Origin: Escherichia phage rV5_ev147
DNA: 64,000 nucleotides
Sequence record: LR597647
Direction: 5' to 3' (one strand)
The position numbers were made by a program, and so were the translations under genes. Shown here one piece after another: positions 1 to 64,000 of the stretch. The notes below the pieces were generated by a model. The model did no database searches. It was given only the letters and a program-made list of their open reading frames with translations, and was not told the origin of the DNA. Position 1 is the stretch's first letter. The number at the start of each line of letters is the position of its first letter.

Positions 1-258
1 TCGCTTCGCTCCCACACATGTTAACAGACCTTCATGTATGCACTTCTGTTATTGTGTGCACCAAGGAGGCCCGGCATCTCGCCCCTCGTAGGCGAGTGCC
101 AATGAAGGGCCGACACTACCTATAGTAAGTAATAAATTTAAAACATGGTACTTAGGATCTAGTATATTCTACATAAGTTAAGTATATGTACTTAGTACCA
201 TAAGTACTAGATCTTTTATTTTTTTTTATTATTTAGTTATTTTAGTTATATTCTTTAT

Positions 259-341
259 GTGTCCGTATCACGGACAGTTAGTGTCCGTATTACGGACAGA
301 TGTGTCCGCGTGACGGACAGTAGTGTCCGTATCACGGACAG
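259..341. repeat. Four tandem 19-bp palindromic sites (GTGTCCGTATCACGGACAG and variants) phased every 21-22 bp
   Basis: Copies start at 259, 281, 302, 323; half-sites TGTCCG/CGGACA; no T-tract after the stems, so operator-like rather than terminator. Confidence 0.8.
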
Positions 342-415
342 TTACTAACCTCTGTTCCAGAGTGAACATAAAACATACGAATCCTTATAGTACAGATATT
401 TAAGTTTTTACTGGT

Positions 416-766
416 CTAACCAGTTGTTGACATTCGAATAACTTCTTCTGGTGGCAAAACTTTGGAAAATGTGCATCTTTTACCTCTCCCTTGTGTGGAT
501 ATTTCAACCACTCCTGCACATTCTAAAGTTTTAACGCACGCTGCTGCTTTTGTTTTCTTTATCCCAATATCTGCTGCAATTTTCCTTGTGCTGGGCGTGA
601 AGCGTGAATTTCCTCCAAGCTTATACCAGTTGTGCAGGTAGCAGTATACGATCTTGTCATATAAGTCAAGAACAACAACCTCACCAGTTGTGTCATTCAA
701 AACTTTTGACATAGACAGTATTTCAAGGGGGACTTTAAGATATAGCAGCTTATCCCCATCTTTCAT
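416..766 (-). CDS. Putative helix-turn-helix DNA-binding protein
   Basis: ATG at 766 with AGGAG upstream; segment STRKIAADIGIKKTKAAACVKTLECAGVV resembles an HTH; lies next to the palindromic site array. Confidence 0.4.
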   Translation of the reverse strand: MKDGDKLLYLKVPLEILSMSKVLNDTTGEVVVLDLYDKIVYCYLHNWYKLGGNSRFTPSTRKIAADIGIKKTKAAACVKTLECAGVVEISTQGRGKRCTFSKVLPPEEVIRMSTTG

Positions 767-813
767 ATCTCCTGATTCTCCTTGTGTGGCAATTTTCTTT
801 AAAATAGCAGGGA

Positions 814-1368
814 TTACTCCACGCTGTCAATAGCAAGACTCATTGCAATACGGTATGCCTCTTCTAATGGTAAGAGTCTCCCCCACACATCCCAACCGAC
901 ATCAAACTGCCTGCCAAACAACTGCTGTGTGGTTCCGTGAGCATGACCGAACAGTTGGACCGATCCGTGAGGCTTTCTGTTCCACTTTGCAAACTGGTAA
1001 TGGCTCATACAGATCAAATTCTTGTTGTGGCGAAGCTCGTAATAATCTACAACCTCATGACCGAACTCTTTCATAATTCTGACAGTCGTCCTTGTGTCAT
1101 GGTTACCACGAACAAGAATAATATGTCCGTTCAACATATTTAGAACATCTGGGAGCAATTTGTTAATATTCTTATCATTAGTGCACGCAATATCTCCTAA
1201 GTGAAACACAGTGTCTGCAGGTGACACAACAGAGTTCCACTTGGTGATGATCCCCGCATTCATACTGTCAAGATTGTGATCATACTGAGATCTGTGTTTT
1301 TGACATGAGTCAAACTCCATGACCCGCTGGTGGAGAAAGTGTGTGTCGCTTGTTACAAAGTATTTCAT
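814..1368 (-). CDS. Calcineurin-like metallophosphoesterase (Ser/Thr phosphatase or polynucleotide 3'-phosphatase type)
   Basis: Start refined to ATG 1368 (MKYFVTSDTHF) with GAGGA SD; motifs DTHF, GDIACTND, GNHD typical of metallophosphoesterases. Confidence 0.65.
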   Translation of the reverse strand: MKYFVTSDTHFLHQRVMEFDSCQKHRSQYDHNLDSMNAGIITKWNSVVSPADTVFHLGDIACTNDKNINKLLPDVLNMLNGHIILVRGNHDTRTTVRIMKEFGHEVVDYYELRHNKNLICMSHYQFAKWNRKPHGSVQLFGHAHGTTQQLFGRQFDVGWDVWGRLLPLEEAYRIAMSLAIDSVE

Positions 1369-1375
1369 ACATTCC

Positions 1376-1786
1376 TCATTTAAGTTTAATGCAGTTTTTA
1401 AGCTGGCGTTCCATACGATCCACAACCCTGTCTGGAACATCATGAATGCTTTTACTACCATGGCGGTTTTCAACCACGATTACGGTATAACTATACCCAT
1501 GACTGATCGCCATGTCAATATATTCTTGCACATATTTTTCTTTTGTAAATGTATTACTTACCACGATACGGTCGTATCCCATACGCATCATATCTTCTAC
1601 GTTATCTTTGCACCATTTTGCTGCAAGTGTTACTTTACTTGCATCCCAGTTGTAATTTCCATCATCGTCGTACCAGAACATGTCGTTCTCAAAATGTGGA
1701 TACAGACCTTCTAAAGATAGCGCACTTGCCAGTGTTGATTTGCCAGACCCTGGTAGACCACGCACGATATATAGCATTTTAGACAT
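1376..1786 (-). CDS. P-loop kinase, polynucleotide-kinase-like
   Basis: Start refined to ATG 1786 (GGAGGA SD); Walker A GLPGSGKST near N-terminus; stop overlaps the SD of the phosphoesterase gene. Confidence 0.5.
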   Translation of the reverse strand: MSKMLYIVRGLPGSGKSTLASALSLEGLYPHFENDMFWYDDDGNYNWDASKVTLAAKWCKDNVEDMMRMGYDRIVVSNTFTKEKYVQEYIDMAISHGYSYTVIVVENRHGSKSIHDVPDRVVDRMERQLKNCIKLK

Positions 1787-1886
1787 AGTAATCCTCCGTT
1801 TTAATTTCAACGATAGTATACCTAACTGTTTTGTTAATTTCAAGTGTTGACACTAGGTTATTTGTGTGGCAGGATAGACTGACAAA

Positions 1887-2822
1887 ATGACAAATGAGGA
1901 ACGTATGATGAAGTATTTTAATGCAGACGACCTAGTTGACAAAGGTCTTGTAACCAGCAGATATCACCCAGACCTTGGGTTAAAGATCTATAAATATGCC
2001 AGAAAAGTATTCTACAACAACTTATGGCATTTGTCTCCTCGATTACTGGAGTGCCGAGGCATTGTTGTCGGTAATGAAGGAAATGTTGTGGCATGGCCCT
2101 TTACAAAAGTGTTTAACTTGGGAGAAAATTCCACCAACCTGCCTGACAATAAGCTTGTGACGGCGGTAGAGAAAAAGAACGGATTCCTTGGTGTGGTGTC
2201 ATCTCATAAAGGTGAACTATTGTTCTCAACAACCGGGTCTCTTGATTCTCCATATTGTAACCTTGCAAAGGAAACCATCCAGGAGCAATGTGGTAATTTA
2301 GATCTTATCAAGAAGGTTATGGGCAATGAAAATATGACATTCATGTTTGAAATTTGTCACCCCTCAGATCCGCATATTGTTCAGGAAGATCATGGCGCAT
2401 ATTTGATAGGTTGCAGATATAATGATTCTGGAATAATGCTACCAGAAGCAGCTTTAGATGGGATTGCCAAATACCTTGGTGCAAAACGTCCTCACACTGT
2501 GCGTGAAATTCCGTTCAGTTATGCAAAAGAATTAGCTGCAGAAACAAGAGGTGAAGGGTATATGATTCGTAAGCCTTACTACCCTTATGATCTGCAGCTG
2601 AAGATTAAGTCTCCATACTATCTGGCACGGAAGGCCGTAATGAGGGGTAAAGCTTGGAAGATTTGGGATGATGATATCTTTAAACGTGTTGACGAAGAGT
2701 TTTACGGCATGGTAAACTTCATTCGTAACAACTACACAGAGGATGTATGGAACTGCCTCCTGGAGCAGGAACGCCGTGAGATACTCGATTACTATTTCCA
2801 CAACGAGAACTATATGCAATGA
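1887..2822 (+). CDS. Putative RNA ligase (Rnl2-like nucleotidyltransferase)
   Basis: Candidate motif I EKKNGF, motif IV EGYMIRK, motif V LKIKS; divergent from the kinase/phosphoesterase pair. Confidence 0.45.
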   Translation: MTNEERMMKYFNADDLVDKGLVTSRYHPDLGLKIYKYARKVFYNNLWHLSPRLLECRGIVVGNEGNVVAWPFTKVFNLGENSTNLPDNKLVTAVEKKNGFLGVVSSHKGELLFSTTGSLDSPYCNLAKETIQEQCGNLDLIKKVMGNENMTFMFEICHPSDPHIVQEDHGAYLIGCRYNDSGIMLPEAALDGIAKYLGAKRPHTVREIPFSYAKELAAETRGEGYMIRKPYYPYDLQLKIKSPYYLARKAVMRGKAWKIWDDDIFKRVDEEFYGMVNFIRNNYTEDVWNCLLEQERREILDYYFHNENYMQ

Positions 2823-3169
2823 AGAAGTTGATTGTGTGGCTAGATGACTTGAGAGATCCGTCAAAGTACGGGCTCCAAGACGCTGTTTGGCTAAAGAATT
2901 CCTCCGAGTTTATAGATTTTATTAACGATAATAGAAAGCTCTACAGACGCGTTTCTGAGTGGCATATGGACAACGACCTTGGAGAGGTATTCGAAGGGTA
3001 CGATTGCCTATCTATGTTGGAGGAAAAATTTGTATTTGGTAAGCCTCCTGTAGTTGACAACGTGAAGATTTTCGTGCATACTTCTAACCCATCAGCGGCT
3101 CGTAAATTCATGCTTGCAGCTGACTCGTTTAAAAAGTTTGGAATAGAGATTAAACAAAACATCTACTGA
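2819..3169 (+). CDS. Hypothetical protein, first gene of the Sir2 operon
   Basis: ORF overlaps the upstream stop (ATGA); 9 bp before the Sir2 gene; no motif recognised. Confidence 0.45.
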   Translation: MKKLIVWLDDLRDPSKYGLQDAVWLKNSSEFIDFINDNRKLYRRVSEWHMDNDLGEVFEGYDCLSMLEEKFVFGKPPVVDNVKIFVHTSNPSAARKFMLAADSFKKFGIEIKQNIY

Positions 3170-3177
3170 GGACACTT

Positions 3178-3939
3178 ATGCGACGACTGATTATTATCTC
3201 CGGTGCTGGTTTGAGCGCTGAATCTGGTATTCCCACTTTCCGATCTGGTAGCACTGCAATGTGGGAGAATTTCAGCATCGATGAGGTGTGCAACATCCAC
3301 ACCTTTGCCAAGAACTACTATAAGGTGCATGACTTTTACAATGCACGTCGTGTAGCTTTAGGCAGTGTTGAGCCTAACCTTGCACATCTTCGGATCGCTG
3401 AGTGGTATTCCCGCTGGTCTGGTCGTGTGATCAACCTTACCACCAATGTAGATGATTTGCTGGAGCGTGCTGGTGTAAAACATGAAGATATTTTACATGT
3501 CCACGGGTATTTGCCAGAAATAGTCTATGAGGACGATGAAGGAAGTGACGTCATTAAGGACATTGGATACTCTGAGGTAGACGCAGGAAAGTATACCTGG
3601 GTTAAGCCTAATGTGGTGTTCTTCGGAGAAGTAGCTCCGAAGTATACAGACATGTATGACCTGTTGACTTCTCTTACGAGCAATGATATGGTTATCCTTG
3701 TAGGGTGCTCCAACACAGTTATCAATTTTAACTGGGAGCTATTCCCTGCCTGCAATAAGGGAACCAAACTACTGATCGTTAATAAATACGACTCACAGCA
3801 TCTAGAGGAGAATGGCATTTCACGTAGTGATATTTACCAGTATGAGGATCGTGGCATCCCAGTTTGGTTTAACGGTGCGGTTGATGCCTTCTCTGATAAA
3901 ACATTCATTGAGACTGTAGAAAACTTTATGGAACTTTAA
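3178..3939 (+). CDS. SIR2-family NAD-dependent deacylase / ADP-ribosyltransferase-like protein
   Basis: Canonical sirtuin motifs GAGLSAESGIPTFRS, TTNVDDL, HVHG; no CxxC zinc module seen. Confidence 0.7.
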   Translation: MRRLIIISGAGLSAESGIPTFRSGSTAMWENFSIDEVCNIHTFAKNYYKVHDFYNARRVALGSVEPNLAHLRIAEWYSRWSGRVINLTTNVDDLLERAGVKHEDILHVHGYLPEIVYEDDEGSDVIKDIGYSEVDAGKYTWVKPNVVFFGEVAPKYTDMYDLLTSLTSNDMVILVGCSNTVINFNWELFPACNKGTKLLIVNKYDSQHLEENGISRSDIYQYEDRGIPVWFNGAVDAFSDKTFIETVENFMEL

Positions 3940-3952
3940 AAGGAGACCTTTA

Positions 3953-4666
3953 ATGCTGAATACTAAATTAATTGACAACCTGGAAAAACTATCCCAACCT
4001 GAAAACTACCTTTGGTCTGCCAACTGGGTGGAAAACTGGAACCGTGTGGCAGCTAAAGTGAAAAAATCATACACACCATTCGAATTACAGCTTAGCTTCA
4101 TTGAGGAAGAGTTCAATGAAGTTTTGGAAGAGCTGGAGAAAGGTGATGGTGGAGATCACCTGCTAAAGGAGGCCTGCGATCTTCACGTTGTCACAAGTTA
4201 TGCAGCTTATCTTGTTAATGACAATCACGAAAAGTGGTCAAACCTGTTTGATAATCCACGAGGTCTTAAGTTCAAGATCGGTGAGTTCTATGATACACTG
4301 ATCGCTGCGAAAAACACCTCTAAGCAAAGAGCATCCGCTTACCGCTTAGCAGAGTTGTCAACAGCTTTGCTGTTCCAGCTTCGCGGCGATGTGTGCGGGA
4401 TGATGCGTAAGGTTCTCAAATCGAATGACAGCAAGTTTGCACGGGTCAACCATCTACGGTATTCACACGGTGCCAGTGCAGATATGCCTGCTGAACAACT
4501 CATCGAGTTGGAGATTAAAGATCTTGAGCGACGCTTTGATGGTCGATATGAAGGTTTTGTTGCTAAGGAAGAATTCTACAACGGTAATAAAGTTATCATA
4601 TTCCTTGACAGTAAAGGTAAGATCATGAAGCCTTCGAGCTTCAAGGATGTAACAGAGTATATTTAA
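3953..4666 (+). CDS. Putative MazG-like nucleotide pyrophosphohydrolase
   Basis: EEEFNEVLEELEK...EACDLH resembles the EExxE...ExxD MazG motif; 14 bp after Sir2. Confidence 0.35.
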   Translation: MLNTKLIDNLEKLSQPENYLWSANWVENWNRVAAKVKKSYTPFELQLSFIEEEFNEVLEELEKGDGGDHLLKEACDLHVVTSYAAYLVNDNHEKWSNLFDNPRGLKFKIGEFYDTLIAAKNTSKQRASAYRLAELSTALLFQLRGDVCGMMRKVLKSNDSKFARVNHLRYSHGASADMPAEQLIELEIKDLERRFDGRYEGFVAKEEFYNGNKVIIFLDSKGKIMKPSSFKDVTEYI

Positions 4667-4672
4667 CAACAT

Positions 4673-4698
4673 AGCCGGGATTACCCGGCTTTACTTGT
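4673..4698 (+). terminator. Rho-independent terminator after the Sir2 operon
   Basis: AGCCGGG-atta-CCCGGCT stem-loop followed by TTTACTTGTT. Confidence 0.5.
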
Positions 4699-4699
4699 T

Positions 4700-5038
4700 G
4701 TGGAAAGTATGCAAGTGAGGCAGATAGTTATGTACAAGCACTCTAGAGATCTTGAAAACGATGCTGTGTTTGGGGATCAGATGAAAGAGTTGGTTAAACT
4801 CATAGGCAGGATAGAGGATAAGTTTGACACTAAGATCTACATCGACAGCAAAGTATTCAACCACAAAATATGGACAAATCTGTGTGTTGGACTACATGGA
4901 GATAAAGATGCGGTAAATTTAGTTGTAATTAAGTTCATAGTGTGGCAGAATAAAACTATAAATTATTACGATCCACATCTGCTTGTTTACCCGATAAAAG
5001 ACCTATTAGATAAGGAGGACTGCAATGCCGTTATTTAA
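4700..5038 (+). CDS. Hypothetical protein
   Basis: ORF in dense co-directional array; start not refined. Confidence 0.4.
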   Translation: MESMQVRQIVMYKHSRDLENDAVFGDQMKELVKLIGRIEDKFDTKIYIDSKVFNHKIWTNLCVGLHGDKDAVNLVVIKFIVWQNKTINYYDPHLLVYPIKDLLDKEDCNAVI

Positions 5039-5294
5039 TCTTGCTAAACCTGTAGAAGCACACCAGTTTGACGGAAGCTCTTCATCAGTATCTGATCTGC
5101 AACGGTGGATTGATACAGGTGTGTTTACATCGTCACCTGTTCGGACCAGAGATCTTCGTCGTATGTGTGAGCTTGTAGAGCCGTTTGGTAACCTAGTCTT
5201 GCACCAGGGTGATTGGCTTGTTGATTTTATGGGGGACTGGTTGGTAATGAGTAAAGAAGAGATGTTTAAAATTTTTAAGGAAGAGGTAGAGTAA
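5025..5294 (+). CDS. Hypothetical protein
   Basis: ORF with GGAGGA-like SD upstream; no motif recognised. Confidence 0.4.
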   Translation: MPLFNLAKPVEAHQFDGSSSSVSDLQRWIDTGVFTSSPVRTRDLRRMCELVEPFGNLVLHQGDWLVDFMGDWLVMSKEEMFKIFKEEVE

Positions 5295-6577
5295 TGCATC
5301 AAATCAAAACAACACTGTACGCACTGAACAAAGATGGCAGCTACCAACAGTGGAAAGTATTCACGGATGGTGATAAGGTTATCGTAGAGTTTGGCAAGCT
5401 TGATGGTAAACTGCAATACAAAGAGACGATCTGCACACCTAAGAACGTGGGTCGCGCCAATGAGACTACAGCTGAGCAACAGGCCGAGCTGGAAGCGATC
5501 AGTAAGTGGGAAAAACAGGTCCGACTAGGGTACGTGGAGAGTATGGAAGATTGTGAGCAAGGTGTTGATCTTTTACCAATGTTAGTGCATGACTACCTGA
5601 AGCGTGGCAAGGCACTTAAATTACCTTGCTGGATCTTGCGTAAGTTAGATGGCCTTCGTCTACTTGTTGTTTTCCAGAATGGTGAGCCTAAATTTATTTC
5701 CCGTGGTAATAAGTCCTACCCTATTCAAGGAAAGCTTCTGGAGCAACTTCGCTCTTTCCACCTAACCACCGGGATTAAACAGCTCGACGGAGAGCTCTAT
5801 ATTCATGGTCTTCCTCTGCAGAAAATAGTGTCTCTTGCTAAACGGTGGCGCACACAGGAAGAAATTCAGGCCGAGATCGATAAAGACTACAAGGCAGATA
5901 AAAAACGCCGTCAGGCTGCGATTAAGGCAGGTTTAGCAACATACAAAAACTTCAACAAGATGGACATTCCTGTTGATGTTGAGCCTGTTCGTGATGATTT
6001 GCGTTACGGAGGGTACTGCAGCTACGACTTAGAGTATCATATTTTCGATATTCCTAGCGATAAGGTGTGGTGGGATCCTGAAACAGAGTCTGGACGCTGT
6101 AAGGATCTTATGGAGGCAAATGGTGCTATTGCTTCTTTGATGCTTGATCATATTAAGGTTGTTGATGCAGAGCTTGCATACACAGTTGATCGGTGCGAAG
6201 AGTCTGTTGGTATATTTATGTCTGAGGGATATGAAGGTACCATTATGCGTAACTTCTGTGGTAAATATGAGTATGGTCAGCGAACATCTGAAGCATTGAA
6301 ATGGAAAAAGTTCAACGACGCAGAGGTGAAAGTTATTGACGTTGAGAAAGATAAGAATGATGAAGGTGTTCTTATCTGTGTTGACAAGGAAGGTGTTGTT
6401 GTTAAAATGAAGATGAAAGGCACGCACGAGGAGCGTAGCTATGACAGGATGCAGGAAATGATCGGCAAGTTTGTCACCTTCAAATATCAAGCAAGGACAG
6501 AAGACAACAACTACCAATTCCCTGTCGGTATCTGCGTCCGAAATGTTAACCCAGACACTTGGGAGGTGCTGGAATGA
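5294..6577 (+). CDS. ATP-dependent DNA ligase
   Basis: Motif I KLDGLR, motif IV-like EGTIMRN, motif V-like KWKKF; ATGA overlap with upstream ORF. Confidence 0.55.
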   Translation: MHQIKTTLYALNKDGSYQQWKVFTDGDKVIVEFGKLDGKLQYKETICTPKNVGRANETTAEQQAELEAISKWEKQVRLGYVESMEDCEQGVDLLPMLVHDYLKRGKALKLPCWILRKLDGLRLLVVFQNGEPKFISRGNKSYPIQGKLLEQLRSFHLTTGIKQLDGELYIHGLPLQKIVSLAKRWRTQEEIQAEIDKDYKADKKRRQAAIKAGLATYKNFNKMDIPVDVEPVRDDLRYGGYCSYDLEYHIFDIPSDKVWWDPETESGRCKDLMEANGAIASLMLDHIKVVDAELAYTVDRCEESVGIFMSEGYEGTIMRNFCGKYEYGQRTSEALKWKKFNDAEVKVIDVEKDKNDEGVLICVDKEGVVVKMKMKGTHEERSYDRMQEMIGKFVTFKYQARTEDNNYQFPVGICVRNVNPDTWEVLE

Positions 6578-6701
6578 TGTAGGGAGGTTCAGTAGGTAAC
6601 GGTAGCCAATTGAATGATGGTTTTTCAATTGGCACCTACATAACCACACTATGCAGTGTTGTTGATCGGGTTAGTTATGAGTAAACTGGAGAGTATGAAA
6701 A

Positions 6702-7190
6702 ATGAAACTTGATAAAAATGTTCAACGAAAAGCTTTCTTGGATATGATCGCATATTCGGAAGGCACAGATAATGGTAGACAACCTACCAAGGATCGGGGG
6801 TACGATGTCATAGTCGGAGGCAAGCTGTTCAGCGATTACAGCAAGCATCCCGGTGTTTACGTTAAGCTAAATGCTAAGCTTACCTCCTCCGCTGCTGGGC
6901 GTTACCAGGTTTTGGAGAAGTTTGCTAAACACTACATGAAACAGTTAGGATTACCAGATTTTGGCCCTGACAGTCAGGACAAGATTGCGTTGCAACTGAT
7001 CCGTGAGTGCAAGGCTCTCGCCGACATTGATGAAGGGCGTATTCATCAGGCCATTTATAAATGCCGCAGCCGCTGGGCAAGCTTCCCACCACCGCCAGGG
7101 GCTGGAAAGCTGTACAATCAGCGAGCAGAAAGTATAGACAAGATGCTGGAGATCTTTAAGAAGGCAGGTGGAGTTGTTACAGATGAGTAA
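6702..7190 (+). CDS. Lysozyme, lambda R-type lytic transglycosylase
   Basis: QRKAFLDMIAYSEGTDNGRQPTKDRGYDVIVGG and C-terminal KEAGG closely match lambda R as recalled. Confidence 0.85.
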   Translation: MKLDKNVQRKAFLDMIAYSEGTDNGRQPTKDRGYDVIVGGKLFSDYSKHPGVYVKLNAKLTSSAAGRYQVLEKFAKHYMKQLGLPDFGPDSQDKIALQLIRECKALADIDEGRIHQAIYKCRSRWASFPPPPGAGKLYNQRAESIDKMLEIFKKAGGVVTDE

Positions 7191-7866
7191 CGGGATTGAC
7201 TGGTGGAGTGTCTTTAGATACGATACAGGCACTGGAAGGTTGTTTTGGAAGTCCCCACCAAAAAACAAACCTCAACTGATGGGAAAGGAGGCTGGATGTA
7301 CTAACATGGACGGGTACAGGGATATAATCTATCGCGGCGTGCATTACTACAGGCATAGATTGGTGTGGGAGATGCATTATGGACCAATTCCAGAAGGGTA
7401 CGAAGTTGATCACATAAAGCCACTTTTCTATTCCGATGGTGTTGCTGATGACAGGATAGAAAACCTACAACTGTTAACACCAGAAGAAAACGCAAAAAAG
7501 GCGGCAGATGACGGATGCCTGGCACGCAAGATACCTAAATCTAACACTGGACACTTGGGTGTATATTTTCATGCTAGAACTGGAAGGTATGCTGCTTTTG
7601 GTAAGGTAGGTCATTACTATAAGAAAGACCTAGGAGAATACGATACCTTAGAAGAGGCCCTTGCTGCTCAAAAGTCTTTTGAAAGTGGCACGTTTGTCAG
7701 GGAATATCGTGGACAGCCTTTAGGGAGGGATAAATCTAGAGGTGTCAGATTTGAAGCAGATAGGGGCAAATGGAAAGTAACTTTCAGAGGAAAAACGCTA
7801 GGCAGGTTTGACACCAAAGAGTCTGCTGAAGCGTGTTACGCAAAGGCTCTTGCTGAAAGATTGTAA
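7183..7866 (+). CDS. HNH homing endonuclease with AP2-like DNA-binding domain
   Basis: Start refined to ATG 7183; HNH region GYEVDHIKPL...ENLQLLTPEEN; overlaps the lysozyme stop. Confidence 0.6.
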   Translation: MSNGIDWWSVFRYDTGTGRLFWKSPPKNKPQLMGKEAGCTNMDGYRDIIYRGVHYYRHRLVWEMHYGPIPEGYEVDHIKPLFYSDGVADDRIENLQLLTPEENAKKAADDGCLARKIPKSNTGHLGVYFHARTGRYAAFGKVGHYYKKDLGEYDTLEEALAAQKSFESGTFVREYRGQPLGRDKSRGVRFEADRGKWKVTFRGKTLGRFDTKESAEACYAKALAERL

Positions 7867-7934
7867 CAGTATCATTGACATGACCACACGGACGTGGTAT
7901 TGTTACCTCATACAATGTTAGGGAGGGTTTAACC

Positions 7935-8141
7935 ATGAAAGATTTTCTGTTGGCAATTTTGTTCATGGCAGCATGTCTGGCCTGTGGTGTCGTGTTTGCA
8001 GGTGAAACAGCGTATCTTGTCGATGTATATCGGGACAATGGTAAACGTATTTGCCTTTATGAGACAAGCCAAGGTGAGCTCTACGAGCTTGTGAAACAAG
8101 GCGAGGCAGGTTCCTGCCCTCGCACCCATTTCTTTGAATAA
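7935..8141 (+). CDS. Small secreted protein or lipoprotein
   Basis: N-terminal hydrophobic signal MKDFLLAILFMAACLACGVVFA with Cys near the cleavage region; GGAGGG SD. Confidence 0.45.
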   Translation: MKDFLLAILFMAACLACGVVFAGETAYLVDVYRDNGKRICLYETSQGELYELVKQGEAGSCPRTHFFE

Positions 8142-8150
8142 GGGGGATAC

Positions 8151-8615
8151 GTGGAAGACGGACGTTTAATGAAGTCTGAACGCAGGCTTATTGTGCAACT
8201 GATCCCAGAAACAGCTTGGTATAATAACCTCCGAAACGCTGTAAAGAAGAGTGAGTGGGATAAGATCCGCAAGAAGTGCTATAGAGAAGCCAACTACACC
8301 TGTGAGGTGTGCGGCGGTAAAGGCAGCAAACACCCAGTGGAGTGTCATGAACTTTACACTTTCGAAGAGGGAGTGATCCGGCTTGTCGGACTGATAGCGT
8401 TGTGCCCAGATTGTCACACATCTGTGCATCCTGGGTTAGCAAATATCCGTGGAAAGTATGCTCAGGCAGTTAGTCAGTTGGCTAAGGTGAATAAGATCAC
8501 CAAGGGTATGGCAGAGGCGTATTACCGAGACTGCTTTGCAGAGTGGCGTGAGCTTAGTAAAGTTCCAGAATGGAAGACTGACTTTTCGTGGATAGAGGGT
8601 TACCTTGATGGCTAA
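8151..8615 (+). CDS. Putative HNH-type zinc-finger nuclease
   Basis: CEVCGG...HPVECHEL...CPDCH arrangement of Cys/His pairs. Confidence 0.35.
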   Translation: MEDGRLMKSERRLIVQLIPETAWYNNLRNAVKKSEWDKIRKKCYREANYTCEVCGGKGSKHPVECHELYTFEEGVIRLVGLIALCPDCHTSVHPGLANIRGKYAQAVSQLAKVNKITKGMAEAYYRDCFAEWRELSKVPEWKTDFSWIEGYLDG

Positions 8616-8898
8616 GAAACCTTTAAAAGAGAAATTTGATAAGACAGCTTTTGTATTCGATACACCTCTGGACGACATCATCAGAGGTATGCAATCCTTG
8701 TATCGGAAGGCTGAATCTGAGCAGTTGTCTGAATCAGAACTTTACTGGCTTGGTTGGTGGGAGTTAAACCTGCCTAAAGCTGAAAGTTCTTGTCTGAGAA
8801 CTGTTAAAACGTGCGCCCAAGAAAACGCTGCACTTGGAATCTACCACAAAAGGAAAAGATCAACAAAAAGCTCTCCAAGAAAGACCAAAAAGTCTTGA
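8605..8898 (+). CDS. Hypothetical basic protein
   Basis: ORF overlapping upstream stop; Lys/Arg/Ser-rich C-terminus. Confidence 0.35.
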   Translation: MMAKKPLKEKFDKTAFVFDTPLDDIIRGMQSLYRKAESEQLSESELYWLGWWELNLPKAESSCLRTVKTCAQENAALGIYHKRKRSTKSSPRKTKKS

Positions 8899-8924
8899 CA
8901 AAAGTGTTATTAATCTGATATTAT
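8895..8924 (+). promoter_or_regulatory. Sigma70-type promoter
   Basis: TTGACA (8895-8900), 18-bp spacer, TATTAT (8919-8924); precedes ORF 8958. Confidence 0.5.
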
Positions 8925-8957
8925 CGGTCAGATATCTATAAACTAGGAGAACTAGAT

Positions 8958-9266
8958 ATGCTTAAAATTTTTATTGTTGAAGATAAAGATATTGTCCAGT
9001 TGTATGCAAACGAGAATCATAAAGGTATGATTCTGAAGAAGGCAAGCAACCTTCATGAAAACACAATTCAACCTGGCGATGTAATTAAGATCTGTGGTTA
9101 TATGATATCAGACTCCTTGATGAAAATAACCCACCACTGGGGGTCTAATCCGTTCCTTTTTGAAAAGTATTGGGATGTTGAGTCACTTATTGCAGAGAGT
9201 GATGATGCATTCCATTACAGCATCCAACCATCTTGCAGAATAACTAACAGGAGGGTCTTTGAGTAG
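8958..9266 (+). CDS. Hypothetical protein
   Basis: ORF with AGGAGAA SD downstream of predicted promoter. Confidence 0.45.
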   Translation: MLKIFIVEDKDIVQLYANENHKGMILKKASNLHENTIQPGDVIKICGYMISDSLMKITHHWGSNPFLFEKYWDVESLIAESDDAFHYSIQPSCRITNRRVFE

Positions 9267-10398
9267 AGAATATCCACTTATTGAGTCCATAGATTGTCTG
9301 GCTGATCTTCTTGAACCTGACGCTATAGTTTATTATGACTTCGATCAGGTTGCATATCAAGCTGCAGCAAGTTGTGAAAAAAGGACAATTGAGGTAACAC
9401 ACAAAGCCTCCGGACGTAAGAAGATGTTTAAAACACGAACAGAGTTCTGGGGGCGGCAGAAGAACACCGTTGGTGGTTGGTTAAAAGCTGAGAATACCAA
9501 CCGTGAAGCTGCATGTAAAAAGGCTGGCAAGGAGTTTATTCCGTGGACACGAGAAGATTTCGATGTCTTGGATATCCAAACCCCTGATCCTGTAGAGAAC
9601 TGCTTGCACACAATTAAGTGTAAAGCTAATGCAGTCCTTAATTATCTCGGTATTCCGGAAGATCGGTGCGTGGGGGTACTTGGAGGCACAGGTAATTTCA
9701 GACTAGATCTTCCCATGCCGGAAAGATATAAAGCCAACCGTAACAATACTCTTCGACCACTGCTGCTTGGAGATGCAAGACAGTATCTCCAAAAGCAGTA
9801 TAATGCTCAAGTGATCAACGGTATCGAGGCTGACGACTGGTTAGCTATCCAGCAATTTGAAGGTTGGAACCACTACCAAAAAACAGGTAAGTTCAACAAG
9901 TTTATTATCTCTATTGATAAGGACCAAAGAACACTACCGGGGCTTGTGTTCGATCCCATGCGAAACGATAAGGGAGATTTTGTAAGAGAAACCCCTATGC
10001 TGATCGATAACGGTATGGGGAACATCTTCATGAAGCCTAATGGAGAGGTTGGTGGTTACGGAATGCTGTTCTTCGGATACCAAATGCTGTGTGGTGACTC
10101 TGCTGACAACATTAAGCCGTATCAAGGACTTATCGGTAAGGGTAAGTTCGGAGATGCCTCAGCATTCTACCTACTGTCTCAGTGCAGCACTCCAAAGGAG
10201 ATGTGGGTGGCTATTATTGATCAGTACAAGAAGTGGTTCCCAAAAGGTGTTGTTAAGTATACTGACTTCAATGGTATTGATCGTAGAATTTCCGTAGGTC
10301 AGTGGATGAGTATAATTTTTGACTGTTTGTATATGAAGCGAACATTCAATGATCAAACAAAACTTGTTAACGTTCTTAGAAATGTTGGAGCAATTTGA
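9259..10398 (+). CDS. 5'-3' exonuclease / flap endonuclease, T4 RNase H-like
   Basis: YKANR, GIEADDWLA and ISIDKD parallel T4 RNase H YKKNR / YEADDHIA / ISSDGD. Confidence 0.6.
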   Translation: MSREYPLIESIDCLADLLEPDAIVYYDFDQVAYQAAASCEKRTIEVTHKASGRKKMFKTRTEFWGRQKNTVGGWLKAENTNREAACKKAGKEFIPWTREDFDVLDIQTPDPVENCLHTIKCKANAVLNYLGIPEDRCVGVLGGTGNFRLDLPMPERYKANRNNTLRPLLLGDARQYLQKQYNAQVINGIEADDWLAIQQFEGWNHYQKTGKFNKFIISIDKDQRTLPGLVFDPMRNDKGDFVRETPMLIDNGMGNIFMKPNGEVGGYGMLFFGYQMLCGDSADNIKPYQGLIGKGKFGDASAFYLLSQCSTPKEMWVAIIDQYKKWFPKGVVKYTDFNGIDRRISVGQWMSIIFDCLYMKRTFNDQTKLVNVLRNVGAI

Positions 10399-10730
10399 TG
10401 ACTAAAAATTCTGTAGATAACGCAATTATGGAAGCTGTTTTTGAGGATGATCACACAACAGGGACACTTAAAACAAAAAATACATTCGTTGTTGCCACAG
10501 GTATGTGGCGGTTGTATGAAGATGACACCATTTCATACATCCTGTACACGGATGATTACGCAGATGACCGTGTATGGTCTGCTGTTTTAAAAGAGGATTG
10601 TGAGCTGATTGAGGGCGAGCGGTTATGCATGTTCACCAGTGTGGAAACAGATGTTAAGCTTTGCTCTCTCGTATTGTTCAAAGATAAGGCTTATGCTCCT
10701 GATGAAGGAGAGGAGGATGAGGAAGCATGA
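10395..10730 (+). CDS. Hypothetical acidic protein
   Basis: ORF, acidic C-terminus EGEEDEEA. Confidence 0.4.
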   Translation: MMTKNSVDNAIMEAVFEDDHTTGTLKTKNTFVVATGMWRLYEDDTISYILYTDDYADDRVWSAVLKEDCELIEGERLCMFTSVETDVKLCSLVLFKDKAYAPDEGEEDEEA

Positions 10731-11356
10731 GAGAGCGTCTATTATCCATAGACCAGTCGTTGACACACACAGCTTGCGTTGTATGGGACGATGGAAAGCC
10801 TGTTCATAAGGTTGTGTTACGAACTCAAAGCTCATCTGCAAAAGAGAAGAAACCAGGGACGGTTTCTTTTGCAACAGCTGCTGAGCGTATTGACTGGATC
10901 TGCAAACAGGTCAGATATTATATCCACACGCACGGCGTTGACACTGTAGTTATGGAAGGGCTTTCCTTTGGATCACGCGGGGATGCCACACGTGAACTGG
11001 CTGGGTTGTTTTACGGTCTTGAAGTTATGCTTTGGGATGCCTTAGCTGATTGTGAAAATGACGGCCTGTTTAAGGTCCACACAGTGACACCAACAACTGC
11101 CAAAAAGTTTGCTCGTGGTCATCTTCCTGAGGAACTTGCTTTCGAGGAGAAGAAAAAGCTTGACAAAAAGACAGGTAAAGAGCATACTGTGAAGAAACCT
11201 GTTACGATGGATAAAAAGTTGATGGTTAAGGCCTGCGAAGTATCTGAACCTGGGTTCCTAGATGGGATCAATTTGGTACAAGGTAAGGCCGATCTCGCAG
11301 ATGCTTATTGGATAGGCAGGGCGCATCTGGAGGGATTATCGCAAAGCGTAAAATAA
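10727..11356 (+). CDS. Putative RuvC-like resolvase (RNase H fold)
   Basis: LSIDQS, VVMEGLSFGSRG, acidic residues spaced as in RuvC/YqgF; weak. Confidence 0.3.
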   Translation: MRERLLSIDQSLTHTACVVWDDGKPVHKVVLRTQSSSAKEKKPGTVSFATAAERIDWICKQVRYYIHTHGVDTVVMEGLSFGSRGDATRELAGLFYGLEVMLWDALADCENDGLFKVHTVTPTTAKKFARGHLPEELAFEEKKKLDKKTGKEHTVKKPVTMDKKLMVKACEVSEPGFLDGINLVQGKADLADAYWIGRAHLEGLSQSVK

Positions 11357-11913
11357 GAAAGAAAGCTGTCAAAGCCCCCGTTCATAACGGGTGGTTAAAA
11401 GATTCTAAGGACATAGCCAACTTTCGAAAAGAATTGTCAGAGGAGCAGGATGGTCTTGATCCTATCTTGTGCGAGCCACTTCGTAAGCCTTGTTTGGATC
11501 ATGACCATCTGACTGGTCGTTGCAGGGGTGTTTTGTCCCAATGCACTAATACCTTTGAGGGGTATGTGCTTAAATACTGGATGAAATACTGTAACGAGTA
11601 TACAGATTGCAGTTTATCAGAGGCGTTGCGCCGGATGGCTGACTATTTGGAGAAAGACTACAGCGACTCCCCGCTCCACAAAAACTACAGAGATGATATG
11701 ACAAAGTTCTTGAGGAGATGCTCTAAAGCTACGATCATTGCACGAGCAGAATCAGATCTCAATCTTGTCATTAATCCGGAGTGCACCAAGCATGAGGCTA
11801 TTGAGTTCTACATGCAGGAGTTTATAAAGAAAACTGAGGAGAGAGATTTCTATGGGGATGAAAAAGGTATTCAATCCTTGCGATTCAGTTCTGATCAGGA
11901 TGAAATACCGTAA
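11308..11913 (+). CDS. Recombination endonuclease VII-like protein
   Basis: CLDHDHLTGRCRGVLSQCTN matches the T4 endo VII zinc/HNH core; start is non-ATG and uncertain. Confidence 0.65.
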   Translation: MDRQGASGGIIAKRKIRKKAVKAPVHNGWLKDSKDIANFRKELSEEQDGLDPILCEPLRKPCLDHDHLTGRCRGVLSQCTNTFEGYVLKYWMKYCNEYTDCSLSEALRRMADYLEKDYSDSPLHKNYRDDMTKFLRRCSKATIIARAESDLNLVINPECTKHEAIEFYMQEFIKKTEERDFYGDEKGIQSLRFSSDQDEIP

Positions 11914-12073
11914 CTGGAAAGGTGTTGTTGCAGATCGCTGCGTTACTGAACCTAATTTATGGTTTGGCTCTACAGAGTATCATAAAGAAGAGCAGTGGTT
12001 GATGCGTGCCTTCGATGTAGACAAGGGCGAATATCGTGACTTCGCTTTAAAAGACATTCTTCAGTTTTACTAA
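11852..12073 (+). CDS. Hypothetical protein
   Basis: ORF between endo VII and the exonuclease gene. Confidence 0.3.
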   Translation: MGMKKVFNPCDSVLIRMKYRNWKGVVADRCVTEPNLWFGSTEYHKEEQWLMRAFDVDKGEYRDFALKDILQFY

Positions 12074-12085
12074 GGAATCTTAACG

Positions 12086-13069
12086 ATGATGACAAAGTTA
12101 ACTCTTGAGCAAATTTTAACACTAAAGCAACAGGGATACACTAATAGACAAATTGCTCGTGAATTTTTAGGCCGTGAGTCACGTGAGAGCTGGATCCGAC
12201 TACAGCTTAAACGTGCACAAGAGAATATGTCAGAGATTGTAGGAGAAGCAACGGAGCGCTTCCTTGAAGAGCACAAAGGTGCTAAAGTTTGGGTGTATGA
12301 TACAGAGACATCTCCAACAAACGGCTGGTTCTTTGGGCACTATAAGACCAACATTCAAACCTGCGGTATTGAAATTATGCCCTACATGCTAACTTTCGCA
12401 GGTAAGTGGTTAGACAGTCCTAGTGTGGTTGACTGCGCTCTTCCTGATTACAAAATGTGGGATGAGGATATTCACAATGATCTCGAATTGATTCAGGATT
12501 TGTGGTATTATCTGGATAAATGTGATGTCGCAGTAGCCCACAATTCAGGTTTTGACTGTGGGTGGGCCAACCAACGATTTGCATTTCACGGATTGCCTCC
12601 AACAAGCCCCTACAAAGAGGTTGACACCCTTAAAATGATCAAGAAGGCATTCCGTTTGAATGCAAACACTTTGGAGTATGCATGCAAATACTTCCAACTT
12701 GCCCGACAGAAACTGATTGACCACACATTTGAAATGTGGATCAAGTGTGTTCACGGTGATCTTGAGGCGTTTAAACAGATGCGGGAGTACAATGTTGGCG
12801 ATATCCTATCTCTGGAAGGCCTGTATTTGCTGGCTCGCCCGTTTGCTAAGCAGCACCCCAACATGTCATTGTACTACCAGGATGAGGAGCCAAAAGTTCG
12901 TTGCCCACGCTGTGGTGGAGAACACCTTCACGAGGAAGAAGCTTTGGCGTATACTCAACTGAGTGCATTTAAAACATACCGCTGCGAAGGTTGTGGATCT
13001 GTTGTTCGTGACCGTAACAACATCCGCACCAGAGAAGAAATGAAAAATACCCTGATTCAGATAATCTAA
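12086..13069 (+). CDS. DEDD-family 3'-5' exonuclease with C-terminal zinc ribbon
   Basis: VWVYDTETS and HNSGFDCGW exonuclease motifs; CPRCGG...CEGCG ribbon. Confidence 0.5.
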   Translation: MMTKLTLEQILTLKQQGYTNRQIAREFLGRESRESWIRLQLKRAQENMSEIVGEATERFLEEHKGAKVWVYDTETSPTNGWFFGHYKTNIQTCGIEIMPYMLTFAGKWLDSPSVVDCALPDYKMWDEDIHNDLELIQDLWYYLDKCDVAVAHNSGFDCGWANQRFAFHGLPPTSPYKEVDTLKMIKKAFRLNANTLEYACKYFQLARQKLIDHTFEMWIKCVHGDLEAFKQMREYNVGDILSLEGLYLLARPFAKQHPNMSLYYQDEEPKVRCPRCGGEHLHEEEALAYTQLSAFKTYRCEGCGSVVRDRNNIRTREEMKNTLIQII

Positions 13070-13077
13070 CAATTATA

Positions 13078-13105
13078 GGGAGGCTTGCGCCTCCCTTTTC
13101 CTTTT
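13078..13105 (+). terminator. Rho-independent terminator
   Basis: GGGAGGC-ttgc-GCCTCCC followed by TTTTCCTTTT. Confidence 0.5.
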
Positions 13106-13114
13106 GGAGGCACT

Positions 13115-13933
13115 TTGAGCAAGAAAGAGTCCAACGACAAATACTACACAAACCCTGAGTATGCAGAATATCTTGTTGGTAAAGTAAAAGATAAGTATGG
13201 GAATTGTGCATACGTTGAGCCTTCTGCTGGAAGGGGTTCTTTTTCAAAACTATTTTCAGAGATACTGTCGTACGATTTAGTACCAGATCCTGAATTTGAA
13301 GGACCAACACCGTGCATTCAGGCAAACTTCTTGGAGGTGCATCCCAAGGCAGATGTCTTCATAGGTAACCCACCATTTGGCAAGAATTCATCCTTAGCTT
13401 GCAAATTCTTTAACCATTGTGCATCATTGCTAGAGCTTGGAGGGGCTATAGCCTTCATCTTGCCACGGACATTTGAAAAAATATTTTTTGCAAACAAACT
13501 GGACATGTCGATGCACCTTGTCTACAGCGAAAGGTGCCCTAAGAATTCGTTTTTACTTAATGGCAAACCTTATGACGTGCCATGTGTTTTCCAAATTTGG
13601 GAGAAAAAGGCGTGCAATAGGGATCCTGTAGAGATTGGAGAGAATAAGTTATTTTCTTTTAGCACACCAGATGACTACGACTTCTGTGTAAGACGTGTTG
13701 GGTATAATGCTGGAAAAGTATTGGGGGATGATGACCCAAAATCTGAAGAATCAACATATTTCATAAAATCTTTAGTTAACGGTGTTGACAGAGTGTTTGC
13801 TGAATGCTATTCTTCTTTTCAAGAAGAAGCAGGTAAGACTGCTGGAATGAAGAGTATAGGTAAGAAAGAACTACAATACATTTTGGAGACCAGGTATGAT
13901 CAAAAGCATAGACTTGACCAAAGAACTTACTGA
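13115..13933 (+). CDS. N6-adenine (or N4-cytosine) DNA methyltransferase
   Basis: Motif I-like EPSAGRGSF and motif IV FIGNPPFG; start moved to in-frame TTG 13115 after GGAGG because the longer ORF begins inside the terminator. Confidence 0.55.
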   Translation: MSKKESNDKYYTNPEYAEYLVGKVKDKYGNCAYVEPSAGRGSFSKLFSEILSYDLVPDPEFEGPTPCIQANFLEVHPKADVFIGNPPFGKNSSLACKFFNHCASLLELGGAIAFILPRTFEKIFFANKLDMSMHLVYSERCPKNSFLLNGKPYDVPCVFQIWEKKACNRDPVEIGENKLFSFSTPDDYDFCVRRVGYNAGKVLGDDDPKSEESTYFIKSLVNGVDRVFAECYSSFQEEAGKTAGMKSIGKKELQYILETRYDQKHRLDQRTY

Positions 13934-14354
13934 TGCAAAAGCTTTTGGTGAGACAGCGGTACAAAGAGGACAGGCGATGGGACTGGCACTACCTTTCGTC
14001 TTAAAAGAGCACTTTACAGATTTTCAACTTATCAAAGGTGATAAGGGAATGCTTATCCTGGAGCATAAGTTGAGTAAGAAACGCTATAAAGTCGTTTTTA
14101 ATTCTAAAGCTCCAACAAAACTGGGATTCAGAACTTACAATCTTAACCCATCCTACACTAAGGGTGTTGGAAGGGTAGAACAACAGCATTTCAGTGCCAG
14201 AGCTTCTTTAGCCCCTTTGATGCTAAATTTCTCAGGGGTGGCTTTAGGATACCTTGATAAGAAAAGGGTTCTTCATGTTCGTTTCACAGACTTTGTAACG
14301 CTTTTAGCTAACAACGAGGTTGATGAGAAGGGACGTGTAAAAACAAACTTCTAA
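13896..14354 (+). CDS. Hypothetical protein
   Basis: 152-aa ORF; no motif recognised. Confidence 0.4.
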   Translation: MIKSIDLTKELTDAKAFGETAVQRGQAMGLALPFVLKEHFTDFQLIKGDKGMLILEHKLSKKRYKVVFNSKAPTKLGFRTYNLNPSYTKGVGRVEQQHFSARASLAPLMLNFSGVALGYLDKKRVLHVRFTDFVTLLANNEVDEKGRVKTNF

Positions 14355-14369
14355 TAACGCATAGTATGA

Positions 14370-14573
14370 TTGGAGACCGAAATGACACTAGAGTTAACAA
14401 TTCCAGACAGCTTTTCAGAAAACTTTATCCCAGAAATGATGAGTAAGATGCGATCATTGCTTGATCAGATTGAGGAGGTTGTTTGGGAAGACGATGCTGT
14501 AGTGGCTAACGAGCTGGTAGATAAGTGTAAAAGTATTATTGATGCAGTTGAAGAATACCACGGAGGTTTTTAA
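14370..14573 (+). CDS. Hypothetical small acidic protein
   Basis: ORF with GGAGACC-like SD. Confidence 0.35.
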   Translation: METEMTLELTIPDSFSENFIPEMMSKMRSLLDQIEEVVWEDDAVVANELVDKCKSIIDAVEEYHGGF

Positions 14574-15187
14574 TGGATATTATTGTTCTTAACGCCCCAC
14601 CCAGCAGTGGTAAGGATCACATTGCAGATCTCTTGTTGGAAGCTATTCCTAACTCACACCACCGTGAGGTTAAGGAAATGCTCTTCAGTGTGGCAATTAA
14701 GGCAGCTGGTGTAACTCCTCAACTCTGGAATGCACTTTATGACCGCCACTACAAAGAAGAGCCTTGCCCTTTCTTAATGATAGACGGCAAGCATGTTTCT
14801 CCGCGAGAATGGATGATCCATTGTAGTGAAAATCTGATTAAACCTATCTTTGGTGAAGATGCTTTCGGTAAAGCCGCAGTCGCATCTTTGAAGAAAGATT
14901 TCCCTGAAGGTAAAGGGGTTATTGTTTACTCCGATGGGGGATTCAAAGAGGAGCTGGCATGCCTTAGCGAGTACGCATACAGCACAGGTGGAGATCTGTT
15001 GTTGTTCCGTATTCACCGTGTAGGATATGACTGGGGAAATGATTCCAGAACCTATCTAAGTCTGGAAAAGAACGGAATAAAAGGGGTTGAGTTTGATGTT
15101 GTAAACCCTGAAGGTGCACCTTGGGAGTGTGCATCGGAGATTGTGTGCAAGTATATTGATGCTAAAGAGGCCCAAGAAGAATGTTAA
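14573..15187 (+). CDS. Putative deoxynucleoside monophosphate kinase
   Basis: N-terminal P-loop variant NAPPSSGKD resembles T4 gp1 SGKD. Confidence 0.45.
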   Translation: MDIIVLNAPPSSGKDHIADLLLEAIPNSHHREVKEMLFSVAIKAAGVTPQLWNALYDRHYKEEPCPFLMIDGKHVSPREWMIHCSENLIKPIFGEDAFGKAAVASLKKDFPEGKGVIVYSDGGFKEELACLSEYAYSTGGDLLLFRIHRVGYDWGNDSRTYLSLEKNGIKGVEFDVVNPEGAPWECASEIVCKYIDAKEAQEEC

Positions 15188-15774
15188 TCGGAATTGATGT
15201 AGATCTGACACTGGTAGATTCAGGAACAGCATGGTGGGAGTGGTTGGAGCGTTTGTATGGTCCAGCCAGTAAGACAGTAGCTAAACCTTCTAATGGGCTA
15301 ATGTATTACGATCTGTCAAAGTATTGGCCTGATCGTCCCAAAGAAAACATCATAGGACCTTTTGATTTCTGGAGTGATCCGTTCCTCTACGACTTCCTTA
15401 AGCCTGAAGAGGGGGCTATTGAGGTTATGAAAGATTTGGTGGCTCGTGGTCACAAGCTTGCATTTATCTCGGTATGCAAGAAAGGTCACCTTGCATCTAA
15501 ATCAAGGTTCTTAAAGCGTTGGACCAGTGATTTTATGGATCTGGACGATCACACCCAGGGCCACGGCTTCTACGCCACACATTTCAAAGGGAATGTGGCT
15601 GTAGATGTTATAATTGACGACAGGCATGAATACCTGAACCAATTCGCTTCACGACCTGAAGTTATTAAAATCCTAAAAGATACGCCTTATGAGCAATTCG
15701 AGGAGTTAAAGGTCAGTGTTGACTATACCGCTAATAGCTGGTATAAAATAGGAAAATTTTTAGAAGGTATTTGA
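15181..15774 (+). CDS. HAD-superfamily hydrolase (possible 5'-nucleotidase)
   Basis: HAD motif I IGIDVDLTLVDS; later IIDD motif. Confidence 0.5.
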   Translation: MLIGIDVDLTLVDSGTAWWEWLERLYGPASKTVAKPSNGLMYYDLSKYWPDRPKENIIGPFDFWSDPFLYDFLKPEEGAIEVMKDLVARGHKLAFISVCKKGHLASKSRFLKRWTSDFMDLDDHTQGHGFYATHFKGNVAVDVIIDDRHEYLNQFASRPEVIKILKDTPYEQFEELKVSVDYTANSWYKIGKFLEGI

Positions 15775-15775
15775 A

Positions 15776-15976
15776 ATGGGCAGATGTTCTAAAGGTGGCG
15801 ATCCTGTAGTCAGATACGGTGACTGGCTAGAGGTGTATGATCTAGGAGGTAAGCTAGTGTATGCCTCTAGGATCACCCAAGATATGTGCTCTGACATGTT
15901 CAACAGATACCTTGCATTTAAGGCCAACATAAACCCAGACGAAATTTCCAAAATTAAAACAAGGAGAGCTAAATAA
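15776..15976 (+). CDS. Hypothetical protein
   Basis: 66-aa ORF tightly packed between HAD and thyX. Confidence 0.35.
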   Translation: MGRCSKGGDPVVRYGDWLEVYDLGGKLVYASRITQDMCSDMFNRYLAFKANINPDEISKIKTRRAK

Positions 15977-16959
15977 TGCTAAAACTGTGCACTGCAAAGA
16001 TTATTGCTGACAGCATTTCCGAGAAAGGTAAGCGTATCACCACTTTTGAACTAGAGTATCCTCGAATTATTCACTCAGAGCTTATGACGCACCGAGTGTT
16101 CAGCCGAAACGCCATGTCTTCCCGTGCAGTACCTGTCGGCAAGATGCTGCAACAGATTGTGGAGAATCCGGCAATGCCAGTTCGCTTCGGTGTAAATAAG
16201 CGAGGAATGGAAGATGGTGGGGAACACGATCAAAAGATCCGTGTAGAGTACACTGACATGGAGCTAACTCCTGAAGAGTTTTGGAAAGAAGCTGCAAAAA
16301 ACGCCGCTTGGCATGCAGAGAAGTTCGCCCTTGCTGGTTACCATAAGCAAGTATGTAACCGCTTAGTGGAGCCGTTCCAGCGCATGAAAACAGTTGTAAC
16401 AAGCACCGAGTGGAATAATTTTTTCCACCTCCGTTGCTGGCACGATGCGGATCCTACGATTCAGATGTTAGCTAATTGTATGTGGGAGGCTCTTGAGAAT
16501 AGCACTCCTGAAATCCTTAAACCGGGTCAATGGCACACCCCATATGTAGAGCACGTTTATTTGGACGGAGAGTTTAACTACGCTGTACGTGACACAGAAG
16601 GAAAGCTCTGCATTCTCGATACTAAAGAAGCTCTGTCTATCAGTGCTAGTTGCTGTGCACAAGTATCTTATCGAAATATTGACAGCACGTTTGAAAAGGC
16701 AGATAGTGTGGCTAAAAAATTGATTGGTGGGGATCGTATTCATGCAAGCCCTTACGAGCACCAGGCAACACCTATGGATCACGATAACGCAATGGAACGT
16801 TTAAACTACTACCTGTCTTCATGTGAAATCACACAAGACATCAGTACTTGGCAGGAAGGTGTAACCCATCAAGACCGTGATGGTAAATTCTGGTCTGCCA
16901 ACTTTTGTGGGTGGGTTCAGCACAGACAACTGCTTAATAACCACTTCGTGAAAGGTTAA
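15976..16959 (+). CDS. thyX: Flavin-dependent thymidylate synthase (ThyX-like)
   Basis: HRVFSRNAMSSRA resembles the ThyX RHRxxxxxxS signature; protein is longer than typical ThyX. Confidence 0.55.
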   Translation: MLKLCTAKIIADSISEKGKRITTFELEYPRIIHSELMTHRVFSRNAMSSRAVPVGKMLQQIVENPAMPVRFGVNKRGMEDGGEHDQKIRVEYTDMELTPEEFWKEAAKNAAWHAEKFALAGYHKQVCNRLVEPFQRMKTVVTSTEWNNFFHLRCWHDADPTIQMLANCMWEALENSTPEILKPGQWHTPYVEHVYLDGEFNYAVRDTEGKLCILDTKEALSISASCCAQVSYRNIDSTFEKADSVAKKLIGGDRIHASPYEHQATPMDHDNAMERLNYYLSSCEITQDISTWQEGVTHQDRDGKFWSANFCGWVQHRQLLNNHFVKG

Positions 16960-16988
16960 TCCTATCACAGCGATAGGTAACTTTTGTG

Positions 16989-17018
16989 TTGACTAATAGT
17001 ATTAGATAATCTATAATA
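16989..17018 (+). promoter_or_regulatory. Sigma70-type promoter
   Basis: TTGACT (16989-16994), 18-bp spacer, TATAAT (17013-17018). Confidence 0.5.
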
Positions 17019-17057
17019 ATGGCTCACTTTGTTGGTGAGCCAGAAATGGAGACAGAT

Positions 17058-17519
17058 ATGAGTAATGTTATGATTCCTAAAAAGACATTTATTTCAGTTA
17101 CTTTAGATTTTCTATCTACCGTCCCCGGGTTTAACGTTCGCACACGAAACGGTCTCCGAGCTGCACTCTTTGCCGTAGGGTTTGATTTAAAAAGTATTGA
17201 TGTTCTTCGTGGAAAAAACGTTCGATGCAAAAATAAGCCAACACATTATCGAAAGGCAGATGTATTTGCTGGTGTCATGCGTGCAGACTTTAGATACCCA
17301 CAAATGTATAACGGTGTAGATATTTTAGATGTAGATAAAGCACCTGGTGAGGCAATGCTTGTTCAAGATCTCCCGTATGATATCCCTGTAGAGGATCGTG
17401 TTAATGTAAGAAAGTATACAAAACAATCTGAAAAGGCTGAAGATATTCATATTGTTGATGAACCTTTCAATTTTGAAGATCTGCATCGCCTGGAAAAATT
17501 ATTCGGTATTGAAAGCTAA
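17058..17519 (+). CDS. Hypothetical protein
   Basis: Start refined to ATG 17058 downstream of the promoter. Confidence 0.4.
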   Translation: MSNVMIPKKTFISVTLDFLSTVPGFNVRTRNGLRAALFAVGFDLKSIDVLRGKNVRCKNKPTHYRKADVFAGVMRADFRYPQMYNGVDILDVDKAPGEAMLVQDLPYDIPVEDRVNVRKYTKQSEKAEDIHIVDEPFNFEDLHRLEKLFGIES

Positions 17520-17529
17520 GGTGGTGAAG

Positions 17530-17760
17530 ATGAGTCATAACTCCAAGTGGAAGGATCTTGGTTTTGCAAGTCGGGCAGAGTATGTTGGTTGGCTTTGGTT
17601 CAATGGCCTGACAAACGATATTAAAATGTATGATGATGTCTATTATGACGAGTATACAGGTAAAATTATAAATATCTCTGTAGAAGAGGATACTTTTATC
17701 CAGCAAGATACTGATACCTGCCTTGATAAATACGTTAGTGAAGTGGAGGAAGCAAATTGA
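17530..17760 (+). CDS. Hypothetical protein
   Basis: Start refined to ATG 17530 with AAGGTGGTG SD. Confidence 0.4.
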   Translation: MSHNSKWKDLGFASRAEYVGWLWFNGLTNDIKMYDDVYYDEYTGKIINISVEEDTFIQQDTDTCLDKYVSEVEEAN

Positions 17761-20072
17761 TCACCAAGGTAATTAAAAGCAACGGATGTGAAGTGGCATT
17801 CGATCCAGAACGTTTAAATAAGGCAGCTATTTTCGGTGACGATGGTAACGGCAATTGGTCACATATTGCACTGGATGCCTACAAGCGGTTGTATGATGGA
17901 TGTACAACCAAAGAAGTTAACCAAGCTATTATAGACTCTTGTGTTAGCCGTAAAGACGAAGCACATTCCCGTATGGCTGGTCGTGTTCTTATTGGTCAGA
18001 TCTATAAAGAGGCTTTTGGAGGGTTTACAAAGATCCCTTCCTTACCATCATTTTACAATGACATGGTTGAGAAAGGTTATTGGGAGGATATGGGTTATAG
18101 CTTTACCGAGCTAAACACTTTAGACGCTGTTATTGACCACAGTAAAGATCTCGGTTATGGCTATGCAGTCCTTAAACAGTTTCGCGACAAATACGGGATC
18201 AAGGATACTCTTAAAGACACCTTGTTTGAATCTCCCCAGATGATGTTTATGGGGATAGCAATGGCTGTCATGAAGAATATGCCGAAAGAACGTCGTATCA
18301 ACGATGTTGTAAAATTATACACTTATCTGTCCGACTTAAAGATCAATGCCCCAACACCGTACTTAAACGGGCTGCGCACAGGTAAGACAGGGTATGCATC
18401 TTGTTGTGTAATAAAAGCTGACGATACAGCAAAATCTATTGGTGTGGCACGTGAAGTTGCGTACACAATGACGGTTAACCAAGCAGGTATCGGCTACTAC
18501 TTATCCTCAAGATCTGCAGGCGATGGTGTTCGTGGTAACACTATTAAACATATGGGTAAGATTCCATATTATCGAGGTATTGATGCTGGGGTTAAGGAGA
18601 ACAGACAACAATCACGTGGTGGTTCTGCAACAGTATCATTCCTTGCACTGGACCCGCAGATTGATGAGCTAATCCGTTTGAGAAACCCTATGACTGTTGC
18701 TTCAAAAAGAATCAACACCATGGACTACTCCATCGGTATTAATAGGTCGTTTATCAACCGTGTGGCTAAGAATTTAGATTGGATGCTTGTTTCTTATAAG
18801 CACGCGCCTCAACTGCATGAGGGTATCTTCACCATGTCTATGGAGGAGTTTGATGCAGAGGTTGATCGTATTGCTAAAGATGACAGTATTCCTAAAACAT
18901 GGATCCGAGCTAGAGATCTTGCTGTTGAACTGATCACGCAGCGCACTGAGGTGGGAAGGCTGTACGTATACTGGACAGATGAGATGAATAGACATACACC
19001 TTTTAAAGATGTGATCTATTCAAGTAACCTGTGTGCAGAAATAGCCCTCCCGACAAAAGGCTATTCAGATATGCGTAATATCTTCAAGTACGATGCTGAT
19101 GATGGAGAGGTTGCATTGTGCTTCCTGTCATCTCTTGTAGCTGGAAGGGTTACTCCAGAGGAGTATGAGGATGTTGCATACTACACGGTGCTTATGATTG
19201 ACAATGTTATGGAAATCATGACATATCCGTATGAAAATATGGAAAGCACAGTTAAAAAACGCAGATCCATCGGGGTTGGCCTTACCAATGTTGCACATTT
19301 TATTGCCAGCCACAAGGTTACTTACGGGTCTCCTGAAAGTAAACAGCTCGTTCACGATCTTGCAGAACTTCACAGCTACAGCTTGCATAAGGCAAGTTTA
19401 CGGTTGGCAAAAGAGCGTGGTGTCTGCGAGTGGATGCATAAAACAAAATATCCAGAAGGTTGGTTACCAATCGACACCTATAACAAAGAGGTCGATAGCG
19501 TGGTGAAAGATCCTTCTCTTAAACAGGATTGGGAAGGGTTACGTAAAGAAATCATTGAGAATGGTGGGCTACGTAATAGCGTTCTTGAAGCATATATGCC
19601 TAATGAAAGCTCTTCGCTGGCAACAAACACCACTAACGGGGTTTATCCTGTCCGTGAGCACATTATCTTTAAAAAGTCGCCACAAGGGCAGGTGCTGTTT
19701 ATCGTTCCTGACTATGATGAGTTGAAAGAGTATTACACCTCGGCTTGGGACGTTGATACTAACGACATGATCGATATGTATGCCGTGATTCAAAAATTCA
19801 CAGGTCAGGCAATCAGCGCGGATTTATACATAGACTACACCAAGTTGAAAGATGGTAAAATTTCAATGAAGGAGCAGTTAGGGTACCTTATCCGTGCCAC
19901 TAAATTCGGGATGAAGACATGGTATTATTTAAACTCTAGGGTTGGTGCTGGTGACTCCTTGGCAGAGGAACTTCATGCCAAGAAACAGGCTGAAGATGAA
20001 ACCAGAAAGAACTATCCTTTGATTGCAGATAGTTCAGTTGAAGATCCGTATTGCGAAAGCTGTGCACTATAA
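17757..20072 (+). CDS. nrdA: Ribonucleotide reductase class Ia large subunit
   Basis: 771 aa; ATP-cone-like N-terminus (VIKSNGCEVAFDPERL), C-terminal Cys pair CESCAL; TTG start after GGAGG. Confidence 0.85.
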   Translation: MITKVIKSNGCEVAFDPERLNKAAIFGDDGNGNWSHIALDAYKRLYDGCTTKEVNQAIIDSCVSRKDEAHSRMAGRVLIGQIYKEAFGGFTKIPSLPSFYNDMVEKGYWEDMGYSFTELNTLDAVIDHSKDLGYGYAVLKQFRDKYGIKDTLKDTLFESPQMMFMGIAMAVMKNMPKERRINDVVKLYTYLSDLKINAPTPYLNGLRTGKTGYASCCVIKADDTAKSIGVAREVAYTMTVNQAGIGYYLSSRSAGDGVRGNTIKHMGKIPYYRGIDAGVKENRQQSRGGSATVSFLALDPQIDELIRLRNPMTVASKRINTMDYSIGINRSFINRVAKNLDWMLVSYKHAPQLHEGIFTMSMEEFDAEVDRIAKDDSIPKTWIRARDLAVELITQRTEVGRLYVYWTDEMNRHTPFKDVIYSSNLCAEIALPTKGYSDMRNIFKYDADDGEVALCFLSSLVAGRVTPEEYEDVAYYTVLMIDNVMEIMTYPYENMESTVKKRRSIGVGLTNVAHFIASHKVTYGSPESKQLVHDLAELHSYSLHKASLRLAKERGVCEWMHKTKYPEGWLPIDTYNKEVDSVVKDPSLKQDWEGLRKEIIENGGLRNSVLEAYMPNESSSLATNTTNGVYPVREHIIFKKSPQGQVLFIVPDYDELKEYYTSAWDVDTNDMIDMYAVIQKFTGQAISADLYIDYTKLKDGKISMKEQLGYLIRATKFGMKTWYYLNSRVGAGDSLAEELHAKKQAEDETRKNYPLIADSSVEDPYCESCAL

Positions 20073-20079
20073 TTTTAAA

Positions 20080-20099
20080 GGGGCTTCGGCCCCATTTTA
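20080..20099 (+). terminator. Possible attenuating terminator between nrdA and nrdB
   Basis: GGGGC-ttcg-GCCCC followed by ATTTTAG. Confidence 0.35.
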
Positions 20100-20110
20100 G
20101 AGGTAGAATA

Positions 20111-21199
20111 ATGGCTGTATTTAATGCTGAGAACACCGCTCATAAAACTGGTGACTATCCGCTGTTTCTGGGACAGCAAATGGGTATGTACGACTCTATC
20201 AACAAAAAATATCCACAACTGTTTGAACTATACAAAAAACAAAAAGAGCAAGATTGGGCAGAGGATGAAGTGGATTTGTCGCAATCTATTTCAGATTTTG
20301 TAACATGCTCAAAGTCAACTTATGACGTGATGGTGCAGACCTTGATGTGGCAATGGGAGGCTGATAGCGTTGCGGCAAGATCGATCATCTGCCTCTTTTC
20401 ACCATTCATCACTAATAGTGAGCTTTTCACTTTATTGATGAAACAGTCAGAGATTGAAGTTCTTCACGCACTAACTTACTCAGAGATTGTTAGACAATGC
20501 CTCCCCAATGCCCGTGAGATTATAGAAGAGATTCAGGAAAACCAAAACGTTCTGAGCAGATCCGGCGTTATTGTCAAATACATGCAAGAGCTTGAGGTTA
20601 TTGGTGCAAAATACCGCCTGGATCCTTCTAGTGTTGAAGAAGATATTGTGCGGAAATGCATTCTTAGAGCGCTTTTTGCGCTTTTAGCTCTGGAAAGTAT
20701 TGAGTTTATTGCAAGTTTTGCATGCACTTTCGCAGTAGCTGAACAGGGTATCTTTGTTCAGGTGGCGCAGCTTGTTCAAAAAATCATGCTTGACGAAATG
20801 CTACATTCGAAAGGTGATTTTGCCATCATTGATATCTTGCTTAATGATCCCGCATGGGAGAAAAGCTTCCTTGAGATAAAGGGGGAGTTAAAAGAGATTC
20901 TTGATGAAGTACGAACCAAAGAGTACGGTTGGAGTGACTATATTTTCAGCGAAGGAAGAGCGATTATAGGTCTTAACTCACCGTTGCTTAAAGAGTGGGT
21001 TGACTATAACTGCTCACCGATTTATGATTACTACGACATCGACAAAGACTTTGTGCCGCCAACAAAGGACCCGCTACCGTTTATGCAGGTGTGGATGAAA
21101 CCTTCATTACAACAGACGGCGAACCAAGAAATGTCGAACACTGACTACCGCGTCAACACAACTGTTAACGACGCTGAAGAAGAAATTTGGGAGTTTTAA
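20111..21199 (+). CDS. nrdB: Ribonucleotide reductase class Ia small subunit
   Basis: Start refined to ATG 20111; size and position after nrdA; ferritin-like E/H-rich helices. Confidence 0.75.
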   Translation: MAVFNAENTAHKTGDYPLFLGQQMGMYDSINKKYPQLFELYKKQKEQDWAEDEVDLSQSISDFVTCSKSTYDVMVQTLMWQWEADSVAARSIICLFSPFITNSELFTLLMKQSEIEVLHALTYSEIVRQCLPNAREIIEEIQENQNVLSRSGVIVKYMQELEVIGAKYRLDPSSVEEDIVRKCILRALFALLALESIEFIASFACTFAVAEQGIFVQVAQLVQKIMLDEMLHSKGDFAIIDILLNDPAWEKSFLEIKGELKEILDEVRTKEYGWSDYIFSEGRAIIGLNSPLLKEWVDYNCSPIYDYYDIDKDFVPPTKDPLPFMQVWMKPSLQQTANQEMSNTDYRVNTTVNDAEEEIWEF

Positions 21200-21202
21200 T
21201 AT

Positions 21203-21481
21203 ATGAGCTGCGAAAAATCTTTTTTCATCATCATTTACGGTAAGGATAACTGCCCACATTGTGTCAGAGCAAAAGAATTTGCAATCAGCAAAGGTCTGCC
21301 TTTTGTATATAAGACACTTGGCGAGGGCTACACAAAAGAAGAGCTTATTGAGAAGTGCAGTCCAATTGTCCCCAGAACGTTGCCGCAGATCTTCTTAGAA
21401 AGCGATCTTGACAGTGTCCATATAGGCGGTGCCGACGATTTCATCTCTTTTGTTAAGAATGGTTTTGGAGAGAAAAAGTGA
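21203..21481 (+). CDS. Glutaredoxin/NrdH-like redoxin
   Basis: CPHC active site near N-terminus; 92 aa between nrdB and nrdD. Confidence 0.6.
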   Translation: MSCEKSFFIIIYGKDNCPHCVRAKEFAISKGLPFVYKTLGEGYTKEELIEKCSPIVPRTLPQIFLESDLDSVHIGGADDFISFVKNGFGEKK

Positions 21482-23601
21482 AAGTTGTAAAACGGGACGG
21501 TAGAGAAGAGTTCTATAACGGAATTAAGGTGATCAAGGCGGCAGAGTCCGCCTTACTTGAGTCTGGACATACTGAAGAAGAAGCTTACCGGATCGCCTGC
21601 GCGGTTAATGAAGTTGTTGCTAACAATCTACCAACCGACCAGTGCACGATCTCTGTAAAAAATATCCATATCCTTGTTGAAGATGCTCTTATGGATATGG
21701 GTTTAAAATGTGCAGCCAGAGAATACATCCAGTATAGACAGACAAGAGATAATAACAGAGAGGCAGGTGGAAAACTGCTTGCAGATATTAGTGGCTTCTT
21801 GGATCGAACTTGTGATGAATTTACAAAAGAAAACGCAAATAAGCCTACTAATCATGTACACACTCATCGCGACCTGCTTGCAGGTATTCTTAGCAAACAC
21901 CTTGCATCAACACAGATCCTGCCAGACCGTGTCTCCGAAGAGCACAATAAAGGATTCATCCATGTGCATGATCTTGACTACTTGATCAGTCCGTTAACAA
22001 ACTGTTGTTTGGTAAATTATCCAGATATGTTGGAAAACGGATTCAACATTGGTAACGCCCATGTCAGTAAGCCGAAGTCAATAGGGGTTGCAACAACAAT
22101 CCTTAGCCAAATCTCTAGTGCGGTAGCTAGTGCTCAATATGGTGGTCAGACTATGAGCCATATTGATCATTATCTGGCACAGTATGCTGAAGCAACCTAT
22201 GAGAAGAACCTTAAATTTTGCCAGGAACATTGGTTGCCGGATGCTGAAACTGTTGCAATGCAAATGACAGATAAAGACGTATTTGACAGCATGCAGACTT
22301 TGCTCTATCAAATCAACACGTTAACTTCTGTCAACGGGCAAACTCCATTCATCACATTGAGTTTAGGACTGGATACCTCGGTCTTTGGTAGAATGATTAC
22401 CAAAAACTACCTGAAAGTCCACAAAATGGGTCTTGGTGAAGAACGTATCACACCTGTGTTCCCTAAAGTGCTGTTCTTCCTGGAAGAGGGTGTCAACATG
22501 AACCCTGGGGATCCTAACTATGATTTGAAACGATTAGCTCTGGAATGCTGTGCAGAACGTATCTATCCTGACTTCGTATCTGTACCACTAAATAGAAAAG
22601 TGACAGGCTCGACAGATGGCAAAGTAACTAGCATGGGTTGCAGGAGTTTTCTTAGCAAATACAATGACTTGGAAACAGGCGAGGAGAAATACCTTGGCAG
22701 ATTTAACTTAGGCGTTGTTAGCCTTAACCTGCCAATGATTGCGGCAAAAGCCAAGACGGAAGGTGTTGATTTCTTTGCAGTTCTTGACGAATACTTGGAT
22801 CTTGCATACGAGGCTCACCTTGTAAGGGTTAATCGTCTAAAAGGAACAAAGGCAGGGCAGAACCCCATCATGTGGTGTGAAGGCGCTCTTGCTCGCCTGG
22901 ATCCTGAAGAGAGTATTGATAAACTCTTCTATGACGGGTACGCTTCCATCAGTATTGGGTATATCGGTGTGTATGAAACCTGTCAGATTTTGGGCAGAGA
23001 GGGTGACAAGGCTTTAGCTCTTGGAATCCTTCAGCACATGAGAGATGCTTGTGAGCGATACAAGAAGGAAAGTAGACTAGCATTTAGCTTGTACGGCACT
23101 CCTTCTGAGAGTCTATGCTATAAAGCTGCAACCTGTCTGGATCGTGAATATCCGGAAGTGTTGAAGCACGAGCATGAATATCTCACCAACAGTTTCCATC
23201 AGCCAGTATGGATAAATAGCTCTCCTTTTGATAAGTGGGAGTATGAGGAAGGTTTTGCTATGATCTCCTCTGGTGGCAACATCGGATACGTAGAAACACC
23301 TAACCTGAAAAACAACCTAGATGCTTTAGAGGCTCTTGTTGACTTCGGGTATAAACACATTATGTATTTTGGTATTAACCAACCTGTGGATAAATGTCTC
23401 AAGTGTGGTTTCTCTGGTGAGTTCAGTGCAACAGCTAAAGGCTTTGTATGCCCAGAGTGTGGAAACCATGAAGAGGGAACGATCAGTGTAATTCGACGTG
23501 TGTCTGGATACCTTTCCAGTCCTAACTCCCGTCCTTACAATAAAGGTAAGCAAGCGGAAGTTATCGAGCGAGTTAAGCACTACGGAAGTTGTGGTTGCTG
23601 A
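21478..23601 (+). CDS. nrdD: Anaerobic ribonucleoside-triphosphate reductase (class III)
   Basis: 707 aa; C-terminal zinc ribbon CLKCG...CPECG and glycyl-radical motif RRVSGYL; GTG start after GGAGAG. Confidence 0.85.
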   Translation: MKVVKRDGREEFYNGIKVIKAAESALLESGHTEEEAYRIACAVNEVVANNLPTDQCTISVKNIHILVEDALMDMGLKCAAREYIQYRQTRDNNREAGGKLLADISGFLDRTCDEFTKENANKPTNHVHTHRDLLAGILSKHLASTQILPDRVSEEHNKGFIHVHDLDYLISPLTNCCLVNYPDMLENGFNIGNAHVSKPKSIGVATTILSQISSAVASAQYGGQTMSHIDHYLAQYAEATYEKNLKFCQEHWLPDAETVAMQMTDKDVFDSMQTLLYQINTLTSVNGQTPFITLSLGLDTSVFGRMITKNYLKVHKMGLGEERITPVFPKVLFFLEEGVNMNPGDPNYDLKRLALECCAERIYPDFVSVPLNRKVTGSTDGKVTSMGCRSFLSKYNDLETGEEKYLGRFNLGVVSLNLPMIAAKAKTEGVDFFAVLDEYLDLAYEAHLVRVNRLKGTKAGQNPIMWCEGALARLDPEESIDKLFYDGYASISIGYIGVYETCQILGREGDKALALGILQHMRDACERYKKESRLAFSLYGTPSESLCYKAATCLDREYPEVLKHEHEYLTNSFHQPVWINSSPFDKWEYEEGFAMISSGGNIGYVETPNLKNNLDALEALVDFGYKHIMYFGINQPVDKCLKCGFSGEFSATAKGFVCPECGNHEEGTISVIRRVSGYLSSPNSRPYNKGKQAEVIERVKHYGSCGC

Positions 23602-23604
23602 TTC

Positions 23605-23636
23605 TTGACAAAAGCCACAAGGATGTGGCATATTAT
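23605..23636 (+). promoter_or_regulatory. Sigma70-type promoter
   Basis: TTGACA (23605-23610) and TATTAT (23631-23636); spacer about 20 bp, so alignment uncertain. Confidence 0.35.
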
Positions 23637-23664
23637 TGACACACAGTGAGCTAGGAGGTGCAGT

Positions 23665-23781
23665 ATGTCATCAGGTATTTATAAAATTTGCAAGTGCGGC
23701 TGTAGTTGTAATCTTCGTTGGTGCAAGGCACTAGACGATTTTATTTGGCATTGCCCTAAATGTGATGCGGAGTATCTATGA
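23665..23781 (+). CDS. Small Cys-rich zinc-ribbon protein (38 aa)
   Basis: ATG 23665 after AGGAGGTG; CKCGCSC...CPKC; stop overlaps nrdG start (ATGA); below the ORF-track size cutoff. Confidence 0.4.
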   Translation: MSSGIYKICKCGCSCNLRWCKALDDFIWHCPKCDAEYL

Positions 23782-24251
23782 ACATTGCTGGATACACAGA
23801 AATATCTTACACCGAAGGACCAGGTATTAGAACTGCCTTGTGGGTATCTGGGTGCCCACACGCTTGCCCTGGTTGCTTTAATCAGGCATTTTGGTCAAAA
23901 GATAAGGGGAGGAAGTTCACTGAAGAAGACTTGCAAAAAATCTTGTCAGATTTAGATAACCCGTCTGTGTGCGGTATCTCTCTACTGGGTGGAGAACCCT
24001 TAGCATACTATAATGAGCCAGATATTATTAGCCTGATGGAGAAAATTAAGGAAAAATTTGGTGACAAGAAAACTATTCTTGTATATACTGGGTTCACATT
24101 TGACCATATCTCTAGTGATGTTCTTAAACTGGCTGATATCATCATTGACGGTAAGTATGTAAAAGATTTACCAACCAAGAAACCGTTCCGAGGCAGTGAT
24201 AACCAAAGAATGTTTAAAAAAGTATCAGGCGGTTGGGTTCAGGTAGACTAG
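23778..24251 (+). CDS. nrdG: Anaerobic RNR activating enzyme (radical SAM)
   Basis: CPHACPGC radical-SAM cluster motif; directly follows nrdD. Confidence 0.8.
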   Translation: MNIAGYTEISYTEGPGIRTALWVSGCPHACPGCFNQAFWSKDKGRKFTEEDLQKILSDLDNPSVCGISLLGGEPLAYYNEPDIISLMEKIKEKFGDKKTILVYTGFTFDHISSDVLKLADIIIDGKYVKDLPTKKPFRGSDNQRMFKKVSGGWVQVD

Positions 24252-24254
24252 TTG

Positions 24255-24284
24255 TTGACAAAGCTTTGTTGAGTTGGTTATAAT
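24255..24284 (+). promoter_or_regulatory. Sigma70-type promoter
   Basis: TTGACA (24255-24260), 18-bp spacer, TATAAT (24279-24284). Confidence 0.55.
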
Positions 24285-24423
24285 TGCCGTAATGAAAGCA
24301 GAGGAGGTGCCAAATGGCTAAAAAAGCCTTGAAGAAGGCGTACAAGAAAGAGATTGCGCTTGAGCTTAAGAAAAAACACAAGCGTGAAAAGAAACATCAT
24401 GAAGATGAAGAGGGGGTGCAACA

Positions 24424-24774
24424 GTGACACAAGAACGTATCGATTTGGCTAATAAGTTTGTAGATCTCATTTTGCCACGGTTAGTTACTCAACATGCAGA
24501 TGCTATTTCTACTAATCTTGATGGCTTACGCCTAATGCTGAATCGCACAGATGACCCTCGTATTCGGGCTGATTTAGAAGCCTCTGCCAACAAACTGGAA
24601 AAGTTCTTGCAAGTAGACACGCAAGAAGCCTTGCACAAGATTATGGTGGAAGGTTTCTCTAAAGAATTTACCATTAAAGAGCTTAAGGAGCTGATCCACC
24701 AAGAAGAGATGAATATCCGAGTTCAGGCTGTTGCAAGCAGCATGGAAGCGGCTATTGAAAAACTGTTGCAGTAA
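24424..24774 (+). CDS. Hypothetical protein
   Basis: 116-aa ORF; a short Lys-rich ORF (24313-24426) lies just upstream. Confidence 0.4.
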   Translation: MTQERIDLANKFVDLILPRLVTQHADAISTNLDGLRLMLNRTDDPRIRADLEASANKLEKFLQVDTQEALHKIMVEGFSKEFTIKELKELIHQEEMNIRVQAVASSMEAAIEKLLQ

Positions 24775-24812
24775 AAGTACTTGGCACATCTCAATCTGAA
24801 AGGAGTCCCAAC

Positions 24813-25601
24813 ATGGGTCGAGCTAAAGAAACAAAACGCATGCGTGATGAAGCTAGAGAGGCTCGCAAATCTGATCGCCTGCGTAAGGCTGCTGAGAAAT
24901 TTGCTGACGAAAGAGAGCACACCGCTCCAGCTCTCCGACCAATGAATAAGAAGCAGCAAAAGTATCTTGATTATCTAGGGTCACGTAAGATTATTATTGT
25001 AAACGGTGTGTTTGGATCCGGTAAGACATTCATGGCATCTGCATATGCAGGTGATCTTCTGCGTAAGAACGAGATTGATAAGATTATTGTTGCACGTCCT
25101 TACGTTCAGACAGGAAAGACTTCAGGATTTAAACCTGGAAATGCAATGCAGAAACTGTGGCCCTATCTTCGAAGCATGATGGACACGATTTGTCGTCGTG
25201 TTGGCAAAGGTGCTTTTGCCGCAATGCTGGGAGACGGTCAGAACAGCCGTATCGAGATTTGTGAAGTTGAAAGCATTCGTGGTCGTAGTTTCGATGAGCG
25301 ATGCTTTGTCCTGATTGACGAGGCACAGCAAACTAACCCTGAAGAAATGTTGTCAATTATCACAAGGATCTCTGATCAAGCCACCCTTGTAATTATGGGT
25401 GATAATAGCCAACGTGACATCCCTGGTAAATCTGGCCTTGCATGGGTGACGGATTTCTTTACTCGTCATCCAGATCCTGAGGTTGGAATGATCAGCTTTG
25501 ATAGTCCAGACGATGTCGTTCGTTCTGGGTTGGGTCGTCAGATCGCACTCAATCTTATTGAGGATCGTGCAAATCATATTTGGACCCCTGTTTCCGAGTA
25601 A
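24813..25601 (+). CDS. phoH: PhoH-like ATPase
   Basis: Walker A GVFGSGKTFMA, DEAQ Walker B-like box; AGGAG SD. Confidence 0.8.
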   Translation: MGRAKETKRMRDEAREARKSDRLRKAAEKFADEREHTAPALRPMNKKQQKYLDYLGSRKIIIVNGVFGSGKTFMASAYAGDLLRKNEIDKIIVARPYVQTGKTSGFKPGNAMQKLWPYLRSMMDTICRRVGKGAFAAMLGDGQNSRIEICEVESIRGRSFDERCFVLIDEAQQTNPEEMLSIITRISDQATLVIMGDNSQRDIPGKSGLAWVTDFFTRHPDPEVGMISFDSPDDVVRSGLGRQIALNLIEDRANHIWTPVSE

Positions 25602-25645
25602 TACAGAAGGGTGGTTATTCCACCCTTAAATATCTAAAACAGTTG

Positions 25646-25674
25646 TTGACAAATAGGTAAGCTTTAGATATTAT
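25646..25674 (+). promoter_or_regulatory. Sigma70-type promoter
   Basis: TTGACA (25646-25651), 17-bp spacer, TATTAT (25669-25674). Confidence 0.5.
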
Positions 25675-25702
25675 TATCGGACAAAACAGAGAGAAGGACA
25701 GT

Positions 25703-26014
25703 ATGGCTACAATACAAGAGAAACTGAATAAAATATACTGCCTGTTTGTCTATAACGGCGAGACAATTTTGGCAAATAAGGGATCCAAGAATGTGTGGAC
25801 CAAGGACAGCGGTGGTAATATAATTAACTTAGCGTTGCTACGTGAGCGCCGACACAGATTCTTTATCGAGTCTCGAATTATTGAAAGCAGCACTTGCTAC
25901 AGAACAGGCGATAAAGTAATTGTTGACAATGATACGTGGTATGTGGTAGACTGGCAATCATCGAGTTGTGATGCTTCTGACAATCGTAAGTATTCCATAG
26001 TGATTGCTAAATAA
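25703..26014 (+). CDS. Hypothetical protein
   Basis: 103-aa ORF downstream of predicted promoter. Confidence 0.4.
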   Translation: MATIQEKLNKIYCLFVYNGETILANKGSKNVWTKDSGGNIINLALLRERRHRFFIESRIIESSTCYRTGDKVIVDNDTWYVVDWQSSSCDASDNRKYSIVIAK

Positions 26015-26074
26015 AGGTAAATGTGAATCAGGTTTAAATAAATAGCTTTCAACTTCCAATATTAAGGATTTCTC

Positions 26075-27124
26075 ATGAATTTAACACCTCGCAGAACCAT
26101 GGTACACGGCATGAAAGAAAAACAGAACGGTTTCGAACCTATGAGTAATAAAATGTTTGGTATGCCGGGCGGTATCATGGAAACATACAGCTACCCAACA
26201 CCTGTTGTTGACCACGTTCTTTATATCGACGATTTGGAAGACTTACAAGATCATATGTCTCGTCTGCAGACGATCCGTATGGCTCAGCCGGAAGAAAGCA
26301 TTCGGGTGATCATCAATAGCCCTGGGGGTTGCGTGCACATTGCAATGGCTTATCTGCAGGCATTCCGAGAGTCTCAGGCAAGCGTTGTTGCACATGCTGA
26401 AGGGATGTGCTGCTCTGCTGGAACAATCTTATGGCTTGGTTGTAAAGAACGTACTGTGGCTCCGGACACAGAGTTTATGTTCCACTACTATCAAGGTGGC
26501 ACTTATGGTAACGGTGTGAACATGAATACTCAGGTCAGCTACTGGAAAAAACGTTTTGAACGCCTGATCGAAAAATACTACGGTGGGGTGCTGACAGAAG
26601 ATGAGATCGCATCCATCACAGCTGGTGGCGAAGTGTGGTTGGACGGAGAAGAGCTGGCAGCACGCACTGGAGCTATTATTCTGGATGAAGGCAACATACA
26701 ACGCATCCAGAACGGACAAAAACCGAAAAAGCTTCTGGCAAAAGGTGATGAAGAAGGCGTGTTAGGTGAAGCAGGTCTTCCGGAGATTCACCAGTGCACA
26801 TCTTTAGATGAGTTAGTTCATGCTGTTGAATCTGCAAAAGCGGGTGGTTCGAAAGGTGATGTTCACACTGTGTTCCTGAATCTGCAGATGGAAAGTGGCG
26901 AGACCGTCAGAATTGCCCTGAGTGAGATTACTTCAGAAGATCTGCAGAGATTCTCTGTCGTTGAACTTCAGGATATTCTGTCTCAATTGAAGACTACTCT
27001 GAACGGCGGTGAAGAGGTTAAGGTGAAAGATAAGACTCGCAAGCGTCTGGTGGACAATATTATTAAAACAGCAAAAGAGCTCAATGAAAAAATCCTGGGT
27101 GCAGGAATTGTCGAAGAAGCTTAA
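26075..27124 (+). CDS. ClpP-like serine peptidase with C-terminal extension
   Basis: INSPGGCVH and GMCCSAG resemble ClpP active-site regions; 349 aa. Confidence 0.55.
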   Translation: MNLTPRRTMVHGMKEKQNGFEPMSNKMFGMPGGIMETYSYPTPVVDHVLYIDDLEDLQDHMSRLQTIRMAQPEESIRVIINSPGGCVHIAMAYLQAFRESQASVVAHAEGMCCSAGTILWLGCKERTVAPDTEFMFHYYQGGTYGNGVNMNTQVSYWKKRFERLIEKYYGGVLTEDEIASITAGGEVWLDGEELAARTGAIILDEGNIQRIQNGQKPKKLLAKGDEEGVLGEAGLPEIHQCTSLDELVHAVESAKAGGSKGDVHTVFLNLQMESGETVRIALSEITSEDLQRFSVVELQDILSQLKTTLNGGEEVKVKDKTRKRLVDNIIKTAKELNEKILGAGIVEEA

Positions 27125-27136
27125 ACATTAATTCTA

Positions 27137-27161
27137 AAGCCCTCTTCGGAGGGCTTTTATG
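27137..27161 (+). terminator. Rho-independent terminator
   Basis: AAGCCCTC-ttcg-GAGGGCTT followed by TTAT. Confidence 0.55.
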
Positions 27162-27175
27162 ATCTGGAGATTTGC

Positions 27176-27709
27176 ATGACTTGTGCTAGAAAACCTGATG
27201 AACAACGTAACGCCTACGATGAGTATGTGACACCGGAGTGGTGTGCAGAAGGGCTGTATGACCTTATTCCGTTCCCAGAAGACTGGACCTACTTAGAGCC
27301 TTGCAGGAATAGTGCCTCAGGTGTGTTCTACTCCCGTATGCCGTTAGGATCTGCATGGGGAGAAATACAAGAAGGTGTTGACTATCTGAATACAGAATAC
27401 AACCATGTTGACTGTATTATCACCAACCCACCATACAGCCTGGCTCGTGAGTTTGTAGACAAGGCGTTGAAAGATGCTGACGTAGTTATTATGCTTTTGC
27501 GTCTTAATTTTCTGGAAAGCAAAGCCAGATTTGAATGGTGGCTTGATAATGCACCTACTACTGTGATCACAATATCTAAGCGTCCATCATTTCAATCAAA
27601 CGGCAGAACTGACGGGCAAGCATATGCATATTTTGTGTGGGATAAGAAAAACCGTTTAGACTTGCCGCCGTTTATGTGGTTGGCACCCCCAGAGGTAGAC
27701 CTGAAATGA
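27176..27709 (+). CDS. Small phage-type N6-adenine DNA methyltransferase
   Basis: Motif IV ITNPPYS; 177 aa. Confidence 0.5.
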   Translation: MTCARKPDEQRNAYDEYVTPEWCAEGLYDLIPFPEDWTYLEPCRNSASGVFYSRMPLGSAWGEIQEGVDYLNTEYNHVDCIITNPPYSLAREFVDKALKDADVVIMLLRLNFLESKARFEWWLDNAPTTVITISKRPSFQSNGRTDGQAYAYFVWDKKNRLDLPPFMWLAPPEVDLK

Positions 27710-27990
27710 AAATGAGTGCTAAGGACAAATTACACCAGCTAGCGCTAAAACGCCCTGTAACGCTCCCTGACGAGCTTAACTCCATTTATGATGCGATTGT
27801 AGGGGAGATACAAAATAAAGCGTTAGCAGGCTTTCTGGGGTGCGGATTTTCGATAAATCTACCCTCGCATCTCTCAGATTACTTCCCGCACATTGTTGGA
27901 GATTTAAGGGCAGGAGGTCTGCAGGTAGATGTTGTTGGCATCTCCCCAGAGAAAAATAATACGGTTGCCTACTTGACAGTAACCTGGTAG
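27706..27990 (+). CDS. Hypothetical protein
   Basis: Start refined to ATG 27706 (ATGA overlap). Confidence 0.35.
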   Translation: MKMSAKDKLHQLALKRPVTLPDELNSIYDAIVGEIQNKALAGFLGCGFSINLPSHLSDYFPHIVGDLRAGGLQVDVVGISPEKNNTVAYLTVTW

Positions 27991-28026
27991 TTGTGTATTG
28001 TTGTTTTCAACAAGAGGGGGTCATTT

Positions 28027-28266
28027 ATGTACAAGTCATTTTCAATCTACTCAAGACAGGCGAAACACTGCACAGAGATCCTGATCACTCAGAAAAAATC
28101 TGTGGAAGGTGAGTGGGAATATCACCATAAAATGTTGCGTCCAGACTGGGTTTTTGATAGACTTATTGCTATGATCCCTCTCGGAGAAGTATACCCTCTG
28201 ACAGCCCATCGCGATGCTTGGGATTTAATTGATTACATAGATTCATTTAAGGAGCCTAGATTATGA
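28027..28266 (+). CDS. Hypothetical protein
   Basis: Start refined to ATG 28027 after AGAGGGGG. Confidence 0.35.
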   Translation: MYKSFSIYSRQAKHCTEILITQKKSVEGEWEYHHKMLRPDWVFDRLIAMIPLGEVYPLTAHRDAWDLIDYIDSFKEPRL

Positions 28267-28661
28267 AGATTGAGATTACTAAAGAAGGTAAGAAAGTGTC
28301 CGGCAACTATGCAACAGTAATTCGGGATTTAATGTTTGAAGCCACCAAGATCGGTACATCTAAAGTTGGTCAAACTGTTAGTGTGAAAAGTAATATCTCC
28401 ACAGGAGAGAAGGTATTCATTGTGGTCAAAGGGCAGGATCCCGTGGAAGGAACAGTGGGCCGAGGTGGCTACCTGTGCATTTCTGAAGAGCCGCGTATGT
28501 TAGTGGCTGACGCTACTATGGGTGGGAAACGTGTGTGCGAGGCGGATGAGGTAATGATTATCCAACCTGTTGATCCAGATGACCCAGCAACTTGGGTGGT
28601 AGGAAATGAAATCTTCTCTTTAGAAGAGTTATCCTTCCCAGCACCGCGCTCTGTTCAGTAA
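28263..28661 (+). CDS. Hypothetical protein, possible distant member of the small acidic family
   Basis: MKIEITKEG start and acidic tail; GGAG SD. Confidence 0.4.
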   Translation: MKIEITKEGKKVSGNYATVIRDLMFEATKIGTSKVGQTVSVKSNISTGEKVFIVVKGQDPVEGTVGRGGYLCISEEPRMLVADATMGGKRVCEADEVMIIQPVDPDDPATWVVGNEIFSLEELSFPAPRSVQ

Positions 28662-28698
28662 TAATTTATCTTACCAGGGACGGTAGGTAGGAGGTAGC

Positions 28699-28932
28699 AT
28701 GAAAGTTAAATTTCTTACAGATTTAGGGTACCCTTCCTTGGTTGACTGTGTTGGTAAAATTGTGGAAGCAAAACGGCTATCTGCAAACGAGAATGTTGTC
28801 CTGGTTAAAGGGAAGGATTTACTAGCTGCAGGTGCAGAGTCTGGCAGGATCTCTCCTGATTATATGTATTACCTATCTTTAAGTAATCTGCCAGAGCGAG
28901 GCGGTAAAGGCCTTGAAGTTGTGGAGGAGTGA
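28699..28932 (+). CDS. Small acidic protein, paralog family A
   Basis: MKVKFL...VGKIVEA...VLVKGKDLLAAGA...LEVVEE aligns with ORFs 32258, 32475, 34346. Confidence 0.5.
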   Translation: MKVKFLTDLGYPSLVDCVGKIVEAKRLSANENVVLVKGKDLLAAGAESGRISPDYMYYLSLSNLPERGGKGLEVVEE

Positions 28933-29462
28933 CAGGTATGCTTCTGATTAACTGGGAAGACCTCTATGGGGACAAAGACCCTGTTGCGTTTGTTGATCGT
29001 AGGTGGAGATACACTGAAGAACAACTGGCGGCAAAAAATTTAACTGCAAAACGCAGAAAGATCATCCAGTGCAAGTACAAATACGCACAGTTTGCTGCAA
29101 AAGTGTCTCCACAAATCGAGAACTTTGTGCTTAAATTGTATGACGAGTACCTCAAATTCAAATTGGATTTTGTGCAGGTGTACCGTGCACAGGTACGACC
29201 AGATACCAACATATGTAGATGGAAGGTTGTTTGTGAAGGTAAAGATTTGCCGCTCAGCTTGACAATTGAGTGGCGTTATGGGTATCATGAGTGTGGTCTG
29301 TATGATATTTGGGATGTCATTGTAGATCCTGCTAAGCATCTGAACACAGAGGAGCTGGAATATATCAATAAGGTTATTCTCGATATGTTTTTCAGCTACA
29401 CACATGAAAACTCTGAGAAAGAACGGGATAATTTTCTTGACACCCTCAGCGACCATTTGTAG
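28929..29462 (+). CDS. Hypothetical protein
   Basis: 177-aa ORF; no motif recognised. Confidence 0.4.
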   Translation: MTGMLLINWEDLYGDKDPVAFVDRRWRYTEEQLAAKNLTAKRRKIIQCKYKYAQFAAKVSPQIENFVLKLYDEYLKFKLDFVQVYRAQVRPDTNICRWKVVCEGKDLPLSLTIEWRYGYHECGLYDIWDVIVDPAKHLNTEELEYINKVILDMFFSYTHENSEKERDNFLDTLSDHL

Positions 29463-29492
29463 TATACAATTTAACCTACAAAGGGAGGACCA

Positions 29493-29720
29493 ATGAGTAT
29501 AAATGTTGTGCTAATAGGTTACCTGGTAATGTCCGTTATAACAGCGGTATTCTTGACAGGTGTATGCATCGTGTCCAGACGAAGGGTGAAGTTTGATGAT
29601 TTTATCACCATCATCACTGCTGCACCTTTTTGGCCTGTTGTTATCTTCATCGTAATAATGTGCCTAGTTGATTACTACAAGAATATCAGGAAGGAGAGTA
29701 GGGATGGAGACCGCACCTAA
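29493..29720 (+). CDS. Small membrane protein (two predicted TM helices)
   Basis: Hydrophobic stretches VVLIGYLVMSVITAVFLTGVCIV and IITAAPFWPVVIFIVIMCLV. Confidence 0.4.
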   Translation: MSINVVLIGYLVMSVITAVFLTGVCIVSRRRVKFDDFITIITAAPFWPVVIFIVIMCLVDYYKNIRKESRDGDRT

Positions 29721-29921
29721 AACTATCTATACTGTTCTTAAAGAGATTGCGTTCTACGCAGATCTTAGCCAGGCACCTTTATGGGAAAAGAGCATGTATT
29801 TAAAATGGTGCGTTAATTTAGGGAGACCTTCCAGTGTTTCAAGCCATGTTTATTGAGATGCTATCTGGGATATTGTTACTGGTAGCCATCTTAGGTGGTG
29901 CAGTTCTGATGTATAACTATC

Positions 29922-30125
29922 TTGAAAAAGGAGACAGCAATGGTAAAAAATAAATCTTTAGAGCAGGCTGAAAACCTTCTCCACGAGCTGGTAAAGGAGT
30001 GGAAAGTTGAATACTCAGATTTTAATGCACGAGAGGGTGAAGATTATTGGCCTACGGAGCGCTCAGAGGGCGAATGGTATCAAGATTTTATAGAGTGGTT
30101 ATATCAGACGTGCGATGAGGGGTGA
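29922..30125 (+). CDS. Hypothetical protein
   Basis: 67-aa ORF. Confidence 0.3.
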   Translation: MKKETAMVKNKSLEQAENLLHELVKEWKVEYSDFNAREGEDYWPTERSEGEWYQDFIEWLYQTCDEG

Positions 30126-30592
30126 CGATGTTTGTTAAATATGTAAAAACGTGCCTCAACAGTCTTGGCAGAGAGCATTGGTACACCTTGCTTGAAAAAG
30201 GGGAAATTTTAACAAAATCTGGAAAGATAACTTTGATACCTCTTGATAGTAAAGGTAAAGACCCGTCACGACTTGTTATAGATGATTACGTTACAGGTGT
30301 GACGTTCGAGGTCTCTGTGGAGAGGTTAATACGCAGAGCTGGCGGCCCTTATGACCGAAGAGAGTATGTTTTCGATTCCGTTACAGAGATGGGGGAGCAT
30401 CCGTCTTTAATGTTCAGGATGGTAATCAGAGATATGAGGTCATCTATAGATAGGATCGTAAAGGACATTAAGGAACCTTTTAGAGTAAAAGTTAAGAAGT
30501 TTTTCGATTCTAAGATTAACATACTCGCCGTTGCACTAGGTGTAGTTCAACTTCTGTTAATTTTGCACTATTTTGAACTACTATTTAAGTAG
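30122..30592 (+). CDS. Hypothetical protein
   Basis: 156-aa ORF with hydrophobic C-terminus. Confidence 0.4.
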   Translation: MTMFVKYVKTCLNSLGREHWYTLLEKGEILTKSGKITLIPLDSKGKDPSRLVIDDYVTGVTFEVSVERLIRRAGGPYDRREYVFDSVTEMGEHPSLMFRMVIRDMRSSIDRIVKDIKEPFRVKVKKFFDSKINILAVALGVVQLLLILHYFELLFK

Positions 30593-30654
30593 TAGTTGAG
30601 ATATGGCACAAAGGATGTGCCATAGTGAAATAAACTAAGAAAGAGGTAGAGAGA

Positions 30655-31002
30655 ATGCCAAAGATTAAAACGTTATTACTGTGGGTAGCTGTTTTAGCTT
30701 TTATAGGGTACTGGACTTGGGAAACTGAATTAAAAGATATCGGATATACCAGTCTTGAGAGCAAGGCGTGCATTGGCATAACCGATGCGTTCAGGCAAAA
30801 TGCTATGGATCACGAATGTGTTGATGCAGATATAGATGAGAAACTGTCTAAGGACAAAGATTTTTACCATGGGCATGCTTTACTTGATAGTGGTGACACT
30901 GTAGAGTTCTGGTCGTGGTTTCGTGAAGATGGAACAATAAAAACAGCAGTAAAGATCTCTAACAAAGAGTTAATGCTGTTGCAGCAAAAGGAGGCTCAAT
31001 GA
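30655..31002 (+). CDS. Hypothetical membrane-anchored protein
   Basis: N-terminal TM segment LLLWVAVLAFIGYW; AGAGGTAGAGAG SD. Confidence 0.4.
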   Translation: MPKIKTLLLWVAVLAFIGYWTWETELKDIGYTSLESKACIGITDAFRQNAMDHECVDADIDEKLSKDKDFYHGHALLDSGDTVEFWSWFREDGTIKTAVKISNKELMLLQQKEAQ

Positions 31003-31286
31003 TCTGGATATCCTATGCTGATGGCACCATGCTGTATACTGCAGGTACCAGATATGAAGTTCAGGAGAACGATAAAAAATTTATCGTAAAAACATTTGAC
31101 AAGGACGACAACCTTTTGCTAGAATTGACTTACAAAGTTGGAGAGGTATCCAATATCCAGTTGGATTGTGGTCATAAAGATAATCCACTCAAAAAACCTG
31201 GAGTAGGTAAGGCTTCAGAAGAACGTCTGTCTCGTATTGCAGAAAGCGTTTCTCCCCAAAAATCTAAGAAGAGGACTAGAAAATGA
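30999..31286 (+). CDS. Hypothetical protein
   Basis: ORF overlapping by ATGA. Confidence 0.35.
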   Translation: MIWISYADGTMLYTAGTRYEVQENDKKFIVKTFDKDDNLLLELTYKVGEVSNIQLDCGHKDNPLKKPGVGKASEERLSRIAESVSPQKSKKRTRK

Positions 31287-31477
31287 AAAACTTACGTTTT
31301 AACACTTATTACTACAACACATTGAATGATTTGTATTATATTGTTCGAAGTAAAAGTCCTGAAACAGTCCTATTCTGCCGCGAACCTTTCAAAGGGGAGG
31401 AAGTAGAGTCTGAGATGAATGTTAGCCAGATCACCTCTTTGTTGCTCTCAGGCGCAATGGAAGAAGCAATATTCTAA
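31283..31477 (+). CDS. Hypothetical protein
   Basis: ORF overlapping by ATGA. Confidence 0.35.
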   Translation: MKNLRFNTYYYNTLNDLYYIVRSKSPETVLFCREPFKGEEVESEMNVSQITSLLLSGAMEEAIF

Positions 31478-31495
31478 ACCAGGCAGGAGGGTTTT

Positions 31496-31684
31496 ATGAA
31501 GCACTATTGCCTGTCTGGTAGAATGGGTGCAGATTGTGATTGGGTTTTCTTAAAACTTGTCAGCATTCGAGAGTTCATCCCAGAGGAAGAGCAAGAAAGC
31601 GAGCTGATGTCATGGATCAACCATTACGGTAACACTTTTCGGCATGTTAAGGTAGAAGAGTTGCCAAGCGAGGCTGAATTATGA
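31496..31684 (+). CDS. Hypothetical protein
   Basis: ORF with GGAGG SD. Confidence 0.35.
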   Translation: MKHYCLSGRMGADCDWVFLKLVSIREFIPEEEQESELMSWINHYGNTFRHVKVEELPSEAEL

Positions 31685-31977
31685 AACTTTTTGAGTGGTT
31701 TAAAAAGTTTAAATATAAAGCTGTAGCCATCGTGCCGTGGTCCATTCAGTGGGTTGATGAAGGTGGTCTACCGATACCTGGTGACAAAGATACTGGGTAC
31801 TGGATTATGATGGAGAACGGGTTTGGAAAGCGAAAGTATACGTGCACAAACTCTACTCGATCTGCACTTAATAGAGTGCCTGGTTACAAACTTATGGTTG
31901 TGTGGAAAATGTCAGGCGTGCCTCCAGCCAATGCTCAATTTCTTACTGACAATCCGACCACGGTAGAGGGAGATTGA
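31681..31977 (+). CDS. Hypothetical protein
   Basis: ORF overlapping by ATGA. Confidence 0.35.
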   Translation: MKLFEWFKKFKYKAVAIVPWSIQWVDEGGLPIPGDKDTGYWIMMENGFGKRKYTCTNSTRSALNRVPGYKLMVVWKMSGVPPANAQFLTDNPTTVEGD

Positions 31978-32261
31978 TAATGAAAAAGATTAACAGTAGT
32001 GAAGTAGAGTTTAAACTTGTCGGAAAAGGCACTTACTGGGAAGTTCGTCAAAAGGTATATTTGTTCGGTCTTATTCCCTACTGGTCTAAATTCTACTGGG
32101 GAGCTAACGAGTTGGGAAGATACGCCACCAAATCAATGGCACTTATTGGTATAGCAGAGTACATTGCAGCCCGAGACAGGGTTGGAACCACTTATTACTA
32201 CACTGCTGACGATATTCGTAACAGTGTTTACGTCCCACAACCACCTGATGGAGACCGTTGA
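31974..32261 (+). CDS. Hypothetical protein
   Basis: ORF overlapping by ATGA. Confidence 0.35.
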   Translation: MIMKKINSSEVEFKLVGKGTYWEVRQKVYLFGLIPYWSKFYWGANELGRYATKSMALIGIAEYIAARDRVGTTYYYTADDIRNSVYVPQPPDGDR

Positions 32262-32485
32262 TGAAAGTTAAAGTTTTAGATTCAAGCTTCTATATTGGTC
32301 AGGAGCCTTTAGTAGGAAAAGTGTTTACTGCTGTCCCTAACGAAGATTACCCTGACCTTTTAAAAATAAAAGGAGCAGATCTTATTGCCGCTGGTGCATC
32401 TCAGGAATGCTTTGACAGTCAGTGGACCTATAACTTTGCCCTAGGTGAGGATGTAGAGGTAGTGGAGGACGATCATGAAGGTTAA
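32258..32485 (+). CDS. Small acidic protein, paralog family A
   Basis: MKVKVLDSSFYIGQ...GKV...KGADLIAAGA...VEVVEDD. Confidence 0.5.
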   Translation: MMKVKVLDSSFYIGQEPLVGKVFTAVPNEDYPDLLKIKGADLIAAGASQECFDSQWTYNFALGEDVEVVEDDHEG

Positions 32486-32729
32486 AATTCTTGATTCTAA
32501 CGTCTACTTGGGACAATCCTTCCTGAATGGAAAGGTCGTTCCTGCGGTATACTTTGAAGGGTTGCCGTGGGATGATCCTGTGCGGCAACATCACAGTTAT
32601 GTAGGCCACAACGTGGTGTTTATCTTGGGATCAGACCTGATCACCGCTGGTGCACCTGAATATTATTTCGGGGAAGAGTCCTATTATGCCTTTGGGGCAG
32701 GGTCAGATGCAGATATTGTAGAACTGTGA
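32475..32729 (+). CDS. Small acidic protein, paralog family A
   Basis: MKVKILDSNVYLGQ...GKVV...LGSDLITAGA...DIVEL. Confidence 0.5.
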   Translation: MKVKILDSNVYLGQSFLNGKVVPAVYFEGLPWDDPVRQHHSYVGHNVVFILGSDLITAGAPEYYFGEESYYAFGAGSDADIVEL

Positions 32730-32741
32730 TGGGTAACCGTT

Positions 32742-33140
32742 GTGAAAAATAAACTATTCAAAGTTACAATGAAAATTCGCGGAGCTTGGAGCGTAAAGCA
32801 AGGGCGTATCCCAGAATTTGAGAAAGACTTCTACGTAGTCTCCACCTCGGAGGAGGCTGCATGCTGGCAGGCTGGCTATGCCTATGCAAGAACCTGGTAC
32901 GAAGGATACCAGACCGGGGGATATGACGGAGAAATTATCAGCAGGGGTGTGGAAGAAATTAATGTGTTGACAAGTGAAAAAGTTTTTGTTATAGTGCATC
33001 CAGATTCCAGAGTGAAGCATTACTGGAACGCCAGAACAAAAACTTGGACACCGTTTGCAGATTCTGCTACGCCACTTTTAAACCAGAAAGCTCTTGACTC
33101 TGCCCCAAGTTATGGGATTGTTGAAGAAAAGCTAAACTGA
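32742..33140 (+). CDS. Hypothetical protein, paralog of ORF 34946
   Basis: FVIVHPDSRVKHYWNARTKTWTP matches FVMRHPHSNIAYYWDVLNNEWTP in ORF 34946-35341. Confidence 0.45.
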   Translation: MKNKLFKVTMKIRGAWSVKQGRIPEFEKDFYVVSTSEEAACWQAGYAYARTWYEGYQTGGYDGEIISRGVEEINVLTSEKVFVIVHPDSRVKHYWNARTKTWTPFADSATPLLNQKALDSAPSYGIVEEKLN

Positions 33141-33157
33141 AACAGTGAGGTACTAAC

Positions 33158-33448
33158 ATGATGGATTTAGTTCTGGACACGGATAACACCGGAGAGTTTA
33201 AAAAGGATGGTGTAACAAGCGTTGACCAATCCTTCCCTGCCAAGATTGACTCAAAATGGACCTACAAGTTTGATGGAGAGATCTTCGCAAATGATGAGAA
33301 GGTTGTAGATGCTGCAGCCATTTTGAACGCTCTAGGGTACGACCCTGTGAATTCTTTGATCAAGGATCCTGTTGAGTTTGCAGAGTATGTTCGAAAAATG
33401 GCAGATCTTGCTGTGGATATTTTAAAAACTATCGACGACAAGCTGTAA
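33158..33448 (+). CDS. Hypothetical protein
   Basis: 96-aa ORF. Confidence 0.35.
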   Translation: MMDLVLDTDNTGEFKKDGVTSVDQSFPAKIDSKWTYKFDGEIFANDEKVVDAAAILNALGYDPVNSLIKDPVEFAEYVRKMADLAVDILKTIDDKL

Positions 33449-33454
33449 AAACTG

Positions 33455-33484
33455 TTGACACAACGCTTCAGATTTAGTATCATT
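33455..33484 (+). promoter_or_regulatory. Sigma70-type promoter upstream of hpf
   Basis: TTGACA (33455-33460), 18-bp spacer, TATCAT (33479-33484). Confidence 0.45.
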
Positions 33485-33530
33485 GTTTTAAAAGAGGGTT
33501 TGGTTCCCTCTTCTTTAAAAGGAACACGTT

Positions 33531-33848
33531 ATGCAAATTGAAATCACTGGCAACGTAGAAATCACTGAAGGTATGGTGTCTTTCATTTCCCACAAAATGT
33601 CTAAGCTGGAGCGTTTGCACCCATCTGCCAACTATGCACGTGTGAGTGTAAAAGTTGAAAATGATCACCAGGAAGTTATGGCGTTCATTTTTGACAATTC
33701 TGGAAAAGAAGTTATTGCCAAGGCTAAAGGCAGTGATGCTTACGAGGCAACTGACCGTATGGTAGATGTTGCAGCACGTCAGCTGGCTAAATGCGGTGGA
33801 AAGAAAGGTAAGGGGAAAGGCAAAGTAAAGATTGACTTTGGAGAATGA
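33531..33848 (+). CDS. hpf: Ribosome hibernation promoting factor / RaiA-family protein
   Basis: MQIEITGNVEITEG...KLERL...VSVKVEN...AKGSDAYEATD...ARQLAK parallels E. coli HPF over its length, as recalled. Confidence 0.7.
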   Translation: MQIEITGNVEITEGMVSFISHKMSKLERLHPSANYARVSVKVENDHQEVMAFIFDNSGKEVIAKAKGSDAYEATDRMVDVAARQLAKCGGKKGKGKGKVKIDFGE

Positions 33849-33985
33849 GGTGCTACAATGGGTGTGATTGAGAAATTAGTCCCAAATGTAGAGATTGCAT
33901 GCTTTGAAATTATGTTTGCAATCGCAGTTGTAGTTAATGTGTTAGGTTACGGCTATTAATATCAAATAATTGAGGAGACCTCTAA

Positions 33986-34255
33986 ATGAAAATTAAATTA
34001 TTCAAAACTGAGCTGGCAGACAAAAATTGTGGTCTGGTTGAAGGCATGATTGTTGAAGCACAACCAGTGGACTATATGAAGGTGGTTCGTGATGCCCTGG
34101 GTGAAGGTTTTGATCTGATGGAGCCAGCCCTGCGGGAAGATGTTATCGAGATGGCTAAAAAGCACACACCTGAAGGTTTGGTGGTGTTTATTGCACCGGG
34201 TAACGGAGAAGAGTTGATTGTAACTCCTGATGTGTATGAGATTGTAGAGGAATAA
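33986..34255 (+). CDS. Small acidic protein, paralog family B
   Basis: MKIKLFK...GEGFDL...VVFIAPGNGEE...YEIVEE aligns with ORFs 35418 and 35679. Confidence 0.45.
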   Translation: MKIKLFKTELADKNCGLVEGMIVEAQPVDYMKVVRDALGEGFDLMEPALREDVIEMAKKHTPEGLVVFIAPGNGEELIVTPDVYEIVEE

Positions 34256-34345
34256 TCCTGCTTGGATTAGCATACTTCCTCGATAAGGAAGGTTTGTAAT
34301 TATTTGTGGGAAAGGAATCCCATCTCTTACCAGAGGTGATACTAT

Positions 34346-34609
34346 ATGATTGTTTATTTTAAAACTTCAGGTGGATACCCTGATTCTCAAAGCTTGATCG
34401 GAAAAACGTGCACAGCATACTCACCTCTTGATGAGGAGGTAAGCGATATTCTACGAAATATGTATCGGATTGATCCCCAAGAAGCTTTTGATCAAAACCT
34501 TGTATTTGTCAAGGGCTCAGACATGAAGTCTTTGGGAGCATTCCCTGAAGCAGATGATGATGCCGTTTATTCGTTCATGACCCCTTTTGAAGCTATGGTT
34601 GTTGGGTGA
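34346..34609 (+). CDS. Small acidic protein, paralog family A
   Basis: GGYPDSQSLIGK...LVFVKGSDMKSLGA shared with ORF 28699. Confidence 0.45.
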   Translation: MIVYFKTSGGYPDSQSLIGKTCTAYSPLDEEVSDILRNMYRIDPQEAFDQNLVFVKGSDMKSLGAFPEADDDAVYSFMTPFEAMVVG

Positions 34610-34613
34610 TAAT

Positions 34614-34946
34614 ATGAAAGTACGCTTTATTGGTGAAACAATTCCTGTGCATCTCAGGTCGCCTGAAGATTCTGCGGATCTTGCATCTCAGAAGGCGAGA
34701 GGTTATGATAAGAAAGTAATCTCAACCGATGTAGAACTTGAGGCTACTAGTCTACCTGACCCTGCTGCATTCTTTAATCATTATGGATACTATTTCAGCA
34801 ATCTGATGAATATCGGTGAGCTTGTGTTTATTAGTGGTGGAGAAATTGTTAGCAAGCTTGGCGGCGATCCGGATATCTTTCATGAAACCTGTCCTTTTGC
34901 ATTTGTGGTAGGTTCAGATGTGGAAGTTATTGAGGAGGTGCGGTAA
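34614..34946 (+). CDS. Small acidic protein, family-related
   Basis: Start refined to ATG 34614 (MKVRFIGE); ends VEVIEEVR. Confidence 0.4.
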   Translation: MKVRFIGETIPVHLRSPEDSADLASQKARGYDKKVISTDVELEATSLPDPAAFFNHYGYYFSNLMNIGELVFISGGEIVSKLGGDPDIFHETCPFAFVVGSDVEVIEEVR

Positions 34947-35341
34947 TGGTAAGCCTATACCGTGTTGAGTATAGCTCAGATACTGTATACAACGTAAGAA
35001 GCAAAGATCGCAGCGACAGAGTGCAAGAAATGTATGTTCTTGCCGACAGTCCGTTATCTGCAGCGTTCAAGGCAGGGGCTCTTGCATCTCGTTGGAAATT
35101 TGAAGGTGGATCTTTCTATGAAGAAACCCTTGAAGATTCTGTTGTTATTTCTTCTGTAGAGGTTTCAGATGACTACGAAGGGAAAAAGTTCGTAATGCGG
35201 CACCCACACAGCAACATTGCGTACTACTGGGATGTTCTGAACAACGAGTGGACCCCAGATCTTCAGAAGGCTACTGTGCTAACACCGTTTTTGGCAGATA
35301 AGTTCCCACCAGAAGGTAATTTATCCGCACTGTTTCAGTAA
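34946..35341 (+). CDS. Hypothetical protein, paralog of ORF 32742
   Basis: Shared HP(D/H)S...YW...WTP block with ORF 32742-33140. Confidence 0.45.
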   Translation: MVSLYRVEYSSDTVYNVRSKDRSDRVQEMYVLADSPLSAAFKAGALASRWKFEGGSFYEETLEDSVVISSVEVSDDYEGKKFVMRHPHSNIAYYWDVLNNEWTPDLQKATVLTPFLADKFPPEGNLSALFQ

Positions 35342-35417
35342 TTTTCTTGCACACAGGTGTTGACAACGCCAACCCTGTGTGAAATAATACCTTCATCTTA
35401 ACAAGACAGGGGACCGA

Positions 35418-35678
35418 TTGATGAAGATTAAATTGAAAAACCTTGAAACGGCAGAGATTCAGGACGGTGTTGATTTCCGTTCTAAAGATGGTGACATCTT
35501 AGAGGTAAATATTCCAACCTACGAGCTGATTAAAGGTTTTGGCAACGTTCCGGAAGAGGATATTACAGAAATTCTTATGATGTTGATTCTTGACGGAACT
35601 GTGTTTGTAGGTGAAGGTGAGAACGCTATTGCAATCCCAGGCCATTTTTATGAAGTAGTTGACGAAGAGGTGCTGTAA
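35418..35678 (+). CDS. Small acidic protein, paralog family B
   Basis: MMKIKLKNL...KGFGNVPEEDITEILMM...VFVGEGENAIAIPGHFYEVVDEE. Confidence 0.45.
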   Translation: MMKIKLKNLETAEIQDGVDFRSKDGDILEVNIPTYELIKGFGNVPEEDITEILMMLILDGTVFVGEGENAIAIPGHFYEVVDEEVL

Positions 35679-36029
35679 ATGAAAGTAGAAATTACCGGTT
35701 TTGATGTGAATGTGGTTCCGGAAGATATTTTAGCTAAACTTCCAGAAGGTTTTGGTAACGGCGTTGTGGTGGATGCTGTTCCTCCTACCAAAGACATTCT
35801 GCTGCAGTATGGTGTAGCAGAGGAAGATGTCGATAAAGTTCTTACAATGATGGCAATCGATCGTGTTGTCGTTGTTAAAGGTCTCGATAATTTTGAGAGT
35901 GATCCCCTGATTATTCGTGGAGATGACTACAAAATCATCGATAATGAAGGCCAAGAGTTCTATGAACCTTGTGCAGAAGATATTCTTAACTTATTACTGG
36001 AAGCAGGTACCGAAGAGGAGGACGAATAA
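35679..36029 (+). CDS. Small acidic protein, paralog family B
   Basis: MKVEITGF...EGFGNG...VLTMMAIDRVVVVKG; acidic tail. Confidence 0.45.
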   Translation: MKVEITGFDVNVVPEDILAKLPEGFGNGVVVDAVPPTKDILLQYGVAEEDVDKVLTMMAIDRVVVVKGLDNFESDPLIIRGDDYKIIDNEGQEFYEPCAEDILNLLLEAGTEEEDE

Positions 36030-36358
36030 TGAAGATTGACCCGTTACTGAAGGCTCGTGCAGAAAAAGCGTACACCATTAAGTTGACCAACTTGGTTCCT
36101 ACTTGTCATCCGGATGTAGGTTGGCCCGAAGGTTTGGTGGAGGGAACTGTAACAGCTGCATACCTTCCTAACATCAAATACCTCATGGAAATCTTGGAGC
36201 TGGATGAGGAAACGGCAGAAGAGTTCCAGTTGGACATGAAACAAAGTGGGACTCTGGTTATTCACGGGTGGTACAATACTAAAGATGCAGAAGACCCTCT
36301 GGTAACTTCTAATCTGGCATATGAAATCTTAGGGCCTTTGAACCTGGAGGAAGACTAA
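36029..36358 (+). CDS. Hypothetical acidic protein, possible family member
   Basis: 109-aa ORF, ATGA overlap, acidic C-terminus. Confidence 0.4.
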   Translation: MKIDPLLKARAEKAYTIKLTNLVPTCHPDVGWPEGLVEGTVTAAYLPNIKYLMEILELDEETAEEFQLDMKQSGTLVIHGWYNTKDAEDPLVTSNLAYEILGPLNLEED

Positions 36359-36645
36359 TGAAAGATCTGGTTAAGATTAAGATTAAAGATACCAATGGAG
36401 AACTCAGCCATTTTGGAATTAATGATGGTGACGAGCTGATCGCACACCTGCCTACCAAGGAGGTTGTAAGCAAAGCAGTTGCCGGAGAAGAAGCTGCAAT
36501 GCAGGCTGCAGGTGTGGATGAAAACTATGTAGCTATGTGCATGTGCCGAGATCAGGTTGTTCTGTATAAAGCGTATCGACCAAACGGAGCCACGGAGTGG
36601 CTTGTATTCCGACCCGAAGGATATGAAATCTTAGAGGCACTATGA
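36358..36645 (+). CDS. Hypothetical acidic protein, possible family member
   Basis: 95-aa ORF ending YEILEAL. Confidence 0.4.
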   Translation: MKDLVKIKIKDTNGELSHFGINDGDELIAHLPTKEVVSKAVAGEEAAMQAAGVDENYVAMCMCRDQVVLYKAYRPNGATEWLVFRPEGYEILEAL

Positions 36646-36734
36646 TAAATCTTGCCAAGGTTGCAACGGCACTGTTAATTATTTGCTGGTCAGTAACCTT
36701 AACACTGTGTCTTGTATTTCAGTGAGGTGCTTGT

Positions 36735-36998
36735 ATGAACATCCTGATGTGGGTTATAGCAGTGGCGTTTGTTGCATGTTTTTGCTGCTGGGTTGCGGTG
36801 AGGATTTCTGTAGCTACCCTTCGGAAGTTGGGGTTCTCAGAATGGGATATTAATATCCTTTCTTTTCGCAATGAAACAATCTCAGCCGCCCTGCTTTGTA
36901 AGAAATTTAAGTGGGAACCTTGTGAGGTCATGAGCTATCTAAGAACAGGCGATATCCCTGAAAGATTTAAAAAAGTTCTTGACGGCAAGGATAAATGA
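36735..36998 (+). CDS. Small membrane protein
   Basis: N-terminal TM segment ILMWVIAVAFVACFCCWVAV. Confidence 0.4.
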   Translation: MNILMWVIAVAFVACFCCWVAVRISVATLRKLGFSEWDINILSFRNETISAALLCKKFKWEPCEVMSYLRTGDIPERFKKVLDGKDK

Positions 36999-37153
36999 CA
37001 GTATAGTGACTAACAAGAGGTGAGGGGTGACTGATTTTACTGAAGCTTTAATGATGGCCTTGTCTGTTTTAGCGCTATCGGTGTGTTTTGGGGCGTTATT
37101 CACATCTCTGGTTAAAGTTTTACATACAGTATTATTACCCAAGGAGCGCAGTA

Positions 37154-37405
37154 ATGACGAAGATTGACTTGAATGCTGGTGATCATGTTGTTGTCAAATG
37201 CGTTGGAGATTATCTTGGATTCACAATCGGCAATACTTACGAGGCGGTAGTGGCGAAGGTTTATCATGATAAAGTCCTCAGTCTTGTATTTGACTGTGAT
37301 GATGACGGAGATGACCGTTACGTCTGTGAGGTGCTGGCTCGTGACGATAGTGAAGACCAGAAATTCCTGGTTATTGAACTGAACGGTATTTTTGTAGAAC
37401 GTTAA
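37154..37405 (+). CDS. Hypothetical acidic protein
   Basis: Start refined to ATG 37154 after AAGGAG. Confidence 0.4.
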   Translation: MTKIDLNAGDHVVVKCVGDYLGFTIGNTYEAVVAKVYHDKVLSLVFDCDDDGDDRYVCEVLARDDSEDQKFLVIELNGIFVER

Positions 37406-37433
37406 TTTAAAACAACATAAGGAGACTCTTACT

Positions 37434-37739
37434 ATGGCTAAATCTAAAGTTGAACTGTTCACCTCTCTTCCTTCTGACACTGCAGAACGTGATCGCCTTC
37501 GCAAAACAATTGAAGAACTGGTGGAACTCCAGCTTCAGATTAAAGATTTGAAAGATGCCATCAAGGATATCATTCTTGTTGAGAAGCAGGATCATCTGTA
37601 TTCTCCTAAATTCATCAAATCTTTGGTGGCTACAGAGTTTGATATCCGCTACGAAGCTGAAAAACGTCGCGCTAAGATTGAAGAAGAGGTTGAGCACATG
37701 TCTGAGGCAGACATTCTGTTCAAACGCTCTGTAGAATAA
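37434..37739 (+). CDS. Hypothetical coiled-coil protein
   Basis: AAGGAGA SD; charged heptad-like sequence. Confidence 0.45.
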   Translation: MAKSKVELFTSLPSDTAERDRLRKTIEELVELQLQIKDLKDAIKDIILVEKQDHLYSPKFIKSLVATEFDIRYEAEKRRAKIEEEVEHMSEADILFKRSVE

Positions 37740-37745
37740 TATGGC

Positions 37746-37776
37746 AGAGGGGCTACGGCCCCTCTTTCACTATTTG
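37746..37776 (+). terminator. Rho-independent terminator
   Basis: AGAGGGGC-tac-GGCCCCTCT followed by TTCACTATTT. Confidence 0.5.
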
Positions 37777-37791
37777 CAAAAGGAACCAGCT

Positions 37792-38118
37792 ATGAGAATG
37801 CCAATCACTGTGAAAGAGCTAAATGAACGTGATGCAGGTGGTCTATGGCCTGCACGAAAAATCCGCTACGTCTATATGAAAGAGAATCTTGAACATCTTG
37901 ATCAACAGATCAAGGTCGGTGATATTTTCGAGGTCTTCTATTCCAATCGTCGCAACTGGGAAACCATTCAGCCTTCTGGTTTTGTTCTTGCCAAACTTGA
38001 CACTGGAGAAGTGATTATTCCTGGGTTGGATATTGTCTTCAAAATTATCCAGGAGTGGGATCCGGATAAGATTAGATATGAAGAGTTATTCGGTGAAGGT
38101 ATTATCAAACCTGTGTGA
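37792..38118 (+). CDS. Hypothetical protein
   Basis: Start refined to ATG 37792 downstream of the terminator. Confidence 0.4.
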   Translation: MRMPITVKELNERDAGGLWPARKIRYVYMKENLEHLDQQIKVGDIFEVFYSNRRNWETIQPSGFVLAKLDTGEVIIPGLDIVFKIIQEWDPDKIRYEELFGEGIIKPV

Positions 38119-38126
38119 GGTGGATT

Positions 38127-38426
38127 ATGTCTACAAAGGCGGCTAAATACTCCTATATGCCATCAACCTCTGCAGAGGTAGACTTTAGTTTCGATGTGTT
38201 TCCACTGTTTGAGGTGGTTCTGGCATACCCAACAATACTATCTACTCCTGAATCACTTGTACCTGTTAAGTTGCAGAACGCTATGCATTCCATGCACTAC
38301 AACAACAAATGTAGGCACAGATGGTGTCAGGACGAGGAAAAAGATTTGGATAGTTTGAGAGATTTTGACAGTCACCTTTTGACACCTTTCAGCTACTCCA
38401 ACCTTGATAAGCCCTCGTGGGTATAG
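38127..38426 (+). CDS. Hypothetical protein
   Basis: Start refined to ATG 38127 after GAGGTGG. Confidence 0.4.
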   Translation: MSTKAAKYSYMPSTSAEVDFSFDVFPLFEVVLAYPTILSTPESLVPVKLQNAMHSMHYNNKCRHRWCQDEEKDLDSLRDFDSHLLTPFSYSNLDKPSWV

Positions 38427-38450
38427 CAAAATATCAAATTTAAGACACCT

Positions 38451-38479
38451 AGGACGCTCTGTGGCGTCCTTTTCTTTAT
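38451..38479 (+). terminator. Rho-independent terminator
   Basis: AGGACGC-tctgtg-GCGTCCT followed by TTTCTTTAT. Confidence 0.55.
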
Positions 38480-38786
38480 CTGGTGCACGATTGCATACCT
38501 TGGGTAGTTAATCTCATTACAGAGCGTTTAAGAGCTCCCTACAAACAACTCCATATTTCGAGCGTAGCGAGAACGCACGTCCGTTTTGACCCAAATCACC
38601 ATACGCTCGGATTTTAACCAAACCCTCGCGGCGTTTCTGTTGACACATTACCGATCCAGTGATAGTATCCACACATAGTTTGTAGAATATGGAGTACACA
38701 ATGAGAACATTGTCCGAAGTTTTAGTGGTGATCCTGATGATCATTACGTCCATAGCGGCTGTTGCCGGAATACTCACGGGTGGAAC

Positions 38787-38999
38787 ATGATCAACACACA
38801 TGCATCTGAAGAGACATCCGAAGGAGTGACCATCTGTCCCTTGGCCGAGCCGGGGAAAGAGGAAAACTTCGATTCTGAAGATTCTCCATCTCCGTCCCAG
38901 GTAGACCCTGAGGCTGATGACCTGACGTGGGAGGACATCGTAGACATCTGGTTCTCTATTATGCCTGAGCACGAAGAGTTCAGAGGTGGTAGACTATGA
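38787..38999 (+). CDS. Hypothetical acidic protein
   Basis: 70-aa ORF preceded by a 29-codon hydrophobic ORF at 38700-38789. Confidence 0.3.
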   Translation: MINTHASEETSEGVTICPLAEPGKEENFDSEDSPSPSQVDPEADDLTWEDIVDIWFSIMPEHEEFRGGRL

Positions 39000-39120
39000 A
39001 GCACCGAGCCCACACCGGTTCCTCATGCTAAAGCATGGCCTGAAGAGGCAAACGTGTATAATTCCTGTGCATTAGAACGTATAAAACCCTGTTCACACTT
39101 TCATTCCCAGAGGAGATTTT

Positions 39121-39336
39121 ATGAAGATAGAGATATTTGGTGGAGCTGACAACACTCGTGGCCTGATTTACCTTGAATTCGATGAATCATACCTGCCAGA
39201 GGTGTTAAATATAGACTCTGTTGCTGAGGCTTTGGGAGTAAACCCTAAAGAACTCCACTCTTGTGCTGAGATCGATGGTTGGGAAGAGACCATGAACATT
39301 GATTTCAGTGAAGTAGAGGATGAACCGCTGGACTGA
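39121..39336 (+). CDS. Hypothetical small acidic protein
   Basis: MKIEIFGG start, acidic tail; last + strand gene before the non-coding region. Confidence 0.4.
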   Translation: MKIEIFGGADNTRGLIYLEFDESYLPEVLNIDSVAEALGVNPKELHSCAEIDGWEETMNIDFSEVEDEPLD

Positions 39337-39463
39337 CACACAATTAGCTGCCCGGCTAAAGTGCTGGAAGCACCTATAACACATCTTTCAACTAAATTTC
39401 CTACCACCACAATCACTTACCTCCCACACATGACTGTTTGCTTGTTTAGTGAGCAGTCATGCC

Positions 39464-39491
39464 TTGACATTCTTGCCTATCCTGATAAAAT
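39464..39491 (+). promoter_or_regulatory. Sigma70-type promoter with extended -10 and overlapping 8-bp inverted repeat
   Basis: TTGACA (39464-39469), 16-bp spacer, TGaTAAAAT; CATGACTG...CAGTCATG palindrome just upstream; no ORF follows. Confidence 0.45.
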
Positions 39492-39497
39492 TAAGTT

Positions 39498-39775
39498 CTT
39501 CTCTTTTCTTTTACCGAGTAATTCGGGTTTTCTGTTCTCTTCGGTTTGAAGGGGTATAGAGATACACCTGAGTGAACAGGGTGAACAACCGAACCATTAG
39601 CTATGGCATTAGCATGGCGAAGCGGACGGGTGACGAAAGAGGGGCCGGAGGACACCAGTCACTGCCATATGATATATGGGTGATAACCTGAAGAGTCTGA
39701 ATAAGTGTTTAAGTACCAGTCAGAGGAAAAGGTGAATGGTAGCCGAAGGGGGGGAGGGGGGTTTCTTGTATCTTT
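39498..39775 (+). ncRNA. Candidate non-coding RNA ending in a G-rich tract
   Basis: About 280 nt downstream of a good promoter with no ORF; local hairpin CCGAGtaatTCGG; ends GGGGGGGAGGGGGGG + T-run. Confidence 0.25.
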
Positions 39776-40806
39776 AATTTGTATATTATGTATACACTTG
39801 TAAACCAATCTAATCTGAATCTGTTTACCACACAAAGCGGATAGAGACAAATATTGCCTATTAAACTTGAATTATTTATAGAAAATACCACAACACCCCT
39901 TAAGTCTTTGATTTTACACACAAATCCTACAGATATTCAACCTCCATATTTAACATACTTGTAACATATTCCATACTCTACCTGTCTGATCAATTTCCCC
40001 AACTACATTCTCATATTTTCCCTGTCTGTACTACCCCTGCCCCGCCGGGAGTCCCGTCATATCTGGCTTTCCAGCAAATATCACACCCACAAATATCATT
40101 GCCTGAAGAGGGTTTCATCCCATAATACCTGCCTTACCTGAAGAGCGCTTCATACACCACGTAAATTTTTTAATTGACCTCCCCCTGCCCCGCCGGAGAG
40201 GTTGGCTTTTCCCACACAGACCTGAAGAGTCAGCCAGAAATATCTGAATAGGCCCAATTCTACCACGATTTTGACCTGACCTACAGGGAGGCCCGAAGGG
40301 TCTAGCTTTCAGCTAGAGTCCTTGCAGGACCTACAGGAGCGCTGCCAGGCGGACGGAATGGGAATACTTCTCATTCTTATAACAATTCTCAAATATCGAG
40401 GCAGTGAGAGAAATTAATAGGCCAGGCCGTTCACACAGTGGCACAACATTTGCAACCTATTTTGTGTGGATGAATGAGAATACCTATCATTGTGAGAACT
40501 GTTATCATTACGGGCAATTTAACATAATACCCATTATGCGCACCACTGGCGATACATACAAGGATTGATAACATGAGTTACAGTTTACGCATATAACAAT
40601 CATATTTCTTACTATTTGTGTGGGATATAGTTAGCAGCCAATAGATTAGATATTGACCTGCGGACTTCCAACCGTCTAGACGTCTAAACGCCCACACAAC
40701 AAGGATTATACATACATTACTGAATGTAAACAGGACCGCAAAAATGCTACCATACCAGTTTGTAAATTTTTCATGCAGCACTTGACAAAGAGGAGGAAAA
40801 CTTGTC

Positions 40807-40852
40807 TGACATAATGGTGACATAACTGACACGATTGACATAATTGACATGC
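40807..40852. repeat. Five tandem TGACA(T/C)(A/G) boxes at about 10-bp phasing
   Basis: TGACATAA at 40807, 40818, 40836 and variants at 40827, 40845. Confidence 0.7.
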
Positions 40853-40936
40853 CTGACTGTTCACGCTCTCATTATTCCCGCCCTTACTATTCACGCCCTT
40901 TACTGCTTACATTCTTGATAGTCTACATGCTTAATG

Positions 40937-40992
40937 GTTTACATGACTAATAGTTTACATAGCTAACTGTTTACGCATAAACTGTTTACACA
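40937..40992. repeat. Four GTTTAC(A/G) iteron-like repeats at 15-16 bp spacing
   Basis: GTTTACATG 40937, GTTTACATA 40953, GTTTACGCA 40969, GTTTACACA 40984. Confidence 0.7.
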
Positions 40993-41002
40993 GATATGAT
41001 AA

Positions 41003-41302
41003 GCCATGCCATTCGTTTGCATGATAACAATAACGATCAACAACAATAAAGACTGAAATGATAACGTTGTTGATTTGACTGACTAACAATTAACAGGCTA
41101 ATAATCTATGACATAATATAAAAGCAGGGCAACTATTAGCAGATCTATAGTTGCCTTGCTTGTTATGTCATGATTAACTAAATACAAGGCAACTATGATC
41201 TGATTAATAGTTTGCAGACAAACTATCACGGGGGTGATGGTTACTGCTTTTATATTATGTCGCGACTCCGTCGCGCCATGCCATTCGTTTGCATAGTTGC
41301 CT
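41003..41302. repeat. Composite repeat locus: 20-bp direct repeat, 18-bp inverted repeat and GGCAACTAT palindromes
   Basis: GCCATGCCATTCGTTTGCAT at 41003 and 41275; GACATAATATAAAAGCAG (41110) with exact reverse complement at 41244; GGCAACTAT/ATAGTTGCC palindrome at 41128-41155. Confidence 0.75.
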
Positions 41303-41955
41303 TATTGTTACAGATAAAATAATTGTATTGTTAATTATTTCTTATCTTTCTATTAGTCATCTAATGATTCCAGTTAGTATAGTAACGTACAGTAAACATT
41401 AGACGACTAAAGATTTCTCTGATTATGATAACTTGCCGTGACAATTTCAGACTGTTTACGAAAAATGTTGACACCTGAGCTGATTTATGTTATGCAATTT
41501 AAACGAATAATTATTTTATGCAGGTATTGACTATTCTGTTATTCTATGGTCGGAATAAATACTTAGCAGGCTATAGAATGGTGAGCGTACGTAAATTCTG
41601 AGATCTGTCGGCTATAGTTATACTCGATTTTTCACGTAGAACACGCTTTTTGGTTTGTGTAAGTGTATGACTTATAAAGATTTTTAGTTGTTGACAAGAT
41701 ATTGAAGATGTGCATCAGGTTAAATTTTGTGCAATAGCTGCATTACGTGCAATTTTGGAAGGAAAACGGGTAAAAATAGCACCGCTACCACACAATGAAA
41801 GGTTATGCAATAGTTATTTTACATGTATATTTGTACAGTGTGTGGGATTGATGGCTCGTCAATTATTCCACTTGCCAGGTAGGGCCGTTTATGGTAGGGA
41901 GGAAGAGCAGACAAAAAGAAAGGGACCTAAGCCCCTTGATAATTCAGTTAAAAAA

Positions 41956-42375
41956 TTATAATGATTCGTATATTTCAAAAATCCGATTTGCCAGGTCGTT
42001 ACGGTACCGGAATTTTTCATCACGTTTGATCATAAGATCTTTATAGCCGTACTCTTTAAGCACTTCATTAACTTTATGGCGGCACACCTTCATATTATCC
42101 TGAGCGTCACCAATAAACCTGTTGCTATGGTGCATGGCTTTAATTTCTTCTTCCAGGACCAGGGCAACTATGCGGACCGGATCAAGCTGATAGGCGGTAA
42201 CATCCATGCGGCATTGTAAACGGCTTTTTACGTCTGCCACCGGATATACTGCAACCTCTTCCCCGTCAACATTGACAATAATTAGTTTACCATCGATTTC
42301 GAATCCTTTCGCCGCCGGACCGTGACAAAAAGCGTTATCAAAGCTATATGCCGGATTATTAGATTTAATGTTCAT
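41956..42375 (-). CDS. Hypothetical protein
   Basis: 139-aa ORF with minus-strand promoter 42424-42452 and SD upstream. Confidence 0.45.
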   Translation of the reverse strand: MNIKSNNPAYSFDNAFCHGPAAKGFEIDGKLIIVNVDGEEVAVYPVADVKSRLQCRMDVTAYQLDPVRIVALVLEEEIKAMHHSNRFIGDAQDNMKVCRHKVNEVLKEYGYKDLMIKRDEKFRYRNDLANRIFEIYESL

Positions 42376-42423
42376 GGTGTTTTTACCTCTTAGTTAATTT
42401 TCTTACAACTTCCCTTCAAAAAA

Positions 42424-42452
42424 GAATATAGCAAAACTGCCGATCCCTGTCA
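42424..42452 (-). promoter_or_regulatory. Sigma70-type promoter (minus strand)
   Basis: On minus strand TTGACA (42452-42447), 17-bp spacer, TATATT (42429-42424). Confidence 0.5.
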
Positions 42453-42518
42453 ACCAGGGATAGCATAATTTTTATGTGATCAAGGGGCTTTAAGCCCCTG
42501 ACCGTGCACCTTGTTGTA

Positions 42519-42782
42519 TTATTTGTTGCTCATCCAGTTTTCCCAAGCTGCCTGATAATCTGCCTCACTACGGCGGATCTCTTCTTGCTCTTCAAGTCGG
42601 ATCTCTTCTTCCAGGTACCCCAAGATGTCAGCCTTTTTGGTCTGGCGTAGCATCCAGTCATCTTTTTTGCGAGTGAAGATCTTATAAGCTTTCTCGCAAA
42701 CCTCTTTTTTGCTACCTTTCTGGACTTCAAGAACACGATAAGCCATATATTGAACTAATTTGAGCTGATCAAGGCGTTTCAT
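42519..42782 (-). CDS. Hypothetical protein
   Basis: 87-aa ORF; 5' hairpin GGGCCaaaaGGCCC then AAAGAGGAAAAA SD. Confidence 0.45.
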   Translation of the reverse strand: MKRLDQLKLVQYMAYRVLEVQKGSKKEVCEKAYKIFTRKKDDWMLRQTKKADILGYLEEEIRLEEQEEIRRSEADYQAAWENWMSNK

Positions 42783-42844
42783 GATGTTTTTCCTCTTTAT
42801 GTGGTTTTTGTTTAGTGGGCCTTTTGGCCCGTGTCATTATCTTA

Positions 42845-43117
42845 TTACTTACGGCGGCAGAATTCAAGCGTTTTTAATTGATAATCTTCCTCAGCCTGGA
42901 GTACAACCGCCTCGATCATTTCGTTGGCATTGTTGAAGCCATATCCTTTAGCGAATTCATCCGCACCACCTTCGTGATCATGTTCTGCGTTCATCGCTTC
43001 CACGAAATGGAATTCAAGATTATTGAGATAAGGGCTTGATGTTCCGTCCTCTTTTTCGATGAGATCCCAAATAGCATTGAAACGTGATTCAACTTCTTGG
43101 TTAATCCAGCTTAACAT
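42845..43117 (-). CDS. Hypothetical protein
   Basis: Start refined to ATG 43117 (GGAAGAGAGG SD); minus-strand promoter TTGACA-18-TAGCAT at 43202-43173. Confidence 0.45.
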   Translation of the reverse strand: MLSWINQEVESRFNAIWDLIEKEDGTSSPYLNNLEFHFVEAMNAEHDHEGGADEFAKGYGFNNANEMIEAVVLQAEEDYQLKTLEFCRRK

Positions 43118-43329
43118 GGCGTTTTCCTCTCTTCCGGTTGTTGTGTGGGCGCTTTTGCCCCCTTCGAGATAAATGCTACCCCACCACCTGGCAGATGTCA
43201 ACGGTTTTTATAGTTTTTATATAGCAGGCACACCCGGTGATTGTCTCCCCCCGTCGCCAGGTGCCTGCCGTGAAACAAGTATAACAAAAAACAGGACCAT
43301 TGCAAGCCCTGTTTTGTAGTTTATAAGGA

Positions 43330-43521
43330 TTATATTTTTTCGCCTATGTAGTCCGGTCGGTTTTTCTCTGTCATGCGCTTTAGCAATTCTTGCATGTTAC
43401 TTATGGCTTGTAGTGTATCCCCTTCCAGGCTTGAATCGACATAATCAGGATCGTCTATGACCTTTCTATGATTATGATAACGCAGTACCGCCAATACCTT
43501 TCTAACTTGTTCGATATTCAT
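43330..43521 (-). CDS. Hypothetical protein
   Basis: 63-aa ORF. Confidence 0.3.
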   Translation of the reverse strand: MNIEQVRKVLAVLRYHNHRKVIDDPDYVDSSLEGDTLQAISNMQELLKRMTEKNRPDYIGEKI

Positions 43522-43670
43522 TTTTACCGCTCTTTAAAACAAGGTGCCAACCGTTTCCAATAGATCACTGACTACCAGGACAATACCGATCAGTACATAC
43601 CTAACCATAAGGAGAAAGAGCGCCAGCGATCCCGCCACAATCCCCAAGGTGATGATTATCTTTCTCATGG

Positions 43671-43955
43671 TTAACGGTTTACGTAAGTTTTCCCGTTTAC
43701 GGTGATGGGCAGATCCTCCAGGTCTGGATCTTCCTTAAGGTCGCGAGCAAGTTCACCGCACCGGACACCCTCGAATCCGTAGTACTCTGTCGTGCCGTCC
43801 TTAAAAGTTTTAGCGGCAAGGCATAAGCGATAAGTAACCCCGATTCGATTGACGGCATGAATATCCGTTAGATTAACCTCTTTTGCCAGCTCTTTAGCCA
43901 TTACAGGCGCATTAAGTCCAACAACCAGGGCAACCACTGCGATCATCTTTTTCAT
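43671..43955 (-). CDS. Small secreted protein
   Basis: Signal-peptide-like MKKMIAVVALVVGLNAPVMA. Confidence 0.45.
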   Translation of the reverse strand: MKKMIAVVALVVGLNAPVMAKELAKEVNLTDIHAVNRIGVTYRLCLAAKTFKDGTTEYYGFEGVRCGELARDLKEDPDLEDLPITVNGKTYVNR

Positions 43956-44046
43956 TGTGTCTATCCTCTTTCTGCTACGTTTAAGGCGGCGGTAACCGCC
44001 TGTTTATGCTTTGTTGGTTAATTTTCGGGTATCGGTATAAATTAAA

Positions 44047-44262
44047 CTATGCTGTACGCTCAACTATAACAACGGTTTGAGGGATCTCACCTTCCACCAC
44101 TATCAAGGCCTTTTTCTGCGTGATGGATATCTTTGCCCGTTGCAGCGTGGCGGTGAAGTCTTTCATTTCGTCACGTGGTGTTTTAGTGCAATACCAGATC
44201 TCAGGCTTGCCGATCTGTAAGTTGCGTAAAAATTCCGTTTTGCCTGTTTTGTTAGTGATCAT
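44047..44262 (-). CDS. Hypothetical protein
   Basis: 71-aa ORF. Confidence 0.35.
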   Translation of the reverse strand: MITNKTGKTEFLRNLQIGKPEIWYCTKTPRDEMKDFTATLQRAKISITQKKALIVVEGEIPQTVVIVERTA

Positions 44263-44271
44263 TTGCCAACC

Positions 44272-44376
44272 TCACCCGATACCGTTGGAAGACAAGATCA
44301 CATTAGCCATGGTTGCAATCAGGCCAATACCCAGGGCAATAACCAGGATCACCGCATCAATTAATTTCTGTTTCAT
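44272..44376 (-). CDS. Small hydrophobic peptide (34 aa)
   Basis: ATG 44376 after GAGGAAAA SD; MKQKLIDAVILVIALGIGLIATMANVILSSNGIG; below ORF-track cutoff. Confidence 0.35.
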   Translation of the reverse strand: MKQKLIDAVILVIALGIGLIATMANVILSSNGIG

Positions 44377-44466
44377 TTTGTTTTCCTCTTCTTGTTCCAG
44401 GTGGCGGACCATTCCACCGCCTTATGTATTATGCTTTGTAAGATGGTTGTTTGTTTTCAAACTATT

Positions 44467-44646
44467 TTAACGATAATCATCGTACGCTTTATTAACCTGG
44501 CGAATATAACATTCAAAAGCCAGATCAATAGATTTATATTCACGGATATACTCACCATAGGAAACCACATACATTTCTATAGCTTCCTCATATGCGAGGA
44601 GAATAGAATCCAAGCCTACGATCTCAGTCTTTGCAATAATAGCCAT
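44467..44646 (-). CDS. Hypothetical small protein (59 aa)
   Basis: ATG 44646 after AGAGGATAAAAA SD; below ORF-track cutoff. Confidence 0.35.
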   Translation of the reverse strand: MAIIAKTEIVGLDSILLAYEEAIEMYVVSYGEYIREYKSIDLAFECYIRQVNKAYDDYR

Positions 44647-44717
44647 GATTTTTATCCTCTTTGTGGTTGGTGGGGCTTGCCCCTTTGATTTATATACTAC
44701 AGTCTTATATGGTCATG

Positions 44718-44951
44718 TCAACTATTTTCAAAAAATTTTTCTGCTGTGATATTTTTCCCGGTAGGGTTCGCTACTTTCAAAATTTTATCATGCACTGGAC
44801 GCCCAAAAGAATAAGCGCCGTACACAGTACACCAATAATCGCCGTCAGGCTGTACTATTACCGCCGCATAGGGTACGCCTTTTTCGTTTTTGCTGACAAA
44901 ATAGATCACGTTGCCATTAATAGCCTCGGCGCGTTTAATTTGTTCCATCAT
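44718..44951 (-). CDS. Hypothetical protein
   Basis: 77-aa ORF; 5' hairpin GGGGCCgaaaaGGCCCC and AAGAGAGG SD. Confidence 0.45.
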   Translation of the reverse strand: MMEQIKRAEAINGNVIYFVSKNEKGVPYAAVIVQPDGDYWCTVYGAYSFGRPVHDKILKVANPTGKNITAEKFFENS

Positions 44952-45006
44952 GATGATTTGCCTCTCTTTATTTTCATAATTGGGGGCCTTTTCGGCCCCG
45001 CCAGGT

Positions 45007-45291
45007 TTATTTGTTGATAGCGTGCAGCGGGAAAGGTACGCCAGGTTGATAGATAACTTTTACAACCTCATCAGGGCAAAAGAAATTACAAAATTCACCC
45101 TGATAAGCCTCATCCTCTTTTAATTCTTCATCAACATACTGGAAAAAGTAGTCAATGCTTGGATAATCCTGACCGGGATTATATTCAACCATGGTTAATA
45201 ACAATTCTTGATCATTCCGTATGATATGCATACCAGCTTTTAAGTATTTGGCTTCCATTTCTACTACATCGCCAACGGTAACAATAGCCAT
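45007..45291 (-). CDS. Hypothetical protein
   Basis: 94-aa ORF. Confidence 0.4.
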   Translation of the reverse strand: MAIVTVGDVVEMEAKYLKAGMHIIRNDQELLLTMVEYNPGQDYPSIDYFFQYVDEELKEDEAYQGEFCNFFCPDEVVKVIYQPGVPFPLHAINK

Positions 45292-45498
45292 GGTTTTAAC
45301 TCCTATCTATCCGGTTAATGATTGGAGGCCTCACCGCCCCCCCGACACCCTTTATTATCCATATTGTAGGACTTGATGCAAGTACTTCTTTAAAAATTTT
45401 TTAAGCGCCTTGGGGGCCGCTGTAACGCCAAAATAATAAAGGCTATGCAACCGCATAGCCTTTATGTGATTATATCGCTGCAGGCCCTGCCAGGGGCC

Positions 45499-45849
45499 TT
45501 ATTTTGCATTCTTTCCTATATTGCCGCTACGGTACCAGCGTTTACGGTGAAAATGGTAATAATCACCATCGGCATTAAACATCAGATGATTTTCAATAAC
45601 CAGCTTACGAAGGTGGGCCGGATCTTGTTCCATTCTTGCCAGATTCTGGCGGCTGTTACGTAAGCGGATAAATTCCATATTCAGGCCGTTGATTGCAGCA
45701 TGGATGTCAAAGTAACCACCTTTGAGACGTTCACGCATGGAGTTAAGCTCAACACAATATACAGATTTCTCACAAATCAAGGTATTAGCCAGGGCGCGGA
45801 CCTGGGCAAGGGGGTTAAGCTCATTAAGGTAATATAGTTTTACTTTCAT
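45499..45849 (-). CDS. Hypothetical protein
   Basis: 116-aa ORF. Confidence 0.4.
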   Translation of the reverse strand: MKVKLYYLNELNPLAQVRALANTLICEKSVYCVELNSMRERLKGGYFDIHAAINGLNMEFIRLRNSRQNLARMEQDPAHLRKLVIENHLMFNADGDYYHFHRKRWYRSGNIGKNAK

Positions 45850-45866
45850 AAAATCACCTGCTGAAA

Positions 45867-46172
45867 TTAGTTTGAGAAAACATCGTTCACAATAGCGATC
45901 ACAATGCCGCCCACCTTGTCACGGTCAACAATGCACAAATCACCATAGATCATGTGGTAGTCTGGATGATCTTTCACGGAATAATCAATGAGTGTTTTCT
46001 TGTCATCCAGCTTACTAACTTCCATTCTCATAACGATATGAGAATCATCAAAGGCATTATTCCGAAAAGTCATAACCTGACCGCCAGGGCACCCGGTGAT
46101 TTCCACCTCCACGCCGTCTACGATCTGACCATCAAAGAAATAAAGATTATTAGCCTGGATAAACATGATCAT
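45867..46172 (-). CDS. Hypothetical protein
   Basis: Start refined to ATG 46172 after AAGGAG; driven by 44-bp repeat copy 1. Confidence 0.4.
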   Translation of the reverse strand: MIMFIQANNLYFFDGQIVDGVEVEITGCPGGQVMTFRNNAFDDSHIVMRMEVSKLDDKKTLIDYSVKDHPDYHMIYGDLCIVDRDKVGGIVIAIVNDVFSN

Positions 46173-46210
46173 TACTCCTTTTTGCACTGATTATTTTAAC
46201 AGGGTTTAAA

Positions 46211-46254
46211 TTTACTTTATTGATGGCCCTGGAGTCAAGGCCATCTAAAAATAA
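46211..46254 (-). promoter_or_regulatory. Conserved 44-bp element copy 1: promoter-like with palindrome around -35
   Basis: Exact 44-mer TTTACTTTATTGATGGCCCTGGAGTCAAGGCCATCTAAAAATAA; on minus strand GATGGCC-TTGACTCCAG-GGCCATC then 18 bp to TAAATT. Confidence 0.5.
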
Positions 46255-46257
46255 ATT

Positions 46258-46458
46258 TTACAGGCCTACAATCTCTTTAATTCGTTTTACTGCTGCCTCA
46301 GCGCCTTGAGGGTAAAAATTATGGTAACCAATCACGCGAGTGATACTAATCGCCGTTTGATGATCTTCATAATCACCTTTAAAGATTTCTTGACCGTCAA
46401 TCAGCACGGCAATTTTTTCTTCTTTTTTGAAGTTAATAACGCGGATATTGTTGCTCAT
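46258..46458 (-). CDS. Hypothetical protein
   Basis: 66-aa ORF; 5' hairpin GGGGAGacaCTCCCC and AAGGAG SD. Confidence 0.4.
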   Translation of the reverse strand: MSNNIRVINFKKEEKIAVLIDGQEIFKGDYEDHQTAISITRVIGYHNFYPQGAEAAVKRIKEIVGL

Positions 46459-46552
46459 TTTGTTTCTCCTTTTGGAACTTTGTCTATGCGGTGGGGAGTG
46501 TCTCCCCGTTGATTGTTATTATCCATATTCTGGATCGGATTGCAACACTCAG

Positions 46553-46594
46553 GGAGAAAAAAATTTGAAAAGTTAGGCCCCAGGGATCGGGGCC
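46553..46594 (-). terminator. Rho-independent terminator (minus strand)
   Basis: On minus strand GGCCCC-gatccct-GGGGCC followed by TAACTTTTCAAATTTTTTT. Confidence 0.5.
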
Positions 46595-46598
46595 GTTA

Positions 46599-46718
46599 TC
46601 AATTACTTACAGCGATAAAATACATCCCTACGCCTAACAATATTTCAAGGGCGATGATCTCAAGCCATACCATAACACGGCGCGCCTTATCGGTGCGGGG
46701 CTTATCCTTGGGTGTCAT
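46599..46718 (-). CDS. Small hydrophobic peptide (39 aa)
   Basis: ATG 46718 after GAGGAAA SD; hydrophobic core; below ORF-track cutoff. Confidence 0.3.
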   Translation of the reverse strand: MTPKDKPRTDKARRVMVWLEIIALEILLGVGMYFIAVSN

Positions 46719-46937
46719 CGTCTCCCCCTTTCCTCCTGTTAGCAGTGACGTGGTTTGCAATGGCCCCCAGGAGTATTATCACCACGCACATTACAAGAAA
46801 AATTATCTCTGTCGTTGTTCGATCCATTGTTATAAAATTCCTTAAGATCAGGCCTGAAAATAAAGCTTTCGTTATTGAATCCATCCCGCCAGGCGGCTGG
46901 CTTCAAATCTTCACTAAAGGGGTTAATTAACGTGGCA

Positions 46938-47309
46938 TTATTTAAACGGCTGGTCCACATATTTTCTATTCCTCTCAAATAGGCGATCCGCCTCAGTTAA
47001 ACAAATCTCATGGGCGTGATCTCTGGTTTTAGCTTCATCGAAAACCTGTTGTGCAAGGCTGCAACGTAGGGAGACTGGAAGATCGCTGTAGTAGGCGTTG
47101 ACAAATGTTTGAGCGTCGTACAGGTCTGAAAATACTTTACCCTTTCTATTATTCCCCTTGTCAACAATTGCAAGGATAACAAGTACAATAGTTGCAACCA
47201 CCCCCAGGAAAATAGATATAATAAACCATAAAAAAGCGGATCTACCCATCTTGCCAGCGATCCAGGCGTTGAACAAGGCAACTACTACAGCCAAAATAAT
47301 AAATTCCAT
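46938..47309 (-). CDS. Membrane protein (two TM helices)
   Basis: Start refined to ATG 47309 after AAGAGG; MEFIILAVVVALFNAWIAG...FLWFIISIFLGVVATIVLVILAIV. Confidence 0.45.
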   Translation of the reverse strand: MEFIILAVVVALFNAWIAGKMGRSAFLWFIISIFLGVVATIVLVILAIVDKGNNRKGKVFSDLYDAQTFVNAYYSDLPVSLRCSLAQQVFDEAKTRDHAHEICLTEADRLFERNRKYVDQPFK

Positions 47310-47373
47310 TCTATGTACCTCTTTTGCAGTTCTGTTTAACAATAAGGCGGCAAATATGCCGCCTGTTACCTGA

Positions 47374-47754
47374 TTAAAAAATATCGCCGTAAATCTTTCC
47401 GCTTTCTGCCCACACCACCACGCGGGGCATGTTATCCCATACATCTTGTTTCAGATTTAACGCGTGCAATTCTTCGGTGGTGCTCATACCGGGCACGGGC
47501 TGATTGTATACTGCAAAACGACCGCCTGCATAATCATAGGCCAGAGTTAAATCACACTGGATCATCTTTTTGATCATGGCGTTAAGCATAGCGTTAGCCG
47601 CGTACTGGTCACGTTTTAAAGGCAACTCTTTGATTAGTTTGCGATAGTTTTCGATATGGTCGCACACTGTTTCACGTGGAAGATCTTTCATATCTTCACG
47701 GAATGTAACCAGGTTAAACATAACGGTGTCAATAGCTTTAGTAGTGTTTTTCAT
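47374..47754 (-). CDS. Hypothetical protein
   Basis: Start refined to ATG 47754 after AAGAGGAAAA. Confidence 0.45.
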   Translation of the reverse strand: MKNTTKAIDTVMFNLVTFREDMKDLPRETVCDHIENYRKLIKELPLKRDQYAANAMLNAMIKKMIQCDLTLAYDYAGGRFAVYNQPVPGMSTTEELHALNLKQDVWDNMPRVVVWAESGKIYGDIF

Positions 47755-47844
47755 GATGTTTTCCTCTTTGTTTTGTGGGGGGCAAGTCATCTCGCCCCTT
47801 GAGTTTTTAATATAGCAGGTTTTTAGATTATTGCAACACTTTAT

Positions 47845-48468
47845 TTATGAAAAACTCATCTCCCCATATTCATCCACATCAAACCGCCAATCATTGGCTT
47901 CAATAAGGCCGATCAGGTTTTCGGTAGTAAACTGTTCAAGATAGGCCTCCTCCAGGTCTACGTAAACCTTGCGGGATAGCTCCCGTACCGTCTCGGTGAT
48001 CAGCTCTTCCAGCTCTTCAACTTTGTCCTCTTGCTTGGTGGTCAGGTCTAGCCAATTAGTATCGATGCACCCTCCTATTGTGTTTTCGTGATGATAATGG
48101 CTAAACGGGATACGTTCAACACTGGCTGATAACTCGCCATCGTGCATTGTGCCGAACAAGTGACGAATTGATCGGAACTTGGTCAGGGCCTTTACTTTAC
48201 GCAAGAATTTTTCTAAATCCACGTTTTCAGCACTGATTGACGCGCCATCGCCTTGACACCAAAAGCCGGACCAACGTACTTCGGTATCTTCAAGGCCGTA
48301 CTCTGGAAAGACATATTCTTTATAGTGTTCAATTACACTTTCTGCAAAAAAATTATCCCCGCTGTGTTCTTCTCTTTCGCGGACCATTTCAATAGCTTTT
48401 TCTTTTTGTTCGTCGGTCAGCACGTCGAAAGATAAATTGTAACCTGTGGTAATGTTAACGGTGGTCAT
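47845..48468 (-). CDS. Hypothetical protein
   Basis: 207-aa ORF; promoter TTGACA-16-TATACT, 5' hairpin GGCGGGAAaactTTCCCGCC, AGGAG SD. Confidence 0.5.
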   Translation of the reverse strand: MTTVNITTGYNLSFDVLTDEQKEKAIEMVREREEHSGDNFFAESVIEHYKEYVFPEYGLEDTEVRWSGFWCQGDGASISAENVDLEKFLRKVKALTKFRSIRHLFGTMHDGELSASVERIPFSHYHHENTIGGCIDTNWLDLTTKQEDKVEELEELITETVRELSRKVYVDLEEAYLEQFTTENLIGLIEANDWRFDVDEYGEMSFS

Positions 48469-48542
48469 GATATTTTCTCCTATTTTCTTTGTTAGTGGCG
48501 GGAAGTTTTCCCGCCTGTGTGTTTAAGTATACTTATCGAGAT

Positions 48543-48803
48543 TTACTTGTCAACACTATTTTTTAAATTATTGTGGCGTAAAATGTTCAAGATCTCTTCA
48601 ACGTCATCAACACGGCGGCAATTTTTAAACGCTACCAGTTGCCCCAGTATTTTAATCACTGGACGGCCTTGCCAGTGCCCTTGGAGAAAGCGAGCTTTAA
48701 CTTTATCGGTGGAACTATCACGCCACCAAATGGCCTTGTTGTTGCAGTAGTAAAAATTATTCAGGACAACATCAACTTTATCAAAATTTTTTAATTTACG
48801 CAT
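48543..48803 (-). CDS. Hypothetical protein
   Basis: 86-aa ORF. Confidence 0.4.
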   Translation of the reverse strand: MRKLKNFDKVDVVLNNFYYCNNKAIWWRDSSTDKVKARFLQGHWQGRPVIKILGQLVAFKNCRRVDDVEEILNILRHNNLKNSVDK

Positions 48804-49045
48804 GGCGTTTACTCCTTTCTCTCTTTGATGTGGTTAGTATAGCTAACCTGTTTAAGATGTCAAGCTTTAAATAAAATCACTGTCAATGATATTTTTAACG
48901 CCATAAAACGGCCCTAAGCGATGTTTTCAGGTTAAAGGGGGGGCGATTGCATAGGTGGGGCCTTTTTGGCGCTTACAGGGCCAACCGGGGGCGCTATTCG
49001 TAGGATAGAAATAAAAAGCCCCGCACAATGGCGGGGCGTTGGTTG

Positions 49046-49243
49046 TTATTTGCCTTTGTGGCGGTATCGTTCCGCCTGTCGTTCACGTTCCAAAAGCAGG
49101 CCCGGTAATTTGCGATCATAATGATTCCGCCAGATCTTCCCAAATCTTTTTGGCTTATTCAGTTTATTGTTGCGCTGGCGGCGTTCCGGCAGCTCTTCGG
49201 AAGCATGAGATCGCTTTACAATCTTCTCAAAATTAATCTTCAT
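49046..49243 (-). CDS. Hypothetical basic protein
   Basis: Start refined to ATG 49243 after AAGGGGGG; Arg/Lys-rich. Confidence 0.4.
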   Translation of the reverse strand: MKINFEKIVKRSHASEELPERRQRNNKLNKPKRFGKIWRNHYDRKLPGLLLERERQAERYRHKGK

Positions 49244-49297
49244 ATATTCCCCCCTTGCTAACTTCAATATTGGCCTGAATAGCCCGGATACGGCGCT

Positions 49298-49585
49298 TTA
49301 TAACTTCCTGATCTGTGTGATCGTATCCCAAAAGTCTACGATTTTTGCGCCTCCAGCCTTTAGGCGGTATAGTGTTTCTTGCATCTTGTAAGCCGGGATC
49401 GGTCGCGGTGTTACCTGGTCGCCCTTCTCATTCTTGTACTTGATAATATAGTCTTCATTGTCGTTGAATACCCAAAACGGGTATTCTGTAAGGGCGTTGC
49501 TATCTTTTTCGTTTTTAGATTGGATCTTGTTTACAATTAAAGCCGTAGCAATAGCGCCAATAATAAAACTTGCCCCGCTGATCAT
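49298..49585 (-). CDS. Membrane-anchored protein
   Basis: Start refined to ATG 49585 after AAAGGAGAAAG; N-terminal TM ISGASFIIGAIATALIV. Confidence 0.45.
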   Translation of the reverse strand: MISGASFIIGAIATALIVNKIQSKNEKDSNALTEYPFWVFNDNEDYIIKYKNEKGDQVTPRPIPAYKMQETLYRLKAGGAKIVDFWDTITQIRKL

Positions 49586-49660
49586 GTACTTTCTCCTTTC
49601 ATTGTATTGATAAACTATCTTTATAGATGGCCCTGCTACCAGGACCACCGAAAAAACAGC

Positions 49661-49906
49661 TTATTTGACGATACCGACAAAACAGATCCCGCCTTCCCCT
49701 ATATAGGCAATATCGGTAATTTTATAATTTGTCAAGATCCGCGTGTTCAGATCATTAATAAAATCGGTCATCGCGTTGGTGTAGTTGTCTTCCGTGTCTA
49801 AGGCATAATCCCAGGTGTACACCTTTTTACGTCCGAAGCCTTTTACCATGATACGGGCGCTTTTGGTGTTGGTAGGGGCATAATATTTGGTGATTAGTGC
49901 TGCCAT
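49661..49906 (-). CDS. Hypothetical protein
   Basis: 81-aa ORF driven by 44-bp repeat copy 2; TAGGAG SD. Confidence 0.45.
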   Translation of the reverse strand: MAALITKYYAPTNTKSARIMVKGFGRKKVYTWDYALDTEDNYTNAMTDFINDLNTRILTNYKITDIAYIGEGGICFVGIVK

Positions 49907-49949
49907 GGTTTTAACTCCTATGCATTAGTTCAGTGTTAACAGTATAAAG

Positions 49950-49993
49950 TTTACTTTATTGATGGCCCTGGAGTCAAGGCCATCTAAAAATAA
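49950..49993 (-). promoter_or_regulatory. Conserved 44-bp element copy 2
   Basis: Identical 44-mer to 46211-46254. Confidence 0.5.
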
Positions 49994-49995
49994 TC

Positions 49996-50337
49996 TTACT
50001 CGTTTTCTTCCAGTTCTGCAAGCTCTTCTTTTGCTTCTTCTAACTCTGTCTGTAATTCCTGGTATTCTTCATCGTCCTCAATATCCAGGCTGTCGATGTA
50101 GTCGCTAAATCCGCAGCGGTAAGCGATAGGATCTAGCTCCTTGAGGATACGCGACGGAAGAAAAGAAATGTTTCCGATCATAATTTCGCCGTAGATCTCG
50201 TCTAACCATTCATCATAGTTTTCGTCGTACTTGTCCTCGTCGATTTCAAAGTTATCGATCTTGTTCTCAAGGTCTGCGATCTGTTTTTTCAGTGCGGCGA
50301 TCTGAATAGCTTTTTCTGCGGCGGTCATAGTAGTCAT
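49996..50337 (-). CDS. Hypothetical acidic coiled-coil protein
   Basis: 113-aa ORF; promoter TTGACA-16-TATACT and 5' hairpin GGGAAaactTCCC upstream. Confidence 0.45.
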   Translation of the reverse strand: MTTMTAAEKAIQIAALKKQIADLENKIDNFEIDEDKYDENYDEWLDEIYGEIMIGNISFLPSRILKELDPIAYRCGFSDYIDSLDIEDDEEYQELQTELEEAKEELAELEENE

Positions 50338-50416
50338 GGTGTTTTCTCCTTTTGTGTGCTCTGGGAAGTTTTCCCGTTTACGTGTTTAAGTATATCAATC
50401 TAAGTTAGCTTGTCAA

Positions 50417-50536
50417 TTAAAAATTTAAGAAAAATTTTGCAAAACTGTTAGCGCTACTCATTAACATTTGCGCCAGGATGTAACCGACAACGCAGGCGAT
50501 AATAGTTACCTTTGTGTATTGGCGTGTAGTGCTCAT
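50417..50536 (-). CDS. Small hydrophobic peptide (39 aa)
   Basis: ATG 50536 after AAGGGGG; MSTTRQYTKVTIIACVVGYILAQMLM...; driven by 44-bp repeat copy 3; below ORF-track cutoff. Confidence 0.35.
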   Translation of the reverse strand: MSTTRQYTKVTIIACVVGYILAQMLMSSANSFAKFFLNF

Positions 50537-50570
50537 CTTAAAGCCCCCTTTTTCGCTTAGCTGAGATTAA

Positions 50571-50614
50571 TTTACTTTATTGATGGCCCTGGAGTCAAGG
50601 CCATCTAAAAATAA
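50571..50614 (-). promoter_or_regulatory. Conserved 44-bp element copy 3
   Basis: Identical 44-mer to 46211-46254. Confidence 0.5.
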
Positions 50615-50616
50615 AT

Positions 50617-51021
50617 TTAGTAAGTTTTAAGTACTTTACCGTCTAACCTGTCAAGCTGGATCTCAATAGCTGCAGAGAATCTATTGTACACCACATCGCC
50701 CATAGAATCCAACCAGTCTATGACATTATACACTTGCTCTTTGTTCTTGCAGGTCCGGATCCGTTTCATGATGTAAGCCGGATCAATATTGGTACTCTCG
50801 TTGGTGCTCCCCTGTACCTGGTTTGCCGTATTAGTTACATCTTTAATGGCCTTTACCACCACCTGGAATGGCTTTAAGGTGCCTTTTGCGTTCATCTCAC
50901 GCGCTTTTGCGGCGCGGTTGTTATATGTTACACAACGGCGGCAAATGTTGATCAAATGCATGTCAATAATTTTTTCATCGTTTGCCAGTTCATTCATGAT
51001 GCGGCGTACGTTCTTATTCAT
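50617..51021 (-). CDS. Hypothetical protein
   Basis: 134-aa ORF; 5' hairpin GGCGGGAAtgtTTCCCGCC and SD upstream. Confidence 0.45.
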   Translation of the reverse strand: MNKNVRRIMNELANDEKIIDMHLINICRRCVTYNNRAAKAREMNAKGTLKPFQVVVKAIKDVTNTANQVQGSTNESTNIDPAYIMKRIRTCKNKEQVYNVIDWLDSMGDVVYNRFSAAIEIQLDRLDGKVLKTY

Positions 51022-51103
51022 GATCTTTTTCCTTTGTGTTGGCGGGAAACATTCCCGCCTTTTGTGACTAGTTTACTTGAATTTTGCAGCGTGTCAACAA
51101 TTT

Positions 51104-51502
51104 TTATTCGTGGGCGCATGTTACAATGTGCTTTTTATAGCCAAGGTGGTTAGCAAGTGCCGACAAAAACTCTTCTTCATAGATCCAGCCGTTGGCAGTG
51201 ATCCCCATAGCATTTAATGCGCTCTCAAGTGCTGCATTAGCTTTATCGTAACCGTGACCGCTCGCCTTCCCGCCAGTATAACCGTACTTATTGTTCTTGT
51301 TGTCGTGAATCCAAAAAACGCAGTATTGAGTGTTCCCGCTGGCGGCGGCATAATACCGGATCTCAGCTACTTCGTGCAAATTATTGTCATCGTCCAGGCC
51401 AACCAGATTATAAGCCTTGTAGAATCCACGATCACGGCGGCAGTTCTTGACATCAGAAAAAGAAAAGTCCGCATTATCAAAGTTAAAGGTAGTGGTTTTC
51501 AT
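51104..51502 (-). CDS. Hypothetical protein
   Basis: 132-aa ORF. Confidence 0.4.
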   Translation of the reverse strand: MKTTTFNFDNADFSFSDVKNCRRDRGFYKAYNLVGLDDDNNLHEVAEIRYYAAASGNTQYCVFWIHDNKNNKYGYTGGKASGHGYDKANAALESALNAMGITANGWIYEEEFLSALANHLGYKKHIVTCAHE

Positions 51503-51566
51503 GATTTTATCCTCTTAGTGTCTTTTGTGCTTTTAGTGTATTTGGTGTCGGACTATATGTCAATAC

Positions 51567-51764
51567 CTATTTTTTATTAAACCAGTGGTTGATCTGGCCT
51601 TTTGTCAGGGCGCAACGATTAAGCTGTTGCCGGGTATAGCTCTGACCGCGACGGAATTTATAAAGGCCTTGCCCGTTGTTGATGGTTACGTCCGCCTGGC
51701 AAACCATTTGATCGGTGACGGCCTGGCGAGTGTTGCGACGTACTTTAATTCCGTAGGCGTTCAT
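51567..51764 (-). CDS. Hypothetical basic protein
   Basis: 65-aa ORF. Confidence 0.35.
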   Translation of the reverse strand: MNAYGIKVRRNTRQAVTDQMVCQADVTINNGQGLYKFRRGQSYTRQQLNRCALTKGQINHWFNKK

Positions 51765-51851
51765 GATTTTTATCCTCTCTGTTAATTAGTGTGGTGTTGT
51801 TCACCTTGCGAGGATAAGAATAACAGAACTATCCGAGCTGTCAACCATTGG

Positions 51852-52022
51852 TTAGAATTTTTTTGGTAAGAATTCTCCAGCCGCCGCCCCTGCCAGGTTA
51901 ACCATCATTTTTTCGTACTCTTCTTTATGTTCCAACGCTCCCGCCATAGCCTTTTCAACCAGGGCGATAGCCTCAGCGTCATTAATAGCTACATTTTCCA
52001 GGGGGATCATATTACCTTTCAT
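51852..52022 (-). CDS. Hypothetical small protein (56 aa)
   Basis: ATG 52022 after GAGGAGG SD; below ORF-track cutoff. Confidence 0.35.
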   Translation of the reverse strand: MKGNMIPLENVAINDAEAIALVEKAMAGALEHKEEYEKMMVNLAGAAAGEFLPKKF

Positions 52023-52239
52023 TTTTGTACCTCCTCTTCAATTGTTACCTATCCTATAGCATAGGCCCACCAGGTTTGCAAGCCTTCATTCTCTCCTACC
52101 TGGTCAGTTAGGTCCTGCCAGGCTGGCCCCGCCAGGTTGCAGCGGTCAGCGCATCAGGTTAGAAAAATTTTTTTGAAAAGTGTTGACAGCGGCCCCGCCA
52201 GGTGGCACAATATACCTATCGAAAGGACGGCAGGCACCG

Positions 52240-52440
52240 GTGACGGGGAGACAACCACCGGGGATGGGCGCTGCATAAAATGAGAACGGTTATCATTATC
52301 GTCTAAAAATTTATGCAAAAACTTCTTGCTTTCTTTGTCCTGTGTGTTACTATAATAACAAGCCGGGGCAGTAGGGGCCGGGAGACAATCACCGGGGGTG
52401 CCCGTTATTCTGCAAACGAGAATGATTATCATTCAAAATT
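52240..52440. repeat. Two tandem diverged GC-rich units, each followed by an ATGAGAA/GAGAATGA box
   Basis: GGGGAGACAACCACCGGGG (about 52248) and GGGAGACAATCACCGGGGG (about 52383), each followed by ...TGAGAA...TTATCATT; ATGAGAActtttCTCATTTC hairpin at about 52445. Confidence 0.6.
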
Positions 52441-52566
52441 CTAAATGAGAACTTTTCTCATTTCATAAATTTAGTTAGCATGCTAATTACCTACCGTGAC
52501 AATTCTATATAAAATAATACCTCCTAAAATATTTCCATATACAAATTTTAAAAATCCATTTCCGAA

Positions 52567-52718
52567 AACGAAAAATCGCTTTCGTTCCCAAAAATTTTAG
52601 ACCTGGTGCTGGACCAATTTCAAGAAAATCCGATTCAGAAAACGAAAAACAGATCGAGTACTGAGAAGTTTATCGAGAAAAATTTTCAGAAAATTCAATC
52701 TTTGAAACGAAAAACAGA
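52567..52718. repeat. GAAAACGAAAAA direct repeats in a non-coding stretch
   Basis: GAAAACGAAAAACAGATCGAGTAC at about 52637 and 52695 (24 bp, exact); related GAAAACGAAAAATCGCTTTCGTT palindrome at about 52567. Confidence 0.6.
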
Positions 52719-53038
52719 TCGAGTACCTAGAAAGCTGCACCGCAATTTCAAGATGGTGGTTAGATTATTACCATAAAAGGTCAAGGGTGAGTGGGAAAGT
52801 TCTGGTAGAGGGGTGTGAGCATACGCGGAAAATCTAGAATGGTAGTCCGGAATATGGTGCAAACGATAGGATGAGTGGTTCAGCTCGTCGTGCCTACTCT
52901 GAAAAAATCCATTTTAGTTTTCGATCCATTTTCTGATTTTCTAACAATTTTAAAATATCTGGCCGGGTGAAATATCAAAAGGAGGAAATCCATTTTAGAA
53001 ATCCTCCTTATACTTGATATGTCAGAAATTTTCAAGTA

Positions 53039-53368
53039 TCAGCTATCTTTGTTTTTAGGTTTATACATGCGGAGAGGTATAGTCTTTGTAACATTCCATT
53101 TACTCAACCCTTCCCAGCTCCAGTTGTGGGCATGGTATCCGGTTATGCATGCACTGCTGGAGTGATCGTAAGCATAAGAGAACGCTAAGCGCACCAGGTG
53201 AGGCCAGTCTTTCCACGGTTGTGGTCCGTAAGCTTTTCTCCAACACCGACACAAACTAAATGTCTCAAGAATAGGCAGGATAACAAATCCATACACCGCC
53301 ACCAGAATAGCCAGCGCAATGATTGTCAGGAATACATACCCTGCAGTTGAAACGATGATCTCTGTCAT
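53039..53368 (-). CDS. Membrane protein
   Basis: N-terminal TM segments IIVSTAGYVFLTIIALAILVAVYGFVILPI. Confidence 0.45.
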   Translation of the reverse strand: MTEIIVSTAGYVFLTIIALAILVAVYGFVILPILETFSLCRCWRKAYGPQPWKDWPHLVRLAFSYAYDHSSSACITGYHAHNWSWEGLSKWNVTKTIPLRMYKPKNKDS

Positions 53369-53568
53369 TTGTCGTCCCCTTTCTTACGGATATAGATGTG
53401 AGAGCCTGCCTGTATATAAATTTCTCGACCATCTTCTGCAAAGATATGAAATACACGATCACCTTCATACTCGATACGTGATATCTTCATAATGGTCTTT
53501 CCACCTGGGATGCGGATCTCGTCCCCCACAGCGATGTTCCATGCAGATTTAAGCTTAAACATCTGCAC
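53365..53568 (-). CDS. Hypothetical protein
   Basis: 67-aa ORF, ATGA-type overlap. Confidence 0.4.
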   Translation of the reverse strand: MQMFKLKSAWNIAVGDEIRIPGGKTIMKISRIEYEGDRVFHIFAEDGREIYIQAGSHIYIRKKGDDK

Positions 53569-53800
53569 CCTCCTTTGGGAACTTAAACTCTGGCATAGCC
53601 ATATACGCTACAACAGGGTTGTGATCAAAGTAGAACTGACCGTTAATTATCCCGGTTTTGTCCACATAGTTACCAGATCCTGCAAGAACAACCTCGCAAG
53701 CTCCGAAATCCACATTGCCATCCTCATCAGCCATGGCTACGATATACTTTCCAAGAGGCATGTTTTTAACGCCGTCTACAAATGTCCACCCTTTGTTCAT
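53555..53800 (-). CDS. Hypothetical protein
   Basis: 81-aa ORF. Confidence 0.4.
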   Translation of the reverse strand: MNKGWTFVDGVKNMPLGKYIVAMADEDGNVDFGACEVVLAGSGNYVDKTGIINGQFYFDHNPVVAYMAMPEFKFPKEGADV

Positions 53801-53820
53801 ACTTTATCTCCTGCATTCTC

Positions 53821-54153
53821 TTAAGGTAACCAGTAAACAATCTCGCCTTTCAGCTTCATGTCGTTTCCAACATAAATTTGCCAGCCATCCATCTTAGCAG
53901 CTGCAGGCCCAAAGTCATCCGCACCCCTTACCTCTTTCCAGGTCCCGTAGTCAGGTTGCCAGATGTAAAATCCACCTTCTTTGTCCCATGCTCCATACAC
54001 TACGTTTAACAAGTTTCCCATTGCAACAATAGTGGGCCGTGGGAACAATGCATCTACAGATGCGCCACAATATCTGGTATCTTTTAAATTGCACTCCCAA
54101 AAGATGTCTGCCAGTGTGGCGGCGATAGCTTTACGTCTTTCTAATGTTACCAT
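53821..54153 (-). CDS. Hypothetical protein
   Basis: 110-aa ORF. Confidence 0.4.
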   Translation of the reverse strand: MVTLERRKAIAATLADIFWECNLKDTRYCGASVDALFPRPTIVAMGNLLNVVYGAWDKEGGFYIWQPDYGTWKEVRGADDFGPAAAKMDGWQIYVGNDMKLKGEIVYWLP

Positions 54154-54160
54154 ATCATAC

Positions 54161-54352
54161 TCACTTGTTGTTAATAAGTTCTAAAACTTTCTGTCTTACC
54201 TTATCAATATCTGTTGATTCAAAAACTGTACGATATCCCCAACTTTGCCCATAAGAATGGCTGCAATCACCATAACACCATTGCTCAATTTGATAGTATT
54301 CAAGGAACGGGTGCTGTCTAACTATGATACCGTCCCGGTTAAAAATTACCAT
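54161..54352 (-). CDS. Hypothetical protein
   Basis: 63-aa ORF. Confidence 0.35.
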   Translation of the reverse strand: MVIFNRDGIIVRQHPFLEYYQIEQWCYGDCSHSYGQSWGYRTVFESTDIDKVRQKVLELINNK

Positions 54353-54415
54353 AATACATCACTCTCTGTTAGTTTATGCGTATATTATACACTGCAGTTT
54401 TCAGATGTCAACCTC

Positions 54416-54610
54416 TTACAGATTGCTCCAGTACAATCGGCATTTACATTTTGGGCAATGAGGTTCTTTTATGTAATAACCGTCAGTCTTTGGAACACTT
54501 TTTGGTGCAGTTTTAATATTGTACCTGGTAAAACATCGGAAGCAGGTTACCTCTCCAATCTGTTGATCGTTGATCCACTCGCCAGAGTAAAGTTCTTTCT
54601 TGTTCCTCAT
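54416..54610 (-). CDS. Small zinc-ribbon protein
   Basis: CFRC...CPKCKC Cys pairs. Confidence 0.4.
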   Translation of the reverse strand: MRNKKELYSGEWINDQQIGEVTCFRCFTRYNIKTAPKSVPKTDGYYIKEPHCPKCKCRLYWSNL

Positions 54611-54819
54611 AAGCCCTCCTCAGTCCTCCAGAACAAATACCAACTCTCCGGTAAATGTTTTTGCAAAGTAATAGCCTGAACATTCATCACTTTTGTACAG
54701 CCACCACGTGTCCCAGTCAGGAAGTCGTACAAGGATATGCTAGGCCCATCTATTACTGGGTATTCTTCAAACGGCCCTTGATTATCCGATTGCGTGGACA
54801 CACATATGCAGGTTTTCAT
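54607..54819 (-). CDS. Hypothetical protein
   Basis: Start refined to ATG 54819; a 56-codon GTG-initiated ORF (about 54816-54986) with AGGAGAG SD lies just upstream. Confidence 0.35.
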   Translation of the reverse strand: MKTCICVSTQSDNQGPFEEYPVIDGPSISLYDFLTGTRGGCTKVMNVQAITLQKHLPESWYLFWRTEEGL

Positions 54820-55040
54820 GCCAGAATCTCCAGCCAGAAAGCGCACGGGAACACTTTGATGATTGAATCTTTACCCGGTTCGGCAGTTCTTTTTCCGTAG
54901 GGTAGGTAGAAATACCCTCCTGCAGATTCGAACACAGCCCCTTCGGTTGTATCTATCACAGCTAGAATTAAGATTTTAGTCTCCACAGTGCTCTCCTCTC
55001 TTAGTTGTTGTGGAAACTATATCACCTCAGAAGATGGTCG

Positions 55041-55499
55041 TCAACACTTTTTGTACTCTACTACAACCACATCAATATCTGTGGTTGCAAGATTAATTAC
55101 ATCTTCTACATGTTCCCACTTTAGACCGCCAATACCGCATCCGATTTTAGGAATGTAGAACGGCAATGACACACCTTTGAATACCTCGTTGACTCGCTCA
55201 AAACCTTTCATGATTGAGAAGTATTCAGCATTGGGCCCTGGGTAGAACTGGGTATACAGGTTGATTCCATATACGACCCTGTTCTTGGCAAAATGCTCCC
55301 AACAAGAAAACATACCCAGCTTGTCTAGATTCCCATAAGCAGTCTCTTTGTCGGCTGCCAGTGCTTGAGGGAACTCACGGGCAATATCTTTCGCTATGCC
55401 TGCACCCATTGTGTGAAAGCAGTTACAACCGTGGATCATGTGGCCTGACCCTTTCTTGAAAATGGAGATTAGATCTCCCTTTACAGTATCAATAATCAC
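55041..55499 (-). CDS. Macro-domain protein (ADP-ribose binding/processing)
   Basis: GDLISIF...HGCNCFHTMGAGIAKDIAREFP and C-terminal IPKIGCGIGGL resemble macro-domain motifs; start set to GTG 55499 after GAGGAG, ATG alternatives lack SD. Confidence 0.55.
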   Translation of the reverse strand: MIIDTVKGDLISIFKKGSGHMIHGCNCFHTMGAGIAKDIAREFPQALAADKETAYGNLDKLGMFSCWEHFAKNRVVYGINLYTQFYPGPNAEYFSIMKGFERVNEVFKGVSLPFYIPKIGCGIGGLKWEHVEDVINLATTDIDVVVVEYKKC

Positions 55500-55914
55500 G
55501 GTATTCCAGCTCCTCTTCTGCAATTTCCAAAAACTCATCCCAACCCTGTGGCATATTTGAGTTGCCGAAGTGGCTTTCGTAGTAGAGATTTTTACCACTT
55601 GGAAGGTAGAAATCTGTTACCTCATAGAATCCACAATCGTCGCACTCACCTTCTTCAAACTTGGCCTCAACCTTAATACCGAGGAAGGTGAAAAGTTTAT
55701 GGATATCTTCAGTTTCGAACTCCCAGTGAATGTTGTTTTCCGCATCGGTGTAGAACTGGATCAGCAGACCATTGTCCAGTTTACCAAAATACTCTGTGAA
55801 GTAACTTCCTTCCCAGAAATCTTTATGACAAATAATATCCATGCGTTTGCCCATAATAATGGTGTGAGCGTTTTGGGCATCGTCACGAATCAGTTTTGGC
55901 ATTTCATAGATCAT
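55489..55914 (-). CDS. Hypothetical protein
   Basis: 141-aa ORF overlapping the macro-domain gene start. Confidence 0.4.
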   Translation of the reverse strand: MIYEMPKLIRDDAQNAHTIIMGKRMDIICHKDFWEGSYFTEYFGKLDNGLLIQFYTDAENNIHWEFETEDIHKLFTFLGIKVEAKFEEGECDDCGFYEVTDFYLPSGKNLYYESHFGNSNMPQGWDEFLEIAEEELEYRDY

Positions 55915-55982
55915 CTTAGTTCTCCGGGTTCAACAGGTGGTGGTGCTACAGGAAGATCATAAAACATGGCTATCACAGTCTC

Positions 55983-56180
55983 TTACACAGGAATTGCTTC
56001 AAATAGACCGTTATCTATACCGTCCTTCAGATAGAGATTATATTCTATGTCGGTATCTGTATAAAGGGCAGCATCCAGCATTCTATCTGTGAGTCCATCC
56101 ATCGGGTGGAGAAACCACCACCCACGCCAGTCAAAGTAACAGCCTGGTGCATCTTCTCTTACACGGATTCGATAAATCAT
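55983..56180 (-). CDS. Hypothetical protein
   Basis: 65-aa ORF. Confidence 0.35.
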   Translation of the reverse strand: MIYRIRVREDAPGCYFDWRGWWFLHPMDGLTDRMLDAALYTDTDIEYNLYLKDGIDNGLFEAIPV

Positions 56181-56276
56181 GGGCAGTGGCCTCCTGTTAG
56201 TTATACATCCCAGTTTTCTTCGTTCATCACGTCCTCCCGTTCTATGAAGTTATAATTGCACACCTTTCAACTTGTG

Positions 56277-56693
56277 TCAACAGAAAACTTCAACAAATTC
56301 TTCCACAGTTTTAATGTCGTGGGAAAAAGGTTTACGGCTATAACGGGCAATAGCACTATCAACCACCGCCCGGTACTCCAAATCTTCAGAATATTTCATG
56401 AAGCATTGCAGCGTCTCTGGGCAGATAGCTAAATAGCTCCACCACCCCTCTTCAGATTGGTAGTCGAATCCCATACTCTCCAACCATGAAGCATATACGC
56501 CTGCACCTTCAAGCCAGTGAGTATTTTCATCCAGAAACTTGTTAATAGACATGTGAGCTTCTAAGCATTTATCCAGCTCTTTTCCGTTAACCAGCCATGC
56601 ACTGACTGTGGCGCATCCGAGGTCTACAGATTGAGTTGACAGGTTGTATTGGTCATAGTTCTCAGGTTTAACAATGATATCTTCTAATGTCAT
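56277..56693 (-). CDS. Hypothetical protein
   Basis: 138-aa ORF. Confidence 0.4.
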   Translation of the reverse strand: MTLEDIIVKPENYDQYNLSTQSVDLGCATVSAWLVNGKELDKCLEAHMSINKFLDENTHWLEGAGVYASWLESMGFDYQSEEGWWSYLAICPETLQCFMKYSEDLEYRAVVDSAIARYSRKPFSHDIKTVEEFVEVFC

Positions 56694-56755
56694 TTTTCAG
56701 ATCTCCTTATACAAAAATGCCCCACCCTTTCGGGCAGGGCTATGTTAACTAGATG

Positions 56756-57982
56756 TTAGAATGGGATGTCATCATCAAAGGCGTACTGTGCTGGATTCTG
56801 ATCCATCGGGTCATCTTCCTCGTCATTTACAGGAGGAGCGTCTACAGTGTTTTGCTGTGGAGCTGCTTCCTGTTTGGCAGCTTGAGGTTCTTGATGGTCA
56901 GTGGACTCAGCACCGTTCTTGATCCAATCGTACAACGGCTCAGCCAGATTAGTCAAGACATCTTTTGCTTCTGCAGTAATTGCCGCTGCAAAATCATCAA
57001 CTTTCGTTTTCTTGTCAATACGGCGACAAGCGTTCAACACCGCATTACCGACACTGGCACCTACTTCATCTTCAGTTCGGTTGGTGGCTTGAGCATACTC
57101 TTTCTTAAGCTCAATGGTGACTACGTGCAGTGTTTTAGCCACGCTTAGTGGGTCATCCACTTTAAACCCGCGATCCAGGATGATCTGCAAAGCATTGATG
57201 CTATGCCCCGTCTCTACACCAATAGGGTCGTAAGAGGATTTACGCTTGCCACCAGAGCCTTGAGTGCCGTTCTCTGCCTTAGGTGGATAGGCTTTGAAAC
57301 CACTGATAATGTTTCCGGTGTCTTTGTCAACAATGGCTGCAACACGACCACCTACTACCAGGTCTTTAAGCTGCTCATCAGTGACAACCATAGCACCTTC
57401 GCCAATCTTGTGGTCATTAACAGTAACCACGTTGCCAACAATCTGAGTCACATCACCATAGATGCGTAAAACGTCCTGATTGGCATTCTGCTGAGGTTTC
57501 TGCTTCTGGCCTTGTGATTGTGCACCTTGTTGCTGTTTTTGCTGTTGAGTCGCTGCTGGGGCCTCTCCTGCACCCAGCTTAACCATTTTAGCCAGTGATC
57601 CTTTATAATAGGTCTTACCGTTATGCTCGTTTGCCTTCAAAGGGATATTTACGATCCATCCCGGCGTTACGGTTTCCCACTTGTCATCAATTTTAACAGA
57701 GACAGAGTCTTGATGACCAGGTTTAAGCAGCTTATCACCCATACTGATCCAAACTTCTTCACCACCTTGAAGCAGGTTATCAGAGGAATCCAGTTCAGAA
57801 ATCAGTAAAGAGATGGTGTGGCTGGATTCAATTTTCTTACCTTGCCACACAGTGGTTTTAATACCTGTTGTAGGATCAGCACCTTTGATAGGTTTGATGC
57901 TGACACGTTTAATCATGCCGTGAGCCAGTAAAACAGTTTCACGCGGATTCATCGGGTTAGCAAATTGTTGAATAACGCTCAT
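56756..57982 (-). CDS. Putative single-stranded-DNA-binding protein with host-SSB-like C-terminal tail
   Basis: 408 aa; Gln-rich low-complexity linker; terminal residues FDDDIPF match the E. coli SSB tail; AAGGAGA SD; N-terminal OB fold not verified. Confidence 0.5.
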   Translation of the reverse strand: MSVIQQFANPMNPRETVLLAHGMIKRVSIKPIKGADPTTGIKTTVWQGKKIESSHTISLLISELDSSDNLLQGGEEVWISMGDKLLKPGHQDSVSVKIDDKWETVTPGWIVNIPLKANEHNGKTYYKGSLAKMVKLGAGEAPAATQQQKQQQGAQSQGQKQKPQQNANQDVLRIYGDVTQIVGNVVTVNDHKIGEGAMVVTDEQLKDLVVGGRVAAIVDKDTGNIISGFKAYPPKAENGTQGSGGKRKSSYDPIGVETGHSINALQIILDRGFKVDDPLSVAKTLHVVTIELKKEYAQATNRTEDEVGASVGNAVLNACRRIDKKTKVDDFAAAITAEAKDVLTNLAEPLYDWIKNGAESTDHQEPQAAKQEAAPQQNTVDAPPVNDEEDDPMDQNPAQYAFDDDIPF

Positions 57983-58347
57983 TATTTGTCTCCTTGTTCT
58001 TCGTTAGTGTTTGCCGTGTGTGCAAACCCTGCTTGAATTAATTTGTCCTGAACTTGAGCCAGCAGGCCCATTGCAAAACTTGTGGTCCCAGAGAGGGCCA
58101 TCAGCATATCTCGTTGTTGAGCTACCCAACCTAAGGCATAGTCCAAACGACGATATTTTTCTTCTTCACGCAAAGCTTGGAATAATTGTTCAGCCTCTGG
58201 CTGTTGTGTGAGCTCCTGAAGTCTTCCCATGAAAGAAGAAAGCACTAGCAGAAGAGACACTTGATCTTTACTTAACCCTAAGAAAAATTCTTGAGGTTGT
58301 TCTTGCTCGTTCATCGCAACCGACGCTTGATCGTTCATTTGTTCCAT
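57982..58347 (-). CDS. Hypothetical protein
   Basis: 121-aa ORF; stop overlaps the SSB start (TAATG). Confidence 0.45.
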   Translation of the reverse strand: MEQMNDQASVAMNEQEQPQEFFLGLSKDQVSLLLVLSSFMGRLQELTQQPEAEQLFQALREEEKYRRLDYALGWVAQQRDMLMALSGTTSFAMGLLAQVQDKLIQAGFAHTANTNEEQGDK

Positions 58348-58430
58348 TATGGAATCTCCGATTTTATTTGAACAACATAGAAGGAGACACTATTTTAGCA
58401 TCCCCTTCTGTAAATTACAATAGGTATTTG

Positions 58431-58676
58431 TTAGCCAATCACTTCGAAAGTTCCCCAATTCCCGTCCAGCAGGCAGGTGATCGGATCTCCATCGTCGTCA
58501 AAGATTTCAAAGTTTTCAGCATCCAGGATGTGGCCCTCGAACACAATACTCTCGTCGCCACCACCAGAAATAACAGCGTATTCCTTACCTTGAGTCAAGT
58601 TTTGACACCCTTTGCCACCAAAACCTACTTCCACACAACGTACTTTCTGTCCTGCGCGAGCAACTACTTCAGCCAT
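58431..58676 (-). CDS. Hypothetical protein
   Basis: 81-aa ORF. Confidence 0.4.
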   Translation of the reverse strand: MAEVVARAGQKVRCVEVGFGGKGCQNLTQGKEYAVISGGGDESIVFEGHILDAENFEIFDDDGDPITCLLDGNWGTFEVIG

Positions 58677-58693
58677 CTTAAGGTCTCCTGATA

Positions 58694-59014
58694 TTAATCG
58701 TCAAGTTCAAAATAGATTTTAACAGCTTCATCAAAGATTGGAATCCCGATGTTGTTGATAAGCTGCCAAACTACCATATCTTTACCTGGATCTGGGAGAA
58801 TGTCAACCTTTCTCCATGCGCTGTATATCCAGTTCGGACCACCTTCTGCACTAACTGGCAGATTTTCACCAGCTTCCTGTAGATACTTATACAGCAAAAG
58901 ATATTCTGGATACTCTAGAACACTGTCCTCTGTAGTATATAGCAGTTCACGGTATACTTTTAAAAACCCTGCGGGGGTGATGTTTTCAGTCTTCATTTGC
59001 TGCTTCTCCTGCAT
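58694..59014 (-). CDS. Hypothetical protein
   Basis: 106-aa ORF. Confidence 0.4.
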   Translation of the reverse strand: MQEKQQMKTENITPAGFLKVYRELLYTTEDSVLEYPEYLLLYKYLQEAGENLPVSAEGGPNWIYSAWRKVDILPDPGKDMVVWQLINNIGIPIFDEAVKIYFELDD

Positions 59015-59378
59015 TCATCAGATCTGCCATAGCGTCACCAACGAAGAGGACAACCACATCGTTGACAGCGTCAGCATCATCTTTGTTGACGTTGCTGAAT
59101 TTAGGACACACAGCAATGATCATATAGACACCGTTGCCCACCTGAACTGTCCGTGTGGTGCACATCATGGCGGTATTTGTGCCTTCTTTGAAGGCGAAGC
59201 CTTGAAGACGCTCCTCTAGAGTGTTACCGGTAGATTTCAGAAGCGCCAGCTCGTCCAAGGCATAGATGATATCTCCGGAAGTTAGTGTTGCCTTTCCATC
59301 AGACACCATAATCACTCCATCAGCACCGTCAAGCTTAGAGGCTTCAAAGATATCAATATCCCAAATATTTTTCATCAC
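58986..59378 (-). CDS. Hypothetical protein
   Basis: 130-aa ORF. Confidence 0.4.
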   Translation of the reverse strand: MMKNIWDIDIFEASKLDGADGVIMVSDGKATLTSGDIIYALDELALLKSTGNTLEERLQGFAFKEGTNTAMMCTTRTVQVGNGVYMIIAVCPKFSNVNKDDADAVNDVVVLFVGDAMADLMNAGEAANED

Positions 59379-59707
59379 GCTTCCTCGTCGTCTAAGTAAT
59401 CATCAAGAGAGGTGAAGATTTCACCGAAGTATTCTAAGATTTCTAGCTCACGTGTGGTGCAGCAAACATAATCTCCTTGGTCGTCCTTAATAGTGGCCTC
59501 TTTACCCAGAATATCTACTTCAAGTTCATCGTTCAACAGGACGGCCCCTGTGTAAACTTTGTCAGCTGTGCAGTCCCGAAAAGCAGAGTCCTTCTCCAGA
59601 TAGTCTGGCTTAACCTTGGCTTTAATTCGTTGATATTGTTTGGTCATTGCTGTGGTCCCCTTTCGTTTTGATAGGGCCATTATAGTAGGCCCTATCACTG
59701 TTGTCAA
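59375..59707 (-). CDS. Hypothetical protein, paralog of ORF 59711
   Basis: SAFRDCTADKVYTGA matches RAFKDCTVGAIYEAE in the neighbouring ORF. Confidence 0.4.
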   Translation of the reverse strand: MTTVIGPTIMALSKRKGTTAMTKQYQRIKAKVKPDYLEKDSAFRDCTADKVYTGAVLLNDELEVDILGKEATIKDDQGDYVCCTTRELEILEYFGEIFTSLDDYLDDEEA

Positions 59708-59710
59708 GTA

Positions 59711-59965
59711 TTAATGTTCAGGTTTTACAAAAACTACTTCATTAACAGTGCACCAGACAGAGTCTCCTTCATCATCTTTAAAGGTAAGGCACTGTGCTGA
59801 GTTTTCCAGCTCATCGATCTCTTCTTGTGATAAAGGGGCCCCTTCTTCCAGGAGGGCTTTTACCAGAGGGTTCTCACAAAACTCTGCTTCATAAATTGCA
59901 CCGACTGTGCAATCTTTAAAAGCTCGGTCATTTGCAACGCATTCTGACTTCAAAGTAATTTTCAT
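59711..59965 (-). CDS. Hypothetical protein, paralog of ORF 59375
   Basis: Shared (A)F(R/K)DCT block; acidic Cys-containing small protein. Confidence 0.4.
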   Translation of the reverse strand: MKITLKSECVANDRAFKDCTVGAIYEAEFCENPLVKALLEEGAPLSQEEIDELENSAQCLTFKDDEGDSVWCTVNEVVFVKPEH

Positions 59966-60041
59966 CTTAGCAGTCTCCTTAGTTATTTAAAAATCAACGC
60001 TCTGTTTGTGTAAAGCATCTTATATCTAATCTTACTTCTTG

Positions 60042-60413
60042 TCAATGACTATTTTCAATCAGCCACACAGGGTCGAGGTAAATTTGTTGGCGTGTTGCCC
60101 AATGACAAACTTCATTGTACATCTGAACCTCTTTGTCCGTCAGTTCACGAATAGGCTCATCTATACCCCCATTTTTGTGGTAATCCCAGTCGGCATCGAT
60201 TTCCCACAGCCATGACTTGTTGTCACCACGCTTACGCACACAGAAGTCACCAGGACGGCCTGCCAGTGCATTTAAGAACTCGTTCTCCGCTCGCTCCTGA
60301 AGAATACTAAGGAGCAAAACGTTGGAGCATGACCGTAAAATATGCTTCAGCTCACAATCATCAATCTCAACTTCAATACGTTGTTTGACTGTGTGGGTAC
60401 CTTTTACTAACAT
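60042..60413 (-). CDS. Hypothetical protein
   Basis: Start refined to ATG 60413 after GAGGAGG. Confidence 0.4.
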   Translation of the reverse strand: MLVKGTHTVKQRIEVEIDDCELKHILRSCSNVLLLSILQERAENEFLNALAGRPGDFCVRKRGDNKSWLWEIDADWDYHKNGGIDEPIRELTDKEVQMYNEVCHWATRQQIYLDPVWLIENSH

Positions 60414-60423
60414 ACTACCTCCT

Positions 60424-60618
60424 CTAAACGAACTCTGCAAGAGTTGTGTTGTTCACTGCACCGCAGTAAATGGAGTATCCCAGCCCATTAGAGTGCAGAA
60501 ACCACGGCGTGCCGAAATTATCTTTCACGTAGACATCACCGTTGTTTGTAAAGGGCCAATATTCTTCCCCAAGGGTAAAATACCTATTCATACCTTCAGC
60601 AAGATACTTTACTTTCAT
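60424..60618 (-). CDS. Hypothetical protein, paralog triplet member
   Basis: GTPWFLHSNGLGYSIYCG matches GVAWFISHLANGEYHIYG in ORF 60615. Confidence 0.4.
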   Translation of the reverse strand: MKVKYLAEGMNRYFTLGEEYWPFTNNGDVYVKDNFGTPWFLHSNGLGYSIYCGAVNNTTLAEFV

Positions 60619-60842
60619 AGGTCCTCTTCAACAACTACAAACTTGGCAAGCAAAGTGGTTCCGTAGATATGATACTCGCCGTTTGCCAGATGGGAGATAA
60701 ACCAGGCAACCCCTTCCTCGTCTTTAATCATTTTATTTGCACGAGCTTTATCGTAATAAACCTCGTAGGTCTTTCCTTCTTTAAAGAATGACAGGTCTGT
60801 CATCTTTTCTTCTACAAAAGTAGCTTTAACCAAAGTTGTCAT
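60615..60842 (-). CDS. Hypothetical protein, paralog triplet member
   Basis: Shared WF(L/I)SH...G...IYG block. Confidence 0.4.
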   Translation of the reverse strand: MTTLVKATFVEEKMTDLSFFKEGKTYEVYYDKARANKMIKDEEGVAWFISHLANGEYHIYGTTLLAKFVVVEEDL

Positions 60843-61156
60843 TGATCGGTCTCCTTCTTGTTAAGTCTGAATACTGCAATAATAGCATTCCCAAGGTGCA
60901 GTGTCAAATCATTTCCAAGATACCACAGCATCCCACGGTCATCTTTAATGAAAGGGTAGCAATTTGGTGCCTTCTCTTTAATGAAAGGGTGACAATCTGG
61001 TGCCTTCCAGACATTGTACACTTTCCCAACCTGAAAGAAATCAGGCCCTGTCGGGATTTTGGTGCCTGGCCACACTTGAGATACCTGAACACACTCCACC
61101 TGCATAATAACAGGGATAGTCATGGATGTAAATGTTTTTGTTGGCTCTACTACCAT
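60839..61156 (-). CDS. Hypothetical protein, paralog triplet member with internal 11-aa tandem repeat
   Basis: Start refined to ATG 61156 after AAGAGGAG; GMLWYLGNDLTLHLG block; 33-bp tandem duplication at 60943-61008. Confidence 0.4.
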   Translation of the reverse strand: MVVEPTKTFTSMTIPVIMQVECVQVSQVWPGTKIPTGPDFFQVGKVYNVWKAPDCHPFIKEKAPNCYPFIKDDRGMLWYLGNDLTLHLGNAIIAVFRLNKKETDQ

Positions 61157-61205
61157 AAAAGTCTCCTCTTTGCTCAACAACACTTCCATGTGTTGATAGT
61201 TTACA

Positions 61206-63983
61206 TTAGTGACAATCACCCCAATTACGACCACACAAGTATTCACCTGTGATCTGGAACGGGACTCCCATCATTTTAGAAGCTTGCCAGAAGCAATGCA
61301 CCACCATTTCACCCACAGGGCTCCAGATAAGTTCAAGCTTCCCGTCATCGTTCAGGATAGGATCGTACACCGTGTTTCCGTCTCTGTCAACCACTTCGTT
61401 TCCGTTCTCATCCTTGCGTGCCTTTTTGTACTTATGACCGTCAAACACATGAAGTTTGGCTTCCTGCTCTGCCTTAAATGCTTCCAATTCTTCAATTGTG
61501 TCGAAGGTGTACACAGTCTTATACTTAGGCGTGTCAGGGACTTGAAGTTGGTACTCATCATGGTAATAAATAATACGACGAACACCTTCATCGTACCACC
61601 CACGCTTCACCATTTGGTGGTGCATGAGTATCCCAACTAAGTCACACAACGATGCACCGCCATTTTGTTGGTATGCATTGAGTAAAGAGTGTTTAGATCG
61701 AGTCCAGATAGCATGACCATCAAAAGAGTAGATAAACTTCTTACCCGTTGCTTCCCAGAATTTCTCCAGATCTTCTTTACGCCCCTTAAGACCCGGGTTG
61801 GCATCCCAGAGTGCATCGATTACCCTTTGTCCCAACTCTGGAGAGATATCCAGCATATCTGCAACTTTATCTTTTTGTGCCCCGTACATAACCCCATACG
61901 TGATAGGTTTACCGTCGTTACGAGATACCTCTCTGCCTGCTACTTTTGTATATGCCTCGGCGTTGTTTTGGTGTGCGTCTCCGTTACTTACAACATCATA
62001 ATACAAGCCGTTGTCGAACTCAAAGGCACCCCAAGCCCCGATAAGCTGCTCTAAGTTGGACCCGTCAATACCGATCTCAAAGTATCCCGGAGGAACACCC
62101 CACAGACTACGCATCTCTTTACCCATAACCACTTTAGGAGATGGTTTAGGCATGTTCGCACAAATACTGTGTTTCTGTCGGGAAGTGTTTGTTAACCCAG
62201 AACTTTTAGCAGGAAGCTTATGGTCAATCTTCAAACGTGGGTGATTAAGAAGACCAGTATCAACCTTATCCTCCTTGATTGGATCAAGTACCGATCTGCG
62301 GTTTCGCAATGATAACCACAAGACGATATCTTTAGCCATCTCTCCGTTCAATTTTTCAAGATTAGGGCATAGGTGTCCAAACGTATCTTTCAGTTGCGGA
62401 GAAGTAATAAGTGCCCTAGCTTTTCTACGTATTTTCCCGAATACTTCCTTTTTAATCCTTTCGGAGTTAGGAAAGCTTCGGAACTTGTGCACGGTTGTCT
62501 GGAACTTAGCATCAGTTTTGTTCCAGAAGTTGATAATCAGGTCACAATACTCTGACTCTAAAAGCTCGTCCATATATGCATATACTCGTGCATCAACATC
62601 TGCATCAGGTAGAGCTTTCTTCTTGCTGTCTTTAGTTACATCCTTAGTTCTCCACATTGTCGGAAGCCAACCAGCACTGATCAGGTATCGCTTAATGTCG
62701 TCCTGGTTGCTGATTTTCATAGGTATCTTGCAGTCCGGCATTCGCTTCTGCTGTAGATCACTTATTGCCTGATCCATTAGCTCTTTAGGTAAAGGTTGTG
62801 GTGTGGAGGTGCCCTTAATATAGCCTCTCAAGAAATCAGCCATCTTATCGGGGTCTTTGCAGCCCATCTCTTCACACCATTTTATCCCCATCTTACTGAC
62901 ATCTCCTGTAGAGGTAAATGCTCGCTTAGGCGGGGCTTTGAACTCTAAAGCGCTCATATCTACAGGATAGCCAAGCTTATCTTTTAACCATTTCCAACCA
63001 TTATTGGAGATTGTCCCATCTTGGTTAAACGGCTTTTCAGGGAACTTGGGCCGCTGAGACATTGACAGCTCTTTTAAAGGTAGTTGCGGTTCAACACGAT
63101 CAGCGATTTCTTTCATCCACGCATCGCAACGGTCACGTAAAGCAATAGCCCCATCTATGTCAAAATACACACCCTGACGGGCCTGCAGCTCCATCAGGAA
63201 GTGCTGCAGCATGCCTCGGCGTAATGCGTTCTTCCAGGTGATCTTCTTGAACCCTTTCGGCTTCTCTTTGGCAGGATCGTACATAAAGTTCTGCATGTCA
63301 GATTTGCCGTAGAATACACCTTTTGATTCCGCTACCAGCTCTTTCCAGAGCAGCTCCTGGATGATAACGTCCTCGAATACACGATCCACATACTTCCACA
63401 ACGGAAGATCGCGCCAGTCATCAATTTGAACTTTCTGGTTACCAAGGGCGTAGCCCCATGCCATAAGGCCGTGAGGACCGACAGGCTGCATTTTCTTAGT
63501 AACCGGGTTGAATACAGAGTCCGGACAACCTTTTGGTAAAGGGCGATCAGGCCATAAGATTCGGCTCATCGCCAACGTATCAAACAGGTTGACCTGGTGG
63601 TCGTTGATAGTCCCCATGCATTTAGGATCACGGAACATATCAAAATGAATACCGGATAATCTTTCCATCAGCATAAAGTCATAACTGTAGCAGTTATGGC
63701 AGTTCAAAGCTGTTGGTGACCAGTCGGAATTGCCTGTAAGCCAACCTTCTAACTCCGAAAAATCTGCTATGCGAACTTCAAAATCTTTATAAAGAGTTTT
63801 CTTTGCCAGAATAAAGTTCTTAGCCTTCTCTATATCCTCCTCGGAGTAGTGTGTGCGGTCATTTAGAGGAAGGAACAGCATAAAACGGTTCTTATTCAGC
63901 TCTTTAAACAGGCCGCAGTGATAATAAAGATCTGGGTCTTCCAGCAAACCGGATGACTCAAAATCGAAAGACCACATGCTCAT
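61206..63983 (-). CDS. Family A DNA polymerase, T7 gp5-like, with 3'-5' exonuclease domain
   Basis: 925 aa; FDFESSG (Exo I), LMAWGYALGNQK, GIDGSNLEQL, TYGVMYGAQ (motif B), YYHDEYQ (motif C), C-terminal GRNWGDCH parallel T7 gp5 as recalled; AAGGAG SD. Confidence 0.8.
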   Translation of the reverse strand: MSMWSFDFESSGLLEDPDLYYHCGLFKELNKNRFMLFLPLNDRTHYSEEDIEKAKNFILAKKTLYKDFEVRIADFSELEGWLTGNSDWSPTALNCHNCYSYDFMLMERLSGIHFDMFRDPKCMGTINDHQVNLFDTLAMSRILWPDRPLPKGCPDSVFNPVTKKMQPVGPHGLMAWGYALGNQKVQIDDWRDLPLWKYVDRVFEDVIIQELLWKELVAESKGVFYGKSDMQNFMYDPAKEKPKGFKKITWKNALRRGMLQHFLMELQARQGVYFDIDGAIALRDRCDAWMKEIADRVEPQLPLKELSMSQRPKFPEKPFNQDGTISNNGWKWLKDKLGYPVDMSALEFKAPPKRAFTSTGDVSKMGIKWCEEMGCKDPDKMADFLRGYIKGTSTPQPLPKELMDQAISDLQQKRMPDCKIPMKISNQDDIKRYLISAGWLPTMWRTKDVTKDSKKKALPDADVDARVYAYMDELLESEYCDLIINFWNKTDAKFQTTVHKFRSFPNSERIKKEVFGKIRRKARALITSPQLKDTFGHLCPNLEKLNGEMAKDIVLWLSLRNRRSVLDPIKEDKVDTGLLNHPRLKIDHKLPAKSSGLTNTSRQKHSICANMPKPSPKVVMGKEMRSLWGVPPGYFEIGIDGSNLEQLIGAWGAFEFDNGLYYDVVSNGDAHQNNAEAYTKVAGREVSRNDGKPITYGVMYGAQKDKVADMLDISPELGQRVIDALWDANPGLKGRKEDLEKFWEATGKKFIYSFDGHAIWTRSKHSLLNAYQQNGGASLCDLVGILMHHQMVKRGWYDEGVRRIIYYHDEYQLQVPDTPKYKTVYTFDTIEELEAFKAEQEAKLHVFDGHKYKKARKDENGNEVVDRDGNTVYDPILNDDGKLELIWSPVGEMVVHCFWQASKMMGVPFQITGEYLCGRNWGDCH

Positions 63984-64000
63984 ATACAGTTCTCCTTAAA

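Follow-up and report, generated by a model that had tools for sequence, protein, structure and literature searches.

A candidate replicative single-stranded DNA-binding protein of rV5-like phages with a predicted OB fold, a family-specific helical domain and a host-type SSB tail

The window analyzed here, a stretch of 64,000 nt from Escherichia phage rV5_ev147 (sequence record LR597647), carries on its minus strand, at positions 56756 to 57982, an open reading frame of 408 codons followed by a TAA stop. An earlier note on this DNA had singled out this ORF, ending in FDDDIPF, without giving its strand, and the ORF list and translation bear it out. The product starts with MSVIQQF and ends with ...NPAQYAFDDDIPF; it is the homolog of rV5 gp209 (ORF 214), belongs to PHROG 4477 and is 100% identical to its counterpart in LR694165.1 (Escherichia phage rV5_ev156, Vequintavirus), whose comparison with the window shows one 1-nt indel over 64 kb. 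The gene, referred to here as the SSB-like gene, is labelled "hypothetical protein" in all 115 closely related records. Over the length of the gene, between 16 and 21 "Campylobacter phage" records (host C. jejuni; MG0656xx series) share 97 to 98% identity with rV5-like phages of E. coli; their host label looks doubtful and suggests contamination or mislabelling.

The SSB-like gene is closely flanked on both sides. Directly 3' of it lies a strong intrinsic-terminator-like hairpin (56710 to 56740, minus strand, also placed at 56740 to 56719) with a 9-bp stem containing 7 GC pairs, a GAAA loop and a T run. Upstream, a 121-aa gene (57982 to 58347, minus strand; PHROG 7310, no assigned function) overlaps with its stop the start of the SSB-like gene (ATGA), and a promoter-like site at 58420 to 58392 precedes both. 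The 121-aa protein is rich in Gln and Glu, probably helical, and translationally coupled to the SSB-like protein through this overlap. Its gene is a co-transcribed partner of the SSB-like gene in rV5-like phages only. We rejected it as a universal partner, given that phi92, Mt1B1_P17 and KP2025 have at this place a gene that bears no similarity to it and encodes an unrelated beta-rich protein of ca. 130 aa. Some 1.3 kb downstream of the SSB-like gene, and transcribed in the same direction, is a Macro-domain (ADP-ribose-binding) gene (55041 to 55499, minus strand), the product of which is a T4-like Macro-domain protein in the LR694165.1 annotation.

The tail of the SSB-like protein is that of the host SSB: in an alignment to PDB 1eqq, its last seven residues, FDDDIPF, are identical to the end of E. 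coli SSB (...PPMDFDDDIPF), as the earlier note had observed. At the sequence level, the resemblance is confined to this end of the protein. The full-length product has no match in Pfam, with no PF00436 at E<=1, and scores 11.4 bits against TIGR00621 (cut-off, 53.95), covering residues 331 to 408 only; D1, the N-terminal domain described below, has no match to TIGR00621 when searched alone. Along similar lines, all SSB matches in NCBIfam are sub-threshold and restricted to residues 331 to 408, and PDB sequence and profile searches match E. coli SSB solely through the last ca. 27 to 29 residues. Whether the query was the whole protein, one of its domains or a profile of 24 sequences, searches of Pfam, NCBIfam and PDB gave tail matches only. 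The one full-length match is to phrog_4477, of unknown function (E=7e-174; residues 1 to 408 against profile positions 1 to 393), which the relatives phi92 gp156, Mt1B1_P17 gp116 and KP2025 also match. A few relatives (Phapecoctavirus, KP2025 and BME3) are annotated as "SSB"; the SSB-PHROG matches there cover only the last ca. 40 residues, and we rejected the Phapecoctavirus labels as independent evidence, since they derive only from such tail matches.

Remote homology was examined with hhalign, comparing D1, D2 and D3 profiles with the single sequences of E. coli SSB, T7 gp2.5, T4 gp32 and PriB, as well as with 120-sequence gp2.5 and E. coli SSB profiles built from two database searches. All of these comparisons had probabilities below 6% (0.2% against bacterial SSB and 0.1% for D1 against the 120-sequence gp2.5 profile), values that say little on remote homology because the positive controls (gp2.5 versus SSB and SSB versus PriB) failed too, so that the power of the method was low in this setting. 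As for the T4 gp32 family, phmmer gave E>4, hhalign a probability of 0.5%, and D1 has no Cys3His cluster. By sequence, then, the protein is outside PF00436, PF21265 and the gp32 family, and the earlier statement that its N-terminal part is unlike a canonical SSB holds at this level in Pfam, PDB, NCBIfam and hhalign; by inference, it would nevertheless work like the proteins of those families.

AlphaFold2, run on the SSB-like protein with a 24-sequence alignment, gave three confident domains with disordered segments in between (all coordinates in this paragraph are on the minus strand). The N-terminal domain, for which structure prediction had been proposed as a check, is D1 (residues 1 to 139; 57566 to 57982): all-beta, with a pLDDT of 80 to 90, and a predicted OB fold. 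It is basic (pI 9.1), contains conserved aromatic or basic positions (H55, W78, K97, W102, H120, K123, Y125 and Y126) and is the putative ssDNA-binding domain. Linker 1 (residues 140 to 169; 57476 to 57565), with 13 Gln in 30 residues, is the long Gln-rich linker that the earlier note had described, and its pLDDT of <50 indicates disorder. D2 (residues 170 to 236; 57275 to 57475) is a small, accessory beta domain with a pLDDT of about 80 to 84 in which R173, Y175, R213, F229, K230 and Y232 are near-invariant where it is present. We rejected D2 as a duplicate of D1 (hhalign probability, 0.2%). After a short disordered linker (residues 237 to 250) comes D3 (residues 251 to 356; 56915 to 57232), a family-specific bundle of four helices with a pLDDT of >90. 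The rest of the protein is a tail predicted to be disordered (residues 360 to 408), made up of linker 2 (residues 357 to 400; 56783 to 56914), which is rich in acidic residues, Pro and Gln and has a pLDDT of <50, and the tip AFDDDIPF (56759 to 56782), an SSB-Ct motif assigned by alignment to E. coli SSB and by family conservation and followed directly by the stop codon. D3 is acidic (pI 5.1), and so is the segment from 357 to 408 (pI 4.05).

D3, the most conserved part of the protein, holds the most conserved residues of the family (D252, G255, G259, H260, N263, T289, G308, G312, A314 and A318), and carries the motifs D..G...GH..N and GAxVGxAVLNA; the small residues in this pattern point to closely packed helices. 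Modelled alone with 118 sequences, D3 reached a pLDDT of 94.5 and a pTM of 0.87, and no informative structural relative was found for it. The list of proteins that goes with the structure predictions gives, with a value for each, mitochondrial SSB Rim1 (8.2), B. subtilis SsbB (8.0), Stn1 (8.0), Bartonella SSB (7.9), Thermus SSB (7.8), RPA32 (7.8), E. coli SSB (1kaw; 7.5), RecO (7.4 to 7.6) and PriB (7.0 to 7.1).

A word-indexed search placed 56 clusters in the family, and an exhaustive profile search yielded 245 representatives at 50% identity, 164 of them with E<=1e-10, so that its size is at least 245 clusters, a lower bound. The core architecture is D1, D3 and the tail, in 260 to 300 aa; D2 is an insertion found in about a quarter of the members and is missing from those of 260 to 300 aa. 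In a set of 133 non-redundant members (50% clusters, >=230 aa), the C-terminus is exactly PF, preceded by acidic residues, in 105; another aromatic end (PW or DF) is seen in 15 and PF plus a short extension in 10, and only 3 lack such a tail. An acidic tail with a terminal aromatic residue is thus a property of ca. 90% of the members, and several match up to 11 or 12 C-terminal residues of E. coli SSB, (E)PPMDFDDDIPF. In the ca. 134 of 136 kb of the genome that were covered, the motif D-[DE]-[DE]-[ILVM]-P-F occurs in the SSB-like ORF only. The tail is kept across the at least 245 clusters, down to ca. 20 to 30% identity and in phages of many hosts. Such conservation indicates long-term purifying selection and essentially refutes a chance match.

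The neighborhood is that of replication genes. Upstream and on the same strand are a PIF1/RecD-type helicase, a fused primase-helicase and a T7-like family-A DNA polymerase (61206 to 63983, minus strand; LR694165.1 annotation and ORF check), with ca. 10 small ORFs between them and the SSB-like gene. At every locus examined, the SSB-like gene lies downstream of primase-helicase and polymerase genes; phi92, Mt1B1_P17 and KP2025 have the same gene order, and three distant members of 271 to 276 aa sit in the same arrangement. Two of these three distant loci have a DnaB-type helicase and a Pfam-confirmed family-A polymerase, followed by a few small ORFs and the SSB-like gene, and the third has a Toprim primase-helicase and a 699-aa putative polymerase with only a faint RNase_H_2 match. 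One distant locus has a 5'-3' exonuclease downstream of the SSB-like gene. At a distant metagenomic locus, the SSB-like gene is directly preceded by an ORF (L009:7837-8001) with a match to Pfam Phage_T7_Gp5_9. T7 gp5.9 is a RecBCD inhibitor, and this ORF strengthens the T7-like character of the module.

No other SSB was found. There is no annotated SSB in LR694165.1 (positions 1 to 100000 and 108757 to 133983) or in the middle 50 kb of JeffSchatz, a BASEL phage. When E. coli SSB, T7 gp2.5 and T4 gp32 were compared by phmmer with all ORFs in ca. 134 of 136 kb, the best E value was 2.5 (E>2 for gp2.5 against all ORFs of the genome). In the rV5 genome paper, one ligase, one polymerase and two helicases are listed, and no SSB is spoken of anywhere (PMC3606486); in the literature searched we found no earlier description of an SSB in rV5 or Vequintavirus, or of DDDIPF in phages.

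A second protein of the same phage has a similar end. The fused primase-helicase (L001:3863-5941; LR694165.1 128043-130121), the gene of which ends at ca. 64042, 42 nt past the window edge, terminates in ...HVPGFEDDETPF (..GFEDDETPF), and it and the SSB-like protein are the only ones in the genome that end in D-D-[DE]-x-P-F. A helicase with an SSB-like tail is present in rV5 and in Mydovirus AV124 and absent from phi92 and Mt1B1_P17; we therefore rejected a tail shared by SSB and helicase as a general feature, as it is lineage-specific. Kong and Richardson reportedly found in 1998 that the E. coli SSB tail can stand in for the gp2.5 tail in T7. In T7, the gp4 helicase docks on basic patches of the polymerase by means of its negatively charged C-tails (PMC8472574), and the gp2.5 tail binds, via its last Phe, both the polymerase and the helicase-primase (bioRxiv 10.64898/2026.02.22.705581), while the SSB tail of HK620 recruits the phage recombinase Sak4 (PMC5928155). 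Given the helicase tail and these precedents from T7 and HK620, the T7-like polymerase, a candidate docking partner, and the primase-helicase of the phage would by analogy be at least as likely clients of the tail as the host SSB partners. The tail may use both phage and host partners, the latter through the hijack that the earlier note had proposed.

The tip is not free in all rV5-like phages. The reference rV5 homolog, gp209, has 423 aa, with 15 residues beyond IPF, and the largest protein cluster (P0001; 533 member sequences) likewise continues as ...DDIPF-APVGLQYGKSRIHAL. DNA alignment with a locus of this kind (L011) shows that, relative to the window, its Pro-Phe-stop codons are cleanly interrupted by ca. 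640 nt (L011:3725-4375). This added DNA accounts for the 15 further residues and for an ORF of 207 aa that overlaps them, a free-standing endonuclease gene with matches to phrog_1035, "endonuclease VII" (E=6e-40), and to HNH families; the ORF corresponds to rV5 gp208 (NC_011041.1 121386-122009), numbered gp213 in the genome paper (PMC3606486). The cassette is present in 43 to 52 phage records, the reference rV5 among them, versus 115 records with the SSB-like gene, and the tip is followed by 15 residues in ca. 40% of Vequintavirus genomes. As the cassette is missing here, the window represents the empty-site allele (site at 56756 to 56764, minus strand). The codons beside the insertion differ between alleles (GAT GAT GAC ATC CCA versus TGT GAT GAC ATA CCT), as would be expected from these sequences for a homing endonuclease targeting DDDIPF-coding DNA. 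In the SSB-Ct complexes with ExoI, RecQ, chi and PriA, a basic residue binds the carboxylate of the terminal Phe. For this reason the 15-residue extension should block canonical binding, and since phages with the extended allele are viable and common, an essential host-hijack role of the free tip is argued against; the phages are probably viable without a free terminal Phe.

The extension is more than a read-through into the endonuclease gene. We partly withdrew that explanation, given that L018, L019, phi92, AV124 and epsilon34 have the same peptide but no endonuclease gene with it. Very similar peptides, with no endonuclease gene present, follow the PF motif in phi92 gp156, in the AV124 primase-helicase (..DDDTPFAPIGLQYAKHAIYVI), in the canonical SSBs that Salmonella phage epsilon34 and Vibrio phage K242 encode, and in the clusters P0044 and P0048, which have a convergent gene as their next neighbor. 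The consensus, of ca. 15 aa, is A-P-[IV]-G-L-Q-Y-x4-[IV]-[HY]-x-hydrophobic (from P0001, P0044, P0048 and P0019 and from L003:3596-4528, L004:3791-4738, L013:1075-1581, L014:1015-1578 and L015:518-2581). With or without an adjacent endonuclease gene, the extension is common to three unrelated families: the SSB-like proteins, PF00436-type SSBs (epsilon34 and K242) and the Mydovirus AV124 primase-helicase. We found no description of this peptide in the literature searched. A joint reading of these features, speculative and rather doubtful, is that D3 and the host-type tip form a new kind of docking hub, and that the optional addition after IPF, carried also by canonical SSBs of P22-like and Vibrio phages and by a primase-helicase, is a portable "cap" or second docking motif. 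It would hide the free terminal Phe, thereby switching the tail between host and phage partners or concealing the tip from host sensors of foreign SSB, and would spread with a homing endonuclease targeting DDDIPF-coding DNA.

Set against known systems, the protein resembles bacterial SSB (PF00436, TIGR00621) in its predicted N-terminal OB fold, in a disordered linker rich in Gln, Pro and Gly, and in FDDDIPF, identical over seven residues and placed at the very C-terminus in the window allele, while 15 further residues follow in the reference rV5 allele. Presumably, ssDNA coating and partner recruitment work as they do there. In contrast to bacterial SSB, its OB domain has no sequence similarity, D2 and D3 are added between OB fold and tail, and there are two disordered linkers instead of one. 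With T7 gp2.5 (PF21265/DUF2815), it shares an acidic C-terminal tail ending in Phe and a replisome of primase-helicase and family-A polymerase encoded together with it, in which the helicase of the same phage is tailed too; Foldseek gives a weak similarity to DUF2815 proteins. However, no sequence homology is detectable, the tail is of the host type (DDDIPF) versus ..DEDGDF in gp2.5, D2 and D3 are present, the gene position is not gp2.5-like, and the phages are myoviruses of 135 to 150 kb. RPA32 and Stn1 are eukaryotic OB-fold subunits with a C-terminal protein-recruitment domain; this domain is a winged helix and not a four-helix bundle, the proteins are part of heterotrimers and lack an SSB-Ct tip, and the resemblance is probably only an analogy. 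We know of no Sak4 beside the rV5 SSB-like gene. HK620 SSB depends on its six C-terminal residues, NDYPPF (similar to DDDIPF), for bringing a phage-encoded partner onto SSB-coated ssDNA, although that protein can be recognized as distantly homologous to bacterial SSB, lacks extra domains and has a recombinase as partner (PMC5928155).

The domain layout, the predicted folds, the conservation of the tail, the conserved neighborhood and the lack of another SSB in the searches lead us to propose, with a probability of about 0.6, that the SSB-like gene encodes the replicative SSB of rV5-like phages, of previously undescribed architecture. The product would most likely join its hidden OB fold and a new type of helical domain to a tail that copies the host SSB. 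We infer that the basic OB fold of D1 would bind ssDNA, possibly with help from D2 in the long forms, that the four-helix bundle of D3 would serve as an oligomerization or replisome-docking module, and that the disordered acidic C-terminus with DDDIPF would recruit its putative partners to SSB-coated DNA. When there is no DNA, the C-terminus would probably bend back onto the surface that binds DNA, as happens in E. coli SSB and in T7 gp2.5. The divergent phage SSB that the earlier note had suggested is thus favored by convergent, indirect evidence, whereas the decoy that it offered instead fares less well. A pure decoy is unlikely, and so is a host-takeover hub. Under this explanation, the protein would mainly present its perfect copy of the host SSB tip and so capture PriA, RecQ, RecG, ExoI, Pol III chi, RecO and UDG, sequestering them from host DNA or redirecting them to phage DNA, with ssDNA binding secondary or absent. 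The identity of the tip with E. coli SSB over 7 residues, and over 11 or 12 in relatives that infect enterobacteria, fits it, as does a long flexible linker suited to presenting the tip. Yet a conserved basic OB domain with conserved aromatics is needless for a pure decoy, the gene keeps its fixed place beside the polymerase even in very distant phages, the tip is buried under 15 extra residues in so many Vequintavirus genomes, including the reference rV5, and the similar tail of the primase-helicase suggests an intra-replisome code.

The protein could also act as an accessory factor of the replisome or of recombination and not as the bulk SSB, for example, as a helicase loader, a primosome adaptor or an annealing or mediator protein (RecO, T4 gp59 or gp2.5 annealing). 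This is possible, if improbable: the OB fold would sense ssDNA or forks, D3 would bind a phage enzyme and the tail would plug into the SSB interaction network, but known mediators bind the SSB tip and do not carry it, the protein is without a Zn finger and without any detectable RecO, gp59 or annealase signature, and this would leave the genome itself without any SSB. That the tail is incidental, owed to chance or to recent recombination from a host or prophage ssb, in a protein with a function unrelated to ssDNA, we find hardly credible. Recombination could give exact identity with the host, and the mobile endonuclease cassette targets exactly the tip-coding site; the purifying selection evident across the family speaks against it.

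Collections for phage therapy and biocontrol, like the BASEL reference set, commonly contain rV5-like phages (Vequintavirinae, along with the related Stephanstirmvirinae), and the replisome of these phages has so far been described without an SSB. If the SSB-like protein is their replicative SSB, a family of at least 245 clusters and no known function would gain a role, and the T7-like replisome would be completed in large myoviruses. The protein would also show a new way of building an SSB, in which an OB fold that sequence profiles fail to see is joined to a new helical domain. Several defense systems that sense SSBs act on Vequintaviruses, and the protein would be a candidate trigger or target for bacterial defenses sensing phage SSBs (Retron-Eco8, DARNA and others). 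Finally, the natural polymorphism between a free tip and a tip followed by 15 residues provides a ready-made test of what the SSB tip is worth to the phage.

Follow-up and report, generated by a model that had tools for sequence, protein, structure and literature searches.

Two small-gene paralog families and a segregating in-frame 33-bp duplication downstream of the DNA polymerase gene of a Vequintavirus phage

Introduction

Large lytic phages carry tandemly expanded families of small early or accessory genes, and one of the few small phage proteins that a bacterial immune sensor is known to recognise is Gp54 of Escherichia phage Bas11. Vequintavirus phages have uses in therapy and biocontrol. 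The defence protein CapRelSJ46 has Gp54 (PDB 9AXB) as its second trigger (Zhang et al., Nature 2024, PMC11578894); homologues of Gp54, even close ones, fail to trigger CapRel (PMC11578894).

We describe here two families of small genes in a 64,000-nucleotide stretch of phage DNA (the window), one of which bears a tandem duplication and is tied by a structural model to the Gp54 fold. The window is matched at 100% by rV5_ev156 (Vequintavirus), and we call the allele that it carries the ev156 allele. These genes, their paralogs and their duplications go unmentioned in the rV5 genome paper, and we found no literature on rV5_ev156.

Gene families downstream of the DNA polymerase gene

Every gene at 58.4-64 kb lies on the minus strand (Table 1). 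In Vequintavirus, small accessory genes, among them the D/E and G/H/I families, make up a block downstream of the polymerase gene. ATGA stop/start overlaps link genes I, H and G (the stop of I with the start of H, the stop of H with the start of G), and a ribosome-binding site, AGGAG, precedes the ATG of gene I at 61156. In several relatives the DNA polymerase gene is split by an HNH endonuclease gene.

Table 1. Features of the locus (positions in the window)
Feature	Position	Strand	Description
Gene D	59375..59647	-	90 aa, start MTKQ; PHROG 11936, function unknown; paralog of E
Promoter-like site (sigma-70 consensus)	59679..59707	-	TTGACA-17-TATAAT, 12/12; upstream of gene D
Gene E	59711..59965	-	84 aa; PHROG 12544, function unknown; paralog of D
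Promoter-like site	60017..60045	-	TTGACA-17-TAAGAT, 10/12; upstream of gene E
Gene G	60424..60618	-	64 aa; G/H/I family; PHROG 12802
Gene H	60615..60842	-	75 aa; central member of the G/H/I family; PHROG 12623
Gene I	60839..61156	-	105 aa; G/H/I family; PHROG 12922; bears the 11-residue duplication
Promoter-like site, extended -10	60879..60907	-	TTGACA-17-TATTAT, preceded by TG; in the 3' end of gene I, upstream of H
Copy 2 (3')	60942..60974	-	(K)APNCYPFIK(D); markers AAT (Asn) and linked synonymous TGC
Copy 1 (5' in reading direction)	60975..61007	-	(K)APDCHPFIK(E); marker CAC (His)
Family A DNA polymerase	61206..63983	-	925 aa, intact; upstream neighbour

A preliminary description of this DNA had related D to E through an (A)F(R/K)DCT block and had placed G, H and I in one family. 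Both groupings hold. D and E have in common the blocks AF(R/K)DCT and (I/F)KDD(Q/E)GD-V-CT, and Smith-Waterman scores compared with 500 shuffles are well above the shuffled controls for D-E (z=12.1; BLASTP E-value 4e-9), H-I (z=8.9; 1e-5) and G-H (z=7.4; 2e-4), G-I being weaker (z=3.0; 0.017). All remaining pairs among the nine neighbouring genes stay at z < 3. The PHROG profiles also cross-match: D hits the family of E (5.9e-6), E that of D (9.6e-5) and H that of I (0.007), and phrog_3249 is matched by both G and H. Each protein matches its own family over the full length (I 1.4e-67, H 2.9e-53, G 6e-49, D 3.3e-59, E 2.5e-59), and all five families are labelled 'unknown function'. No Pfam match above the gathering threshold was obtained for G, H or I, and D and E gave sub-threshold matches only.

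We could not detect any additional member of either family by hmmsearch over all 733 six-frame ORFs of the 64-kb window. A candidate link of D/E, together with gene A, to G/H/I through an '(I/F)KDDxG' motif was rejected (hhalign probability 1% over 9 aligned columns), as was gene A as a relative of D/E (z 1.7-2.8).

Identity within each family is about 30%, dN/dS is 0.01-0.37 for the individual genes and at most 0.15 against the two most divergent relatives, and every D/E and G/H/I gene is found in about 115 Vequintavirus records. On account of this divergence, purifying selection and conservation across the genus, both families are old, having arisen by tandem duplication. In the divergent relative L024 the G/H/I family has grown to seven genes (three here), and in L023 the domain is present four times in each of two adjacent proteins. 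In word-index and full HMM searches the family was nearly confined to Vequintavirus-like contigs; it also appeared on one unrelated contig that encodes multi-domain proteins. Two further candidates, the beta-propeller repeat protein P0043 and the low-complexity repeat P0045, look like chance repeat matches.

For gene D, we prefer the MTKQ start because the longer annotated start overlaps the -10 element of the consensus promoter-like site. A 9-bp inverted repeat (59670-59678 / 59688-59696) brackets this -10 element, and the site is kept in 9 relatives; FFH2 shows a double change there that is compensatory. Both hexamers of the putative promoter within gene I are unchanged in 12/12 aligned relatives.

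An in-frame tandem duplication in gene I

Tandem Repeats Finder reports a repeat at 60942-61007 (period 33, 2.0 copies, 90% matches, score 111). Shuffling the window 20 times produced no 33-period repeat with at least 30/33 matches. Within gene I the repeat keeps the reading frame and gives ...KAPDCHPFIKE-KAPNCYPFIKD..., and the duplicated unit on the coding strand is GAAGGCACCAGATTGTCACCCTTTCATTAAAGA. The only register with three mismatches is 60942-60974 / 60975-61007, in which the copies are 91% identical. The in-frame 33-bp duplication noticed earlier is thus real; the register then proposed (60943-60975 / 60976-61008) is one base off and has four mismatches. The 'EK' residues are created by the junction AAAGA|GAAGG, and the copies are therefore told apart by only three base differences, one giving Y/H, one D/N and the third, TGT/TGC, being synonymous. 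The ends of the repeat unit show no microhomology, and inspection by eye of the duplication end points for hairpins revealed only weak GGAAGG/CCTTTC pairing.

Protein I matches the profile of its PHROG family in two stretches, and this 94-position profile is single-copy, without the duplication. Copy number varies among related phages. The 289-bp single-copy span occurs in 105/115 phage records, and the duplication in nine records from seven independently sequenced phages with the same junction (ev156, ev158, ev168, slur12, slur16, APECc02, EC22.5-2). About 1/7 of the related phages have the 11 additional amino acids. The junction is also present in a human-gut metagenome contig of 136,967 nt. 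The exact 105-aa protein, the duplicated H|N form, is encoded on 125 public contigs, and duplicated Y|N and Y|Y forms exist too; exact protein counts for the single-copy forms are 519 contigs for Y, 94 for H and 67 for N. Only one or two copies were seen, no two-junction (three-unit) record or contig being found among those searched. Scans of IMG/VR gave 0 matches to the junction or to the collapsed His allele, in a collection that holds just two wild-type-pattern contigs.

The duplication is therefore a heritable, naturally segregating allele. It is not new to this genome, because its junction is common to seven phages and to metagenome contigs and lies on several haplotypes (see below). Of the 'recent duplication' beside the polymerase gene that had been proposed, duplication stands at both scales, that of whole genes and that of the 33-bp unit, and 'recent' does not. 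The 33-bp duplication is younger than the gene paralogs, yet it arose outside this genome.

Flanking haplotypes and single-copy twins

At least four different flanking haplotypes carry the duplication. For three of them a single-copy twin exists that matches exactly over 0.5-1.5 kb, with zero differences outside the repeat (duplicated/single: ev156/ev146, slur16/DrSchubert, L020 type/RudolfGeigy; identical tracts of 310+151, 1189+348 and 481+260 nt). Within each of these natural near-isogenic pairs, the 11 residues are the only local difference. Between the duplicated alleles ev156 and slur16, by contrast, differences already begin 46 nt upstream and 9 nt downstream of the repeat. Among the single-copy alleles, the H type (ev146, DrSchubert) is the same as copy 1, and the N type (HeinrichReichert) is the same as copy 2 of slur16, TGC and ATC included. 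The sequence of each copy thus also occurs as a single-copy allele elsewhere, and the three mismatches are shared alleles, not private divergence.

The single-copy twins look like collapse products, and we infer that the direction was collapse rather than patch-wise gain. A single event of illegitimate replication slippage or unequal exchange, with no microhomology involved, would have given rise to the duplication, which would then have spread by homologous recombination among co-infecting phages. Recombination between the two units would repeatedly have collapsed it to one copy, leaving single-copy alleles with either His, the marker of copy 1, or Asn and TGC, the markers of copy 2. One allele deserves special mention: in L016/L017 both copies have TAT CCC, which neither the other duplicated alleles nor the nearest single-copy relative, ECP32, possess, and a single origin therefore needs a concerted change in this allele.

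Structural model and selection

Selection on gene I is stringent, with dN/dS of 0.00-0.01 at dS 0.63 and dN of about 0.005 (against B9-1 and FV3). Among about 30 listed variants, the variable residues cluster at 53 (D/N/E) and 55 (Y/H/S/Q). Gene I may be dispensable, because truncated and frameshifted copies exist in a few records.

The structural model of the gene I product is of moderate confidence and derives from a shallow alignment of 14 sequences. In it, six strands form a small barrel and the loop that joins strands 1 and 2 is prominent, as in Gp54; the barrel contains a five-stranded topology that can be superposed on SH3, KOW or Tudor domains. From this model, the G/H/I proteins are predicted to be six-stranded SH3-like barrels of about 50 residues, like Gp54 of phage Bas11. 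For the gene E product, too, the model is a small SH3-like barrel, with the addition of a helical insert. The extra 11 residues would sit between strands 2 and 3, the position of the n-Src-type specificity loop of SH3 domains. Copy 2 is predicted to occupy the native strand position (beta-3) and copy 1 to loop out; residues 56-64, in the copy 1 region, have pLDDT below 50 and are modelled as a loop.

Sequence homology of the G/H/I profile to Gp54 is not significant (hhalign probability 0.2%, P 0.32), a profile search of PDB sequences with E up to 10 did not list 9axb, and we found no sequence links to the neighbours of Bas11 gp54. Weak profile matches in the PDB to DUF459, PatB and glucansucrase repeats (E 0.001-0.2) were discarded, as the fold search gave them no support.

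Origin and possible role of the duplication

Tandem repeats are prone to mis-assembly, but it is virtually inconceivable that faulty assembly or sequencing of this record produced the duplication: the identical junction and the copy-specific markers recur in seven phages from different sequencing groups, in the human-gut contig and on 125 contigs, and reads of any length exceed the 66 bp of the repeat. A repeat of just two adjacent copies at 91% identity would suit a duplication that arose recently and de novo in this genome and then acquired three private point mutations. Such an origin is very improbable all the same, as all three differences are common to other duplicated alleles and exist in single-copy form (H on 94 contigs, N with linked TGC on 67), and as the duplication is carried by at least four haplotypes. 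It is hardly credible, too, that the 33-bp units act as DNA or RNA rather than as coding sequence, be it as iterons or as a regulatory or origin element beside the polymerase gene. The extended -10 promoter-like site does lie about 35 bp downstream (60907-60879) and replication genes adjoin; against this, there are only two copies, always in frame, the second is missing in most relatives, the unit has no notable internal symmetry, the copies differ mostly non-synonymously, and the protein of the surrounding gene is under extreme purifying selection.

Two further explanations concern how often the duplication arose and whether it matters. At a mutational hot spot, the same 33-bp duplication could have arisen more than once, at least in the FV3-like L016/L017 lineage, where the two copies are one base apart. 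Both L016/L017 copies share the states AAG/CCA/TAT/CCC, unlike the other duplicated alleles, and their flanks differ at 20-21/252 sites. We nevertheless consider a second origin unlikely: the junction AAAGA|GAAGG does not vary, these end points are favoured by neither microhomology nor a convincing hairpin, and Y|N and H|N alleles cannot come de novo from the single-copy twins. Recombination tracts of a few hundred bases are moreover pervasive here, which makes short-patch conversion of each copy plausible. The duplication may also be a neutral indel in a tolerant loop that owes its frequency to hitch-hiking and recombination only, with no arms race. We take this as a serious contender, if somewhat short of an even chance, since the insertion is modelled as a disordered loop, both states are common and gene I is truncated in a few phages. 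A suggestive point against it is that the loop has the only common polymorphisms of the protein, at positions 53 and 55, with three to four states each.

Taken together, the account that we consider probable combines old gene families, a segregating duplication of single origin that spread and collapsed, an SH3-like model and a putative protein-binding role. Overall, this is ordinary and well-documented phage micro-evolution, in which old tandem paralogs accompany a segregating in-frame duplication spread and collapsed by recombination. For function, our preferred reading, though speculative, is that the G/H/I proteins would be non-enzymatic protein-binding modules acting on host or defence proteins, and that the protein I loop would be a tolerant or diversifying contact surface.

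A bolder version, which we judge quite unlikely, would make the G/H/I proteins Gp54-like ligands of host immunity or takeover targets, inhibiting a defence system and/or being sensed by a CapRel-type sensor, with the loop between strands 2 and 3 as the arms-race surface. The duplication would then relax constraint and let His, Ser or Gln at 55 and Asn at 53 arise, and collapse would return the new residues to a single-copy protein. If true, this would constitute a small-scale duplication-divergence-collapse route to escape variants. A genus-restricted, uncharacterised family is here tied by its model to the rare Gp54 fold; should that link be functional, the family would be a good place to seek immune triggers or inhibitors in Vequintavirus phages.

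Comparison with known systems

Gp54 belongs to a Drexlerviridae phage, Bas11, whereas protein I belongs to a phage of the Vequintavirinae. In the model, protein I differs from Gp54 by a longer loop between strands 1 and 2 and by the 11-residue insertion. Compared with SH3-like small beta-barrels in general, the proteins described here have neither the signature of proline-rich-ligand binding nor sequence similarity; the model of I has a sixth strand in place of the 3-10 helix, and that of E the helical insert.

The repeat in gene I resembles coding tandem-repeat (minisatellite/VNTR) and contingency-type repeats in its head-to-tail in-frame units, in a copy number of 1 or 2 among close relatives and in its apparently repeated contraction by recombination between units. 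It differs from them in that there are only 1-2 copies of a long 33-bp unit, the copies are diverged and there is no frameshifting on/off switch.

At the level of whole genes, G/H/I and D/E differ from the tandemly expanded small early or accessory gene families of large lytic phages in that no Pfam family covers them and their targets are only putative. They resemble these families in that paralogs of 60-105 aa lie side by side, stop and start codons overlap and the promoters are sigma-70-like, and in being restricted to a genus and varying in copy number between relatives.

A tandem-repeat polymorphism in gene I

Tandem Repeats Finder places 2.0 copies of a 33-bp unit (period 33 bp; coding strand, GAAGGCACCAGATTGTCACCCTTTCATTAAAGA) at 60942-61007, within gene I of Escherichia phage rV5_ev147, and no comparable repeat was found in shuffled sequence. 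This upholds the in-frame tandem duplication of the preliminary description, but not its coordinates, which were one base off and in that register give four mismatches; the sole three-mismatch register is 60942-60974 (copy 2, the 3' unit) and 60975-61007 (copy 1). The Glu-Lys that seemingly distinguishes the copies arises from the junction itself (AAAGA-GAAGG), so that just three bases really differ, giving Tyr/His, Asp/Asn and a silent TGT/TGC change. The ends of the unit show no microhomology.

The sequence at 58300-61300 is 100% identical to that of Escherichia phage rV5_ev156 (LR694165.1, Vequintavirus), and 116 more rV5-like records align to it at 80-99%. The comparison across related phages suggested in the preliminary description did reveal variation in copy number: 105 of the 115 phage records matching gene I have a single-copy span of 289 bp, and both units occur in one piece in nine records from seven phages (ev156, ev158, ev168, slur12, slur16, APECc02 and the EC22.5-2 fragment). 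The slur16-type allele is also found on a 136,967-nt human-gut metagenome contig. Counting public contigs that encode the exact protein sequence, the duplicated form seen here (H-N, His in copy 1 and Asn in copy 2; 105 aa) occurs in 125, and fourteen other variants of 105-112 aa, Y-N and Y-Y among them, in 1-6 each; the 94-aa single-copy forms with Tyr, His and Asn occur in 519, 94 and 67, respectively. Because the allele is present in seven phages, the gut contig and these 125 contigs, both an assembly artefact and a private recent event in this genome are excluded. The duplication is a real, inherited in-frame polymorphism, segregating on several haplotypes.

The 58300-61300 region of these E. 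coli Vequintavirus genomes is also matched by sixteen GenBank entries (MG0656xx) that bear the name "Campylobacter phage", with 96.9-97.1% identity for the nine among the matches listed. MG065672, the only one of them inspected, carries the UNVERIFIED mark and has no annotation; mislabelling or contamination probably explains the names.

Probable origin and loss of the second unit

The single-copy Asn allele of HeinrichReichert equals slur16 copy 2 in nucleotides, linked synonymous TGC and ATC included, and the single-copy His alleles of ev146 and DrSchubert equal copy 1. Each tabulated duplicated haplotype has zero differences outside the repeat from its own single-copy twin.

Identical tracts shared by duplicated haplotypes and their single-copy twins
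Duplicated haplotype	Twin	Upstream + downstream (nt)
ev156	ev146	310 + 151
slur16 type	DrSchubert	1189 + 348
L019, L020 (Y-N; relatives)	RudolfGeigy	481 + 260
L018 (Y-N; relative)	RudolfGeigy	325 + 121

The duplicated alleles of ev156 and slur16, compared with each other, diverge already at 46 nt on the upstream and 9 nt on the downstream side. Genes nearby each have a different closest relative, so that exchange of tracts a few hundred bases long is normal here. Neither a Y-N nor an H-N allele can arise de novo from its twin, and repeated collapse of one unit would be the simplest reading of the twins. The duplication may have arisen once, by illegitimate slippage, and been spread onto several haplotypes by flanking recombination; recombination between the copies would then have removed one unit repeatedly, the crossover point setting whether the product keeps the markers of copy 1 or copy 2. 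A fourth duplicated allele (L016/L017), on an FV3-like background, has nearly identical copies with TAT CCC in both, and could represent either an independent recurrence or concerted conversion after a single origin. We prefer concerted conversion, since the junction is identical to that of the other alleles and lacks microhomology.

Gene block and paralog families

Between 58.4 and 64 kb every gene is on the minus strand, the order being PolA, I, H, G, F, E, D, C, B, A going away from the polymerase; ATGA stop/start overlaps link I with H and H with G.

Features of the region beside the DNA polymerase gene
Feature	Position	Strand	Remark
PolA, family A DNA polymerase	61206-63983	-	925 aa, intact
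Gene I	60839-61156	-	G/H/I family, carries the duplication
Gene H	60615-60842	-	G/H/I family
Gene G	60424-60618	-	G/H/I family
Gene F	60042-60413	-	between G and E
Gene E	59711-59965	-	D/E family
Gene D	59375-59647	-	D/E family
Gene B	58694-58996	-	DUF7238 match
Promoter-like site in I 3' end	60879-60907	-	predicted
Promoter-like site and inverted repeat upstream of D	59670-59707	-	predicted
Gene D 3' end	59375-59420	-	12-nt indel

The DUF7238 match (30.2 bits, cutoff 27) is the sole above-threshold Pfam match among the nine small genes. In many close relatives (ev146, APECc02, FV3, FFH2, HeinrichReichert and others) an HNH homing-endonuclease gene splits the polymerase gene, which is then annotated as two pieces or a joined CDS (our 61206-63983 against L002, L005, L009, L011, L018, L019, L021 and L024); among relatives, its occurrence does not follow that of the 33-bp duplication. 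The block has another small length polymorphism of repeat type, the in-frame indel in the acidic tail of gene D, SLDDYLDDEEA here and SLDDEEA in RudolfGeigy, A141 and B9-1, one LDD(Y/E) unit being lost.

The claimed paralogy within D/E and G/H/I was borne out by Smith-Waterman z against shuffled controls and BLASTP E (D-E, 12.1 and 4e-9; H-I, 8.9 and 1e-5; G-H, 7.4 and 2e-4; G-I, 3.0 and 0.017), in agreement with reciprocal PHROG cross-hits. No relationship between the two families was detectable, and the 64-kb window holds no further members. As members are only ~30% identical, the sequences show both tandem families to be old. The duplication in the preliminary description thus stands but not its recency, the 33-bp allele too being shared rather than private. 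Purifying selection acts on all nine genes A-I (dN/dS 0.01-0.15 in comparison with the most divergent relatives), and searches with G/H/I and E returned almost exclusively Vequintavirus-like contigs.

At greater distance, G/H/I copy number does vary. A divergent metagenomic relative (L024, Logan SRR3715619 contig, 2930-5352) keeps the order PolA-I-...-F-E-D-C-B-A and encodes seven G/H/I-type genes (90, 67, 75, 64, 71, 67 and 75 aa) against three here. Its gene B is 97% identical to ours and the neighbours 43-70%, so the region is strongly mosaic; an Ead/Ea22-like gene is inserted after its gene I ortholog. In an unrelated, phage-like contig (L023, Logan SRR28381859, 2550-4668), two adjacent proteins of 358 and 346 aa each contain four tandem copies of a ~50-residue G/H/I-type domain, which thus exists in concatenated form too.

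Promoter-like sites

Sigma-70-like promoters are predicted upstream of D, upstream of E and within the 3' end of I. The site upstream of D has 12/12 consensus matches, and its -10 hexamer is flanked on both sides by a 9-bp inverted repeat, GATAGGGCC ... GGCCCTATC. In FFH2 this repeat carries a compensatory double change (GGACC/GGTCC), suggesting that a hairpin or operator is conserved here. A number of database entries begin gene D at an ATG overlapping this -10 element; that start is probably wrong. The site in I (TTGACA-17-TATTAT, extended -10 with TG before it) lies ~35 bp downstream of the duplication, and all 12 aligned relatives keep both hexamers, with synonymous changes in the spacer. 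The rV5 genome paper places the region within transcription unit "genes 10-1-238-164" and counts 33 host-type promoters genome-wide, with no mention of these small genes (PMC3606486).

Protein I and its possible role

Gene I shows the strongest constraint of the nine genes (dN/dS 0.00-0.01 at dS 0.63), and its sole common amino-acid polymorphisms, at residues 53 (D/N/E) and 55 (Y/H/S/Q), both fall in the duplicated segment. An AlphaFold2 model (14-sequence alignment, pLDDT 69.7, pTM 0.64) has six strands, with a long loop joining strands 1 and 2; copy 2 supplies strand 3, and residues 56-64 (copy 1) are modelled with low confidence as a loop. On this model, the insertion would extend the n-Src-like loop in a barrel of Gp54/SH3 type. 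The likeness to Gp54 of Escherichia phage Bas11, trigger of the defence protein CapRelSJ46, is one of fold and not demonstrated homology, sequence comparison of Gp54 with the protein I family being not significant. The Gp54 structure (PDB 9AXB) was released in 2024 and so, we infer, lay outside the AlphaFold2 training set. BFVD matches are small uncharacterised coliphage proteins, and protein E is modelled, with uneven confidence, as an SH3-like barrel of generic type that has a helical insert.

We speculate that the G/H/I proteins are protein-binding accessory factors, and that the protein I loop serves as a contact surface on which diversifying selection acts. A serious alternative is that the loop simply tolerates the duplication as a neutral indel, in favour of which are frameshifted gene I copies in a few records. 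In vB_Eco_Alma and two other contigs (P0037-P0039) the frame shifts just upstream of the duplicated segment, and the protein runs on in an alternative frame (60904-61092) to a total of 72-73 aa. Each such shift is either a sequencing error or a natural knock-out, and in the latter case gene I is dispensable. The phenomenon itself is a further instance of two known ones, polymorphism of coding tandem repeats and the expansion of small accessory gene families in phages. What is most useful in this analysis is the set of natural twin phages, together with the structural lead to Bas11 Gp54.
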